Shown here: piece after piece, positions 1 to 32,000 of the stretch | Layout of the letters: each line of letters starts with the position of its first letter | Position numbering within the stretch: position 1 is the stretch's first letter | DNA from: Microcoleus vaginatus GB1-A2 | GTDB taxonomy: Bacteria; Cyanobacteriota; Cyanobacteriia; Cyanobacteriales; Microcoleaceae | Assembly (NCBI GenBank): GCA_040004015.1 | Contig: JAMPKS010000051.1 | Location: forward strand, 1 to 32,000 | Length of the DNA stretch: 32,000 nt | Direction: 5' to 3' | The notes under the pieces: model-generated | What the model saw: only the letters and a program-made list of their open reading frames with translations | What the model was told of the DNA's origin: nothing | Database searches by the model: none | Position numbers and translations under genes: made by a program

Positions 1-152
1 CCTGTTAACCAGCCACCGATGGCTAGGTAGGCGCAGGGGAATAGCAGGATGCCAGACCAGCCTACGAAGACGAAGCGATCGCGTTTGAGCCAGTCGTCGA
101 GGACATCAAAGATGCCTCTTTCGGTCTGGGCGCGTCCGACTGCGATTGTCAT
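1..152 (-). CDS. psbD: Photosystem II D2 protein, N-terminal 50 codons (gene runs off the left edge)
   Basis: The reverse complement of 1-152 reads [50 protein letters not shown], the near-invariant D2 N-terminus. A GGAGA Shine-Dalgarno lies at 162-166, 9 nt upstream of the ATG (150-152). It is absent from the ORF track because the window truncates it. Confidence 0.92.
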
Positions 153-346
153 TTACGCAAATCTCCAAATGGATATAATTACAACGGATCTGCCTCTAGT
201 CATTAGTCTCTAACCGTTGCCTCTGCTTAGCAGAAAACAAGTTGGATTATGAACAGAGTTTACTTTTCTTTACCGTATTAACGATTATAGAGGTAATTCT
301 TTACAAGAGCAAGTTTTTATTAAAAAACTTCCGGCTCTTGAGTTGT

Positions 347-391
347 CCGAAGTCCCCGAAGTCCCCGAAGCCCTCGAAGCCCCCGAAGTCC
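347..391. repeat. Five tandem 9-bp units (CCGAAGTCC / CCGAAGCCC / TCGAAGCCC)
   Basis: Read directly: units at 347-355, 356-364, 365-373, 374-382 and 383-391. It lies in the intergenic region upstream of psbD and creates the artefactual PKSPKSPKPSKPPKS ORF 242..517. Confidence 0.9.
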
Positions 392-420
392 TTGCCCTGC
401 ATTTGGGAACTTCAACTCTA

Positions 421-520
421 TAGGAGTCTTTGCGCTTTGCGTCAGAAGCCCGGTGGCTTCGTAGATATATCGGCCTCAACCTCTTATTTTTCTAAGAAAC
501 TGCGTTTCTTTGGGTAAGTC
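421..520. repeat. Degenerate copy of the ~105-bp MITE-like element seen at 3632, 6912 and 30729
   Basis: The left end ggagtctttgcgctttgcgtcagaagcccggtgg resembles the terminal repeat ggacttatgcgcttcgtcagagaaaccgggt. The right end agaaactgcgtttctttgggtaagtcc resembles the inverted terminus agaaaccgggttt...taagtcc. Similarity is weak. Confidence 0.35.
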
Positions 521-569
521 CTATATATATACTGAGGATAGAGCTCCAAACTTAGGTTTTTAAGACTAT

Positions 570-842
570 ATGTTCAGCATTGACATCATTGTGAAGAACA
601 CGCCCGTATCGCTGTCGGTGCAGCGGAAGTTGCAGGAGGACGCTGAGGCTGTTTACCAGCAGGTTTTAGAGGCGATTCGCAACTCGCAACCGCAAATCTT
701 GGAACTCACTTGCGAGAAAAATCCTGAGAAAAAGGTGGCTGTCGTCAGCAGCGAGATTTCTGGGGTGGTGGTTTCTCAGAAATCGGGGGCGTCATCTACA
801 GGCAGATCCCCGGGTTTTGTCTCGATGTCGGCGGCAGAATGA
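570..842 (+). CDS. Small hypothetical protein (90 aa), translationally coupled to the downstream ABC ATPase
   Basis: The ORF has coding-like composition. Its stop overlaps the next start as ATGA (839-842). The layout (N-terminal beta strand, acidic helix, C-terminal G/S tail ending PGF) recalls DUF3107-type small proteins, but this is recollection only and needs an HMM check. Confidence 0.55.
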   Translation: MFSIDIIVKNTPVSLSVQRKLQEDAEAVYQQVLEAIRNSQPQILELTCEKNPEKKVAVVSSEISGVVVSQKSGASSTGRSPGFVSMSAAE

Positions 843-1537
843 GGGCTGGGGGTGTTGGTGCCGATATGAGCCAGTCAGCCGTTGCTGTGCGGGATTTGGG
901 TTTTTGCTGGCCGTCGGGCGATCGAGTGTTGCAAGGTTGCTCTCTGGATGTACCCAAGGGCGAGTTTTGGATGCTTTTGGGCACTAACGGCAGCGGCAAG
1001 TCTACGCTGTTGAGGCTGATGGCTGGGCTGCTGCACCCCCAGTCGGGGGAAATTGACCTCGGCGGGCGGGTGGGGTTTGTGTTTCAAAACCCCGATCACC
1101 AATTGGTTATGCCGACAGTGGGTGCGGATGTGGCTTTTGGTTTGGTGGAGGAAAAGCTTTCTAACGTTCAGGTGCGGGAGAGGGTGGCGGAGGCTTTGGA
1201 GGCTGTGAATTTGCTGGATTTGCAGCGGCGGCCGATTTATGCTTTGAGTGGGGGCCAGAAGCAGCGAATTGCTCTGGCTGGGGCGATCGCCCGTCACTGC
1301 GAAATTCTCCTGTTGGATGAACCGACGGCTTTGTTAGATCCTGATTCTCAGTTGGATTTGGTGGCGGCGGTGCAGCGGTTGGTGAAAAATCGCGGGATTA
1401 CGGCTTTGTGGGTGACTCACCGTTTGGATGAGTTGAATTACTGCGATGGGGCTTTTTTGTTGGAAAAGGGCGAGGTGGTCGATCGGGGAGATCCGGCGCG
1501 TTTGAAGCAGCGGTTGATGCAAAGCCAAGATGTTTAG
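839..1537 (+). CDS. ABC transporter ATP-binding protein, CbiO/EcfA-like
   Basis: Walker A GTNGSGKST, signature LSGGQKQR, Walker B ILLLDEP and H-loop VTHR are all present. An alternative start is ATG 866 (MSQSAV...). Confidence 0.9.
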   Translation: MRAGGVGADMSQSAVAVRDLGFCWPSGDRVLQGCSLDVPKGEFWMLLGTNGSGKSTLLRLMAGLLHPQSGEIDLGGRVGFVFQNPDHQLVMPTVGADVAFGLVEEKLSNVQVRERVAEALEAVNLLDLQRRPIYALSGGQKQRIALAGAIARHCEILLLDEPTALLDPDSQLDLVAAVQRLVKNRGITALWVTHRLDELNYCDGAFLLEKGEVVDRGDPARLKQRLMQSQDV

Positions 1538-1598
1538 CTGTTAAGCAATTTGAGAATTAAGTCATTCTGTGAGGGAAATCGCTCTGCAAGTCAAACGA

Positions 1599-1616
1599 AG
1601 TCTGCCTCCGCAGACT
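1599..1616. terminator. Hairpin AGTCTGC-CTCC-GCAGACT between convergent genes
   Basis: A perfect 7-bp stem with a 4-nt loop lies between the ABC gene (+) and the DUF4058 gene (-). There is no clear U-tract, and it may simply be a dispersed palindromic repeat. Confidence 0.3.
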
Positions 1617-1661
1617 AAGAAATAAATAGGGTATTTAACCAGATTTTGGCTCCAGCCCAAA

Positions 1662-2450
1662 TTAATCTCGCAATCCCCGATCGCGCAACAAAGCATCTGC
1701 CCAAGCTGCATCTGTTTCCGAGAGTGGCGGTACTGATGGCCTATTATAATCTATCTCCATATCGTAACCTGCAATATCATATATTCCATTGAACAGCATT
1801 TGCAAATCAACAACAGGCTCAGGATCTTCTGAACGCAAAGGCAACGGGAAAGAAGGAATTACATTCTGAATATTAAAAGCATATAAATCACCGCGAGGAC
1901 GGCGGTTGCCGCGACACACCAAAATGCGATAGTGACTCTCAATGTTATTGCCAACAATTGGCATGGGTTCCCCATTTCGCAGTAAATCAATTTCTATTAA
2001 ATGAGTGCGGGTACTTAGTACCTGTTGGCGTTTTTCTTCATACATCTGCCGTCCTTTACCAGAACGCTTATTAGTGGGTGAAACAATTTCAATCGCTGTT
2101 ATTACTTCTCTGGTTTCCACCTGTTTAATTTCTAAATAAGCTTCTTTGATAATCTCAGGAACAGGAATTGTCACAGTCACTGGTTGTGTTGGGGGTAATA
2201 AAACAGCCACATTCGGCATTGAAGGATTGCTGGCGTTTGCCAAACGCTGTACCGTTATATCTGGAATACCAACACTCACAGAACTTTCCCCGCTGGTTTC
2301 ATACATTCGCACTTCTACCGCGACTCGATATTTAGGCCGCAGTTGGGGAGATAAAAATCTTGCAATTTCACTAATCAGCAAGTTATGTATCCCAGGCCAA
2401 AAGTCGGGATGCTCTAAATACGGGTCCATTCCAGGAAAGGGAGATGGCAT
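1662..2450 (-). CDS. DUF4058 family protein
   Basis: The N-terminus MPSPFPGMDPYLEHPDFWPGIHNLLI is the hallmark start of the cyanobacterial DUF4058 family. AAGGAG lies 8 nt upstream of ATG 2450, so the track start at 2471 is probably too long. Confidence 0.85.
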   Translation of the reverse strand: MPSPFPGMDPYLEHPDFWPGIHNLLISEIARFLSPQLRPKYRVAVEVRMYETSGESSVSVGIPDITVQRLANASNPSMPNVAVLLPPTQPVTVTIPVPEIIKEAYLEIKQVETREVITAIEIVSPTNKRSGKGRQMYEEKRQQVLSTRTHLIEIDLLRNGEPMPIVGNNIESHYRILVCRGNRRPRGDLYAFNIQNVIPSFPLPLRSEDPEPVVDLQMLFNGIYDIAGYDMEIDYNRPSVPPLSETDAAWADALLRDRGLRD

Positions 2451-2579
2451 TGATGTGACTCCTTGACTCAACTCTATTTATAGTTTAGCAATGTTGTTTT
2501 GGGAAAATTAGGGGCGATCGCACTTCCGGTAAAATAGAATAATTCCTATTTGTGGAAGGGCGATCGCACTTTTTAACGC

Positions 2580-2822
2580 TTAAACTTCGATCGACAATTG
2601 CATCGGAATTGGAACGCTGTTTTCATCTAAGACAGACAGCGCATTTACGAAAACAATTGTATGCGGGACAGCGGGCATTAAGCGGCGCAGTGCATTTAGG
2701 TAAGATTCGGCATCGGGGCGGCGGCTGAAACGGGCGACTGTTAAGCGCTGACAGTTGGGGAGGTGGCGAATTATGCACCAAGGTTGAAGTCGAGCGCGAT
2801 ATGTCGATTGTTTTGGTATCAT
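2580..2822 (-). CDS. Small hypothetical protein (80 aa)
   Basis: It is an ORF with a GAAGGA Shine-Dalgarno-like element about 7 nt upstream of its ATG. The sequence pattern (LQPWCIIRHLPN..R..VARFSRRPDAE.YL..LRRL.P) looks like a conserved cyanobacterial small protein, from recollection. No function is assignable. Confidence 0.55.
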   Translation of the reverse strand: MIPKQSTYRARLQPWCIIRHLPNCQRLTVARFSRRPDAESYLNALRRLMPAVPHTIVFVNALSVLDENSVPIPMQLSIEV

Positions 2823-2922
2823 AGGAAAATCCTTCCCACTTTTGTGGGTGGTGAATGAAAGGCGATCGCTCTAGATTTCTCAGGTCAGGGGGCGATCGCT
2901 AATTTGATAATATTAATCTTAT

Positions 2923-2936
2923 GATACGTTCGTATC
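2923..2936. promoter_or_regulatory. Palindrome GATACG-TT-CGTATC, candidate operator
   Basis: Perfect 6-bp inverted arms lie 17 bp upstream of the first HTH gene start, inside an AT-rich stretch (aatttgataatattaatctt). Confidence 0.3.
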
Positions 2937-2952
2937 GGCTGTCAAGTGCAAG

Positions 2953-3165
2953 ATGGGTATAATTCGGTTGCGGGTTCGAGAACTAGCTGAGGAAAAGGGT
3001 TGGACGCTTAAAGAAGTTTCTGAGCGATCGGGCATTCCTTACAGTACCGTGAGAAGTTATGCCCATTCTCCCAAGCTGGCAACGGTAGATTACACAGCTT
3101 TAAACAAAATGGCTCGCGTGTTTGATATTGCGATCGAAGATTTAGTTGAGATTTTGGAAGAGTAG
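2953..3165 (+). CDS. Cro/C1-type (HTH_26-like) helix-turn-helix protein, copy 1 of 3
   Basis: 70 aa, MGIIRLRVRELAEEKGWTLKEVSERSGIPYSTVRSYAHSP... It has the typical XRE-family helix 2 / turn / helix 3 pattern. Confidence 0.85.
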   Translation: MGIIRLRVRELAEEKGWTLKEVSERSGIPYSTVRSYAHSPKLATVDYTALNKMARVFDIAIEDLVEILEE

Positions 3166-3185
3166 GCTGATTTTTTGCTGGGAAT

Positions 3186-3398
3186 ATGGGACGAATTAGG
3201 CTGCGAGTTAGAGAATTTGCTCAAGAGAAGGCTTGGAATCTGACAGAAGTATCCAACAGAACAGGTATTCCATATACCACGATCGTTACCTATGCCAATT
3301 CTCCAGGCATGGCTACCGTTGACTACACAGCTTTGGACAAGATTGCCCGTGCGTTCGATATTGCGATCGAAGATTTAGTTGAGATTTTGGAACAATAA
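3186..3398 (+). CDS. Cro/C1-type helix-turn-helix protein, copy 2 of 3
   Basis: 70-aa paralog, about 73 percent identical to copy 1 by manual alignment, and exactly 233 bp downstream of copy 1. Confidence 0.85.
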   Translation: MGRIRLRVREFAQEKAWNLTEVSNRTGIPYTTIVTYANSPGMATVDYTALDKIARAFDIAIEDLVEILEQ

Positions 3399-3418
3399 AC
3401 TGATTTGTCAGCGAGAAG

Positions 3419-3631
3419 ATGGGGCTAATACGGTTGCGAGTTCGAGAACTAGCTGAGGAAAAGGGTTGGACGCTGAAAGAAGTCTCTGACAGAACGGGAA
3501 TTCCCTACAGCACGGTTAAAAAATACGCCCAAGCTCCCAAAATGGCAACGGTGGACTATACGGCTTTGCAGAAACTTGCTGCTGTCTTCGATTTGATGAT
3601 CGAAGATTTGGTTGAGGTTTTGGAAAATTAA
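3419..3631 (+). CDS. Cro/C1-type helix-turn-helix protein, copy 3 of 3
   Basis: 70-aa paralog, about 79 percent identical to copy 1 by manual alignment, and exactly 233 bp downstream of copy 2. Confidence 0.85.
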   Translation: MGLIRLRVRELAEEKGWTLKEVSDRTGIPYSTVKKYAQAPKMATVDYTALQKLAAVFDLMIEDLVEVLEN

Positions 3632-3745
3632 GCTTAGGACTTACGCACGGGTGGTCAGAAACCGGGTTTTTTTGCATCAGACTTCGTTACAGCCCGCCGA
3701 TTCGGTAAAAAAACCGGTTTCGAGGAGTCGGAGTGCGTCGAAAAC
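3632..3745. mobile_element. MITE-like element, copy A
   Basis: Its termini ggacttacgcacgggtggtcagaaaccgggttttttt and aaaaaaaccggtttcgaggagtcggagtgcgtc are inverted. The core acttcgttacagcccgc is shared with copy B. It has no coding capacity. Confidence 0.6.
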
Positions 3746-3845
3746 AAACTGATTTGTCGCTCTTTGCAGTAAAAAAATATGAATATTGGAATTTTCCGGC
3801 TGTAAACTAAAGTCAGGAGTTTTTCAGTCTGCCGGAGTTATATCA

Positions 3846-4337
3846 ATGCCGATCGATCACCTGTCTGACGTGGAAGGGAACTTGGAAGATCTGAAAGAGC
3901 AATTAGTGGGCAAGGTAAAGGCTCTAAATTTAGCACCGCAAGAAGAAAAGATCCGAATTAAACAGCAAATCCGAGAGCTACGCAAGGAGATTCGGGAGCA
4001 GGAAGAGGAGTATTGGCAGGTTCTCGCTCAGCAAACGAAAACGGTGGAAATTCCCGAACATGAGGCTGAGATTATTGTTGCCGAGATTGTCGAAGAAGTT
4101 GGGCAAATTGAAGTGCAGGGACAGTATTCAGATGAAGTGCTTCAGATTTTGCAGGAGATTCGGGACAAGCTAAACCAACCGGGAGCAACAGCGGCCGCGA
4201 AACTTAAAGGCGTAATCTCAAGCATTCCGCCGTTTGTGGGAATTTCCTACGAGGCTGAATTGGATACAGAGAATTTTTTCCAGCGGCATTTCCCAACGTT
4301 TCGGAAGTGGGCTAAGGTATTAGCAAAAAAGTCCTAG
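3846..4337 (+). CDS. Coiled-coil protein (163 aa), probably the N-terminal module of the downstream STAND NTPase
   Basis: GGAG lies 8 nt upstream of ATG 3846, so the track start 3786 is unlikely. There is a charged heptad-like stretch EEKIRIKQQIRELRKEIREQEEEYW. The ORF ends GCA AAA AAG TCC TAG. Confidence 0.65.
   Translation: MPIDHLSDVEGNLEDLKEQLVGKVKALNLAPQEEKIRIKQQIRELRKEIREQEEEYWQVLAQQTKTVEIPEHEAEIIVAEIVEEVGQIEVQGQYSDEVLQILQEIRDKLNQPGATAAAKLKGVISSIPPFVGISYEAELDTENFFQRHFPTFRKWAKVLAKKS
4325..4331 (+). other. A_AAA_AAG heptamer in X_XXY_YYZ phase (candidate -1 frameshift or homopolymer indel site)
   Basis: Zero-frame codons are GCA(4323) AAA(4326) AAG(4329) TCC TAG. The -1 frame from 4331 (GTC CTA GAC...) is the frame of the NB-ARC ORF. 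Confidence 0.45.
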
Positions 4338-4441
4338 ACCGGGAGCGAAAAACACTTAATCCAGGTTTCACAAGTTTTTACCAACTATACGATATTCCCT
4401 CGGAACTCGGTTCAAAAAACTTTGTCGGACGGGATGAGGAA

Positions 4442-6874
4442 ATGCAGCAGTTGCACGGATTGTTGCAGGATGGAAGCCGCGTTGCCATTGCCGCTGCGTC
4501 GGGAATGGGCGGCATCGGCAAGACAGAATTGGTATGGCAGTATGCAACTTTTCACCGCGAACACAACACCTATCCAGCAGGGATTTGGTGGCTGTTTGTG
4601 CGGGACAACGATTTAGCGCCGCAGGTGTTGCAGAAAGCGCTGCGAATGGGAATTCAGCCGCCGGATACTCTCGACAATCTGGAGGAACGGTTGCAGTTTT
4701 GCTACGAAGAGTGGGCAAAACAAACCTCTGGCAATGCTCTGCTGGTATTGGATGATGTCAACGATTACCGCGCGGTGCAGCGGTTGCTGCCGAGAAATCC
4801 CCGCTTTAAGGTGTTGCTGACTGCGCGACAGCGACTGGAAGAAAAAACCGTGCAGCGATTGGATTTAAAGAAGCTCAGACCCTTGGATGCTTTCAAGTTA
4901 CTGTATGAAGTTAGTCAGGCAGAGACTCGCATTGTTCAGGAACAGATTGTTGCTGAACAATTGTGTGCTTGGTTGGAGTATTTGCCCTTGGGGATTGAAC
5001 TGGTGGCAACCTTTCTCAAGGTAGAGCCAGATGTGTCGGTAGCAGAGTTATTGGCACAGTTGCAGCAAAAGCTGTTGCAGGATGAGGTGCTGACTCCTGT
5101 AGCGGCGGCTTTTGAGTTAAGTTGGGTGCAGTTAAATGCTGCCGAACAGCAGTTGGCGGTATTGCTGAGTGTGTTTGCTTTGGCTCCCATGCCTTGGCAG
5201 TTGGTGGAGTCAGTGGTCGTAGTTTGTAGAGTAGAAGCCCCAAAGCAAAACTGGCTGAAGAAATTGTTTGTGGTGTGGGGAAAGGTGCAAGCACCTCAGC
5301 AGTGGTGTTTGCTACTGGACGATCGGGTTTTGAGCCAGAGTCGGCGGCGTTTGGTGGAGTTGAGTTTGCTGGGGCGCGTGGAGCAAAAGCAGTATCAACT
5401 TCATGCTTTGATTCGGGAGTTTTTTGCAGCCAAATTGCAGGGATACGCCGATGCTGAGAATTTGCGGAGAAGTTTTGCGGTGGTGCTGACAGCGGTGGCA
5501 AAGACGATTCCGCAGACTGTGACGCTGGAGGTGCAGCAACGGGTGAAGGAGGCGCTGCCCCATTTGGAGGTGGTGGCGGAACAATGGTCGCATTTGCTGG
5601 AAGATAGCACTGATGCTATGGGGTCTTTCACAGTCTTAGCGCGGGTTGCCCAGGGGCAGAGTTTGTGGGCAGAGGCGGAGAAATGGTATCAAGCTTGCCT
5701 GCAGATGACGGAGGAACGCTACGGAGCCGATCGTCCCGATACGGCAACGAGTTTGAACAATCTGGCAGAGCTATACCGTGCAATGGGACGCTACCCGGAA
5801 GCAGAACCCTTGTATGTGCGATCACTTTCTATCCGTGAGCAACAGCTCGGAGCCGATCGTCCCGATACGGCAATGAGTTTGAACAATCTGGCATTACTGT
5901 ACGGTGAAATGGGACGCTATCCGGAGGCAGAACCATTGTTAGTGCGATCGCTCTCGATCTCGGAGCAGCAGCTCGGAGCCGATCATCCCCATACGGCATT
6001 GGGTTTGAACAATCTGGCAGAGCTATACCGTGCAATGGGTCGCTACCCGGAGGCGGAGCCCTTGCTCGTGCGATCGCTCTCGATCCGTGAGCAACAACTC
6101 GGAGCCGATCATCCCAATACGGCAACGAGTTTGAACAATCTGGCAAATCTATACAATGCAATGGGACGCTACGCGGAGGCAGAACCCTTTTATGTGCGAT
6201 CGCTCTCTATCAACGAGCTGCTATTCGGAGCCGACGATCCTCATACGGCAACGAGTTTGAATAATCTGGCATTACTGTACGGTGAAATGGGAAGCTACCC
6301 GGAAGCGGAACCCTTATATGTGCGATCGCTCTCGATCAGGGAGCAACAGCTCGGAGCCGACCATCCCGATACGGCAGGCAGTTTGAACAATCTGGCAGAG
6401 CTATACCGTGCAATGGGACGTTACCAGGAGGCGGAACCCTTGTTAGTGCGATCGCTCTCTATCATGGAGCAGCAGCTCGGAGCCGACCATCCCCATACGG
6501 CAACGAGTTTGAACAGTCTGGCAGGGCTGTACTATGCAATGGGACCTTACCCGGAAGCCGAACCCTTGTTAGTGCGATCGCTTGCTATTAGGGAGCAGCA
6601 GCTCGGAGCCGACCATCCCGATACGGCAATAAGTTTAAACAATCTGGCAGAGCTATACTATGCAAGGGGTCGCTACCCGGAAGCGGAACCGCTTTACGTG
6701 AGAGCATTAAAAATCTTGTTTAACCGATTGGGAGAGAATCATCCCAACACCCAAAAAGTTTGGAGCAATTTCATTGATTGTCTCCAGCAGGCGATATCAA
6801 CGGGTCAAGACTCGCAGCTTTCCCAGCATCCAGCAACGCAAGCACTGCTTCAGCAACTTCGGGAGACGGAGTAG
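4442..6874 (+). CDS. NB-ARC (AP-ATPase) STAND NTPase with C-terminal TPR array
   Basis: Walker A GMGGIGKTE, Walker B LLVLDDVND, LLTAR (RNBS-B-like), YLPLGIEL (GLPL-like), then 8 full 42-aa TPR_10/12-type repeats. The reading frame is open from 4316 and encodes ...SELGSKNFVGRDEE upstream of ATG 4442 with no ATG/GTG/TTG, so the real N-terminus lies upstream. Confidence 0.9.
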   Translation: MQQLHGLLQDGSRVAIAAASGMGGIGKTELVWQYATFHREHNTYPAGIWWLFVRDNDLAPQVLQKALRMGIQPPDTLDNLEERLQFCYEEWAKQTSGNALLVLDDVNDYRAVQRLLPRNPRFKVLLTARQRLEEKTVQRLDLKKLRPLDAFKLLYEVSQAETRIVQEQIVAEQLCAWLEYLPLGIELVATFLKVEPDVSVAELLAQLQQKLLQDEVLTPVAAAFELSWVQLNAAEQQLAVLLSVFALAPMPWQLVESVVVVCRVEAPKQNWLKKLFVVWGKVQAPQQWCLLLDDRVLSQSRRRLVELSLLGRVEQKQYQLHALIREFFAAKLQGYADAENLRRSFAVVLTAVAKTIPQTVTLEVQQRVKEALPHLEVVAEQWSHLLEDSTDAMGSFTVLARVAQGQSLWAEAEKWYQACLQMTEERYGADRPDTATSLNNLAELYRAMGRYPEAEPLYVRSLSIREQQLGADRPDTAMSLNNLALLYGEMGRYPEAEPLLVRSLSISEQQLGADHPHTALGLNNLAELYRAMGRYPEAEPLLVRSLSIREQQLGADHPNTATSLNNLANLYNAMGRYAEAEPFYVRSLSINELLFGADDPHTATSLNNLALLYGEMGSYPEAEPLYVRSLSIREQQLGADHPDTAGSLNNLAELYRAMGRYQEAEPLLVRSLSIMEQQLGADHPHTATSLNSLAGLYYAMGPYPEAEPLLVRSLAIREQQLGADHPDTAISLNNLAELYYARGRYPEAEPLYVRALKILFNRLGENHPNTQKVWSNFIDCLQQAISTGQDSQLSQHPATQALLQQLRETE
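5741..6748 (+). repeat. Eight tandem 126-bp units encoding the TPR array
   Basis: Units start at 5741, 5867, 5993, 6119, 6245, 6371, 6497 and 6623. Long stretches are identical at DNA level, e.g. ggcagagctataccgtgcaatggg recurs. Confidence 0.9.
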
Positions 6875-6911
6875 CTGTTGCTGCTAGAGCGATTGTTGCC
6901 AATTTCCTACA

Positions 6912-7015
6912 AAACTTACGCATGGGGTCCAGAAACCGGGTTTTTTCGAGAATACTTCGTTACAGCCCGCAGATAATGCAAAAAACCCGGTTTCTCTGAC
7001 GAAGCGCATAAGTCC
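6912..7015. mobile_element. MITE-like element, copy B (same orientation as copy A)
   Basis: It reads cttacgcatggggtccagaaaccgggtttttt ... aaaaaacccggtttctctgacgaagcgcataagtcc and shares the core acttcgttacagcccgc with copy A. Confidence 0.6.
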
Positions 7016-7058
7016 AGATCGCATTAAAAAGAGATAAGTTGCGATTTTTCGTTTGGTG

Positions 7059-7115
7059 GGGGCGGGTTTTTGAGATTGTCTATCTGTGTCATAAAGGGTT
7101 GGAAAAACCCGCCCC
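7059..7115. repeat. Long-loop inverted repeat ggggcgggttttt / aaaaacccgcccc
   Basis: Perfect 13-bp arms (7059-7071 and 7103-7115) with a 31-nt loop lie between the convergent STAND gene and ubiD. It could be a terminator or a small palindromic element. Confidence 0.35.
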
Positions 7116-7165
7116 TAGAGGTCGATCGAGGATGTGCGATATGTCAGATTTTAGGGTTGATTCCC

Positions 7166-8674
7166 CTACTTCATCTCATATCCAAACAAATTCGGATCGA
7201 CTTCTCCCAAATTCAAATCAGCCAAACCATACTCAGCCCAACGCCTTTCTACCATCGCCGCCACATCCGGATCGGACTCCAAAACTTCCCCCCATTCATG
7301 ATCGGTTTCCGGCGGCATCTTCGTAGTAGCATCAATCCCCATTCTGCCTCCCAAACCAATCTTTTCACTGGCAAAATCTAACGTATCAAAAGGCGTATTC
7401 GGCAGAATAAAAACATCCCGAACCGGATCGACTTTAGAACTAATTGCCCAAACTACTTGACGCGGGTCGCGAATGTTGATACTTTTATCCACAACAATCA
7501 CAAACTTAGTGTAAGTAAACTGCGGTAATGCACTCCAAAATGCTAAAGCAGCCCTGCGCGCTTGACCGGGATATGCTTTATCAATCGAGATAATTGCGGC
7601 CTTATAACTCAGGGCTTCCATCGGTAAGAAGAAATCGACAATTTCCGATACTTGCTGCCGCAAAATAGGCGTATAAATACGGTTAAGCGCGATCGCCATC
7701 ATTGCTTCTTCTTTCGGCGGCCGCCCGCTAAATGTCGTCAGATAAATCGGGTCTTTGCGGTGCGTCATGCAGTGGAATCGCACCAACGGCGAATCTTCCA
7801 CGCCGCCGTAATAACCCATGTGATCCCCGAAGGGCCCGTCGGGCAGAACTTCCCCCGGCGTAATCGTTCCTTCTAACACAATTTCCGAGTCCGCCGGTAC
7901 TTCCAAATCTACGGTTTTGCACTTGGCCAATTGCACGCCGGAACCGCCGTAAAGTCCGGCAAATAACCATTCCGATAAATCTACAGGAATTGGGGTTGCT
8001 GCGGCGAGAATAATCAGGGGATCGACTCCAAGGGCGATCGCAACTTCCAACTTTTTACCAGCCTGCGCCGCTTTCCGCAAGTGCCGCGCGCCGCCCCGCA
8101 CCGATAACCAGTGTACAGTCATCGTGTTTTTTGACTGCAACTGCAACCGATAAACCCCCACATTCGGCGTGCCCGTTTCGCAATCTTTGGTAATTACCAA
8201 ACCCAGGGTGATAATTTTGCCGGCATCTCCCGAATAAGGGCGAATCATCGGGATTTTGTTCAAATCCACCCCTTCTCCCTCAAATACCACTTGCTGACAA
8301 GCTGGGAAAAAGTCGCGGCCCGGTTTAGCCTTCACTACGTCAAACAGCACTTTGCCGAATTCTATCGCTTGGGAAATCTTTTTCGGCGGTTTTGGCTGTT
8401 GCAGCATTCCCAGTTTTTTGCCGAGCTCTTCTAGTTCGATCGGCTTTTCCATGTTCATCGCCCAGCAAACCCGCTGTTCCGTACCCAAGAGGTTAATGGC
8501 GACGGGGAAATCTGCCCCTTTGACGTTTTCAAACAGCAGTCCAGGGCCGCCTTTTTGCAGCATTTGGTTGGAAATTTCGGCAATTTCGAGGTCGGAATCG
8601 ACTAAGGCGCTAATCCGGCGCAGTTGTCCCCGTTCTTCAAGTAGTTTTAGGAATCCCCGCAAGTCTCTAGCCAT
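7166..8674 (-). CDS. ubiD: UbiD-family (4-hydroxy-3-polyprenylbenzoate) decarboxylase
   Basis: 502 aa. It resembles UbiD across its full length (MARDLRGFLKLLEERGQL..., GPFGDHMGYY, RVVWAISSKVDP). Confidence 0.9.
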   Translation of the reverse strand: MARDLRGFLKLLEERGQLRRISALVDSDLEIAEISNQMLQKGGPGLLFENVKGADFPVAINLLGTEQRVCWAMNMEKPIELEELGKKLGMLQQPKPPKKISQAIEFGKVLFDVVKAKPGRDFFPACQQVVFEGEGVDLNKIPMIRPYSGDAGKIITLGLVITKDCETGTPNVGVYRLQLQSKNTMTVHWLSVRGGARHLRKAAQAGKKLEVAIALGVDPLIILAAATPIPVDLSEWLFAGLYGGSGVQLAKCKTVDLEVPADSEIVLEGTITPGEVLPDGPFGDHMGYYGGVEDSPLVRFHCMTHRKDPIYLTTFSGRPPKEEAMMAIALNRIYTPILRQQVSEIVDFFLPMEALSYKAAIISIDKAYPGQARRAALAFWSALPQFTYTKFVIVVDKSINIRDPRQVVWAISSKVDPVRDVFILPNTPFDTLDFASEKIGLGGRMGIDATTKMPPETDHEWGEVLESDPDVAAMVERRWAEYGLADLNLGEVDPNLFGYEMK

Positions 8675-8857
8675 TTTTTTTAAGAATTGTTAACGTTCTT
8701 TTGTTATTATGAGCCGATCGACTGCCACAATTTACTCCTGAACCGCTCAAAAGATACGTATTTAACGAACCGCGAAGACGCCAAGGGCGCGAAGGAAGAG
8801 AAAGAAGAAGATAGGTAATGCCTTGTTCGGTTCGGGAGTAGGTTGCATAATGGGTTA

Positions 8858-10294
8858 ATGAAATGTCCTCGATGCGAATCTGACCAAGTTCGTAAAAACG
8901 GCCGTCCCAAGGGGCACCAGCGGTATCTTTGCAAAGCTTGCCGCAAACATTTTTTTGAGCAGTTGAGTCCGCAGTCTTTCACTCGCAAATGCACTGAAAC
9001 ACGGTTAAGCGAAGCTATCCCGAAGGAAATCGCCCCTGCAACCACCACAGAGTCCGGCGGGATTGCGATTTTGCTGTTAGATGCCGAAAATCTGAAACTT
9101 AAGGTTAATACAGAACAATTCTTAGCCAGTTTGTGCGACTATCCCCTGCAAGTTAAAATTGCTTTTGCTAACTGGAAAAACCCGAGTATGGGCAAGTTGG
9201 ATGCTGAACTTTACGATCGCGGTTATGAACTGATTCACGTTCCGGGCGGTGCTAATAGTGCTGATGGTAAAATGATTGCTTTTGGCGCTGCTATTTTATA
9301 TAGATATCGGGATGTGCGACAAGTTTTTGTCTGTTCTTCCGATGGTTTGTTAAATCATCTTTGCAATCAGTTGCAAAATCAGGGATTGACTGTGTTTCGG
9401 GTGCGTCGGCAAAATTCGGTTTTGTCTGTTGAAAATCCTCGGACTGGTGATAGTCATCACTATTCCTGTGAGAGGGAAATAGAAATCCCTAGTTTTGAGG
9501 AATTGGCTAATCAAGTTGCAGAGTTGTTGAAGGCTGAACACAAATCTATTGATGAGCGAATAGCTCGTTTTTCTACTGTGGCTGAGCTTTTTCAAGAGCG
9601 CCGAACTGTTGCTTTCAATTCTACAACTTCCCCTGCAGCAGCACTGTCGCAGTCAGCACAAAACGAAGTTACCCCGGTGTCTGAAGCATCTTTGGCGACC
9701 GTTGCTTTTAATCAAAATGTTGCGGAGAAAAACTTGCCAGAAATAATACCTGGTCTCAATTCAAATGCTATTGAGTCGCTGGATGTTTTAAAAAATATAC
9801 TTGTAGAAATAATTGAAGCTGCCAAAAAGGAATTAAAAGAGGATGCTATTCCTCTGCTAAAAATTAAGAAAGTTTTTTGGGCTAAGTATCAATCTCATGC
9901 TGATTTAGTTGTGAAAAAGTTTTTGGGTGAAAAATCCAGTTTAATCAAATATTTGCAGTCGGAATCTGGGGTTTTTGAAGTAAAATTAATCGACCAGAAA
10001 CATCAAGTGGCGCTCGTCACCAAAAAATCTTCCACTTCAAAAACTCATTCCTCTGCTGCCCTGGAAGCATCTGTAGTCAAAATTGTCAAAGGATTAACTG
10101 CTCAATCTCCCGGGAGCTATATTCCGATTAGCCAGGTTGCCAGCGAATTTAATAAGTTATACAATCAACCAATTACTAAAAAACTGCAATCGATGAATTT
10201 GGGCAACAAGCTGATTAAATTTTTGCAGTCATGCAAAACATTTAAAATTAAGAAAAACGGTAAAATTTATGAAGTGGCGATCGCACTTCCCTAG
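8858..10294 (+). CDS. Zn-ribbon / NYN (LabA-like) domain / OST-HTH(LOTUS)-like protein
   Basis: MKCPRCESDQVRKNG...YLCKACRKHF gives a CxxC...CxxC zinc ribbon. The NYN core is IAILLLDAENL...FANW...GYELIHVP.GANSADGKM...VCSSD. C-terminal LOTUS-like modules are present (ISQVASEFNKLYNQPITKKLQSMNLGNKLIKFLQS). ATG 8858 is preferred over the TTG at 8843. Confidence 0.8.
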   Translation: MKCPRCESDQVRKNGRPKGHQRYLCKACRKHFFEQLSPQSFTRKCTETRLSEAIPKEIAPATTTESGGIAILLLDAENLKLKVNTEQFLASLCDYPLQVKIAFANWKNPSMGKLDAELYDRGYELIHVPGGANSADGKMIAFGAAILYRYRDVRQVFVCSSDGLLNHLCNQLQNQGLTVFRVRRQNSVLSVENPRTGDSHHYSCEREIEIPSFEELANQVAELLKAEHKSIDERIARFSTVAELFQERRTVAFNSTTSPAAALSQSAQNEVTPVSEASLATVAFNQNVAEKNLPEIIPGLNSNAIESLDVLKNILVEIIEAAKKELKEDAIPLLKIKKVFWAKYQSHADLVVKKFLGEKSSLIKYLQSESGVFEVKLIDQKHQVALVTKKSSTSKTHSSAALEASVVKIVKGLTAQSPGSYIPISQVASEFNKLYNQPITKKLQSMNLGNKLIKFLQSCKTFKIKKNGKIYEVAIALP

Positions 10295-10460
10295 CTTTTT
10301 TATAAATACGGCCCTACCTGCGCTGTAAATCGCCCGCGAAGCCGTGCGGAATTAGCCGAGTACGATCGGACAAATCATTTTTTACGGCTTTGGGCAATTT
10401 CGAGCGTCAATCATACGCGCAATAACTTCAATAGAACTTGCAGCAGCTAACCGTCAAAAA

Positions 10461-10501
10461 CTTAATCTAATCTTAACCATAATTTAAAACAACCTTAGAG
10501 T
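10461..10501 (+). promoter_or_regulatory. Pho box cluster 1 (SphR/PhoB-type)
   Basis: CTTAATCT-aat-CTTAACCA-taa-TTTAAAAC-aac-CTTAGAGT: 8-bp direct repeats on an 11-bp period. The first two match PyTTAAPyPy(T/A) perfectly. Confidence 0.6.
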
Positions 10502-10530
10502 TTTGGCGCCCATTACTTAATGTTTAAAAA

Positions 10531-10571
10531 CTTAATCAACCGTTAACCATAATTTAAAACAAACTTATTGT
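10531..10571 (+). promoter_or_regulatory. Pho box cluster 2 (SphR/PhoB-type)
   Basis: CTTAATCA-acc-GTTAACCA-taa-TTTAAAAC-aaa-CTTATTGT. It lies 70 bp downstream of cluster 1 and 80 bp upstream of the pstS ATG. Confidence 0.6.
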
Positions 10572-10650
10572 TTCCTATGCTTTTACTTGGGGATTTCAGT
10601 CTATCCTATGTAGGGGATTCCCCAAAGTCTGCTATTTAAGGAGGAGGAAT

Positions 10651-11679
10651 ATGATTTTTTTCACAGCACGTTGGCGACGTGCCTTTATACTTACGTTAGC
10701 AGCAGCAGCATTTTCACTCTCGTTGATTAGTTCTGCTGTAGCAGCCGTCACTCTAAACGGTTCGGGAGCAACTTTCCCTAAACCTCTTTACGATCGCTAC
10801 TTCTCTCAGATGAGAAGTGCAAATCAAATTACTGTAAACTACGAAGGAACTGGTAGCGGTGCTGGCATCAAAGCATTAATTGCAGGCACTGTTGATTTCG
10901 CAGGCAGCGACGCGCTGATGACTGCTGCACAAATCGCTGAGGTAAAGCGCGGCGTCATGGCGGTTCCGACTGCTGGCGGCGCTGTTGCAGTTGTCTACAA
11001 CTTGCCCGGAGTAACCAATCTGAGGCTAAATAACGATGCTATGAAAGGCATCTTTGAAGGCAAGATTACTCGCTGGAATGATGCGAAAATAGCCGGAATT
11101 TCTGGACAAGCTAAAAACTTGCCAAATACTGCCATTCGAGTAGCTGTACGCGCAGATAGCAGCGGTACAACTTTTATTTTTGCTAACCACTTGCAGGCGA
11201 CCGGTAGCAGCATCAAAGCTGCCTCTCAGCCGAGTTGGCCAGGAAGCCCTGTCAGCGGTCAAGGAAACCCCGGCGTAGCTGCTTTGGTGAAGAATACAGC
11301 GGGTGCGATCGGCTACGTTCAAGATACTTTTGCTCGGCAAAACAATCTCCAAACAGCATTTATTCAAAATAAAGCTGGCCGGTTTGTAGATCCTAGCTTG
11401 GCTGAAGCAGAGAAAGCTTTAGCAGGGGAAACATTCCCCGCAGACTTCCGCTTAGTAGAAGGCAATCCTAACGACGGTTATCCGATTGTTGGTTTGACTT
11501 GGCTGTTAATCTACAAACAGTATCCTGCTGCGAAAGCAGAGGCTATTAAAAAGATGGTTAATTGGGTGATGACTACAGGTCAAGGTATCAACAAACAGCT
11601 AGAGTTTACTCAGATTCCTTCAGCTACAGCTCAAAAGGTGGTTCAAACAGTTAATCAGAGCGTGGTGGCTAGAGGTTAA
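10651..11679 (+). CDS. pstS: Phosphate ABC transporter substrate-binding protein
   Basis: It has a signal-peptide-like N-terminus, LNGSGATFP..Y and GTGSGAGI motifs, and AAGGAGGAGG directly upstream. Confidence 0.92.
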   Translation: MIFFTARWRRAFILTLAAAAFSLSLISSAVAAVTLNGSGATFPKPLYDRYFSQMRSANQITVNYEGTGSGAGIKALIAGTVDFAGSDALMTAAQIAEVKRGVMAVPTAGGAVAVVYNLPGVTNLRLNNDAMKGIFEGKITRWNDAKIAGISGQAKNLPNTAIRVAVRADSSGTTFIFANHLQATGSSIKAASQPSWPGSPVSGQGNPGVAALVKNTAGAIGYVQDTFARQNNLQTAFIQNKAGRFVDPSLAEAEKALAGETFPADFRLVEGNPNDGYPIVGLTWLLIYKQYPAAKAEAIKKMVNWVMTTGQGINKQLEFTQIPSATAQKVVQTVNQSVVARG

Positions 11680-11881
11680 TTCCGGCGATCGCACGGGGTT
11701 AGGAGTTGACGGGTTAAATGTATGGCTCAAAACTCATGAATAATCAGGTTAATGTGCGCTAGATTTACTGGGTAAGGTGCGCAGCGCGTACCTTACAAAC
11801 CAGTTTCGCAGCGCCCACCCAGCCCATTATAAGTCCTCGTCCTTTAAGCAAATATTTCACTTTTTACGCACTAATGTCGGT

Positions 11882-12883
11882 ATGACCAATATTTCAAAAA
11901 AAGCGAAGAAATTGACTCGGCAACCTGCAGAAACAAACACAGAAGTAGATTTGACAGATACTGCTGGTGAAGGTCTATGGATGGAGTCAGGATTTACACT
12001 ATTTGTATGGGGTTTGGCCCTAGTGACAGCGGGCACGCTGTTTTGGATGAGTGCGGTAATTTTTAAAGATGCTTGGCCTGCTATTAGCCAATTTGGACTC
12101 TCATTCTTGTGGAATCCCAAGTGGGATATCGGCGAGTTGCAGTTTGGGGCTTTGCCGTTTATTTACGGTACTGTAATTAGTTCTGCGATCGGCATAATCA
12201 TCGCACTTCCTTTAGGGCTGTCAGTAGCTATAGTTACTAGCGAGAACTTCTTACCCGTTTGGGTGCGATCGCCCTTGGGATTCATGGTTGAATTAATCTC
12301 GGCTATTCCCAGCGTGATAGTGGGGCTGTGGGGAATCTTTGTTTTGATTCCCTTTTTGTTGCCATTGCAGCAGTCATTGTTCGATAATTTCAGTTGGTTT
12401 CCCCTGTTCAGCAGCGAACCTTTAGGCCCCGGAATGTTGCCTGCAGGAATACTGTTATCAATTATGATTTTGCCAACAGTAGCCGCCATCAGCCGCGATG
12501 TATTGATGTCAGTTCCAGTAGATTTGCGCAGTGCTTCCATGTCCCTCGGTGCCACCCGCTGGGAAACGATATTCAAGCTGTTATTGCCAGCAGCTAGTTC
12601 GGGGATTATTGGCGCCACCATATTAGCATTGGGACGCGCCTTAGGCGAAACAATGGCAGTCACAATGGTAATTGGCAACTCGATTCAAATTAACCCATCC
12701 GTGCTTGCTCCCAGCTACTCAATTCCTGCTGTTTTGGCAAGTCAATTTCGGGAAGCTATCGAACCGCTGCACACCGGCGCTTTGATGTATTTAGCCTTAA
12801 TTTTATTTGTGATCACTTTGTTGGTAAATGCGATCGCAGTATTGTTAGTTCAGCTAATTGGCGCCAAGGGAGCTAAAAATTAG
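11882..12883 (+). CDS. pstC: Phosphate ABC transporter permease PstC
   Basis: It is a multi-pass permease with an EAA-like loop (ASMSLGATRWETIFKLLLP). ATG 11882 is preferred because the track extension from 11777 covers a hairpin repeat. Confidence 0.88.
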   Translation: MTNISKKAKKLTRQPAETNTEVDLTDTAGEGLWMESGFTLFVWGLALVTAGTLFWMSAVIFKDAWPAISQFGLSFLWNPKWDIGELQFGALPFIYGTVISSAIGIIIALPLGLSVAIVTSENFLPVWVRSPLGFMVELISAIPSVIVGLWGIFVLIPFLLPLQQSLFDNFSWFPLFSSEPLGPGMLPAGILLSIMILPTVAAISRDVLMSVPVDLRSASMSLGATRWETIFKLLLPAASSGIIGATILALGRALGETMAVTMVIGNSIQINPSVLAPSYSIPAVLASQFREAIEPLHTGALMYLALILFVITLLVNAIAVLLVQLIGAKGAKN

Positions 12884-12940
12884 CATCATCGAAAGCAATT
12901 TGGTCACAAGCCGCGCCGCCGGACTTATGCGCTGGTTCAA

Positions 12941-12968
12941 TCTCAAATCTCAAATCTCAAATCTCAAA
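12941..12968. repeat. Heptamer TCTCAAA x4
   Basis: Read directly in the pstC-pstA spacer, ending 5 nt before the pstA ATG. Confidence 0.9.
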
Positions 12969-12972
12969 TCGC

Positions 12973-13953
12973 ATGACTCAAGCACAAAATTCAAACAGTA
13001 TTCTGGATGCAGAAATTAACAATCCCCTGTCGCTAAGCAGAACTTTTTTCAGCCGGGGAATGACAGTTATCGCTTTCGCTCTGACAGCTCTCGCCCTGCT
13101 CCCTTTGTTTGCTATTTTATACAAAATTTTGGGGGAAGGACTCACACATTTGAGCTGGGAAGTGCTAGTGTCTCTACCAGCACCCGTCGGAGTAGAAGAC
13201 CAGCCCAACGGCTTTGCAAATGCGATTCTCGGCACGGCTTTAATGGTGGGAATTGCTACATTAATCAGCGTACCCATAGGCGTAATGACGGGAATATTTT
13301 TGTCGGAGTTTGGTAGAGAAAACAAAGCGATTACCAATACTATTCGCTTTATCACCGTCATTCTCAGCAGCGTCCCTTCGATCGTAGTTGGCGTCTTTTC
13401 CTACGCCTTAATCGTCGTTACCACCAAAGCATTTTCATCATTAGCAGGCGGTTTTGCCCTCGGCATCATCATGCTTCCAGTTGTTGCTCTGACAACAGAA
13501 CAAGCATTAAAATTAGTGCCTACTTCTTACCGCCTCGCTTCTGCTGGTTTGGGAGGCGGACGCTTTCAAACTATGTTTCGCATTATCATACCCTCAGCAC
13601 TTCCAACTATTACCACGGGTATTTTACTCGCTGCTTCCCGGGCCGCCGGCGAAACCGCGCCGCTGATTGTAACGGCGTTGTCGAGTCAATTTTGGCCTCC
13701 TTTAGTTGATAAAGTGGGCGAGATAATGCAGTCTCCTATAGGTGCAGAAACTATCTCAAAACTCAAAGAAATTCCCGAGACACTGCTGACTCCGACTCCT
13801 TCTATGTCAGTATTAATATATAGCTACGCCAGCTCTCCTTATAAAGAGCAGAACGAATTGGCGTGGACTGCTGCCTCTGTGCTTTTGGGCATGGTTTTGA
13901 TTGCTAGCGTCGCATCCCGTACAGTAACTCGGAAACGCTTGCAAAATCGATAA
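12973..13953 (+). CDS. pstA: Phosphate ABC transporter permease PstA
   Basis: It is a multi-pass permease with an EAA-like loop (ASAGLGGGRFQTMFRIIIP) at the expected operon position. Confidence 0.88.
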   Translation: MTQAQNSNSILDAEINNPLSLSRTFFSRGMTVIAFALTALALLPLFAILYKILGEGLTHLSWEVLVSLPAPVGVEDQPNGFANAILGTALMVGIATLISVPIGVMTGIFLSEFGRENKAITNTIRFITVILSSVPSIVVGVFSYALIVVTTKAFSSLAGGFALGIIMLPVVALTTEQALKLVPTSYRLASAGLGGGRFQTMFRIIIPSALPTITTGILLAASRAAGETAPLIVTALSSQFWPPLVDKVGEIMQSPIGAETISKLKEIPETLLTPTPSMSVLIYSYASSPYKEQNELAWTAASVLLGMVLIASVASRTVTRKRLQNR

Positions 13954-14009
13954 ATCAATAACTAAAGTGCATCTATCCGTCAAATATTAACAATATAACC
14001 AGGCAAATA

Positions 14010-14861
14010 ATGAAACCTAAAGCTAACTTGAAATCCGAAAATCCTACAGATAAATTCCTAGAAGATGCTACCCCAGAAATTGACCCCAATGCAATGCCAG
14101 CACTGCGGGTTCAGGACTTGAGTTTTTATTACGGAACTCACAAAGTCTTAGAAAATTTATCGATGAATATCCCTCATCCGCAAATTACGGCTATTATTGG
14201 GCCTTCAGGTTGCGGCAAATCTACCTTTCTCAAAGCTCTCAACCGGATTGGTGAATTGGAGGGAAAGGTTCAAATTAAAGGAAGAGTAGAGTTTTTTGGA
14301 CAGGATATTTACAGCCCGAAAGTAAACATTAATAGTTTGCGCCGCCAAATTGGGATGGTGTTTCAAAGACCAAATCCTTTTCCGCTGAGCATCTACGATA
14401 ATATTGCTTACGGGGTGAGGATTTTTGGTCGCAAAAGCAAAGCAGAATTAGATGAAATTGTGGAATCTGCACTCAAAAGTGCGGCGCTTTGGAATGAAGT
14501 CAAAGACGATTTGAAGAAATCGGCTCAGGGGATTTCGGGAGGACAGCAGCAGCGACTTTGTATTGCTCGCGCTTTGGCTGTGAAGCCAAAAATTTTGCTG
14601 ATGGATGAACCTTGTTCTGCTCTCGATCCGATTTCAACGATGAAGATTGAGGAGTTATTTCAGACTCTACGCCAGCAGTTAACTGTTGTGATTGTGACGC
14701 ACAATATGCAGCAGGCTGCTCGCGTTTCTGATTACACGGCATTTTTTAATACAGATGAAAGTCGCATCGGCCGCATGGTTGAATTTGGGCCGACAAGTAA
14801 GATTTTTACTTCGGCGGGCAATTCGAGTACGAGAGATTACATTCAAGGCCGTTTCGGTTAA
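14010..14861 (+). CDS. pstB: Phosphate import ATP-binding protein PstB
   Basis: GPSGCGKST, ISGGQQQRLCIARAL, LLMDEP and VTHNMQQAARVSD, a typical PstB sequence. Confidence 0.93.
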   Translation: MKPKANLKSENPTDKFLEDATPEIDPNAMPALRVQDLSFYYGTHKVLENLSMNIPHPQITAIIGPSGCGKSTFLKALNRIGELEGKVQIKGRVEFFGQDIYSPKVNINSLRRQIGMVFQRPNPFPLSIYDNIAYGVRIFGRKSKAELDEIVESALKSAALWNEVKDDLKKSAQGISGGQQQRLCIARALAVKPKILLMDEPCSALDPISTMKIEELFQTLRQQLTVVIVTHNMQQAARVSDYTAFFNTDESRIGRMVEFGPTSKIFTSAGNSSTRDYIQGRFG

Positions 14862-14894
14862 TACCAGGGTTTTTTCCTGTCTCTCAGTCGCTAT

Positions 14895-15178
14895 ATTCCG
14901 ACAGGGGCTTAAGTCCCTGTCTCACCGTTAAAGTCCTCTTAAGAGGACTATGAAATAGTAATAGTATTTGAGTTATATCAAATCCGTTAGTATCGGAATT
15001 ATTCATCTCTCTGTTCTCTTCCTCTGCGTTCTCTGCGTACTCTGCGGTTTAATCATTCCAATGCAAGCGGAATTGATATTAGTGTTGACTCAGATTGGGA
15101 AACATTATCAATAAGTATTTCAGTCCTCCTAGCTGGGGACTTGATTTTTGAGGCGGGGGTTTAGACCCCTGCCGGAAT
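14895..15178. repeat. ~285-bp element with nested inverted repeats (MITE-like or structured RNA)
   Basis: The outer arms attccgacaggggcttaagtccc (14895-14917) and ggggtttagacccctgccggaat (15156-15178) match in 18 of 23 positions when inverted. Inner pairs are agtcctcttaagaggact (14932-14949) / agtcctcctagctggggact (15122-15141) and atatcaaatccg (14975-14986) / cggaattgatat (15069-15080). Confidence 0.5.
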
Positions 15179-15243
15179 TATTGCAAATATTACTAGATGT
15201 AACCTAATATCAGTATGGCACTGAACAGAAAACCGCTATATTT

Positions 15244-16512
15244 ATGTCTTCACCACTTCTTAAGCGAGAGTTAGGTGTTTTCGGCGCTACTCTGATGGGG
15301 CTGGGTTCGATTGTGGGCACTGGGGTATTTGTGAGTATCGGCATTGCTGCGGAAGTTGCTGGGCCGGGGGTAATTTTGGCTGTAGGTATTGCAGCTTTTG
15401 TTGCTGTTTGCAATGGCCTTAACAGCGCTCAATTAGCGGCAAATCATCCTGTTAGCGGCGGTACTTATGAATATGGCTACAAATATCTCAATCCTTGGCT
15501 AGGTTTCACTGCCGGCTGGATGTTTTTGTTGGCGAAAACGGCTTCTGCGGCTACTGCTGCTTTGGGTTTTGCGGGGTATTTTTTAAATGCAGTTGGTGTA
15601 GCCGATCGCACTTACCTGATCCTAACAGCTTTAGTCGCCCTCGCCGTTCTCACTTTAATTGTATTGACGGGAATTAGGCGATCGAATATTGCCAATACTG
15701 CCATAGTCTCAGTTACACTTCTATCCTTAGCGGTGTTTGTTGCTGTCGGTTTGCCAGAGGTAAGGTGGGAAATGGCCGCGCTACAGAATCATAGCTCGAT
15801 CGGCTCCATCTTCCAGGCCACCGCCCTGATGTTTGTCGCTTATAGCGGTTACGCCCGCATCACCACAATGAGCGAGGAAGTGCGGGAACCGAGGGAAACC
15901 ATTCCCAAAGCCATAATTTTCACTTTGGTGCTGACAATGCTGCTTTACGTCGGGGTAGCAGTAGTTGTCGCGGGCGCGGGGGGAGCCGATAAATTGTCCT
16001 TGCCAGGCGGCACGGCTGCACCCTTGGAAGTCATCGCCCGGAGTTTCCGAATTCCGGGAGTTTCTCAACTGCTAGCCGTCGGCGCAATTACCGCTATGTT
16101 GGGAGTCTTGCTGAACTTAATTTTAGGGCTCTCGCGCATCTGGCTGGCGATGGGGCGGCGCTTGGATATGCCGAGAGTCTTGGCGCGGCTGAATCCTTCG
16201 GGGACAACGCCTTATGTGGCTGTGGTGGTTGTGGAAGTTACGATCGCACTTTTAATCCTCGTCGGCGATGTCAAAACCACTTGGTCATTTAGCGCTTTTA
16301 GCGTTTTGATATATTACGCTATCACCAACCTCGCCGCGCTGCAACTTTCCCCCGCCGAAAGGCTTTATCCGCAGTGGTTGGCTTGGGTTGGTTTGGGGAA
16401 TTGTCTGTTTCTGGCTTTCTGGGTGGAGAGGCAAATTTGGCTGACAGGATTGGCATTAATTGTCGCCGGTTTAATTTGGCGGGCGATCGTCCGACTCCCG
16501 GCGAGAAACTAG
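15244..16512 (+). CDS. APC-family amino acid/polyamine permease
   Basis: 422 aa with about 12 hydrophobic segments. The N-terminal motif is LGVFGATLMGLGSIVGTGVFV. Confidence 0.85.
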   Translation: MSSPLLKRELGVFGATLMGLGSIVGTGVFVSIGIAAEVAGPGVILAVGIAAFVAVCNGLNSAQLAANHPVSGGTYEYGYKYLNPWLGFTAGWMFLLAKTASAATAALGFAGYFLNAVGVADRTYLILTALVALAVLTLIVLTGIRRSNIANTAIVSVTLLSLAVFVAVGLPEVRWEMAALQNHSSIGSIFQATALMFVAYSGYARITTMSEEVREPRETIPKAIIFTLVLTMLLYVGVAVVVAGAGGADKLSLPGGTAAPLEVIARSFRIPGVSQLLAVGAITAMLGVLLNLILGLSRIWLAMGRRLDMPRVLARLNPSGTTPYVAVVVVEVTIALLILVGDVKTTWSFSAFSVLIYYAITNLAALQLSPAERLYPQWLAWVGLGNCLFLAFWVERQIWLTGLALIVAGLIWRAIVRLPARN

Positions 16513-16554
16513 AATTGTGATAAATTGAAACAGCATCCCGCATTCTAGAGGGCC

Positions 16555-17964
16555 ATGCCCGATCGAACTCCCTTGCTGGCGACTCAAGAATCTCCTGCAT
16601 TCAGCGCCATCAGTCGCTATATCGCTCAAACGCTAATTACCATTCAGGAACAGCATCCCGAATGGATAGCTGAAAAATACAGGAAAACCCCCTGGGCCAA
16701 ACCTGATTTTCAGTCTGTTTTGATTGGAAAATTGACAAAAAGTTTCACAGTAGCCAGCGATACAGATTCCCTGCTGCTGACTGCGAAAAAATATTTACAA
16801 ATTCTGCTGGTTCCAGAATTCGTTAATTCACCTCAATTCAGCAAATTATCTGCCAAAATTCACCAGCTAGCCCAATCTCAAACAGCACCAGCTAAATCAG
16901 AAAACTCAGTTTCGTCAGAACCTCCAACTCCAACAGCCAATCAACCAGCCCCGCTTCCTGTCGGCATTGCTATCTTGCTGCTAGATGTCGAAAACTTGCA
17001 ACTCACCATCGAAACCGAAAAATTCCTAGAGGGAATTTGCCACTATCCCATCCAAATCAAAGTTGCCTTTGCCAACTGGCGCAGCATGGGCAAAAAAGAT
17101 GCCGAATTTCACCAGCGCGGCTATCAACTAATTCACGTCCCCCCCGGCAAAGACAGCGCCGACTTAAAAATGGCTACAGTCGGCGCATCGATTTTCGTAC
17201 ATTATCCCACAGCCAAAGAGATTTTTGTCTGTTCGTCCGATCGCGCCCTCACTCACCTCAGCAACACACTGCAAGCCCACGGATTAACCGTATTTCAAGT
17301 CCGCAAACAAATAGATAAAATCATAGTTTTAAACAGCAAAACCGGACAAGTTGAAACCCATTCCCTCGTAACTATACCGGAAATTACACCCCTAGAACAA
17401 TTAGTTATTCAACTAAAAGAATTGATCAAAAAAGAGCAAAAACGCACCTCAACTCAGTGGATCAAACTTTCTACTGTTTCAGCTTTATTTAGGGAAAATT
17501 ACGGCTTAGTCCTAAATCAAGTTGTTTCTCATCATTTGCTCGGCACTAAAACCAGGGATATCTTTCTAAAATATCCCACCGATTTTGCCCTCCACAAACC
17601 CTCCGAAACTTCTCAAACTTATGTCACTCTTTTTGAAGTCAAACTGCCGCCCCCACCGCCAATACTTAACCAAGAAAATCTAAATAACCACCAGGCAGCA
17701 CCTGCGAAGTTGACAGATATTAATTCTCTGGAAGACTTGGAAAGAGCTCTTGTTAAAATCGTTGGCGACTTAACCGGCAACTCTCCTGAAAATTCTGTAT
17801 TTCTATCCAATGTAGGCAGCGAATTTCACAGACAATACGGCAAACAAATTACCCAAATAATTAAAGATTTTAATCTCGGTAGAAAATTTACTAAATTTTT
17901 GCAATCCTGCGCTTCTCTCCAGCTAAAAAAAGCCGAAAAAGGCTGGCAAGTTTCCCTCAATTAA
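16555..17964 (+). CDS. NYN (LabA-like) / OST-HTH(LOTUS)-like protein, paralog of 8858..10294
   Basis: The NYN core GIAILLLDVENL...FANW...GYQLIHVPPGKDSADLKM...VCSSD aligns with the first paralog along its length. The C-terminal module is LSNVGSEFHRQYGKQITQIIKDFNLGRKFTKFLQS. It has no zinc ribbon. Confidence 0.8.
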   Translation: MPDRTPLLATQESPAFSAISRYIAQTLITIQEQHPEWIAEKYRKTPWAKPDFQSVLIGKLTKSFTVASDTDSLLLTAKKYLQILLVPEFVNSPQFSKLSAKIHQLAQSQTAPAKSENSVSSEPPTPTANQPAPLPVGIAILLLDVENLQLTIETEKFLEGICHYPIQIKVAFANWRSMGKKDAEFHQRGYQLIHVPPGKDSADLKMATVGASIFVHYPTAKEIFVCSSDRALTHLSNTLQAHGLTVFQVRKQIDKIIVLNSKTGQVETHSLVTIPEITPLEQLVIQLKELIKKEQKRTSTQWIKLSTVSALFRENYGLVLNQVVSHHLLGTKTRDIFLKYPTDFALHKPSETSQTYVTLFEVKLPPPPPILNQENLNNHQAAPAKLTDINSLEDLERALVKIVGDLTGNSPENSVFLSNVGSEFHRQYGKQITQIIKDFNLGRKFTKFLQSCASLQLKKAEKGWQVSLN

Positions 17965-18047
17965 TTAAAATTTAAAATATATAAGCATCGCCATTACTAG
18001 CAACTTGAGTTATCATACAATCTGGACGTAAAGAAATGTAAAGGGAT

Positions 18048-18755
18048 ATGCACGACAAAGTTGTGGTTGTGGTGGGTGCGACTGGCGGCATCGGTTCAGC
18101 AGTGGCCCGCAAACTCGCTGATGCGGGTGCGAGGCTAGTGCTCGCCGCCAGAGACAGCAGTAAGTTAGACGCTTTAGCTAGCGAACTTTCAGCAACAGAG
18201 GTACTGTGCGTACCCACAGATATCACCGATTTGCCACAAGTCGAGACGCTGATGCAAAAAGCGGCGGGGCATTTCGGACAAATTGATGCCCTCGTAAACG
18301 CCGCCGGTGCCGGAATTCTCAAGCAGTGGAACAAGTTAGAACCCGCTGATTTAGATGCAATGCTTGACTTGAACTTAAAAGGCAGTTTTTACACGTCTCA
18401 AGCAGCGGCGAATGTGATGAAAGAGCGCAAATCAGGGCACATTTGCAATGTCGTCGGGATTTTGGGCAAGCATTCGATGGCGATGGGAACGGCTTATTGC
18501 GCTTCAAAGTTTGGGGTAGTTGGTTTCAGCAAGTGCATGGCAGATGAGCTGCGACGCTACGGCATTAAGTTTACGCTATTCTATTTTGGCGGGGTGGATT
18601 CTCCGTTTTGGGATCATGTGAGTTTGAAGGTAGACAGGTCAAAAATGCTGAGTACCGAAACTGCCGCAAATGCGATTATGTTTGCTCTTTCGGCTGACCC
18701 GCAAGCTGTGCCGGCGGAGATTAATATTCAGCCGGAAAGTCATTTGTTCTTTTAG
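18048..18755 (+). CDS. SDR-family oxidoreductase
   Basis: GATGGIGSAVA (TGxxxGxG) and the YCASK catalytic motif. Confidence 0.88.
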   Translation: MHDKVVVVVGATGGIGSAVARKLADAGARLVLAARDSSKLDALASELSATEVLCVPTDITDLPQVETLMQKAAGHFGQIDALVNAAGAGILKQWNKLEPADLDAMLDLNLKGSFYTSQAAANVMKERKSGHICNVVGILGKHSMAMGTAYCASKFGVVGFSKCMADELRRYGIKFTLFYFGGVDSPFWDHVSLKVDRSKMLSTETAANAIMFALSADPQAVPAEINIQPESHLFF

Positions 18756-19120
18756 CGATTGAGGAGTGATTTGAAGGCATTCGGGATTCGGCAGCGAAGG
18801 CTGAAAGCAAAAAAAAATATGACATCTTTAAGTTTGAAAACTTGCGCGGAACCTCTATATGTAGGGTGCGCCTCGGCACACCTTACCACTTGATGAAGAC
18901 CTCGCGCCCAAATCTAAGTTATCGCAGACACCGGGTTTCTTTTAATTGCCGACCTATTTCTGCCTTCAGAGGGAGTTAGGGTATTCAATTTTGACGTTAT
19001 TATTAAGCGCGCGCACAAAAAACACATGAAAAATATCCCTTCCTCAGTTCCTCCCTTGAAGTTTCCCACTGAAAATCAGCGGATTATCCATTTTTCACTT
19101 TCCATTTTCAATTATTGATT

Positions 19121-20182
19121 ATGGAGTTCGATCGCATTCACTTTTACGTTGAAAATGCTAAAACATCCCGCGACTGGTTTGTCAGCCGCTTAGGCTTTCA
19201 ATCAACAGCAGGTTATGCCAACAGCCACACTCAAACTGAAGTTGTCAGCAGCGGCAATGTATGTTTTGTTTTATCTTCGCCCCTAACTCCCGCTAGTCCC
19301 GTTGCTACTTGGCTTAAGTTTCATCCTCCCGGGATTGCCGATGTGGGCTTTCGGGTAAAAAATATCGAATTAGCGGTAGCTAGAGCGGCTGCGGCAGGCG
19401 CTAAAATCCTGGAACCGATTCAAGAAGACCTAAAACCAGGAGGCTATTTTAAGCGGGCAAAAATCGCTGGCTGGGGAGATTTAAGCCACACGCTCGTTGA
19501 GCGAATTGGCGACCATTCACTGCTATCAACTTCGGGTAAGCTGCCGCTGTTTACCTTGATTGACCACGTAGTGTTAAATGTGGAATCTGGCGATTTGTCA
19601 AGTGCTGTTAGTTGGTATGAAAAAATATTAGGTTTTCAACCGCAGCAAAATTTTGACATTCAGACTGAGAAATCGGCTTTGCGGAGCCAAGTTATGGTGC
19701 ACGCTGAAGGTGGGGTGCAATTCCCGATTAATGAACCGGCATCAGCTAATTCTCAAATTCAAGAGTTTCTGAGTGCAAATCGGGGGCCGGGTATTCAGCA
19801 CATGGCTTTGCAAACGGATAATATTGTGCGGGTTGTTGCCGATTTGCGATCGCGCGGTTTGCCTTTTCTGCCTGTTCCTCCAACATACTACTCCGAATTG
19901 CAGCAGCGGCAAAACTATTTGCCCGCAGATTGGCAATCTATTGCAGCTTCTGAAGTTTTGGCAGATTGGCAAGAAGATACTCCTGCAGCGATGCTGCTGC
20001 AAATCTTTACCCAACCAATTTTTGCAGAACCCACTTTCTTTTTCGAGATGATTGAGCGGCGAGTTACTTTAGTTAACGGCAAACAGGTGCAAGCTGGAGG
20101 TTTTGGCGCAGGGAATTTTAGAGCTTTGTTTGAGGCAATAGAACGGGAACAAATGAAGAGGGGAAGTTTGATAAATGATTGA
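19121..20182 (+). CDS. hppD: 4-hydroxyphenylpyruvate dioxygenase
   Basis: Two VOC-fold halves, GPGIQHMAL, FFFEMIERR and GFGAGNFRALFEAIEREQ. ATG 19121 (MEFDRIHFYV) is preferred over the track TTG at 19115. Confidence 0.9.
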   Translation: MEFDRIHFYVENAKTSRDWFVSRLGFQSTAGYANSHTQTEVVSSGNVCFVLSSPLTPASPVATWLKFHPPGIADVGFRVKNIELAVARAAAAGAKILEPIQEDLKPGGYFKRAKIAGWGDLSHTLVERIGDHSLLSTSGKLPLFTLIDHVVLNVESGDLSSAVSWYEKILGFQPQQNFDIQTEKSALRSQVMVHAEGGVQFPINEPASANSQIQEFLSANRGPGIQHMALQTDNIVRVVADLRSRGLPFLPVPPTYYSELQQRQNYLPADWQSIAASEVLADWQEDTPAAMLLQIFTQPIFAEPTFFFEMIERRVTLVNGKQVQAGGFGAGNFRALFEAIEREQMKRGSLIND

Positions 20183-20202
20183 TAAAACTTGCAATTTTTA
20201 TG

Positions 20203-20736
20203 TCAGGCGGGCGTGTCGATCAGCACTGCGATATCCTTCCAACCGTAGGCAATTTCTTTGAGTGCAACTCCTGCTCTGCTTGTATGTAGTTCCTCCACTT
20301 TTTCACCTCCTAAAACTTCATAAAACTTGCAGGCTGAATTGTCTCCCAGTACCCAAACCAGCATCGAATTCAAAGTTAATTCTGCCAATTTTGTTGCAAC
20401 CGCTCGCACGAGTTGCCGTCCGATTCCTTGACGCTGATATTCCTCCAAAATATAGATAGCAAATAATTCTCCTTGATATACATATTTGCCTGTTCGCTCG
20501 CAACCGCCCGCAGCAAAACCCACAATTTGTCCCGAGTCATTCTCAGCAACGCAGACAAATACCCCAGTATTTTTGACGTTTGCCAGGATTTCTTGCCAAC
20601 GGGTTTCTCCTTTTTCATAGGACAGTTGCGCGAGGTACTCTGCCGGTACAATTTTTCGGTAAGCTGTCCGCCAAGTATCTAGATTAACCCGTGCGATTGC
20701 AGGTGCGTCAGCGATTTTAGCTTCTCTCACAATCAT
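20203..20736 (-). CDS. GNAT-family N-acetyltransferase
   Basis: The acetyl-CoA motif QRQGIGRQLV sits in a 177-aa protein. Confidence 0.85.
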   Translation of the reverse strand: MIVREAKIADAPAIARVNLDTWRTAYRKIVPAEYLAQLSYEKGETRWQEILANVKNTGVFVCVAENDSGQIVGFAAGGCERTGKYVYQGELFAIYILEEYQRQGIGRQLVRAVATKLAELTLNSMLVWVLGDNSACKFYEVLGGEKVEELHTSRAGVALKEIAYGWKDIAVLIDTPA

Positions 20737-22864
20737 CAGAAAATACTCCTTTCCCGCCCTGAAATTCTCTTTTCAAGTCGAGGCAAACTATACGATCGCG
20801 CCCTTGTAGTTTAGCTCCATACAGCGCTCGATCGGCCTGTCCAATTAACCCCTGAATCGATAAACCAGCAGCAGGCACAACAGTAGCGATCCCCATACTG
20901 AGAGTTATAAACTTACTTACCTTGGAAGCAGCGTGAAAAATTGCCGCAGCTTTCAAATCGCTGCGAATTGATTCAGCTACCCGCATTGCTCCTTTCACAT
21001 CAGTTCGCGACAAAATTATCGCAAATTCTTCGCCGCCGTAGCGGGCGGCTAAATCTCCCGCCCGCTGAGCGTTCCTAGCTAAAATTTCGGCCACTTGTTT
21101 TAAACATTCGTCGCCTCCTTGATGCCCGTAATGATCGTTGTAAAGCTTGAAAAAATCGATATCGCACAAAATTAAAGACAGCGAATCTTTTTCTCGCTCC
21201 ATCCACTGCCATTCTAACTCCAATTTTTTGTCAAAACAGCGGCGGTTGGGAATTTGAGTCAATCCGTCCACCGAAGCGAGCCGCTGCAATTCCATGTTAG
21301 CTGCTTCTAATTCTAATTTGGCTTTTTCTAAAGCTAAATTTTGCCGAGCTAATTCTTCACTTTGCCGTTTTTCTTGTTCGTACAAAAATCGGATTGAAGC
21401 TTCAGCTTCTTGCAATTCTTGTTCCGCATATTTGCGCTTGACAAATTCCCCTAATTGAGAACTAACAACAGCTATTATCTGAAGTAAATCTTTATCCGGC
21501 GGCAGTTCTTCCCGGCAAAAAAAAGTCATTACTCCTACAACTAGGCCCCTAGCCTGAATGGGGAAACCGAATCCCGATCGCAGTCCCGCTTGCTCGGCCA
21601 AGCGCGATCGCACGAAATTGCGATCGCCCACAATATCAGTAATCCACTCCGGAGAACCGCTCCGGGAAACCGCTCCCGGCAAACCCTCACCCGCAGCCAA
21701 AGTAATCTGCGGGTCGTTTTCGGCAAACTCGCTAACTTCTTCCGCTGCCTGCCAAACTGCCACCCGCCGCCAACAAGGAGTTTCCTCGATCAAACAGCAA
21801 AGTGGCAGACACAAAAGCGGCTGTTTTTCCGATTTTATTTCCGCACCAAATCTAGTTTCTTTCTCCCCCTCTGCGGGCGTCCAAAGTTCGCCAATATCCC
21901 ACCCAAAACTTTGGCAAATAGCTTGCAAAATTCTCGGAGTTGCGCTATCTAGAGAACTTGATTCTGACAGGATATGAGTAACAGCATACTGTGCTTCTTG
22001 ACTATTTTTTATGTGCTGTTGCTTGGTAACGTCTTTGCCGATATAAACAAAATCTTGTATGACCTCGCTATCTGCATCCTTGCTTCCTATGCTTGTCTCG
22101 AAAGTAGAGCATGAAAACGCGACAATCACCTTTAAACCTATTTTCGTTTGGCAAGCTACTTTTACTTGAGGCCAATATTCGCATTTAAGTGCAGGAGGTA
22201 GCTGGCTGACTTTGCGCAACAATTCCTCCTCAGTCGTAATCATGGATATGGACTTGCCGATTAATTCCGATTCGGTATATCCAAATAATTGCTGTGCAGC
22301 TTGATTCACTTTTTTGATGTTTCCCGATGTTCCTGTTACTAACAAAACATCGCCTAGGGAATTAATAATTTTGTCAATATAATCGCCATTCGCCGCTAAG
22401 TAATCGACTTTAATACTGTTTTCGTTGGCAGGGTGAACCCGGCTTGGCTGAGCTGCAATGCTCTCTGTCACATCTTCGCATAAAATAATCAATCTGTCAG
22501 CATTGGCTTGTCCCTTATAACCAAAGATGTACAAATCTAGATACAAATTAGAGCCGTCTTTGAGAGTTCTGGTAATTGATTTTAACTGAAAGTCTTGCTC
22601 TCGTTCTTCAATAATGCCTTCAAGGATTCCTTCAATTCCGCTCAATTCAGGAAAACTATCGCGCACGTCTTTTCCTTCGCCTATTTCCTCATGAATGTCG
22701 GCAAATTCTTGCACTTTCAAAGATATTTCTTTAATCTTAAGCTCCCGATCGACTGCGAGGTATTCAATCCTGCGTAAGGATAACAGCTTATAAAGAAGAA
22801 TATTAATACTTCTTGAGCTGCTCTCTACAGTTAATGTTGGAAGTATTTCGTTATTGTAGAGCAT
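20717..22864 (-). CDS. PAS / GAF / GGDEF diguanylate cyclase
   Basis: The active site RYGGEEF has an RAGD (RxxD I-site) 5 residues upstream. There is a coiled-coil linker, a GAF-like region (ILQAICQSFGWDIGELW) and a PAS-like region (GNIKKVNQAAQQLFGYTESELIGKSI). ATG 22864 is preferred over GTG 22867. Confidence 0.9.
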   Translation of the reverse strand: MLYNNEILPTLTVESSSRSINILLYKLLSLRRIEYLAVDRELKIKEISLKVQEFADIHEEIGEGKDVRDSFPELSGIEGILEGIIEEREQDFQLKSITRTLKDGSNLYLDLYIFGYKGQANADRLIILCEDVTESIAAQPSRVHPANENSIKVDYLAANGDYIDKIINSLGDVLLVTGTSGNIKKVNQAAQQLFGYTESELIGKSISMITTEEELLRKVSQLPPALKCEYWPQVKVACQTKIGLKVIVAFSCSTFETSIGSKDADSEVIQDFVYIGKDVTKQQHIKNSQEAQYAVTHILSESSSLDSATPRILQAICQSFGWDIGELWTPAEGEKETRFGAEIKSEKQPLLCLPLCCLIEETPCWRRVAVWQAAEEVSEFAENDPQITLAAGEGLPGAVSRSGSPEWITDIVGDRNFVRSRLAEQAGLRSGFGFPIQARGLVVGVMTFFCREELPPDKDLLQIIAVVSSQLGEFVKRKYAEQELQEAEASIRFLYEQEKRQSEELARQNLALEKAKLELEAANMELQRLASVDGLTQIPNRRCFDKKLELEWQWMEREKDSLSLILCDIDFFKLYNDHYGHQGGDECLKQVAEILARNAQRAGDLAARYGGEEFAIILSRTDVKGAMRVAESIRSDLKAAAIFHAASKVSKFITLSMGIATVVPAAGLSIQGLIGQADRALYGAKLQGRDRIVCLDLKREFQGGKGVFSDDCERS

Positions 22865-23293
22865 CACTTTCCAAGGTTAGCAGGTAAAGTTAGTTGTTGT
22901 TTGGCTGCTATTTCTCATGGGAATTTTTATACTGGCGGATGTCACCAACTGTTACCGCTGGCTAATTTATGGAAACAGTACACTTTGGATTATCCAAACA
23001 GTTTTTTGCTTATTTTAAAAATGGGCAAAATATTAATTTGACCAACTTTTTTTTGAGAAAGCGCAGTCTAAATCAGCCTCAATTGAGGTTGAGATTTATG
23101 AACAATACGTAGCGGTTTGGACTATTTGTGCCGCACATCTTCATTGTAAATTCCCCGATATGGGTTACAAGCGCTAAAGTTGAGGAGCCGCACAGTTTAA
23201 TTCAAATGTTTCCTTTAATTAGCACCATTCCTATAGACCTTACCTCCCCTGGGTATTTGTGTCAATTTTTGTAAAGAAACTGTTACCTTTAAG

Positions 23294-23302
23294 TGATATA
23301 AT
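23294..23302 (+). promoter_or_regulatory. Extended -10 element TGaTATAAT
   Basis: A perfect TATAAT (23297-23302) with TG one base upstream lies 41 nt before the HAD gene ATG. There is no good -35 at 17-bp spacing. Confidence 0.3.
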
Positions 23303-23342
23303 ATCGAACAATTTGTATAAAAGCTTAAAAATATTCTGCTAA

Positions 23343-24029
23343 ATGCTGAGACTTATTACCGACTTTGATGGCCCGATCATGGACGTGTCCGAGCGCTACT
23401 ACCGAGTTTACCAGCAGTGTCTGGCCGAGACTCAACGTGAGGACCAACCAGTGCGCGAACTTCCCAAAGCCGAGTTTTGGGACATGAAGCGCGCGCGGGT
23501 TCCCGAAACCGAAATCGCCATCCTCTCAGGATTAGACGCAGCCCAAGCCCAGGATTTTGCTCAGAAACGCCGTCAAACCGTTCACACCCTCCCTTACATG
23601 ATTTACGATCGACCAGTGCCCGGCGCTCTGGAAACGCTCGAAAAGGTGCAGCGCGCTGGAGTAGACTTAGCGGTTCTGACGATGCGCCGCGTCAGGGAAC
23701 TAGACGAAGCCTTCAACCGCTGTAATTTAGGGCAATTTTTCCCTGAAAACCGCTGCTATTGCCTCCCCAACGATTACGTCAAAACCGGGGATGTCAAAGA
23801 TAAGCCGCTGCTGATGGCGAGAGCTCTCGCCGAACTGCCGCCGGCTTCTGACATTTGGATGGTGGGGGATACGGAGGCGGATATTGTAGCCGCAAAAACC
23901 CACGGTGTCAAGGTAATTGGTGTTTTGTGCGGAATTCGCGATCGCACCCAACTAGAAATCCACGAACCGGATTTAATTGCTAACAATTTGAGTGAAGCAG
24001 TTGAGATTATTTTAGGTTCCCAAAATTAG
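23343..24029 (+). CDS. HAD-superfamily hydrolase (phosphoglycolate phosphatase-like)
   Basis: Motif I ITDFDGPI and motif IV VGDTEADIVAA. Confidence 0.85.
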   Translation: MLRLITDFDGPIMDVSERYYRVYQQCLAETQREDQPVRELPKAEFWDMKRARVPETEIAILSGLDAAQAQDFAQKRRQTVHTLPYMIYDRPVPGALETLEKVQRAGVDLAVLTMRRVRELDEAFNRCNLGQFFPENRCYCLPNDYVKTGDVKDKPLLMARALAELPPASDIWMVGDTEADIVAAKTHGVKVIGVLCGIRDRTQLEIHEPDLIANNLSEAVEIILGSQN

Positions 24030-24068
24030 TCATTAGTCATTAGTCATTAGTCATTAGTTATGAGTTAT
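24027..24068. repeat. Heptamer array TAGTCAT x4 plus 2 degenerate units
   Basis: Read directly. The first TAG is the stop codon of the HAD gene. Confidence 0.9.
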
Positions 24069-24126
24069 TAATTGTTAGCTGATGTTATTGGTCCGAGGTC
24101 TTGATTTCACAGTTATTAGTTGTTGG

Positions 24127-24196
24127 CTGCTAACTGCTGACTGCTGACTAATGACTAATGACGGCTGACTAATAACTGCTGACTAATGACTGCTGA
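24127..24196. repeat. Heptamer array CTGCTGA / CTAATGA, 10 units
   Basis: Read directly. CTAATGA is the reverse complement of a circular permutation of TAGTCAT. The array abuts the stop codon (24197-24199) of the minus-strand gene. Confidence 0.9.
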
Positions 24197-24808
24197 CTAT
24201 CGCAGAAAACCGCTGACCAGCCACAGAATTAAAAACGTAAACACAGCGATAAATTTCTCTGTTGTTATAAATGCCGGACTGACAAAAGATCCCACAAGGC
24301 CTCCCAGTAGCAAGCCTATAACCAATCCAGCCACAGTCAGCAGCACGGCCCGACCAAATTTTTGTTCCTTGCGATTAACAAAATAAAGACAAGAGCCGAC
24401 CCCAAGAGCCAGAGTCAACTGTAGTAAAGCATCATTAGCCGCCGGATAAATACTCAGTCCGCCTAACCCCACATACACCCCAGCCGGCCACAAAATGTCC
24501 GATCGACTAGGAGTATCGATTAGCCGCTTCAACCAAGCTGGGCTGCCACTAGGAGGAGACGGACTAAAGCTTGCCGGTGGGGGAGTCAGCCGCTCGGGAA
24601 AGCGGATGCGTTCGGGTACTTTAATTTTACCTTCCTGTCGCTGTCGCAGGCGATCCATGAGGATCGCATCGTAAGCTGCTTCGATCGATTCCAAACGTTT
24701 CTTGTCACCGCTGTACTGCTCGCCTAGGCGTGTGCGGGCCTCTTGCACTTCATCAAAGGAAGCATCTTCATCGACTTCAAGCAGTTGATAGGGAGTTGGC
24801 TCACTCAT
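24197..24808 (-). CDS. J-like domain membrane protein (CPP1/CDF1-like, DUF3353-type)
   Basis: MSEPTPYQLLEVDEDASFDEVQEARTRL resembles a DnaJ J-domain start but lacks an obvious HPD. There are C-terminal hydrophobic helices. Start 24808 is chosen because the upstream 79 codons of the track ORF look non-coding. Confidence 0.7.
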   Translation of the reverse strand: MSEPTPYQLLEVDEDASFDEVQEARTRLGEQYSGDKKRLESIEAAYDAILMDRLRQRQEGKIKVPERIRFPERLTPPPASFSPSPPSGSPAWLKRLIDTPSRSDILWPAGVYVGLGGLSIYPAANDALLQLTLALGVGSCLYFVNRKEQKFGRAVLLTVAGLVIGLLLGGLVGSFVSPAFITTEKFIAVFTFLILWLVSGFLR

Positions 24809-25051
24809 TGTAATAACCCGCTGAAGACTCTCGTTATAGAGCAATCTTAACAAGAGAGGAAAGCGGGGCGGGGGCTCTGCCGCTTTCCCAAAAGTTTTGC
24901 TGCTAGTTTTTAGTGCTTTAAAACAGGAACCAGCAAACCTTAGGAAGGTAGAAGCTAGAAGGCATTCGGCATTCGTAAATAAAAAATAATTAATCCAAAG
25001 ATTTTTATTTTTATCTTGGCCATCTAAAATTTTACCTTCTGCCAAATGCCC

Positions 25052-25939
25052 TCAGAAGGGACTTGTCCTGCAGGCGCTCACAATTCCCGACCACTGGACT
25101 TTTTTAAGTCGATCGCGGCGGTAGGAAAAAAAGCGAGCCGAGTCTGAATAAGTACACAAAGGAGCGATCGCCACTTGAGAAAGATCAATTCCCAACTGCT
25201 GCAATTGCAGAGCATTGCAGAGGCGAACATCCAAGCGTACCTTTCCCGGTTCTGGATCGGCCAAGACAGGCGTTTCGGGCAGTTGGTGCAAAAACTCTAG
25301 AATGCCGTCGGCTGTTGGACTAACGGCACTCTTAGGAGCAATGGTGGCTCCCAGTTCCGCTGCCACTTCCACAGATACCTGGTAAACCTCTCCAGCGATC
25401 GCCGGCCCCATAGCAATCTTCAGATTTTCTAGTTGACTGCCTTGTGCCACAAGTTGAGCGATCGCCTCTGGTAATATCTTAGCAGCAGTCCCGCGCCAAC
25501 CCGCGTGAACTGCCGCAACCAGTCCCGTGCGATCGTCAGCAATCAGCACCGGCACGCAGTCAGCCGAGCAAACCCACAGCGCCTCCAATTCTCGCTCGGC
25601 CACCAAGCCATCAGCCTCAGCATAGCTTGGGCCAGCGATTTCCGGGTTCGGAGCCACAACCGGGGGCAACTGAGTGGTTTTGAGTACCGCATTGCCGTGT
25701 ACCTGTTGGAGTCGGTAAACCTTAGCTCCGGGTTCGAGAACTTCCGTCAGCTCGATCGGCCCCCGGGGCGAGAAATCGCGAGTAAAAAAGCCGTGAGACC
25801 AGCGAGAAAGCAAGCTGCAAGTCAAATAGGGCAAGCCTTCCCAGCTCTGCCACTGCCAACTGATACCGTCTGGTTGTCCGGCGCACTCTGAGTCAGGAAA
25901 ATTTGTCAAGCGATCGCCAGCTACAGTCATTAAACCCAT
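25052..25939 (-). CDS. pgeF: Peptidoglycan editing factor PgeF / YfiH (DUF152) family
   Basis: QVHG, SADCVPVL, AAVHAGWRGT and RFFSYRRD motifs. Confidence 0.85.
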   Translation of the reverse strand: MGLMTVAGDRLTNFPDSECAGQPDGISWQWQSWEGLPYLTCSLLSRWSHGFFTRDFSPRGPIELTEVLEPGAKVYRLQQVHGNAVLKTTQLPPVVAPNPEIAGPSYAEADGLVAERELEALWVCSADCVPVLIADDRTGLVAAVHAGWRGTAAKILPEAIAQLVAQGSQLENLKIAMGPAIAGEVYQVSVEVAAELGATIAPKSAVSPTADGILEFLHQLPETPVLADPEPGKVRLDVRLCNALQLQQLGIDLSQVAIAPLCTYSDSARFFSYRRDRLKKVQWSGIVSACRTSPF

Positions 25940-26343
25940 CCTTCCCCAAACGAATCATTTGCCTTGTATTCTAAACAATCAACAATTTTGCCGACTAAGT
26001 TTAAACACACGATCGGCTTTAATCAAAAATTCCGATTCCTCGGCGGTTAACTCCGGCGGACGCCGCCGAAATTTTGCTCTCGGGTCATGCAAAACTTCGG
26101 CAATTAATTAACATAAACGAACGCCAAAGCGCTATCATCAGTGTGACCGTAACAGACGAGTTACGGGTGCAGTCAGGCTCGAAAAAACCAGGGTATCCAT
26201 CGCGACTCGACCCAGCGACATTCGACTTGTTCGATGCGCCAAAAAAATTGCCTCAAGCCCGGTAAAATCATTTAGGGCTGTATAAAGACAAGGATTGCAA
26301 TACATTCGATCCTGACTTCGATCTCCTTGTACCCCCTGTTGAG

Positions 26344-28200
26344 TTGGGAAAAAAAATCGTGAAACCAGTTCCAGACAAGCAAATAACAGCCCATTTGAAC
26401 ACCAAACAGCAAAAAAAGAACCCTACAGGCGCTCGGACTCGATCGCGCCTTTTGTCCGATCGCTCACTGCTGGTGGGACTGGGTTGCCTTGCCAGTCTGG
26501 GACTGCTCAGCAAAGGCATAGTGTGGGCCCAAGCCGAAATTCCGCCAGCAGAACAAGCCGTCCCCGGCGCAGCAGACCTCCAGCCATTATTTGAAGCTCC
26601 TCTCCCGCCCCCGGAACCCGAATACAGCCAAGTGGAGCCAGAACCGTACCCTGAACCGCAGGCAGAAGTTCCACCGCCCGAGCCTGTCTATGCCGAACCG
26701 CCCAGTGAGCCGGAGTACGCCAGCGAACCACCTCCCACGGAATATTATCTGCCGGAGCCCGCGCTGATTCCCCTGCCAGAAGAGACGGCCCAGGAGCCGC
26801 CTTTTGAAGCGCCAGTTAACCCAGCCCACGCTGAAATCGACCAAACAGACTACAGCGTTGGCGCTACCAGCGACTACCAAGAGTACGAAGCGCCAACAAC
26901 AATAGAGTTTGCAGAACGATCGACCGGCTGCGAAGGAGTTGGCGGTTTGTGCGCGCCTCCTCCTGTTTCCGAGCCGGTGACGGCAGATGCAGGAGAGCCC
27001 TACTACAGCCCGGAAACTCCGATCGCAGACGACCGCTATATTGCAGCCCCTCCTCCTCGCAATCTGCCAGAAAGCCTTCCGGGCGATGTTGAGGGAACTG
27101 TTGCCGGAAATAGTAGCGGGAATGTTGTCAGTAAAGTCGGTCAAGCCGTTCAACAAATAGGCAGCCAGGTTTGGGGGGGATCAAACCCGCCGGAATCTGC
27201 TTACGCACCCCCGGGCTACTCGGCAAACCCCGGCTACTCGGCAAACCCCGGCTACTCGGCAAACCCCGGCTACTCGGCAAACCCCGGCTACTCCGCAGAC
27301 GCTGGATACTCGGCAAACCCAGGATACTCGGCAGACGCTGGATACTCCGCAGACGCTGGATACTCCGCAGACGCTGGATATTATGCCGAATCTGCATCTT
27401 ACGGCGGCGGTGCTCCAGCGCCCAGCATGGGACTCGGGCCGGTTCAAGTCGGTGCGATTAGTGTCAGCAGCGGCAGCAATACAGGTTTTGCCTTCTACAA
27501 TCTCACGCCGCGTCCTGCAGGCCTGCCCGGAAATGGCAACACCAGCCTGCTGTTTCCGCTATCTATTGCTTCGGCAATTACTTCGCCGTTTGGGTGGCGG
27601 ACTCATCCGGTTATGGGATACGGCAGGTTTCACACCGGAACTGACTTGGGGGCCCCGCTGGGAACGCCGGTACTGGCCGCCTATGCGGGCCAAGTGGCGA
27701 TCGCCGATTGGTTGGGCGGCTATGGTTTGACGGTGGTTCTCAACCACAACAAAAATTCTCAGGAAACTCTCTACGCCCACCTTTCGGAACTGTTTGTGAA
27801 ACCGGGAGAGTGGGTGAAACAGGGAGAGACTATCGGCCGCGTCGGCAGTACGGGAATGTCTACAGGGCCTCACCTCCACTTCGAGGTTCGGCAAATGACT
27901 GACCAGGGTTGGGTGGCGATCGACCCGGGTTCTCAGCTAGAATTCGCTCTGGCAAAAATGATCGGCACTTTGGAAACCGCCAAAGTACCCCAAATGCCAA
28001 AAATGGTGGAAATACAAACCGCTAACTCACTCAAGGATTTGGAAAACGATCTGCCCCAGCTTCCACCTCTGCCGCTGGGAATGGACATCGAAGTTCACAA
28101 CCTCCAGCCGCCATTCCCGGAACTGTTAAAGGCTGACACTTCGGTGGCCAAAGACAAGCAAGCCCCCAAACCAAAAACTCAGAAGCAAGCTAGCAGGTAA
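26344..28200 (+). CDS. M23-family (LytM-type) metallopeptidase with Pro/Glu-rich and hexapeptide-repeat linker
   Basis: FHTGTDLGAPLGTPV, GSTGMSTGPHLHFEV and an N-terminal hydrophobic segment. The start is TTG 26344 or GTG 26359, since there is no early ATG. Confidence 0.88.
   Translation: MGKKIVKPVPDKQITAHLNTKQQKKNPTGARTRSRLLSDRSLLVGLGCLASLGLLSKGIVWAQAEIPPAEQAVPGAADLQPLFEAPLPPPEPEYSQVEPEPYPEPQAEVPPPEPVYAEPPSEPEYASEPPPTEYYLPEPALIPLPEETAQEPPFEAPVNPAHAEIDQTDYSVGATSDYQEYEAPTTIEFAERSTGCEGVGGLCAPPPVSEPVTADAGEPYYSPETPIADDRYIAAPPPRNLPESLPGDVEGTVAGNSSGNVVSKVGQAVQQIGSQVWGGSNPPESAYAPPGYSANPGYSANPGYSANPGYSANPGYSADAGYSANPGYSADAGYSADAGYSADAGYYAESASYGGGAPAPSMGLGPVQVGAISVSSGSNTGFAFYNLTPRPAGLPGNGNTSLLFPLSIASAITSPFGWRTHPVMGYGRFHTGTDLGAPLGTPVLAAYAGQVAIADWLGGYGLTVVLNHNKNSQETLYAHLSELFVKPGEWVKQGETIGRVGSTGMSTGPHLHFEVRQMTDQGWVAIDPGSQLEFALAKMIGTLETAKVPQMPKMVEIQTANSLKDLENDLPQLPPLPLGMDIEVHNLQPPFPELLKADTSVAKDKQAPKPKTQKQASR
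27211..27390 (+). repeat. Ten tandem 18-bp units encoding PGYSAN / PGYSAD / AGYSAD hexapeptides
   Basis: Units start every 18 bp from 27211, and three consecutive units (27229-27282) are identical. Confidence 0.95.
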
Positions 28201-28343
28201 AAATGGCGGCTTGGCTGGATTAATTTTTTTAGGGGCGGGCGAATAGCCCACCCCCCAATAAAATTGATGTTTTGTAGAACGGGCACTCCTAACCTGTTGC
28301 TGAGCCGGGTGCAAGATTTGTTGATATCAGATCTGATGGATTT

Positions 28344-28372
28344 CTCGTTACCATAAAAAGCCTGGTAACGAG
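28344..28372 (+). promoter_or_regulatory. Perfect 10-bp stem hairpin in the leader of the membrane-protein gene
   Basis: ctcgttacca (28344-28353) / tggtaacgag (28363-28372) with a 9-nt loop, 34 nt upstream of ATG 28406. Function is unknown. Confidence 0.3.
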
Positions 28373-28405
28373 GAAAAACCGATAAAAATTGGTAACTTGC
28401 AGCTT

Positions 28406-30712
28406 ATGCTAATAGCGCAGCATTTGTGGGAATTAATTTTATTTCTGATTATTGTAGTCGGCCCGATTCCCTTAAGCTTGTCTCTTGCGTTCGAGAATCA
28501 GAAGGAAAACAATAACTATTCATTTCCCCATTTTTTACTCGTACTCCTGACGGGATGGAGCATTGCACAAGTTTGTATCGGCTTGATTTTAGGAAGTGCC
28601 GATCGACTAAATATTTCTGCGGTGATTATAGCAGAAATTCTGATTGGTGCGCTCGGCTTAATCCTGATTTATGCCAAAAACCCCACAGCTTTTACCTTCT
28701 CGCAGTGGCAGATTCCCCAACTCCAGCAACCTCTGGGCAAATACGAATATCTAATTATTGGTGCCGCCGCTTTTGCAGGATTTGTGCTGTGGGAAACTCT
28801 AGCAACCAAACCCACAACCAATTATGATTCATTGTGGTTTCACCTGCCTGCGATCGCCAGATGGTATCAAACTCATTCATTTACATTATTAGATGCCGCC
28901 GGAAATTGGATTTTTGAACAAGATCAAGCTAAAGTATATCCGTACAATTGGCACGTTTTATCTGTTTTATGTTTAATCCCGTTCAAAGAAGATTTTCTCG
29001 CAACTTTTCCCCTGTTAATTGCGTGGGTACTTGAGGGAATTGCCGTCTATCTATTGAGCGTAAAATTTGGAGCCAGCCGAATTCACGGTATGGCAGCAGC
29101 ATCTTTAGTATTGACAGTACCGATGATGCTCAACCAAGTTAACAGCATTCACCCCGACTTACCGCTAGCTGCAATATTTACAGTGGGTTTGTATCTAGGT
29201 TTATCCTATCATAGCAGCCGATCGCAATCCGAACTATCCCTATTTTTGGCAGCCACAGGAATGCTAGCCGGAATTAAAATCACCGGGATAGTCTATGCAG
29301 CCTCACTTTTAGGAGGATTAGCAATATTAGAACTTAAAAGATTCGCCCTTAATAAAAATTCCACACCAGCTAATTTTAGAATTCGCCACTTTATCAAACC
29401 AGTCTTGCTGTGCGGCATAGCTTGTTGCTTGTTTTTAGGAGGTTTTTGGTATGCCAGAAACTTGCTGCAGATCAATTATCCTGTCGGTGATGTCGGCAAT
29501 ATTACTATTCCCTTAGATCCTGTTGCCTTACCGTCTCCCGTACCTGCGCCAACACCTCCCGTACAGCAGCCAACACCTACCCTACTTGCGCCGCCCGCTT
29601 CGCCACTTTTCAAGATTTGGCAAAGCACTTTAGCAGCTCAATTTAATCCCAGCAATATTTCTCACTGGCAAACTCTCGGCTTACAAATTATCATTAGATT
29701 GCAACTGCCATTTCTGGCGATCGCACTTCAGGTATTGGCAGCGCCTCTGGCTTTGATGCAAGGTAAAAGCAGAAGAATTAATCAAAATAATATCATTTTA
29801 ATTATACTTCTCGCCAGCACAGGAATTCTGTATCTAATTACACCTTACACGTCCGGTACTGCGGGAGATTCGATCGGTCAAATCAGCCCTTTACTGGGTT
29901 TTAATCTCAGATACGGCTTTCCCTTTTTAAGCTTGCTGGGCATAGCAGCCGCAGCTACAGCAACTCGGATAAAAACTCCAAATCAAGTTGTTGTCGCAGT
30001 TGTTTTAGTTAGCAGTATTTCGGGCATTACTAGCAGCACAATTTTTGACATTATTAAAAATGCTTCTTTTACCGGAAAGAGTATTATTTGGGGAAGCGGA
30101 TTGATTGACAAGTTTAAATCTAATTTCGGGGAAGCTATCAATCTTGCGCTCAAAATATTAGCCCCCAGTTTTCGATATTTAGCGATATACCCGTTAGTTT
30201 TTATTGGTTTACTGCTGCTGGGTTGGATTATATTTAAGCACCCTCCTAGTTTAATCTGGTTAAAAAATCTACTTACCAGCCTGAAGAAGTCGAGTTACAT
30301 AATAATAATTTGTATCTGTATAGCATTGATGGTAAGTGCTAGTTGGGTGGCGAGGGAAAAGCGAGATGTTGCTCGCACAGAACTGTATCGCGGTATTTAC
30401 GAGTATATCGATAAAAATACAGTACCAGATGAAAGAATAGGCTTCTTTTTAAGTTCCCGCAGCTACCTGTTTTACGGCAGAAATTTGGACAGACAAGTTT
30501 TATATGTGCCTTTTAGAGCCGATCGACTTTCGGCATGGATCGACAACCTACGGCGAAATAAAATTAGGACTGTGGGATTCGGGCCCCTGACTGGGACAGA
30601 CGCAGCTACCAGAAAAGCTCTATCTTGGCTGACAAGTGCCGAGGGCCCGCTGCAACCAGTTTTCGGAAAAGATTTTAACACTGAGTCGGTGTTGTATCGT
30701 TTGAAAAATTAA
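28406..30712 (+). CDS. Large polytopic membrane protein, possible GT-C-fold (ArnT/PMT-like) glycosyltransferase
   Basis: About 768 aa with many hydrophobic helices in two blocks, split by a Pro-rich linker (PSPVPAPTPPVQQPTPT), and a soluble C-terminal tail. The family assignment is an inference from architecture and glycosyltransferase neighbours. Confidence 0.6.
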   Translation: MLIAQHLWELILFLIIVVGPIPLSLSLAFENQKENNNYSFPHFLLVLLTGWSIAQVCIGLILGSADRLNISAVIIAEILIGALGLILIYAKNPTAFTFSQWQIPQLQQPLGKYEYLIIGAAAFAGFVLWETLATKPTTNYDSLWFHLPAIARWYQTHSFTLLDAAGNWIFEQDQAKVYPYNWHVLSVLCLIPFKEDFLATFPLLIAWVLEGIAVYLLSVKFGASRIHGMAAASLVLTVPMMLNQVNSIHPDLPLAAIFTVGLYLGLSYHSSRSQSELSLFLAATGMLAGIKITGIVYAASLLGGLAILELKRFALNKNSTPANFRIRHFIKPVLLCGIACCLFLGGFWYARNLLQINYPVGDVGNITIPLDPVALPSPVPAPTPPVQQPTPTLLAPPASPLFKIWQSTLAAQFNPSNISHWQTLGLQIIIRLQLPFLAIALQVLAAPLALMQGKSRRINQNNIILIILLASTGILYLITPYTSGTAGDSIGQISPLLGFNLRYGFPFLSLLGIAAAATATRIKTPNQVVVAVVLVSSISGITSSTIFDIIKNASFTGKSIIWGSGLIDKFKSNFGEAINLALKILAPSFRYLAIYPLVFIGLLLLGWIIFKHPPSLIWLKNLLTSLKKSSYIIIICICIALMVSASWVAREKRDVARTELYRGIYEYIDKNTVPDERIGFFLSSRSYLFYGRNLDRQVLYVPFRADRLSAWIDNLRRNKIRTVGFGPLTGTDAATRKALSWLTSAEGPLQPVFGKDFNTESVLYRLKN

Positions 30713-30728
30713 AATATAGCAGTTATAA

Positions 30729-30844
30729 TTAGGGCTTACGAACGGGTGTTCAGAAACCGGGTTTTTCAACCCAAATACTTGCTTAAAACCCTCAATCTCG
30801 GTTAGAAAACCCGGTTTATTTGTGGGCGAGTGCCTAAGCCCTAA
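30729..30844. mobile_element. MITE-like element, copy C
   Basis: The perfect terminal inverted repeat TTAGGGCTTA...TAAGCCCTAA encloses cagaaaccgggttttt ... aaaacccggttt. The right end is 2 bp from the pseudogene ATG. Confidence 0.6.
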
Positions 30845-30846
30845 TC

Positions 30847-31500
30847 ATGAACCAAGCTAAAACTCTATTTTCAATTTTTGTTCCGACTTACAATCGCCCC
30901 GATAAATTAGCTGGGTGTCTCCAGTCTTTTGTGGAACTAGAATATCCGCGCGATAAATTTTAAGTCATTGTTGTCAGCAACAGCACCGAAATATCTCTAG
31001 AAACTACTATTTTCCCTTTTCAAAATCAGCTAAATCTCACACTTCTGACACAACCAAACTCCGGGCCCGCAACGGCGCGAAATACTGGAGTTTTTGCCAC
31101 AAGAGGCAAATTTTTATTGTTTACATACAATGACTGTACAGTGGTGGCAGATTGGCTGCAAAATCTGGAAAATCGATTTATTTGTAGAAACACCAGACTG
31201 CTTAATCGGAGGTTAAACTGTAAACGCGCTGCCGGATAACATCTATTCTACTGGCAGCCAGCAACTGATCGATTACCTTTACAGCTACTATAATGCTATT
31301 GGCGATCTGCAGAATTTTTTACTTCTAACAATGCTGTATTTGAAGGCACTAACATTCAGAAAAGGCAGGTGCAAAGATATGTATCTCGCCGTAAATAACC
31401 GAGCAGAAAATACCGTAGAGGGATTACATTGGGCGTTGGTTGAGATGGAGGGCAGCGGGTCAATTATCGGGAACAATCTTCTGAACCTGTGCAAAAATTA
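30847..31500 (+). pseudogene. Decayed family-2 glycosyltransferase
   Basis: MNQAKTLFSIFVPTYNRPDKL is a GT2 hallmark. There is an in-frame TAA at 30961-30963. The homologous reading continues in another frame (PDCLIGG-stop-TVNALPDNIYSTGSQQLIDYLYSYYN, stop at 31214-31216) and returns to the first frame (FFTSNNAVFEG from about 31315). The expected acidic motifs read SN and YND instead. Confidence 0.75.
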
Positions 31501-31695
31501 ATGAAGTTAGCTCGTAATAAAATTCGCTTTTATCAACAGGGGATACAGGGAGAGACCCGGATTCGGTCTAGTTCCTAGAGATCTTTGTCACCCTCCTAGA
31601 ATAAATTGCTTAGTTGAAAGAATGAAGCTATTAAAAAAATCCGTCAACTTAACTTCCTTATGTTTGCGATAATTCGCCCAAAAAGTGACAATAAA

Positions 31696-31730
31696 GCCAT
31701 AAAAATTAGGCGGATATAAATTTTTATGGC
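31696..31730 (-). terminator. Candidate intrinsic terminator of the GT1 gene
   Basis: gccataaaaatt / aatttttatggc is a perfect 12-bp stem with an 11-nt loop, followed on the minus strand by tttattgtcacttttt. The stem is AT-rich. Confidence 0.4.
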
Positions 31731-31762
31731 TGGGATTTTTCACGCATTCGCAGTGTTGCGAG

Positions 31763-32000
31763 TCAGATGTGCGGAATGTGCGCTAAAGAGCGATCGCACA
31801 AAAACTGCCGCAGTTGCACACCGATCGCCTCCAGAGAAAAATGAGTTTCCACCCGAATGCGAGCGCGCTTGCCCAACTCCCGCCCCCACGCCCGATCGTC
31901 TAAAACCCGACCGATCCCCCCTGCCAAAGCGGTTGCATCCTCACGGGACACAACGATCCCGCCGTCAGCTTCGCCCCCCTCGAAAATATCAGGCACTCCA
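31763..32000 (-). CDS. Family-1 (GT4-like) glycosyltransferase, C-terminal fragment (gene starts beyond the right edge)
   Basis: ...GGIVVSREDATALAGGIGRVLDDRAWGRELGKRARIRVETHFSLEAI is a typical GT-B C-terminal tail. The reading frame is open to the window edge. Confidence 0.7.
   Translation of the reverse strand, partial: GVPDIFEGGEADGGIVVSREDATALAGGIGRVLDDRAWGRELGKRARIRVETHFSLEAIGVQLRQFLCDRSLAHIPHI

Follow-up and report, generated by a model that had tools for sequence, protein, structure and literature searches.

A probable −1 frameshift cassette couples a helical module to a STAND NTPase in Microcoleus vaginatus and its cyanobacterial relatives

Two overlapping reading frames of Microcoleus vaginatus GB1-A2, a 163-aa ORF (3846-4337) and an NB-ARC/TPR frame (4316-6874), are probably one recoded gene that would yield a free 163-aa module and a fusion of about 1009 aa, with the upstream array of HTH genes standing apart from it; we hold this reading, drawn from sequence comparison, with fairly good confidence. 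A cassette with a conserved −1 frameshift site most likely occurs in many filamentous cyanobacteria, as judged from its homologs, and we have found no published report of the module/frameshift arrangement in the literature. An earlier note on this DNA had described five co-directional ORFs at 2923-7015 of the window (the whole analysed stretch of 32,000 nucleotides), and all five are present where it placed them. Domain searches of the five products agree with it that no enzymatic effector is encoded. Its overall interpretation holds for the STAND NTPase and helical module joined by recoding, but not for the link to the HTH genes.

Table 1. Features of the locus and its surroundings, with the basis for each.
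Feature	Position	Strand	Basis
ORF80, divergent 80-aa partner of the HTH array	2580..2822	−	85-98% identity in all Microcoleus loci
Three 70-aa Cro/C1-type HTH genes (2953-3165, 3186-3398, 3419-3631)	2953..3631	+	ORF list, Pfam, repeat analysis
69-nt hairpin element, copy on the 5' side of the cassette	3653..3721	+	Repeat analysis
163-aa all-alpha module ORF, zero frame	3846..4337	+	ORF list, homolog lengths, AF2 model
Purine-rich SD-like TAAGGT, 6-7 nt 5' of the heptamer	4313..4318	+	Read from the sequence
Slippery heptamer A_AAA_AAG, zero frame	4325..4331	+	Codons GCA AAA AAG; kept in 42 loci, either as A_AAA_AAG or inside a longer run (A7, A9-A10)
−1 frame continuation, 847 codons + stop: conserved linker, NB-ARC, TPR sensor	4331..6874	+	Frame reading, Pfam
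Stem-loop GACCGGGA...UCCAGGUU, from 4 nt past the heptamer	4336..4368	+	Folding; weakened here by one mismatch
TPR array, eight overlapping 126-nt (42-aa) units, about 85% mutual identity	5596..6777	+	Repeat analysis (family D1), TPR_12, TPR_10
69-nt hairpin element, downstream copy, 52 nt past the NTPase stop	6926..6994	+	Repeat analysis

The module ORF starts at ATG 3846, with GGAG 8 nt upstream; the TTG at 3786 that opens it in the ORF list is not used by the homologs, which are 163 aa long, and more than 100 metagenomic homolog clusters have exactly this length. The ORF constitutes the short product and also supplies the N-terminal 162 residues of the long one. It had been described as a coiled-coil module, and a non-enzymatic N-terminal helical module with an NB-ARC/TPR STAND NTPase is indeed what we find; the AF2 model, however, is not a simple coiled coil but has eight helices packed into a compact bundle (pLDDT 88, pTM 0.76). 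The module has no match in Pfam, NCBIfam or PADLOC, no PDB or viral match was found, and against the Pfam EAD1-11 models only two of 50 members match, weakly, to EAD9. Identity between genera is only 38-62%. Elsewhere the module is fused to TRADD-N, SNF2, Roc-COR, SEFIR/TIR, NACHT, TPR, GUN4, vWA or TIR, and one locus (L054) has the layout TIR-module-frameshift-STAND. By analogy of domain architecture, the module may be a homotypic adaptor of the effector-associated type.

The recoding site suspected earlier between the two halves is borne out: the zero frame reads GCA AAA AAG TCC TAG (4323-4337), with the stop (4335-4337) one codon past the heptamer and NB-ARC in the −1 frame, and the comparative data make the link strong and general. 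Across about a dozen genera, 42 loci have a zero-frame A_AAA_AAR heptamer (A_AAA_AAC once), among them those in the complete genomes CP031705, CP170648 and NZ_CP178454. Despite the low identity of the module between genera, the site is retained in its nucleotides. The preceding codon invariably has A as its third base (GCA, CCA, GTA, CTA or AAA, for Ala, Pro, Val, Leu and Lys), and in background ORFs at most about one in five KK dipeptides takes the heptamer form. From heptamer to stop the distance is 0-3 codons in all loci but one (L021, 11 codons), and in most loci no more than 13-25 nt separate the opening of the −1 frame from that stop. The −1 ORF spans at least 400 codons in 36 of the 42 loci and reaches the contig end in two more; it is truncated in four. 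The families that it encodes vary: NB-ARC-TPR, NACHT, nSTAND4, nSTAND1-WD40 and CHASE2. The length of the A run also varies between genomes (A6, A7, A9, A10), the Nostocales sites being A9-A10 runs.

Candidate signals flank the heptamer on both sides. The TAAGGT upstream includes the TAA that closes the −1 frame, and AAGG or AGGTG motifs recur 4-13 nt 5' of the heptamer in most loci; dnaX has a longer spacing of 10 nt, so it is uncertain whether the motif stimulates the shift. Most A6G sites are followed by a stem-loop 3-7 nt past the heptamer, with stem sequences that differ between lineages. In the window its ΔG is −6.9 (z −0.36), versus −11.6 to −13.8 in eight of ten Microcoleus relatives with an intact cassette, and unrelated stems of 7-12 bp (ΔG −13 to −23) are found at this position in loci of Stenomitos, Leptolyngbya, Elainella and Nostoc minutum and in several MAGs. 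Hairpins are weak or absent in the NACHT-group and Nostocales loci. Because the loops vary in length, MAFFT/RNAalifold yielded no consensus structure across loci, and covariation is therefore described locus by locus, unscored. A tRNA-Lys(CUU) would lower slippage on AAG.

Taken together, this suggests the following mechanism. Most ribosomes would stay in the zero frame and terminate at TAG 4335, freeing the 163-aa helical module, while some would slip −1 on the heptamer, probably aided by the stem-loop, and enter the NB-ARC/TPR frame to make the predicted module-NB-ARC-TPR product. Module, slip site and hairpin would form a portable 5' cassette, similarly joined in other cyanobacteria to the other −1 ORF families. 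As to function, we infer that triggering of the TPR sensor and oligomerisation of the NTPase would cluster the N-terminal modules, which could then recruit or nucleate the free module pool and also recruit module-tagged effectors encoded elsewhere (TIR, SEFIR, TRADD-N, vWA); alternatively, the free module may buffer activation.

The shift could instead be made by RNA polymerase, with transcriptional slippage adding an A to part of the mRNA. The A9-A10 runs and weak or missing hairpins of Nostocales are compatible with this, and slippage is known to occur on the A9 runs of Thermus dnaX and of Nostoc PCC 7120 IS elements (PMC1088944, PMC3711429); in Nostocales transcriptional slippage may contribute. 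As a general explanation we consider it improbable: in 30 loci, the window's included, the run is just six A's and then a G, which is below the productive length (PMC1088944), and the A6 loci carry a downstream stem-loop at the spacing of ribosomal frameshift sites.

The earlier note had treated the HTH trio and the NTPase gene as one candidate system, in which the HTH proteins might regulate or partner the NTPase. The three genes each match Pfam HTH_26 above the cut-off (E 1.5e-9 to 1.6e-8) and form a 233-bp tandem unit with 73-79% nucleotide identity; the triplication holds for the window, but strains carry anywhere from 1 to 5 copies. Array and cassette are co-directional and adjacent in 12 of 12 cassette-bearing Microcoleus island loci, and at a second Microcoleus locus (L053) a TRADD-N-module gene is flanked by ORF80-HTH pairs. 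However, the Microcoleus loci with HTH genes and module share the order ABC - DUF4058 - ORF80 - HTH x1-5 - cassette - UbiD, and all Microcoleus loci belong to one syntenic hypervariable island in this one genus, so they represent one evolutionary event and not repeated co-occurrence. L050 has the array but no cassette: its ORF80 and two HTH genes are followed directly by UbiD, with neither module nor STAND gene. Beyond Microcoleus and its closest relatives, the module loci (L013, L015-L047) lack any HTH homolog within 6 kb, and the HTH homologs of Symploca and Geitlerinemataceae do not adjoin a module/STAND cassette; they neighbour unrelated genes, and those of Geitlerinemataceae keep a divergent ORF80 homolog (60-68% identity). 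Moreover, HTH genes and module are set apart by a 69-nt hairpin element, to which some strains add an insertion of about 1.1 kb. Co-occurrence of HTH and NTPase genes in other genomes had been named as the test of the link, and given the single island, L050, the HTH-less module loci and the cassette-less HTH homologs, the gene-neighbourhood comparison finds essentially none that is independent. An integrated system is thus quite unlikely: the HTH array probably belongs to a separate ORF80/HTH unit that shares the island by chance, though within Microcoleus it might conceivably regulate the cassette in cis.

Could the two frames be ordinary operon genes, a 163-aa protein and an NB-ARC/TPR protein started at ATG 4442 acting in trans, with the heptamer a by-product of a conserved Lys-Lys C-terminus? 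Gene callers do annotate 163 aa and 768 aa in L001, with homologs labelled 'hypothetical protein', and in the known Bell/NLR pairs a small upstream effector gene overlaps the NLR by a few bases (bioRxiv 10.1101/2020.01.06.895854). The Pfam NB-ARC match (E 7e-13, 48.8 bits against a cut-off of 23.5) begins some 40 residues into the open frame, just after this ATG, so a separately initiated NTPase is conceivable, in Microcoleus only. Walker A (GMGGIGKT) follows at about 4502-4525, then the TPRs (TPR_12, E 1e-147; TPR_10, E 1e-106); −1 ORF lengths in other strains often lie about 42 aa apart (847, 805, 843, 801, 927). Upstream of 4442, however, the −1 frame has no ATG, GTG or TTG, and yet these 37 codons are conserved and evolve as −1 frame coding sequence: variable sites between slip site and ATG fall on codon positions 1/2/3 as 5, 5 and 11, matching the 70, 66 and 119 downstream. 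In seven of ten Nostocales loci the first start codon comes 111-264 codons past the slip site and hence after Walker A (codon 87-88). The late opening of the −1 frame, the constraint on the third base of the codon before the heptamer, whichever of five amino acids it encodes, and the conserved hairpins also speak against two genes, as do three genomes in which one extra A creates an in-frame fusion (L011 and L040, A7; L020, A10); natural in-frame fusion proteins exist as well (P0311, P0380). We regard two independent genes as very unlikely.

Least credible of all is a DNA-level event, either a frameshifted pseudogene or a locus switched ON/OFF by replication slippage in the A run: differing run lengths, in-frame variants, the four truncated −1 ORFs and the decay of several loci (L010, L013, L014, L038, L048) would fit it, but the out-of-frame state predominates (30 loci with A6, 10 with A9; the many 163-aa clusters) while the downstream ORFs remain open over 437-1258 codons with coding-type substitution patterns, A6 is too short for efficient replication slippage, and the conserved downstream hairpin has no role in DNA switching.

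The preferred reading, one gene decoded by ribosomal frameshifting, has precedents. E. coli dnaX (tau/gamma), IS3-family OrfA/OrfAB and the phage tail chaperones G/GT represent the dnaX type of site, which likewise combines A_AAA_AAG with a downstream stem-loop and an upstream purine-rich motif; here too the two products would share an N-terminus, and the long one could be made only by the shift, a feature of IS3 and G/GT. Thermus dnaX parallels the A9-run variant (PMC3711429, PMC5009743). The cassette differs in its host gene, a STAND/NLR-like NTPase, in its zero-frame stop so close behind the site, in its nearer SD-like motif, and in that its frameshift is a prediction from comparative sequence. 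The copA/CopA(Z) frameshift also makes a stand-alone N-terminal domain and a full multidomain protein from one gene, but there the short product arises by frameshifting, whereas in the cassette it comes from standard decoding (PMC5009743).

On the protein side, the EADs of NTP-dependent conflict systems (Kaur, Burroughs, Iyer and Aravind 2020, PMC7159879; 2021, PMC8195603) are likewise small non-enzymatic alpha-helical domains at STAND N-termini, found beside TIR, SEFIR, TRADD-N, vWA and Roc-COR and enriched in filamentous cyanobacteria; the module's second copy, however, is the effector-free zero-frame product of the same gene and not a separate effector fusion. In the Bell-domain/NLR amyloid-signalling pairs of multicellular bacteria (Dyrka et al. 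2020, bioRxiv 10.1101/2020.01.06.895854), a small upstream gene also overlaps an NB-ARC or NACHT repeat gene, and signalling is proposed to work through an element common to the small protein and the NLR N-terminus. In contrast, the cassette would share a whole 162-residue domain through recoding, with no short G/N/Q-rich motif, and its NLR ORF lacks its own start codon. NB-ARC followed by TPR repeats is also the layout of AfsR-type and Apaf-1/plant-CNL-type proteins, and the best sequence match among solved structures is AfsR (8k60, E 5e-13), but the N-terminal domain of the cassette is not a SARP, CARD or plant CC; the PADLOC Avs models gave no match.

In the intergenic DNA, a palindrome (GATACGTTCGTATC, 2923-2936) sits within a promoter-like site on the minus strand (2945..2916), in its spacer. 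The two 69-nt hairpin elements around the cassette are 75% identical, with inverted arms of 15-16 nt; the element is absent from L050, and a third copy lies at 30752-30819 of the window.

All five co-directional ORFs described in the earlier note are present in the window. The three HTH copies each match Pfam HTH_26 (scores of 35.1, 35.4 and 38.4 bits; cut-off 22). The long ORF had been taken for an NB-ARC STAND NTPase carrying a C-terminal repeat sensor, and both assignments hold: Pfam NB-ARC is matched at E 7.2e-13 (48.8 bits, cut-off 23.5), the Walker A motif reads GMGGIGKT, the NB-ARC of AfsR is the nearest solved structure by sequence, and the repeats match TPR_12 (E 2.8e-147) and TPR_10 (E 4e-106). 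In several other strains the length of the NTPase ORF differs by steps of ~42 aa, indicating that the TPR repeat number changes quickly. No Avs model matched the NTPase in PADLOC, which returned a generic TPR model only (E 2e-12), and an Rfam scan of the whole window gave no match.

Features of the window at and around the module-NTPase cassette
Feature	Position	Description
ORF80	2580-2822, minus strand	80 aa
Perfect palindrome	2923-2936	GATACGTTCGTATC
HTH genes	2953-3165, 3186-3398, 3419-3631	70 aa each; 233-bp tandem unit
69-nt hairpin element	3653-3721, 6926-6994	direct copies bracketing the cassette
Module ORF	3846-4337	163 aa
Stop closing the -1 frame	4313-4315	TAA
Long NTPase ORF	open 4316-6874	NB-ARC + TPR; -1 frame
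3' end of module ORF	4323-4337	GCA AAA AAG TCC TAG
Slippery heptamer	4325-4331	A_AAA_AAG, phased in the zero (module) frame; X_XXY_YYZ type
Hairpin mismatch	4338-4343	CCGGGA for CCTGGA
TPR sensor	5596-6777	eight 126-nt units, ~85% identical to one another
69-nt hairpin element, third copy	30752-30819	24 kb away

The NTPase ORF probably has no independent N-terminus, and its frame contains no ATG, GTG or TTG before position 4442. A -1 slip on the heptamer at the end of the module ORF is predicted to yield ...LAKK-VLDRERK... across the junction, and a fusion of 162 + 847 = 1009 residues. A recoding link between the two halves had been suspected, and comparative sequence evidence supports it; a -1 shift at the A-run is likely to connect the two ORFs.

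Homologs of the module, which fall into over 100 clusters at 90% identity (NCBI, JGI, ENA and Logan), are almost all 163 aa long. An exhaustive HMMER search yielded 216 cluster representatives of the module family at 50% identity, most of them stand-alone proteins of ~165 aa, and about half of the representatives listed end in KK followed by 0-4 residues. For the junction itself we used 47 loci from a profile-guided scan (one genome per species, with a 12-sequence alignment as query), together with L001, L054 (two further loci) and the window. In 42 loci the zero frame carries A_AAA_AAG, one of its variants (A_AAA_AAA; A_AAA_AAC once) or an A9-A10 run, and three of these loci come from complete genomes and several from MAGs; the genera represented are Microcoleus, Stenomitos, Leptolyngbya, Elainella, Argonema, Coleofasciculus, Symploca, Caldora, Lyngbya, Anabaena, Nostoc and Stigonema, between which module identity is 38-62%. 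The distance from heptamer to stop is 0-3 codons in every heptamer locus except L021 (11 codons). The -1 frame opens just 13-25 nt ahead of the zero-frame stop in most loci and in 36 of the 42 it runs on for 400 codons or more (437-1258), two others reaching the contig end and four being short. Despite this divergence, the base ahead of the lysine codons is always A irrespective of the amino acid specified there (GCA 26, CCA 3, GTA 1, CTA 1, AAA 11), which points to constraint on the nucleotides themselves. Of the KK dipeptides in background ORFs at these loci, at most 22% take the slip form, a figure that still includes the module sites.

Sequence comparison provides several lines of evidence for translation of the -1 frame in the absence of a start of its own. 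In seven of ten Nostocales loci no ATG, GTG or TTG occurs until 111-264 codons past the slip site; the Walker A motif is already at codon 87-88, and the peptide between slip site and first start is well conserved. In Microcoleus the 37 codons from the slip site to the first ATG are near-invariant from FTSFYQLYDIPSELGSKNFVGRDEE on, and their variable sites number 5, 5 and 11 at -1-frame codon positions 1, 2 and 3, in the proportions seen over the following 300 codons (70, 66 and 119). One extra A hard-wires the fusion in three genomes (L011 and L040, both A7, and L020, A10), the resulting peptides aligning with the trans-frame products predicted for relatives, and two module-STAND proteins, P0311 (nSTAND1) and P0380 (STAND-TPR), are encoded in frame. 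Single in-frame stops occur at two loci: a TGA between a TIR gene and an NB-ARC ORF without its own start (L054, 8253-9100), and a TAG between the module and another such NB-ARC ORF (L041, 6400-6640). These are either recent nonsense mutations or candidate readthrough versions of the two-isoform idea set out below, and they suggest that readthrough may serve the same end as the frameshift.

RNA signals at the junction were sought by folding the 55 nt 3' of the heptamer, locus by locus. In most A6G loci a stem-loop of dG -11 to -23 begins 3-7 nt past the heptamer, the reference spacing for dnaX/IS3-type signals being 5-9 nt. The stems are unlike in sequence and alike in position, which is the pattern that a frameshift stimulator would show. 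RNAalifold found no consensus structure for 13 junctions because loop lengths differ, and covariation between stems is therefore described rather than scored.

Stems predicted 3' of the slip site
Locus	Stem	dG (kcal/mol)
Microcoleus	GACCUGGA...UCCAGGUU	-11.6 to -13.8
L015	GGUCUCCCGAUC...GAUCGGGAGAC	-20.6
L033	UUCCUCUGAU...AUCAGAGGAA	-14.0
L037	GCUUCUCCUG...CAGGAGAAGC	-17.1
L043	UUCCUCCGAUC...GAUCGGAGGA	-22.7
L046	GCCCCGAUGC...GUAUCGGGGC	-20.8
L021, L024, L047	CCCUCGA...UCGAGGG	-13.9 (L024), -16.1 (L047)

The hairpin of the window is itself weak (dG -6.9) owing to one mismatch: it has G where most Microcoleus relatives have T, and the predicted stability falls from about -12 to -6.9 kcal/mol. 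Judging by this substitution, the window strain may frameshift less efficiently. Upstream of the heptamer a purine-rich AAGG/AGGTG recurs at a distance of 4-13 nt (6-7 nt in the window, against a reference of ~10-14 nt); it lies nearer the slip site than in dnaX, and we give it little weight.

Hairpins are weak or absent in the NACHT-group loci and in the A9 Nostocales loci. At the A9 runs, slippage during transcription could realistically replace or supplement ribosomal frameshifting: in other bacteria, A9 runs support productive slippage (PMC1088944), and reporter tests showed a correlation between run length and efficiency (PMC3711429). A homopolymer sequencing error can be dismissed, given the agreement between complete genomes and hundreds of assemblies made independently, and the conservation of the module stop across homologs likewise argues against an assembly error. 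An IS-like OrfA/OrfB arrangement is rejected on the grounds that the downstream ORFs are STAND NTPases.

By Pfam, the downstream -1 ORFs are NB-ARC-TPR proteins in Microcoleus, Stenomitos, Leptolyngbya, Elainella and Argonema, NACHT proteins in Coleofasciculaceae, Symploca and Caldora, nSTAND4 proteins in Anabaena, Nostoc and closely similar Stigonema loci, nSTAND1-WD40 proteins in Nostoc minutum and L046, and a CHASE2 protein in L045. Since these ORFs belong to several families, the conserved unit is the module plus slip site, with varied partners. At L045 (6001-7709), where the module is followed by A_AAA_AAG and a 9-bp hairpin, the -1 frame leads into the CHASE2 protein rather than into a STAND NTPase.

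The module has no match in Pfam, NCBIfam or PADLOC. A confident AlphaFold2 model built from a 50-sequence alignment is all-alpha with eight helices (pLDDT 88.4, pTM 0.76); it retrieved nothing significant from the PDB (best E 0.8) or BFVD in Foldseek, and an HMM profile of the module found nothing significant among PDB sequences. There is no second copy in the 32-kb window. In other proteins the module lies C-terminal to TRADD-N, SEFIR/TIR, TIR_2, vWA, LRR-Roc-COR, NACHT-type STAND and SNF2 domains, and N-terminal to nSTAND1, STAND-TPR, TPR, GUN4 and periplasmic-binding domains; L054 combines TIR, module, frameshift and STAND, and retains an intact heptamer and hairpin. These partners are the ones used by NTP-dependent conflict systems in multicellular bacteria, and the arrangement in which the NTPase bears one adaptor copy while effectors bear further ones is the 'EAD principle' (PMC7159879, PMC8195603). 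The partners of the module fit this principle and, by analogy, we infer that it acts as a homotypic adaptor. It resembles EAD adaptors in being a small non-enzymatic domain on a core NTPase with other copies on effector or signalling domains, but differs from them in lacking a sequence match to any defined EAD family: against Pfam EAD1-EAD11 the window module is unmatched, and two of 50 family members match EAD9 weakly (best E 0.0029). Unlike Bell/BASS pairs, module C-terminus and NLR N-terminus share no short amyloid motif; a BASS/amyloid motif in the module C-terminus (...PPFVGISYEAELDTENF...KKS) was considered and rejected, there being no G/N/Q-rich motif and no counterpart on the NTPase.

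In Microcoleus sp. A006_D1, TRADD-N is fused ahead of the module in a 406-aa protein (L053, 3862-7706, on the same contig as locus L014); the gene adjoins a CyanoTRADDas_TM gene, and the heptamer is kept while the downstream NTPase is lost.

What the frameshift might be for can be put forward as a tentative two-isoform adaptor mechanism, which we hold to be possible rather than probable. As the sequence directly implies, one mRNA would have two decoding outcomes, a short product consisting of the module alone and a long product in which the module is fused to the sensor NTPase. In the proposed mechanism, frameshift efficiency would set their ratio. Upon activation the NTPase would oligomerise and cluster its N-terminal modules, which would then engage the pool of free module and any module-tagged effectors; alternatively, free module might damp spurious activation. 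More simply, the frameshift may do no more than hold a dangerous protein at a low level. Under the two-isoform mechanism, assembly of a free pool upon sensor firing would parallel, in bacteria, the sensor-nucleated polymerisation of CARD/PYD. With similar reserve we suggest that the helical adaptor domain, the A_AAA_AAG or A9 slip site and the hairpin may constitute a portable recoding cassette of filamentous cyanobacteria, placed on at least four STAND clades and a CHASE2 protein. Through it a sensor might be made with a fixed excess of free adaptor, at a stoichiometry set by frameshift efficiency, the free pool being substrate or buffer for nucleated assembly.

Taken singly, STAND/NLR-like proteins with TPR sensors are well established, as are EAD-type adaptors and dnaX-type frameshift signals. 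To our knowledge, programmed frameshifting in bacterial chromosomes comprises a handful of cases (dnaX, prfB, copA, csoS2, IS elements and prophage tail genes). We found no report of frameshifting in STAND/NLR-like genes, an earlier listing in RECODE/GeneTack or in Sharma et al. 2011 being possible. The adaptor-frameshift-STAND combination is absent from the Aravind-group surveys, neither of which contains the word 'frameshift' (PMC7159879, PMC8195603), and it is not described in the Bell/NLR amyloid paper, the 2026 STAND survey, the recoding review, the GeneTack analysis or the 2026 cyanobacterial RNA-structure screen; the supplements of Antonov et al. 2013 make no mention of Nostoc, Anabaena, TPR or NACHT clusters. 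If confirmed, the combination would add a widespread family of chromosomal recoding, and a new adaptor domain family linking STAND, TIR/SEFIR, TRADD-N, vWA and ROCO proteins. It would mean that many cyanobacterial NLR-like genes are misannotated as a 'hypothetical protein' followed by an N-terminally truncated NTPase, and would offer a testable handle on N-terminal adaptor signalling in bacterial NLR-like proteins, with fused and free forms produced from a single mRNA at a fixed ratio.

The earlier interpretation is supported as regards recoding and the N-terminal module, and is not supported as regards a partnership of the HTH genes with the NTPase. All Microcoleus loci with both HTH genes and module are one and the same island, ordered as ABC transporter, DUF4058, ORF80 (minus strand), one to five HTH genes, cassette, UbiD and NYN-domain protein. 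In the cassette-less locus L050, ORF80 and two HTH genes are followed directly by UbiD, and outside Microcoleus and its closest relatives no HTH homolog lies within 6 kb of a module locus. A Symploca HTH homolog adjoins an acetyl-CoA-synthetase-like gene, and those of Geitlerinemataceae keep a divergent ORF80 homolog (60-68% identity) amid Uma2, ParE and CHAT-TPR genes. The orientation of the promoter-like site at the palindrome and the 69-nt elements around the cassette, both described below, also speak against a specific HTH-cassette link. On the best reading, the array is one component of an ORF80/HTH unit lying in the same variable island as the cassette, and the 'HTH plus STAND' system, tempting and unsupported, is struck from the candidates. 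At L053, whose genomic surroundings differ, two ORF80-HTH pairs flank the TRADD-N-module gene, which indicates some regional HTH-module association within Microcoleus, probably by segmental duplication.

Between Microcoleus strains the island flanks are nearly constant (ABC transporter 94-100%, UbiD 98-100% identical) and the interior is variable (DUF4058 66-100%, module 70-92%, NB-ARC 63-95%, with changing TPR repeat number). Other island genes also vary strongly (1662-2471 on the minus strand and 8843-10294 in the window), DUF4058 being duplicated in some cases. Identity of the NYN-domain protein between strains is 55-87%, and a distant paralog of it (38% identity) lies at 16555-17964. Arrays of one to five HTH copies (2953-3631 in the window, 4543-5684 in L002) hold three sequence types in shuffled orders, such as 3-1-2-2-3 in L002; unequal crossing-over between copies of the 233-bp unit could account for this shuffling. 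ORF80 occurs in all Microcoleus loci and has no Pfam match on record. The palindrome ahead of the array lies within the spacer of the best promoter-like match, which is on the minus strand, scores 10/12 and is aimed at ORF80. A simple terminator scan detected none between the third HTH gene and the module; its sole match is inside the NTPase ORF, a count below shuffle expectation.

The 69-nt element that brackets the cassette reads AGAAACCGGGTTTTTT ... AAAAAACCCGGTTTCT, with arms of 15-16 nt and a loop of ~33 nt. It is absent from the cassette site of L050. Candidate identities are a MITE/REP-like repeat, a terminator, or a site of recombination through which the cassette is gained and lost.

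Follow-up and report, generated by a model that had tools for sequence, protein, structure and literature searches.

A tandem array of small XRE-type genes with a subtype-matched palindrome at its head, in a divergent module of Microcoleus vaginatus and other filamentous cyanobacteria

Described systems with small XRE regulators

The controller (C) proteins of restriction-modification (R-M) systems, such as C.AhdI and C.BclI (HTH_3), are dimers of about 70-80 residues with an XRE fold. Each recognises a palindromic operator directly before its own gene, through which it autoregulates and times the expression of a neighbouring gene, and different members of the family form operator-specificity classes. 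The locus described here, located in a 32-kb stretch of Microcoleus vaginatus GB1-A2 DNA (referred to below as the window), resembles these systems in the fold and size of its predicted proteins, in the palindrome just upstream of its first gene, and in the division of the family into putative specificity classes. As in a C-box arrangement, the palindrome precedes the regulator's own gene, but it is single rather than a double C-box. Unlike C proteins, the regulators are encoded here by tandem genes, with several predicted specificities per locus; the gene predicted to be controlled is divergent and encodes a small protein; and the palindrome lies inside the divergent promoter spacer. No methyltransferase or known restriction endonuclease was found by Pfam or PADLOC among the neighbours (the small ORF, DUF4058, and ORF163 with NB-ARC/TPR).

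A second group comprises phage and SaPI switches and SinR (Cro/CI, Stl, SinR-SinI), in which, as here, an XRE domain with recognition helix H3 is associated with divergent promoters sharing an operator. In phage heteroimmunity, specificity classes are likewise set by helix/operator pairs. In contrast to SinR and the phage repressors, the proteins of this locus are bare 70-residue domains, with no C-terminal oligomerisation or sensor domain; neither the C-terminal multimerisation domain nor the SinI-like antagonist that characterise the SinR type was present. A phage, plasmid or other mobile origin was considered and rejected: a BLAST search of phage and plasmid collections and a scan of IMG/VR returned no close relatives, and the sole matches in the phage and plasmid collections were XRE proteins with 31-43% identity, from non-cyanobacterial records. 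The window locus is chromosomal, orthologous across species, and lies between ABC-transporter and UbiD genes.

Type II antitoxins (HipB, HigA, XRE-DUF397) are also small autoregulatory XRE proteins found as multicopy modules in variable regions. In XRE-DUF397 systems, according to PMC7159879, one partner occurs in tandem copies; in the present locus, however, it is the HTH gene and not the putative toxin gene that is multiplied, and the arrangement is divergent. Where a type II system would have a co-transcribed partner of a toxin family, the partner here is divergent and had no match in Pfam, NCBIfam or PADLOC. Finally, CapH of CBASS is a small XRE repressor preceding immunity or cell-death genes, which recalls the NB-ARC/TPR, CHAT and TRADD-N neighbours of the present arrays; unlike CapH, the arrayed repressors have no partner protease, their cargo is optional and variable, and they carry several predicted specificities. 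A description of these arrays was not found in the papers searched on HTH_26, cyanobacterial XRE tandems, DUF4058 or TRADD-N conflict systems, and term searches of PMC8195603 and PMC7159879 gave no mention of them.

The three-gene array and its recognition-helix subtypes

The first-pass annotation had described three tandem HTH paralogs on an exact 233-bp period, and ORF coordinates, TRF and Pfam all agreed with this description (Table 1). The window contains three ORFs of 213 bp each (70 codons and a stop), repeated with a period of exactly 233 bp (TRF: period 233, 2.9 copies). Their products matched HTH_26 (PF13443, Cro/C1-type HTH) over profile positions 2-60 of 63, with scores of 35.1, 35.4 and 38.4 bits for copies 1, 2 and 3, respectively, all above the curated gathering score of 22 bits. 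HIP1 sites mark the window sequence as cyanobacterial, and its closest relatives were found in Microcoleus and Tychonema. Neither a palindrome nor a terminator was present in the first inter-unit spacer, and no terminator-like site was found between the array units of the window. At the distal end, a MITE-like insertion separates copy 3 from the remnant of a terminal spacer; the same element also follows the arrays of loci L009, L010, L013, L016, L018, L022, L046 and L064.

Table 1. Features of the array and its upstream region, in window coordinates
Feature	Position	Strand	Description
Small ORF, 80 aa, divergent	2580..2822	-	Predicted beta-beta-alpha-beta core; predicted target of the head repressor
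Hairpin CCCAC-N4-GTGGG	2835..2848	-	Predicted small-ORF leader; just upstream of an AAGGA Shine-Dalgarno sequence
Inverted repeat of two HIP1 (GCGATCGC) sites	2860..2900		Loop of ~20 nt; boundary between conserved left and variable right parts
-10-like hexamer TAAGAT	2916..2921	-	Promoter scan; reads toward the small ORF
Putative subtype-A operator, palindrome ATGATACG-TT-CGTATC	2921..2938 (core 2923-2936)		Only match in the 32-kb window
Perfect -35 hexamer TTGACA (TGTCAA on +)	2940..2945	-	Minus-strand reading of TTGTCAAG; present in 75/75 modules
HTH copy 1, subtype A, head gene	2953..3165	+	Recognition helix STVRSYAHS; Pfam HTH_26 35 bits; subtype classification; AF2 and Foldseek
Inter-unit spacer 1, 20 bp	3166..3185	+	GGGAA Shine-Dalgarno-like element
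HTH copy 2, subtype B1 (WNLT...)	3186..3398	+	Recognition helix TTIVTYANS; Pfam HTH_26 35 bits; subtype classification
Inter-unit spacer 2, 20 bp	3399..3418	+	TTGTCAG remnant of the head-proximal TTGTCAAG motif
HTH copy 3, subtype C	3419..3631	+	Recognition helix STVKKYAQA; Pfam HTH_26 38 bits
MITE-like insertion, distal array end	3634..3742		Inner inverted repeat GAAACCGGGTTTTTT / AAAAAAACCGGTTTC
Terminal inter-unit spacer remnant (AACAAACTGATTTGTC)	3743..3758	+	Direct repeat with 3394-3409

The AF2 model, based on a 39-sequence alignment (pLDDT 96), was characterised by helices at residues 8-15, 19-26, 30-38, 47-56 and 61-64, with strands at residues 3-6 and 65-69. These five helices, of which helices 2-3 form the HTH and helix 3 is the recognition helix, correspond to an XRE/lambda-repressor-like fold. 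Foldseek matched the model to SinR, including its DNA complex (3zkc), SaPI2 Stl, DdrO, C.AhdI, C.BclI, CylR2 and HipB; the DNA-binding domains of SinR-DNA, Stl, DdrO and C.AhdI were retrieved with a probability of 1.0 and a TM of about 0.7-0.8, and those of Stl and SinR were the best matches. In a profile search of PDB sequences, the segment PYSTVRSYA fell on the recognition helices of SinR and DdrO. The proteins stop at residue 70, right after the DNA-binding domain. The three ORFs are most likely functional genes, predicted to encode 70-residue XRE/HTH_26 DNA-binding proteins.

Twenty-four residues vary among the three copies, and the concentration of differences at residues 31-42 seen on first reading held up statistically (8 of 12 positions, versus 16 of 58 elsewhere; Fisher P = 0.013). 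By the AF2 model, the Foldseek matches and the profile alignment, these residues make up the predicted recognition helix (H3, 30-38) and the loop following it, as had been expected, and therefore do not lie away from the DNA-contacting helix. In 144 intact copies, residue-subtype mutual information was highest at positions 34, 35 and 38, followed by 20, 24 and 51, and within-subtype entropy was near zero at these positions. Residues 1-10 and 61-69 were nearly invariant across subtypes. The C-terminal sequence reported as conserved, 'DIAIEDLVEILE', is found in copies 1 and 2 only, copy 3 having DLMIEDLVEVLE instead.

Nucleotide identity between the copies was 0.728 (1 versus 2), 0.789 (1 versus 3) and 0.718 (2 versus 3). 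The two identical blocks that had been singled out were recovered, each with exactly two occurrences in the window: 35 nt at 2974 and 3440 (copies 1 and 3), and 36 nt at 3124 and 3357 (copies 1 and 2). When mismatches were shuffled, the longest identical run reached P about 0.003 for copies 1 and 3 and P = 0.0001-0.0002 for copies 1 and 2; the longest run between copies 2 and 3 was 12 nt (P = 0.6). Because runs of this length are rare under evenly spread mismatches, the mosaic pattern is real. It was seen in every Microcoleus array, the 5' third of subtype A resembling that of C, and its 3' third that of B. In all five segments compared, paralogs within an array were no more alike than paralogs from different species (for the 3' block of A and B, 0.935 within arrays versus 0.932 between species), which excludes recent local gene conversion as the source of the identical blocks. 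Moreover, in a Geitlerinemataceae-like lineage (L003-L005), subtype A carries a C-like 3' end. The blocks thus reflect an old chimeric origin fixed at the subtype level, and the gene conversion or recombination between units suggested earlier stands in that sense only, not as a recent event in this genome.

An alignment of homologs from many genera (70-94% identical) splits by recognition helix into subtypes that recur across genera. Window copies 1, 2 and 3 belong to subtypes A, B1 and C, respectively. The recognition-helix signature is STVRSYAHSPKL for subtype A, TTI[IVA]TYA[NS]SPGM for subtype B, which is divided into B1 (WNLT) and B2 (WTLR), and STVK[KN]YAQAPK[ML] for subtype C; additional types are present in other genera. 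Synonymous divergence between the window copies was high (dS 0.7-1.6, saturated in the middle segment), and other genera contain near-identical orthologs of every copy. Within subtypes, dN/dS was 0.05-0.12, non-head copies being constrained as strongly as heads. By these comparative criteria, the HTH copies are ancient, separately conserved subtypes of putative DNA specificity, under purifying selection, and not recent duplicates. The possibility that the HTH units coalesce deeper than their flanks was not supported, as dS within subtypes (0.2-0.4) was close to the values for the ABC-transporter gene (0.17) and UbiD (0.32).

Predicted divergent promoter, palindrome classes and the small ORF

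An alignment of 57 distinct intergenic regions revealed a conserved left part, with the leader hairpin and the HIP1 inverted repeat, and a variable right part of ~45 bp. The loop of the HIP1 inverted repeat was inverted in L012, L025 and L049. Discrete classes can be told apart in the right part by their palindromes, each of which is followed by the invariant TTGTCAAG. In the 75 modules surveyed, we found the same arrangement of TTGACA, a spacer of 17-18 bp filled by the palindrome, and a -10-like hexamer, the latter being weak (TTTAAT, TTGAAT or TAAGAT). In the window, the palindrome sits 15 bp before the start codon of copy 1.

The palindrome was ATGATACG-TT-CGTATC in modules headed by subtype A (n = 20), with variants such as GCCGCG-AA-CGCGGC in other genera; ACTCGA-ATAC-TCGAGT in B1-headed modules (n = 10); TTACGA-NTAC-TCGTAA in B2-headed modules (n = 17); and AGCTATG-AG-CATAGCT in C-headed modules (n = 28). 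As sequences, the four class palindromes are ATGATACGTTCGTATC (window 2921-2936), ACTCGAATACTCGAGT, TTACGAGTAGTCGTAA and AGCTATGAGCATAGCT. Head subtype and palindrome class corresponded in all 85 modules (75/75, then 10/10 in the further loci L095-L104). The palindrome type also persisted across genera despite diverged flanks (L002-L005, L050-L062, L088-L089). In Oscillatoria sp. FACHB-1406, at least three modules carry three different head/palindrome pairs, so several specificities can share one genome. In part, the association could reflect tight linkage (about 20 bp), the pair being inherited as one cassette.

In 672 kb of sampled loci, the class palindromes occurred at array heads only. 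None of the B1, B2 and C palindromes was found in the window, and within ±4 kb of the modules none lay away from a head, apparent extras being contig-edge heads or HIP1 artefacts. The proposed diversification of DNA specificity thus gains support from helix positions 34, 35 and 38 and from the 85/85 palindrome match; it is, however, not ongoing, the subtypes being ancient and under purifying selection (dN/dS about 0.1). That the copies would not be simply redundant agrees with their subtype-specific palindromes and their constraint.

The small ORF on the opposite side of this promoter was retained next to the array at about 65 of 79 genome loci (dN/dS = 0.27). It had zero matches in Pfam, NCBIfam and PADLOC, and its AF2 model (pLDDT 67) matched no solved fold by Foldseek (E > 1). 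A profile search placed it in a large cyanobacterial family of 518 representatives at 50% identity, none of them annotated, with the consensus M[ST]Y.D.L.PW[CV]I.R.LP..QR..VARFRRR.DAE.YL..LRRL.P. At L094, a distant homolog lies opposite two tandem XRE genes, with a palindrome beside TTGACA between them, and at L090 relatives of the small ORF occur with no HTH partner. In four loci with intact arrays the small ORF was frameshifted, and this regulatory region is followed in certain other genera by a different protein of ~100 residues, which has only the N-terminus MIPTxQT in common. The predicted leader had an RNA fold z-score of -3.55, and at least four independent compensatory variants of its hairpin stem were observed across loci; comparison with Rfam found no family.

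Based on these sequence features, we consider it probable that the locus is a divergent module in which the head protein, copy 1, represses the small ORF and its own gene, while copies 2 and 3 act elsewhere. The three copies would form the plus-strand arm of this module and are probably co-transcribed. Copy 1 (subtype A) most likely binds the window palindrome as a dimer. Since the palindrome lies within the spacer and 15 bp from the head ATG, both occlusion of the small-ORF promoter and autoregulation are predicted; the bound head protein would cover the 18 bp between TTGACA (2945-2940) and the -10-like hexamer. The helices of copies 2 and 3 are matched to ACTCGA-N4-TCGAGT and AGCTATG-N2-CATAGCT, respectively. 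Because these palindromes are absent from the window, copies 2 and 3 would presumably be repressors acting in trans, on B- or C-headed modules or on other genomic sites; such targets are hypothetical, as the cognate palindromes were found neither in the window nor off-head near modules.

Array variation at the orthologous locus and its interpretation

In about 50 Microcoleus/Tychonema species, the locus is ordered UPF0367, ABC transporter, DUF4058, small ORF, [HTH]n, optional cargo and UbiD. Across these species, the ABC-transporter and UbiD proteins were 94-100% identical, and DUF4058 58-97%. For the comparison of copy number at the syntenic locus that had been called for, unit counts and head types were surveyed in 75 Microcoleus-type modules: arrays contained one (18 modules), two (25), three (22), four (6), five (3) or six (1) units, and the 233-bp period was kept in nearly all of them. 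Transitions between neighbouring units followed the order A>B>C>A in 89 cases and skipped one unit in 9; C>B was never observed. All subtypes may take the first position: 33 modules begin with C, 17 with B2, 13 with A and 12 with B1. For instance, a protein identical to copy 3 was the head in L095, L099, L100 and L102, and a non-head copy in L096, L097, L101 and L104. None of the 75 heads was a pseudogene, versus 13 of the 104 non-head copies. The usual array end is a spacer with a truncated unit start, or a MITE.

Array composition does not track similarity of the flanking ABC-transporter gene: the arrays C-A-B1, B2-C-A-C and C-A-B2-C were seen at loci whose ABC-transporter genes differ by only 0.7%. 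Compared by eye, neither DUF4058 allele nor flank phylogeny corresponded to head type in the loci examined. The simplest model of array evolution combines two processes. In-register unequal recombination between the 233-bp units of a higher-order A-B-C repeat would yield one to six units in cyclic order, and allelic exchange between the conserved left intergenic region and units of the same subtype would replace the cassette formed by the operator and the head gene.

The slot to the right of the array was occupied by ORF163 and an NB-ARC/TPR STAND NTPase, as in the window (15 loci), by CHAT-TPR (9 loci), by CyanoTRADDas_TM with TRADD-N-NB-ARC (10 loci) or by DUF6887 (9 loci), or was empty, with UbiD directly adjoining (14 loci). 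These cargo genes belong to the conflict systems treated in PMC8195603 and PMC7159879. The array might thus be a transcriptional gatekeeper of the adjacent hypervariable conflict island, acting on co-directional cargo and possibly on DUF4058, a reading that we hold as a tentative possibility and perhaps as an additional role. The first three cargo types in Microcoleus point this way, as do the CHAT start only about 84 bp past the last HTH stop on the same strand, and the location of DUF4058, which in almost every Microcoleus module, the non-syntenic L095 and L097 among them, follows the small ORF and shares its strand. The N-terminal domain of CapH (7t5u) was among the Foldseek matches, and XRE/WYL repressors preceding defence operons (CapH, BrxR) offer an analogy. 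However, at least 14 arrays adjoin UbiD with no cargo, CyanoTRADDas_TM is convergent with the array rather than co-directional, no palindrome copies were found before cargo genes in the 672 kb of fetched loci, and array subtype and cargo type had no apparent association in the loci listed. A gatekeeper role need not be assumed, given the many modules without cargo and the unrelated neighbours of modules in other genera.

It is less probable, and in our opinion unlikely, that the module is an addiction system of toxin-antitoxin type, in which the small ORF would be harmful and the HTH proteins its antagonists, extra copies buffering loss or neutralising the toxins of other modules. The similarity of small XRE proteins to HipB/HigA antitoxins, the presence of several modules per genome in variable islands, and the fact that the head gene is never inactivated whereas the small ORF sometimes is, are consistent with such a system. 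On the other hand, the genes are divergent and form no operon, searches of Pfam, NCBIfam and PADLOC assigned the small ORF to no toxin family, relatives of it exist with no HTH partner (L090), and other genera place a different protein in its position, with only the MIPTxQT start in common.

Equally unlikely in our estimation, the array could be a chromosomal set of orthogonal repressors conferring cross-immunity over all operator classes, which would silence small-protein cassettes and linked death/immunity islands, including incoming recombinant alleles. On this reading, A, B and C types would all be retained in each genome, whatever their division among modules. It is suggestive that, in the two-module genomes sampled, the union of subtypes was {A,B,C} in about 8 of 9, and that non-head copies are under purifying selection. 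Together with the recurrent Y30stop or Y30D of non-head A copies, this union hints at trans interactions between modules. Cross-immunity would be the cellular counterpart of superimmunity in phages or of the incompatibility groups of R-M C proteins.

Somewhat less probable still is a combinatorial role of the paralogs, whose presumed shared dimer interface (N- and C-terminal strands, LVEILE/LVEVLE) might allow heterodimers to read hybrid sites or to titrate the head homodimer. The near invariance of residues 1-10 and 61-69 across subtypes and the probable co-expression of the genes on one transcript would permit this, but all palindromes found were symmetric and homotypic, hybrid half-site combinations were not seen at heads, and single-gene modules are common (18/75). 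Lastly, a reading in which the genes are redundant dosage copies of recent tandem origin that drift apart, while ongoing local gene conversion makes their identity patchy, is very improbable: the exact period, the significantly long identical blocks and the differences in copy number between species would fit, but the dS of 0.7-1.6 or saturation between copies, the near-identical orthologs of each copy in other genera, the dN/dS of about 0.1 within subtypes even for non-head copies, the equal paralog identity within arrays and between species in every segment, and the C-like 3' end of subtype A in L003-L005 all argue against it.

An autoregulatory XRE repressor with a palindromic operator is a known arrangement; what is new is a variable-length, cyclically ordered array with several putative specificities, in a previously undescribed cyanobacterial module. 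This module is an unannotated unit of two families, a small protein and an HTH array, widespread in filamentous cyanobacteria, and in Microcoleus it borders a hypervariable island with STAND, CHAT and TRADD-N 'apoptosis/immunity' genes. Its cyclic array of variable length at one orthologous locus is a clear natural case of higher-order tandem gene-array dynamics in bacteria. If the helix/operator pairs hold, they would represent at least five natural pairs of tiny (70-residue) repressors and operators, which may be mutually orthogonal, with a specificity code in few residues (18-20, 24 and 31-38), and would be useful for studies of paralog-regulator insulation and as parts for cyanobacterial synthetic biology. 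If cross-immunity were true, the arrays could possibly serve in allorecognition or in the policing of conflict islands in multicellular cyanobacteria.

Non-head HTH copies and the end of the array

Features of the module and its surroundings are listed in the table below. Among the HTH genes of the array and of related loci, codon 30, which encodes a tyrosine at the start of the recognition helix, was found to be recurrently mutated, specifically in subtype-A copies that are not the head, i.e., not the first gene of their array. In such copies, this codon was replaced by a stop codon in four loci (L027, L042, L044, and L052) and by an aspartate codon in two others (L043 and L065). In contrast to this recurrent mutation, no inactivated head copies were observed.

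The MITE-like element, characterized by a TIR-like sequence (AGGACTTACGCAC...) and an inner repeat (GAAACCGGGTTTTTT), has moved the terminal spacer of the array to positions 3743-3758; the same element was also present at array ends in at least eight other loci.

Features of the module and its neighbourhood
Feature	Window positions	Strand	Remarks
DUF4058 gene	1662-2471	-	Adjoins the small ORF; hypervariable between species
Small ORF, 80 aa, unannotated	2580-2822	-	Conserved, under purifying selection
Leader hairpin of the small ORF	2835-2848		Several compensatory stem changes across loci
Inverted repeat made of two HIP1 sites, small-ORF leader	2860-2900		Loop of ~20 nt
MITE-like element	3634-3742		Inserted at the end of HTH copy 3
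163-aa ORF, coiled-coil-like	3846-4337	+	First gene of a two-gene cassette
NB-ARC/TPR STAND NTPase gene	4442-6874	+	Second gene of the cassette

Neighbouring genes and cargo

The 163-aa ORF had no family match, and the NB-ARC/TPR protein has no effector domain at its N terminus; the two genes are separated by a conserved gap of 108 bp. Presence or absence of this cassette at the array locus depends on the species, CHAT-TPR or TRADD-N-NB-ARC cargo being its alternatives there. Within the NB-ARC gene, tandem DNA repeats of 126/378 bp (positions 5722-6690; 7.7 copies, 82% identity) encode the TPR array. TRF also detected short tandem repeats at 27210-27369, 24025-24199, and 12939-12981, including an 18/54-bp period with about nine copies and heptamer runs.

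On the other side of the module, DUF4058 shares 58-97% amino-acid identity between species and is duplicated in some, compared with 94-100% for the flanking ABC-transporter and UbiD. In Microcoleus, DUF4058 accompanies the module, including at non-syntenic loci.

The small ORF and its control region

The small ORF belongs to a large family of small cyanobacterial proteins (518 representatives at 50% identity), for which neither a Pfam model nor a fold match was found. Its relatives occur in two settings, either facing XRE genes or downstream of a 100-aa ORF in an operon; in P0250 and P0253, relative and 100-aa ORF form a single fused protein.

Within the leader, the loop between the two HIP1 sites was flipped in three loci (L012, L025, and L049). 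The central 4 bp of the operator of B2, an HTH subtype not represented among the three copies, were likewise found in either orientation (CTAC versus GTAG). In five loci from other genera (L050, L051, L075, L079, and L086), leader, promoter, and operator were arranged as in the Microcoleus module but drive a different protein, uncharacterised and about 100 aa long, which has only its first seven residues (MIPTxQT) in common with the small ORF.

Follow-up and report, generated by a model that had tools for sequence, protein, structure and literature searches.

The junction between ORF1, which encodes a small all-helical domain, and a start-less NB-ARC/TPR coding sequence (ORF2) in Microcoleus vaginatus GB1-A2 is likely to be a dnaX/IS3-type site of programmed −1 ribosomal frameshifting, which would yield two proteins, one of 163 aa and a fusion of 1,009 aa. 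The junction lies within a 32,000-nt stretch of contig JAMPKS010000051.1 (the window), and the assignment draws on the anatomy of the site, its conservation at the nucleotide level, coding constraint in the −1 frame, a family-wide hairpin and natural in-frame fusions. The original prediction, that a dnaX-type −1 frameshift fuses a coiled-coil ORF to a start-less NB-ARC/TPR gene, was supported by every in-silico test proposed with it. It underestimated the case in three respects: the downstream hairpin is characteristic of the family, the cassette spans the phylum and many different downstream modules are attached to it. Dozens of distantly related cyanobacteria carry this signal at the equivalent junction, implying that such genes are annotated as two truncated pieces. 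No earlier report of this frameshift junction was found in the literature.

In the proposed mechanism, ribosomes would begin translation of the 162-codon helical domain at ATG 3846 and continue until tRNA-Lys occupies AAA in the P site and AAG in the A site. A fraction would then slip back one base on A_AAA_AAG and resume at GTC 4331 through the NB-ARC-TPR frame, so that one mRNA would give two proteins, the free 163-aa domain (ending at TAG 4335) and a 1,009-aa CC-NB-ARC-TPR protein. In E. coli, AAG is read by the single tRNA-Lys(UUU), which is the basis of the high shiftiness of A_AAA_AAG. Stimulation would probably come from the upstream Shine-Dalgarno (SD)-like TAAGGT and from a stem-loop that starts approximately 5 nt downstream, and perhaps also from the zero-frame stop next to the site. 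That slippage occurs on the ribosome, and with what efficiency, we infer from sequence comparison; a fixed ratio of free to sensor-fused domain may serve homotypic assembly or signalling.

Anatomy of the junction

ORF1 was followed base by base from ATG 3846 to its TAG, with 162 of its 163 aa encoded up to and including the AAG codon (Table 1). A TTG at 3786 would give a 183-aa mechanical ORF in the same frame. The ORF1 end GCA AAA AAG TCC TAG (4323–4337) and the X_XXY_YYZ phase of the heptamer at 4325–4331 are as originally read, and the heptamer is identical to that of E. coli dnaX in both sequence and phase. The window contains 15 copies of AAAAAAG against 20.3 expected; a single heptamer is therefore within chance, and its significance comes only from comparative data. 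The TAAGGT element was found where predicted, with a gap of 6 nt to the heptamer. No promoter or terminator signals beyond chance were found between ORF1 and the −1 ORF.

Table 1. Features at and around the junction, in window coordinates.
Feature	Position	Strand	Basis
GGAG, likely Shine-Dalgarno for ORF1, 9 nt before ATG 3846	3833..3836	+	read from sequence
ORF1, 163-aa all-helical 'CC' domain protein, own ATG	3846..4337	+	zero-frame (non-shifted) product
Internal SD-like TAAGGT, 6 nt upstream of heptamer, candidate 5' stimulator	4313..4318	+	anti-SD duplex −7.2 kcal/mol
Slippery heptamer A_AAA_AAG, X_XXY_YYZ phase of ORF1	4325..4331	+	sequence and locus comparison
Zero-frame stop TAG, one codon past slip site	4335..4337	+	read from sequence
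Downstream stem-loop AGACC.GGA / TCC.GGTTT, 15-nt loop, 4 nt past heptamer	4336..4368	+	folding
Whole −1-frame ORF, 847 codons and stop	4331..6874	+	reading frame
Start-less −1-frame extension, 37 codons, conserved N-terminal part of NTPase module, including LYDIPSELGSxxFVGR	4331..4441	+	
NB-ARC (STAND NTPase) domain; Walker A GMGGIGKT, Walker B LLVLDDV	4433..5077	+	Pfam PF00931
TPR_12/TPR_10 repeat array, putative sensor	5648..6871	+	Pfam TPR_12 E 2.5e-147

A −1 slip would make GTC (4331) the next codon to be read, which places the ribosome in the frame of ATG 4442. This frame is open from 4316, and its 37 codons from 4331 to 4441 (VLDRERKTLNPGFTSFYQLYDIPSELGSKNFVGRDEE) include no ATG, GTG or TTG, all as the original prediction had stated; a TAA at 4313–4315 closes it upstream. 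The predicted trans-frame protein joins ORF1 residues 1–162 to the −1 ORF with the junction ...KVLAKK|VLDRER.... Because the 162 residues end with the AAG codon, the earlier sum of 162 + 847 = 1,009 aa is correct despite the 163-aa length of ORF1.

The Pfam match to AAA_16 begins at residue 30 of the −1 product and position 2 of the NB-ARC profile falls at residue 35, both before Met38. ATG 4442 therefore cuts into the NTPase module, and the claim that a start there would truncate a conserved element is borne out by the Pfam boundaries. The NB-ARC match (E 7e-13, residues 35–249 of the −1 product) scores 48.8 bits against a cut-off of 23.5; together with the Walker A and B motifs and the C-terminal TPR array it places the protein in the NB-ARC clade of STAND NTPases (NLR-like), and the N-terminal helical domain would reach this protein only via the frameshift. 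The TPR array varies in length among orthologues (810 aa in the window, 768 aa in P0001), and PADLOC returned only a generic TPR match at the locus.

Across 13 Microcoleus loci the extension has a pN/pS of 0.19 in the −1 frame versus 2.4 and 1.5 in the other two, indicating that purifying selection maintains the start-less extension in that frame alone. It is also homologous to the in-frame N-termini of the more distant NB-ARC proteins P0050 and P0058. Conservation of the 4331–4441 peptide, on which the original prediction could have failed, is thus evident among orthologues.

ORF1 itself matched no Pfam, NCBIfam or PADLOC family, including the EAD and Death-like models of Pfam. An AlphaFold2 (AF2) model predicts eight helices (pLDDT 89.7), and a Foldseek search of the PDB with this model gave no match at E < 0.3. 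The family comprises 216 cluster representatives at E<1e-3, in almost all of which the called protein consists of this domain alone or carries it at the C-terminal end, and TIR or TRADD-N modules precede it in the ORF1 of relatives. The ORF1 homologues all end ...AKKS, and the approximately 49 Microcoleus NB-ARC homologues (63–99% identical) are all called from the equivalent Met.

Conservation across cyanobacteria

Retrieval by ORF1 protein homology gave 76 cyanobacterial loci. An in-phase A_AAA_AAG or A_AAA_AAA, a near stop and a long −1 ORF (at least 150 codons or running off the contig) were present together at 55 of these, plus the window, giving 56 loci that divide into 45 with A_AAA_AAG and 11 with A_AAA_AAA. 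The stop follows the heptamer after 0 (21 loci), 1 (25), 3 (9) or 12 (1) codons. Upstream, the −1 frame stays open for a median of 5 codons; within the −1 ORF the first start codon is reached after a median of 37 codons and at most 264. The −1 ORFs encode different modules, namely NB-ARC-TPR, NACHT, nSTAND1-WD40, nSTAND4, CHASE2 and TM proteins, so that what is conserved is the junction and not the downstream gene. From this comparison, the helical domain, heptamer and hairpin-encoding linker appear to behave as a portable cassette placed before many STAND/sensor modules in cyanobacteria, and the cassette can itself carry N-terminal effector-type domains (TIR, TRADD-N).

The codon preceding the heptamer ends in A at all 56 loci, whatever the amino acid (GCA, CTA, CCA, GTA, AAA), where the expected share is 0.22–0.63 per amino acid. 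The Lys-Lys pair is written AAA-AAG at 45/56 junctions versus 29 of 133 KK pairs elsewhere, and away from the junction 3 of the 43,950 codon positions in these ORFs carry an in-phase A_AAA_AAG. These biases indicate that selection on the site is acting at the nucleotide level, with the proviso that the heptamer phase could be inherited by descent and the 56 loci are not 56 independent observations. In the independent syntenic assembly L077 the preceding codon has changed from GCA to CCA with the A retained. At orphan ORF1 copies that lack a downstream ORF the heptamers have decayed to AAAAAAC or GAGAAAAC.

Fused forms also occur naturally. The A7 variants L012 and L050 and the A10 variant L025 read in frame across the junction (...KK-V...), as do the database proteins P0190, P0259 and P0166, which shows that the fused architecture is viable.

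Gene callers annotate ORF1 and ORF2 separately in every genome, as would be expected if ORF2 started independently at ATG 4442 or at a non-canonical codon within 4316–4441, possibly by termination coupling, with the KK end merely a feature of the protein. An ATT at 4319 lies in the −1 frame directly after AAGG, and six relatives (L041, L058, L064, L065, L059 and L062) have a GTG, TTG or ATG 6–13 codons from the junction that could act as a separate start. In the distant relative L075 the next gene has its own ATG and SD in another frame, overlapping the ORF1 stop; this gene resembles another coiled-coil protein rather than an ORF2 homologue. Independent initiation is nevertheless very unlikely. 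A start at ATG 4442 would drop conserved, selected residues of the NTPase module, paralogues read GGC ACT AGC and lack ATT 4319, and in the nSTAND4 group as many as 264 codons of conserved sequence precede the first start. None of the start codons is conserved among the loci, and the check for an independent NTPase start or ribosome binding site in relatives likewise found none conserved. A KK pair conserved only as protein would account neither for the A-ending codon ahead of the heptamer nor for the choice of AAA-AAG, both of which are constraints on the nucleotide sequence; in-frame fusions also exist. Orthologous and paralogous loci instead keep both the heptamer and the stop, as a −1 frameshift would predict.

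The original prediction had also raised a sequencing error, a pseudogene or on/off switching of the A tract. Homopolymers are prone to indels, a +1 A state is seen in 3 of approximately 62 loci, the downstream ORF is gone from L011 and L015, which have kept the heptamer, and the NB-ARC region is missing from L012. Heritable A6/A7 phase variation, simple decay or sequencing error are nonetheless extremely improbable explanations, given that an identical A6 is shared by 13 Microcoleus loci with a long −1 ORF (window included), by L077 and by approximately 30 other genera while the flanking bases vary. In addition, purifying selection acts on the −1 ORF, whose Walker motifs are intact, the zero-frame stop is retained directly after the site and A6 is a poor substrate for slipped-strand mispairing. 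Among close relatives tract variation was not seen, with A6 in 14 of the 15 Microcoleus-group loci examined that have a downstream ORF. A phase-variable contingency locus was accordingly rejected: no ON/OFF tract variation was found, and a single A7 allele (L012) is associated with a deleted NB-ARC.

Stimulatory elements and transcriptional slippage

A downstream stem-loop, of which the original prediction saw no convincing example, does exist at the position given in Table 1; in the window it is weak (−6.9 kcal/mol, z −0.15, no better than shuffled sequence) owing to a T-to-G mismatch at 4341. In the orthologue L001 the stem is intact, with 9 bp, −11.6 kcal/mol and z −2.5 (pair counts are from single-sequence MFE folds). 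Across the 45 loci with the AAAAAAG heptamer the mean hairpin z is −1.88 versus +0.10 for in-ORF controls (MWU p=1e-11), and the enrichment persists after dereplication (n=33, p=4e-8). At the 42 A6G loci with a long −1 ORF the hairpin begins at approximately +5 to +7, with a mean MFE of −12.2 kcal/mol and a mean z of −1.97. The stem sequences differ between lineages, and RNAalifold on a naive alignment returned no consensus structure. In several relatives (L013, L026, L034, L057, L058 and L064) the hairpin is no better than shuffled sequence.

Upstream, the best anti-SD duplex among 14 8-mer start positions 8–22 nt before the heptamer averaged −5.45 kcal/mol at the 33 dereplicated A6G loci versus −3.26 kcal/mol for the ORF background (MWU p=4e-5), a modest signal to which amino-acid constraint (Lys-Gly/Ala/Val codons) may contribute.

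An RNA polymerase that added one A on the run would produce a fraction of A7 mRNA encoding the fusion without a ribosomal slip, and an A7 template is indeed exactly the in-frame fusion found in L012 and L050. Sixteen related loci carry A9 or A10 runs that start in different codon phases and lack a downstream hairpin (z about −0.5 at the 13 folded), which is the signature of Thermus dnaX/IS-type slippage. Runs of A8–A10 in Nostoc IS elements have been proposed to act by transcriptional slippage (PMC1088944). For this A9/A10 subclass transcriptional slippage is probably the better explanation. For the window it is unlikely. Productive slippage generally requires about 8–9 or more A/T (Baranov 2005; Atkins 2016, PMC5009743), and the window and 41 other loci have A6 only. 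Slippage by RNA polymerase would have no need of the ribosomal signals seen here, namely the strict X_XXY_YYZ phase, a G that invariably follows the run, a 3' hairpin approximately 5 nt away and an SD-like element upstream; its known stimulatory hairpins sit 5' of the run.

Comparison with known recoding and NLR-like systems

With E. coli dnaX (tau/gamma) the predicted frameshift would share an upstream SD-like element, a hairpin a few nucleotides downstream and two products with a common N-terminus. The division of dnaX itself between programmed frameshifting in E. coli and transcriptional slippage on A9 in Thermus resembles the division of the present family between A6G with a hairpin and A9/A10 without one. 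In E. coli dnaX the shifted frame soon meets a stop and the product is shortened, whereas here it is the zero frame that ends immediately and the shift would add 847 aa. The gene families are unrelated, the SD-like element stands 6 nt from the heptamer in the window versus 10 nt in dnaX, and the window hairpin is weak. The dnaX frameshift has been proven experimentally, whereas the window site is predicted from sequence comparison.

In the OrfA-OrfAB arrangement of IS3/IS911 a small N-terminal protein likewise ends just past A_AAA_AAG, with the zero-frame stop near the slip site, and the −1 ORF lacks an independent start. The long functional product there also consists of an N-terminal domain and a large catalytic module, with a 3' structure and sometimes a 5' SD as stimulators. 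Unlike IS3/IS911, the window locus is not a mobile element and has no transposase domains or inverted repeats; its downstream counterparts are STAND NTPases and sensors, and one upstream cassette has many non-homologous partners.

The protein architecture is that of the bacterial NLR-like/STAND conflict systems with EADs, TRADD-N and bacterial Death-like domains (Kaur, Burroughs, Iyer and Aravind 2020, 2021). The systems share with the present family an NB-ARC/NACHT/nSTAND module with a TPR/WD40 sensor, TIR/TRADD-N N-termini, a small helical domain in both free and sensor-linked form and an enrichment in filamentous cyanobacteria. The searchable text of those papers contains no mention of frameshifting. 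In the present family a single recoded gene, and not a pair of genes, would supply both the free and the sensor-linked form.

A further, tentative reading, which is possible but doubtful as a whole, is that the 162-aa domain, slippery site and hairpin linker form a mobile 'recoding cassette' that sets a fixed ratio of free adaptor/effector to sensor-tethered domain from a single NLR-like gene. The free form would be CC alone, TIR-CC or TRADD-N-CC. On activation, the oligomerised sensor-tethered CC domains would nucleate or recruit free copies, with frameshift efficiency setting the amplification stoichiometry, and evolution would have used A6G (ribosomal) and A9 (transcriptional) versions interchangeably. 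If true, the cassette would be the one-gene equivalent of NLR and adaptor pairs such as NWD2/HET-S or NLR/ASC.

The phage tail assembly chaperones G/GT offer a parallel in which a conserved frameshift fixes the ratio of a short to a C-terminally extended product, its position being kept despite divergence. The slippery sequences, proteins and phage morphogenesis context are different there, and the G/GT extension is short compared with the 847 aa predicted here.

Anatomy of the junction and its start-less extension

A base-level check of the window sequence found the coordinates and phases of the original prediction to be correct, including the X_XXY_YYZ phasing of the A_AAA_AAG heptamer with ORF1. 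Bounded upstream by TAA at 4313–4315, the −1 frame is open from 4316, runs on to 6874 and, as claimed, holds no ATG, GTG or TTG before ATG 4442. With 847 codons from GTC 4331, a −1 shift would yield the expected product of 162 + 847 = 1,009 aa. Pfam aligned AAA_16 from residue 30 of the −1 product and NB-ARC, at profile position 2, from residue 35. Both alignments start upstream of Met38, and ATG 4442 therefore cuts into the NTPase module, as had been proposed. The −1 product retains an intact Walker A (GMGGIGKT) and an intact Walker B (LLVLDDV). With 15 copies of AAAAAAG in the window, where 20 would be expected, the motif by itself carries no weight. An Rfam search over the whole window matched 0 families, no terminator was found between ORF1 and the −1 ORF, and a promoter-like match at 4367–4396 was at chance level (5 found versus 4.1 expected). 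ATT 4319 was rejected as an infC-like start of the −1 frame, as it abuts AAGG without spacing and is missing from paralogues.

Features of the junction and of the flanking genes in the window
Feature	Position	Strand	Remark
ORF1	ATG 3846 to TAG 4335–4337	+	163 aa, 162 up to and including AAG
Heptamer A_AAA_AAG	4325–4331	+	ORF1 3' end GCA AAA AAG TCC TAG; X_XXY_YYZ phase
SD-like TAAGGT	4313–4318	+	candidate upstream stimulator, from the window sequence
DUF4058 protein	1662–2471	-	flanking gene
UbiD-family decarboxylase	7166–8674	-	flanking gene
ECF/ABC ATPase	839–1537		

When the hypothetical fusion was used as a protein query, about 49 NB-ARC-TPR homologues (63–99% identical) were recovered. 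The annotated start of every one of them is the Met that corresponds to 4442, and proteins homologous to ORF1 all finish with ...AKKS at the matching point. In more distant NB-ARC proteins, the residues seen in the window's extension (LYDIPAELGSxTFVGR) lie in frame behind a start of the protein's own, which shows the extension to be genuine coding sequence. Its conservation as such was also seen across 13 Microcoleus loci, in which pN/pS of the 34 start-less codons (4340–4441) was 0.19 in the −1 frame versus 2.4 and 1.5 in the other two; over the latter half of the extension, all substitutions are synonymous in the −1 frame. Separate initiation of the −1 ORF conflicts with this selection on start-less coding sequence, is at odds with the nucleotide-level constraints described below, and is considered very unlikely.

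The syntenic orthologue L077, reached through protein P0001 and located on an independent 3.6-Mb assembly, reads CCA AAA AAG TCC TAG at the junction; the amino acid of the preceding codon has changed while its final A is kept, and the tract is still A6, followed by an intact hairpin. Two alternatives offered with the original prediction, sequencing error and recent pseudogenisation, are excluded by the A6 kept in this independent assembly and by the selection on the extension. More broadly, phase variation, decay or error is opposed by an A6 that is invariant across strains and genera, and is the least probable of the explanations considered. An exact-sequence look-up of the window's ORF1 returned no database record.

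Conservation and nucleotide-level selection among cyanobacterial loci

A survey using the ORF1-domain alignment as query, with one genome per species, gave 76 loci from Microcoleus, Tychonema, Stenomitos, Leptolyngbya, Nostoc, Anabaena, Microcystis, Pseudanabaena, Limnothrix, Symploca, Coleofasciculus and others, with identities to the window's ORF1 domain down to 34–45%. Whether homologous loci keep both the heptamer and the stop was a question raised with the original prediction; 55 of the 76 do, as does the window, and in these ORF1 ends with an in-phase heptamer (A_AAA_AAG in 45, A_AAA_AAA in 11). The zero-frame stop of the 56 follows the heptamer after 0 (21 loci), 1 (25), 3 (9) or 12 codons (1), and the −1 ORF has at least 150 codons (maximum 1,076) or runs off the contig. 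The −1 frame is open upstream of the site for a median of just 5 codons, and a first start codon is reached in it after a median of 37 codons downstream (maximum 264). ORF1 is mostly standalone, with its own ATG and about 162–168 aa, like that of the window. The −1 ORFs belong to several families (NB-ARC-TPR, NACHT, nSTAND1-WD40, nSTAND4, CHASE2 membrane protein and TM-TPR); an nSTAND1-WD40 −1 product reaches profile position 1 already at residue 9, and locus L071 carries a 1,258-codon nSTAND1-WD40 ORF after an A9C junction. As read from these comparisons, the conserved unit is the junction, with differing families of −1 ORF behind it.

The codon ahead of AAA has A as its third base in 56 of 56 loci (GCA 32, AAA 13, CTA 8, CCA 2, GTA 1), against an expected A3 frequency of 0.22–0.63. 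Lys-Lys is encoded as AAA-AAG in 45 of 56 cases at the junction versus 29 of the 133 KK pairs found in other parts of these ORFs, and an in-phase A_AAA_AAG occurs at 3 of 43,950 other codon positions. AAAAAAC or GAGAAAAC replaces the heptamer in three ORF1 copies that have lost the downstream ORF. Together these patterns indicate that selection at the junction acts on the nucleotide level. The three orphan copies with decayed heptamers are found in Tychonema and Oscillatoriales (L020:4490–4560, L021:1170–1260 and L076:225–300), and short tandem GGGCATAGGGCAT-type repeats sit where their downstream ORF would be.

For candidate stimulators, 50 nt from +3 were folded, scored against shuffled sequence (z) and compared with same-size controls inside the same ORFs (MWU). 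The mean z of the 45 AAAAAAG-heptamer loci was −1.88 versus +0.10 for controls (p=1e-11), and the signal persisted after 12 other near-identical Microcoleus loci were dropped and L001 was kept (n=33, p=4e-8). The 42 plain-A6 loci among the 45 averaged −12.2 kcal/mol (z −1.97). In single-sequence MFE folds, +5 to +15 is paired in most loci and stem sequences vary by lineage (CCCTCGA/TCGAGGG, CCTCTGAT/ATCAGAGG, CTTCTCCTG/CAGGAGAAG). RNAalifold on a naive alignment of 17 heptamer-anchored sequences gave no consensus structure because loops vary in length and the 3' arms do not line up. As the pairs come from single-sequence folds and RNAalifold was null, this does not amount to a formal covariation test; support for the hairpin comes from folding each sequence and comparing it with shuffles and in-ORF controls, which is weaker than true covariation. 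Where no convincing downstream stem-loop had originally been noticed, a stem lies at 4336–4368, though with one mismatch (4341 G; T in orthologues) and a z of −0.15 in the window, no better than shuffles; the hairpin is a family-level feature (the L001 stem has −11.6 kcal/mol, z −2.5). SD-like complementarity was enriched in 8-mers starting 8–22 nt before the heptamer (−5.45 versus −3.26 kcal/mol, p=4e-5), a difference confounded with Lys-Gly/Ala/Val codons; the element is strong in Limnothrix, Pseudanabaena and Microcystis loci (GGAGG, AGGAG, GGGGG) and modest elsewhere.

Long A runs, natural fusions and the proposed mechanism

Runs of A9 or A10 are present in 16 loci, mostly Nostoc and Anabaena nSTAND4 genes. 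They begin in differing codon phases, and no downstream hairpin was found in the 13 that were folded (mean z about −0.5). This class matches the signature of transcriptional slippage, which probably applies to these relatives of the window; at the window itself the A6 run makes slippage unlikely. For dnaX, frameshifting is programmed on A_AAA_AAG in E. coli and slippage occurs on A9 in Thermus (PMC3711429), a parallel to the split of the cyanobacterial loci into A6G with a hairpin and A9/A10 without. Slippage of transcription has also been proposed for A8–A10 runs in Nostoc IS elements (PMC1088944).

Natural in-frame fusions were found at two A7 loci, reading ...AKK-VVD... (L012) and ...AKK-ALA... 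(L050), at L025 (A10, with A9 in relatives) and in the database proteins P0190 (CC-nSTAND1), P0259 (CC-AAA_16-TPR) and P0166 (...ALKKVVG...FVGRE). These fusions show that the fused architecture is viable, with a junction matching the prediction for a −1 shift.

Programmed −1 frameshifting of the dnaX/IS3 type is named as the best explanation of the junction, and is judged probable. It would produce a free 163-aa domain and a 1,009-aa CC-NB-ARC-TPR protein.

At L049:760–900, an nSTAND4-type ORF follows an A9 run in the +1, not the −1, frame, which may be an assembly indel, the contig having very low coverage (cov 0.06). At L056:4440–4560, in one MAG, an ORF1 homologue without the heptamer has a lone in-frame TAG before the NB-ARC ORF (...GQSND*LQSSG...FVGRD...), possibly stop-codon readthrough or else a nonsense mutation. 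The A7 allele L012:4440–5890 joins the CC domain directly to TPR repeats (...AKKVVD|HPDTATSLNNL...) with the entire NB-ARC region deleted, the deletion ending just past the third codon of the extension; protein P0065 has the same junction.

The literature covered was incomplete, with most subscription journals outside it, and comprised the 2016 recoding review by Atkins, the main text of the GeneTack survey (PMC3711429), a survey of heptamers in E. coli, the 2005 slippage paper of Baranov, the 2020 Aravind-lab conflict-system paper and two recent bacterial NLR papers; in it, frameshifting is nowhere described for STAND/NLR-like genes of cyanobacteria. In the searchable text of the 2021 Aravind-lab TRADD-N paper, 'frameshift' does not occur. 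What is new is the gene family, along with a portable cassette and an A6G/A9 split inside a single family; as a mechanism it belongs to a known kind. If −1 frameshifting holds, the sensor half is misannotated from an internal Met in Microcoleus, Nostoc, Anabaena, Microcystis, Leptolyngbya, Pseudanabaena and others, labelled "tetratricopeptide repeat protein" without the start of the NTPase module or the N-terminal domain, and the upstream half is labelled "hypothetical". Surveys of NLR-like domain architecture would therefore miss this clade's real N-terminal modules. STAND genes of the immunity/cell-death type would then provide a phylum-wide example, with a recoding signal that moves with a domain and is reused before unrelated modules. 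Heterologous expression and phage-defence tests would need an intact junction or a deliberate frame fusion, and the ratio of short to long product would be a directly testable parameter of NLR-like signalling. Conserved −1 frameshifting is known from few non-mobile, non-phage bacterial genes (dnaX, copA, cdd, csoS2).

The ORF1 domain and its neighbourhood

At E<1e-3, an exhaustive HMMER search returned 216 cluster representatives related to ORF1. In the best 150 of the 216, the domain nearly always stands alone or forms the very C-terminal end of the protein as called, and many of these proteins terminate in KK, KKS or KKK. N-terminal partners include TIR, SEFIR/TIR, TRADD-N, SNF2 helicase, Roc-COR-LRR and NACHT. 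The domain had no significant match in Pfam, NCBIfam or PADLOC. AlphaFold2 with a 50-sequence alignment gave a confident all-helical model (pLDDT 89.7) in which six shorter helices accompany a long hairpin (H3-29/H32-64); for this model, Foldseek against the PDB returned generic helical bundles only (E of at least 0.3). EACC1 (Kaur et al.) was rejected as an identity because it is a single-TM actinobacterial domain. Position and occurrence in both free and sensor-linked form point to a putative adaptor/oligomerisation domain.

Directly upstream of ORF1 (2950–3634) lie three tandem 70-aa Cro/C1-type HTH genes (HTH_26) with a 233-nt period and 73–79% identity; L077 has two copies. Their kinship with the HTH N-terminus of long Microcoleus ORF1 paralogues was rejected, the two being non-homologous. 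The DUF4058, UbiD and ECF/ABC ATPase genes have no obvious link to the NLR-like locus. In L077, an IS605 OrfB/TnpB-like gene (1–1087) lies upstream of the orthologous locus, and a DUF6887 gene (5476–6246), missing from the window (6875–7165), separates the NB-ARC gene from ubiD. The TPR array (window 5648–6871; P0001/L077 3001–5307) differs by 42 aa, one repeat unit, the window protein having 810 aa from Met against 768 aa in the 99%-identical orthologue and about 680 to 780 aa in other homologues, which suggests that repeat number varies in the putative sensor.
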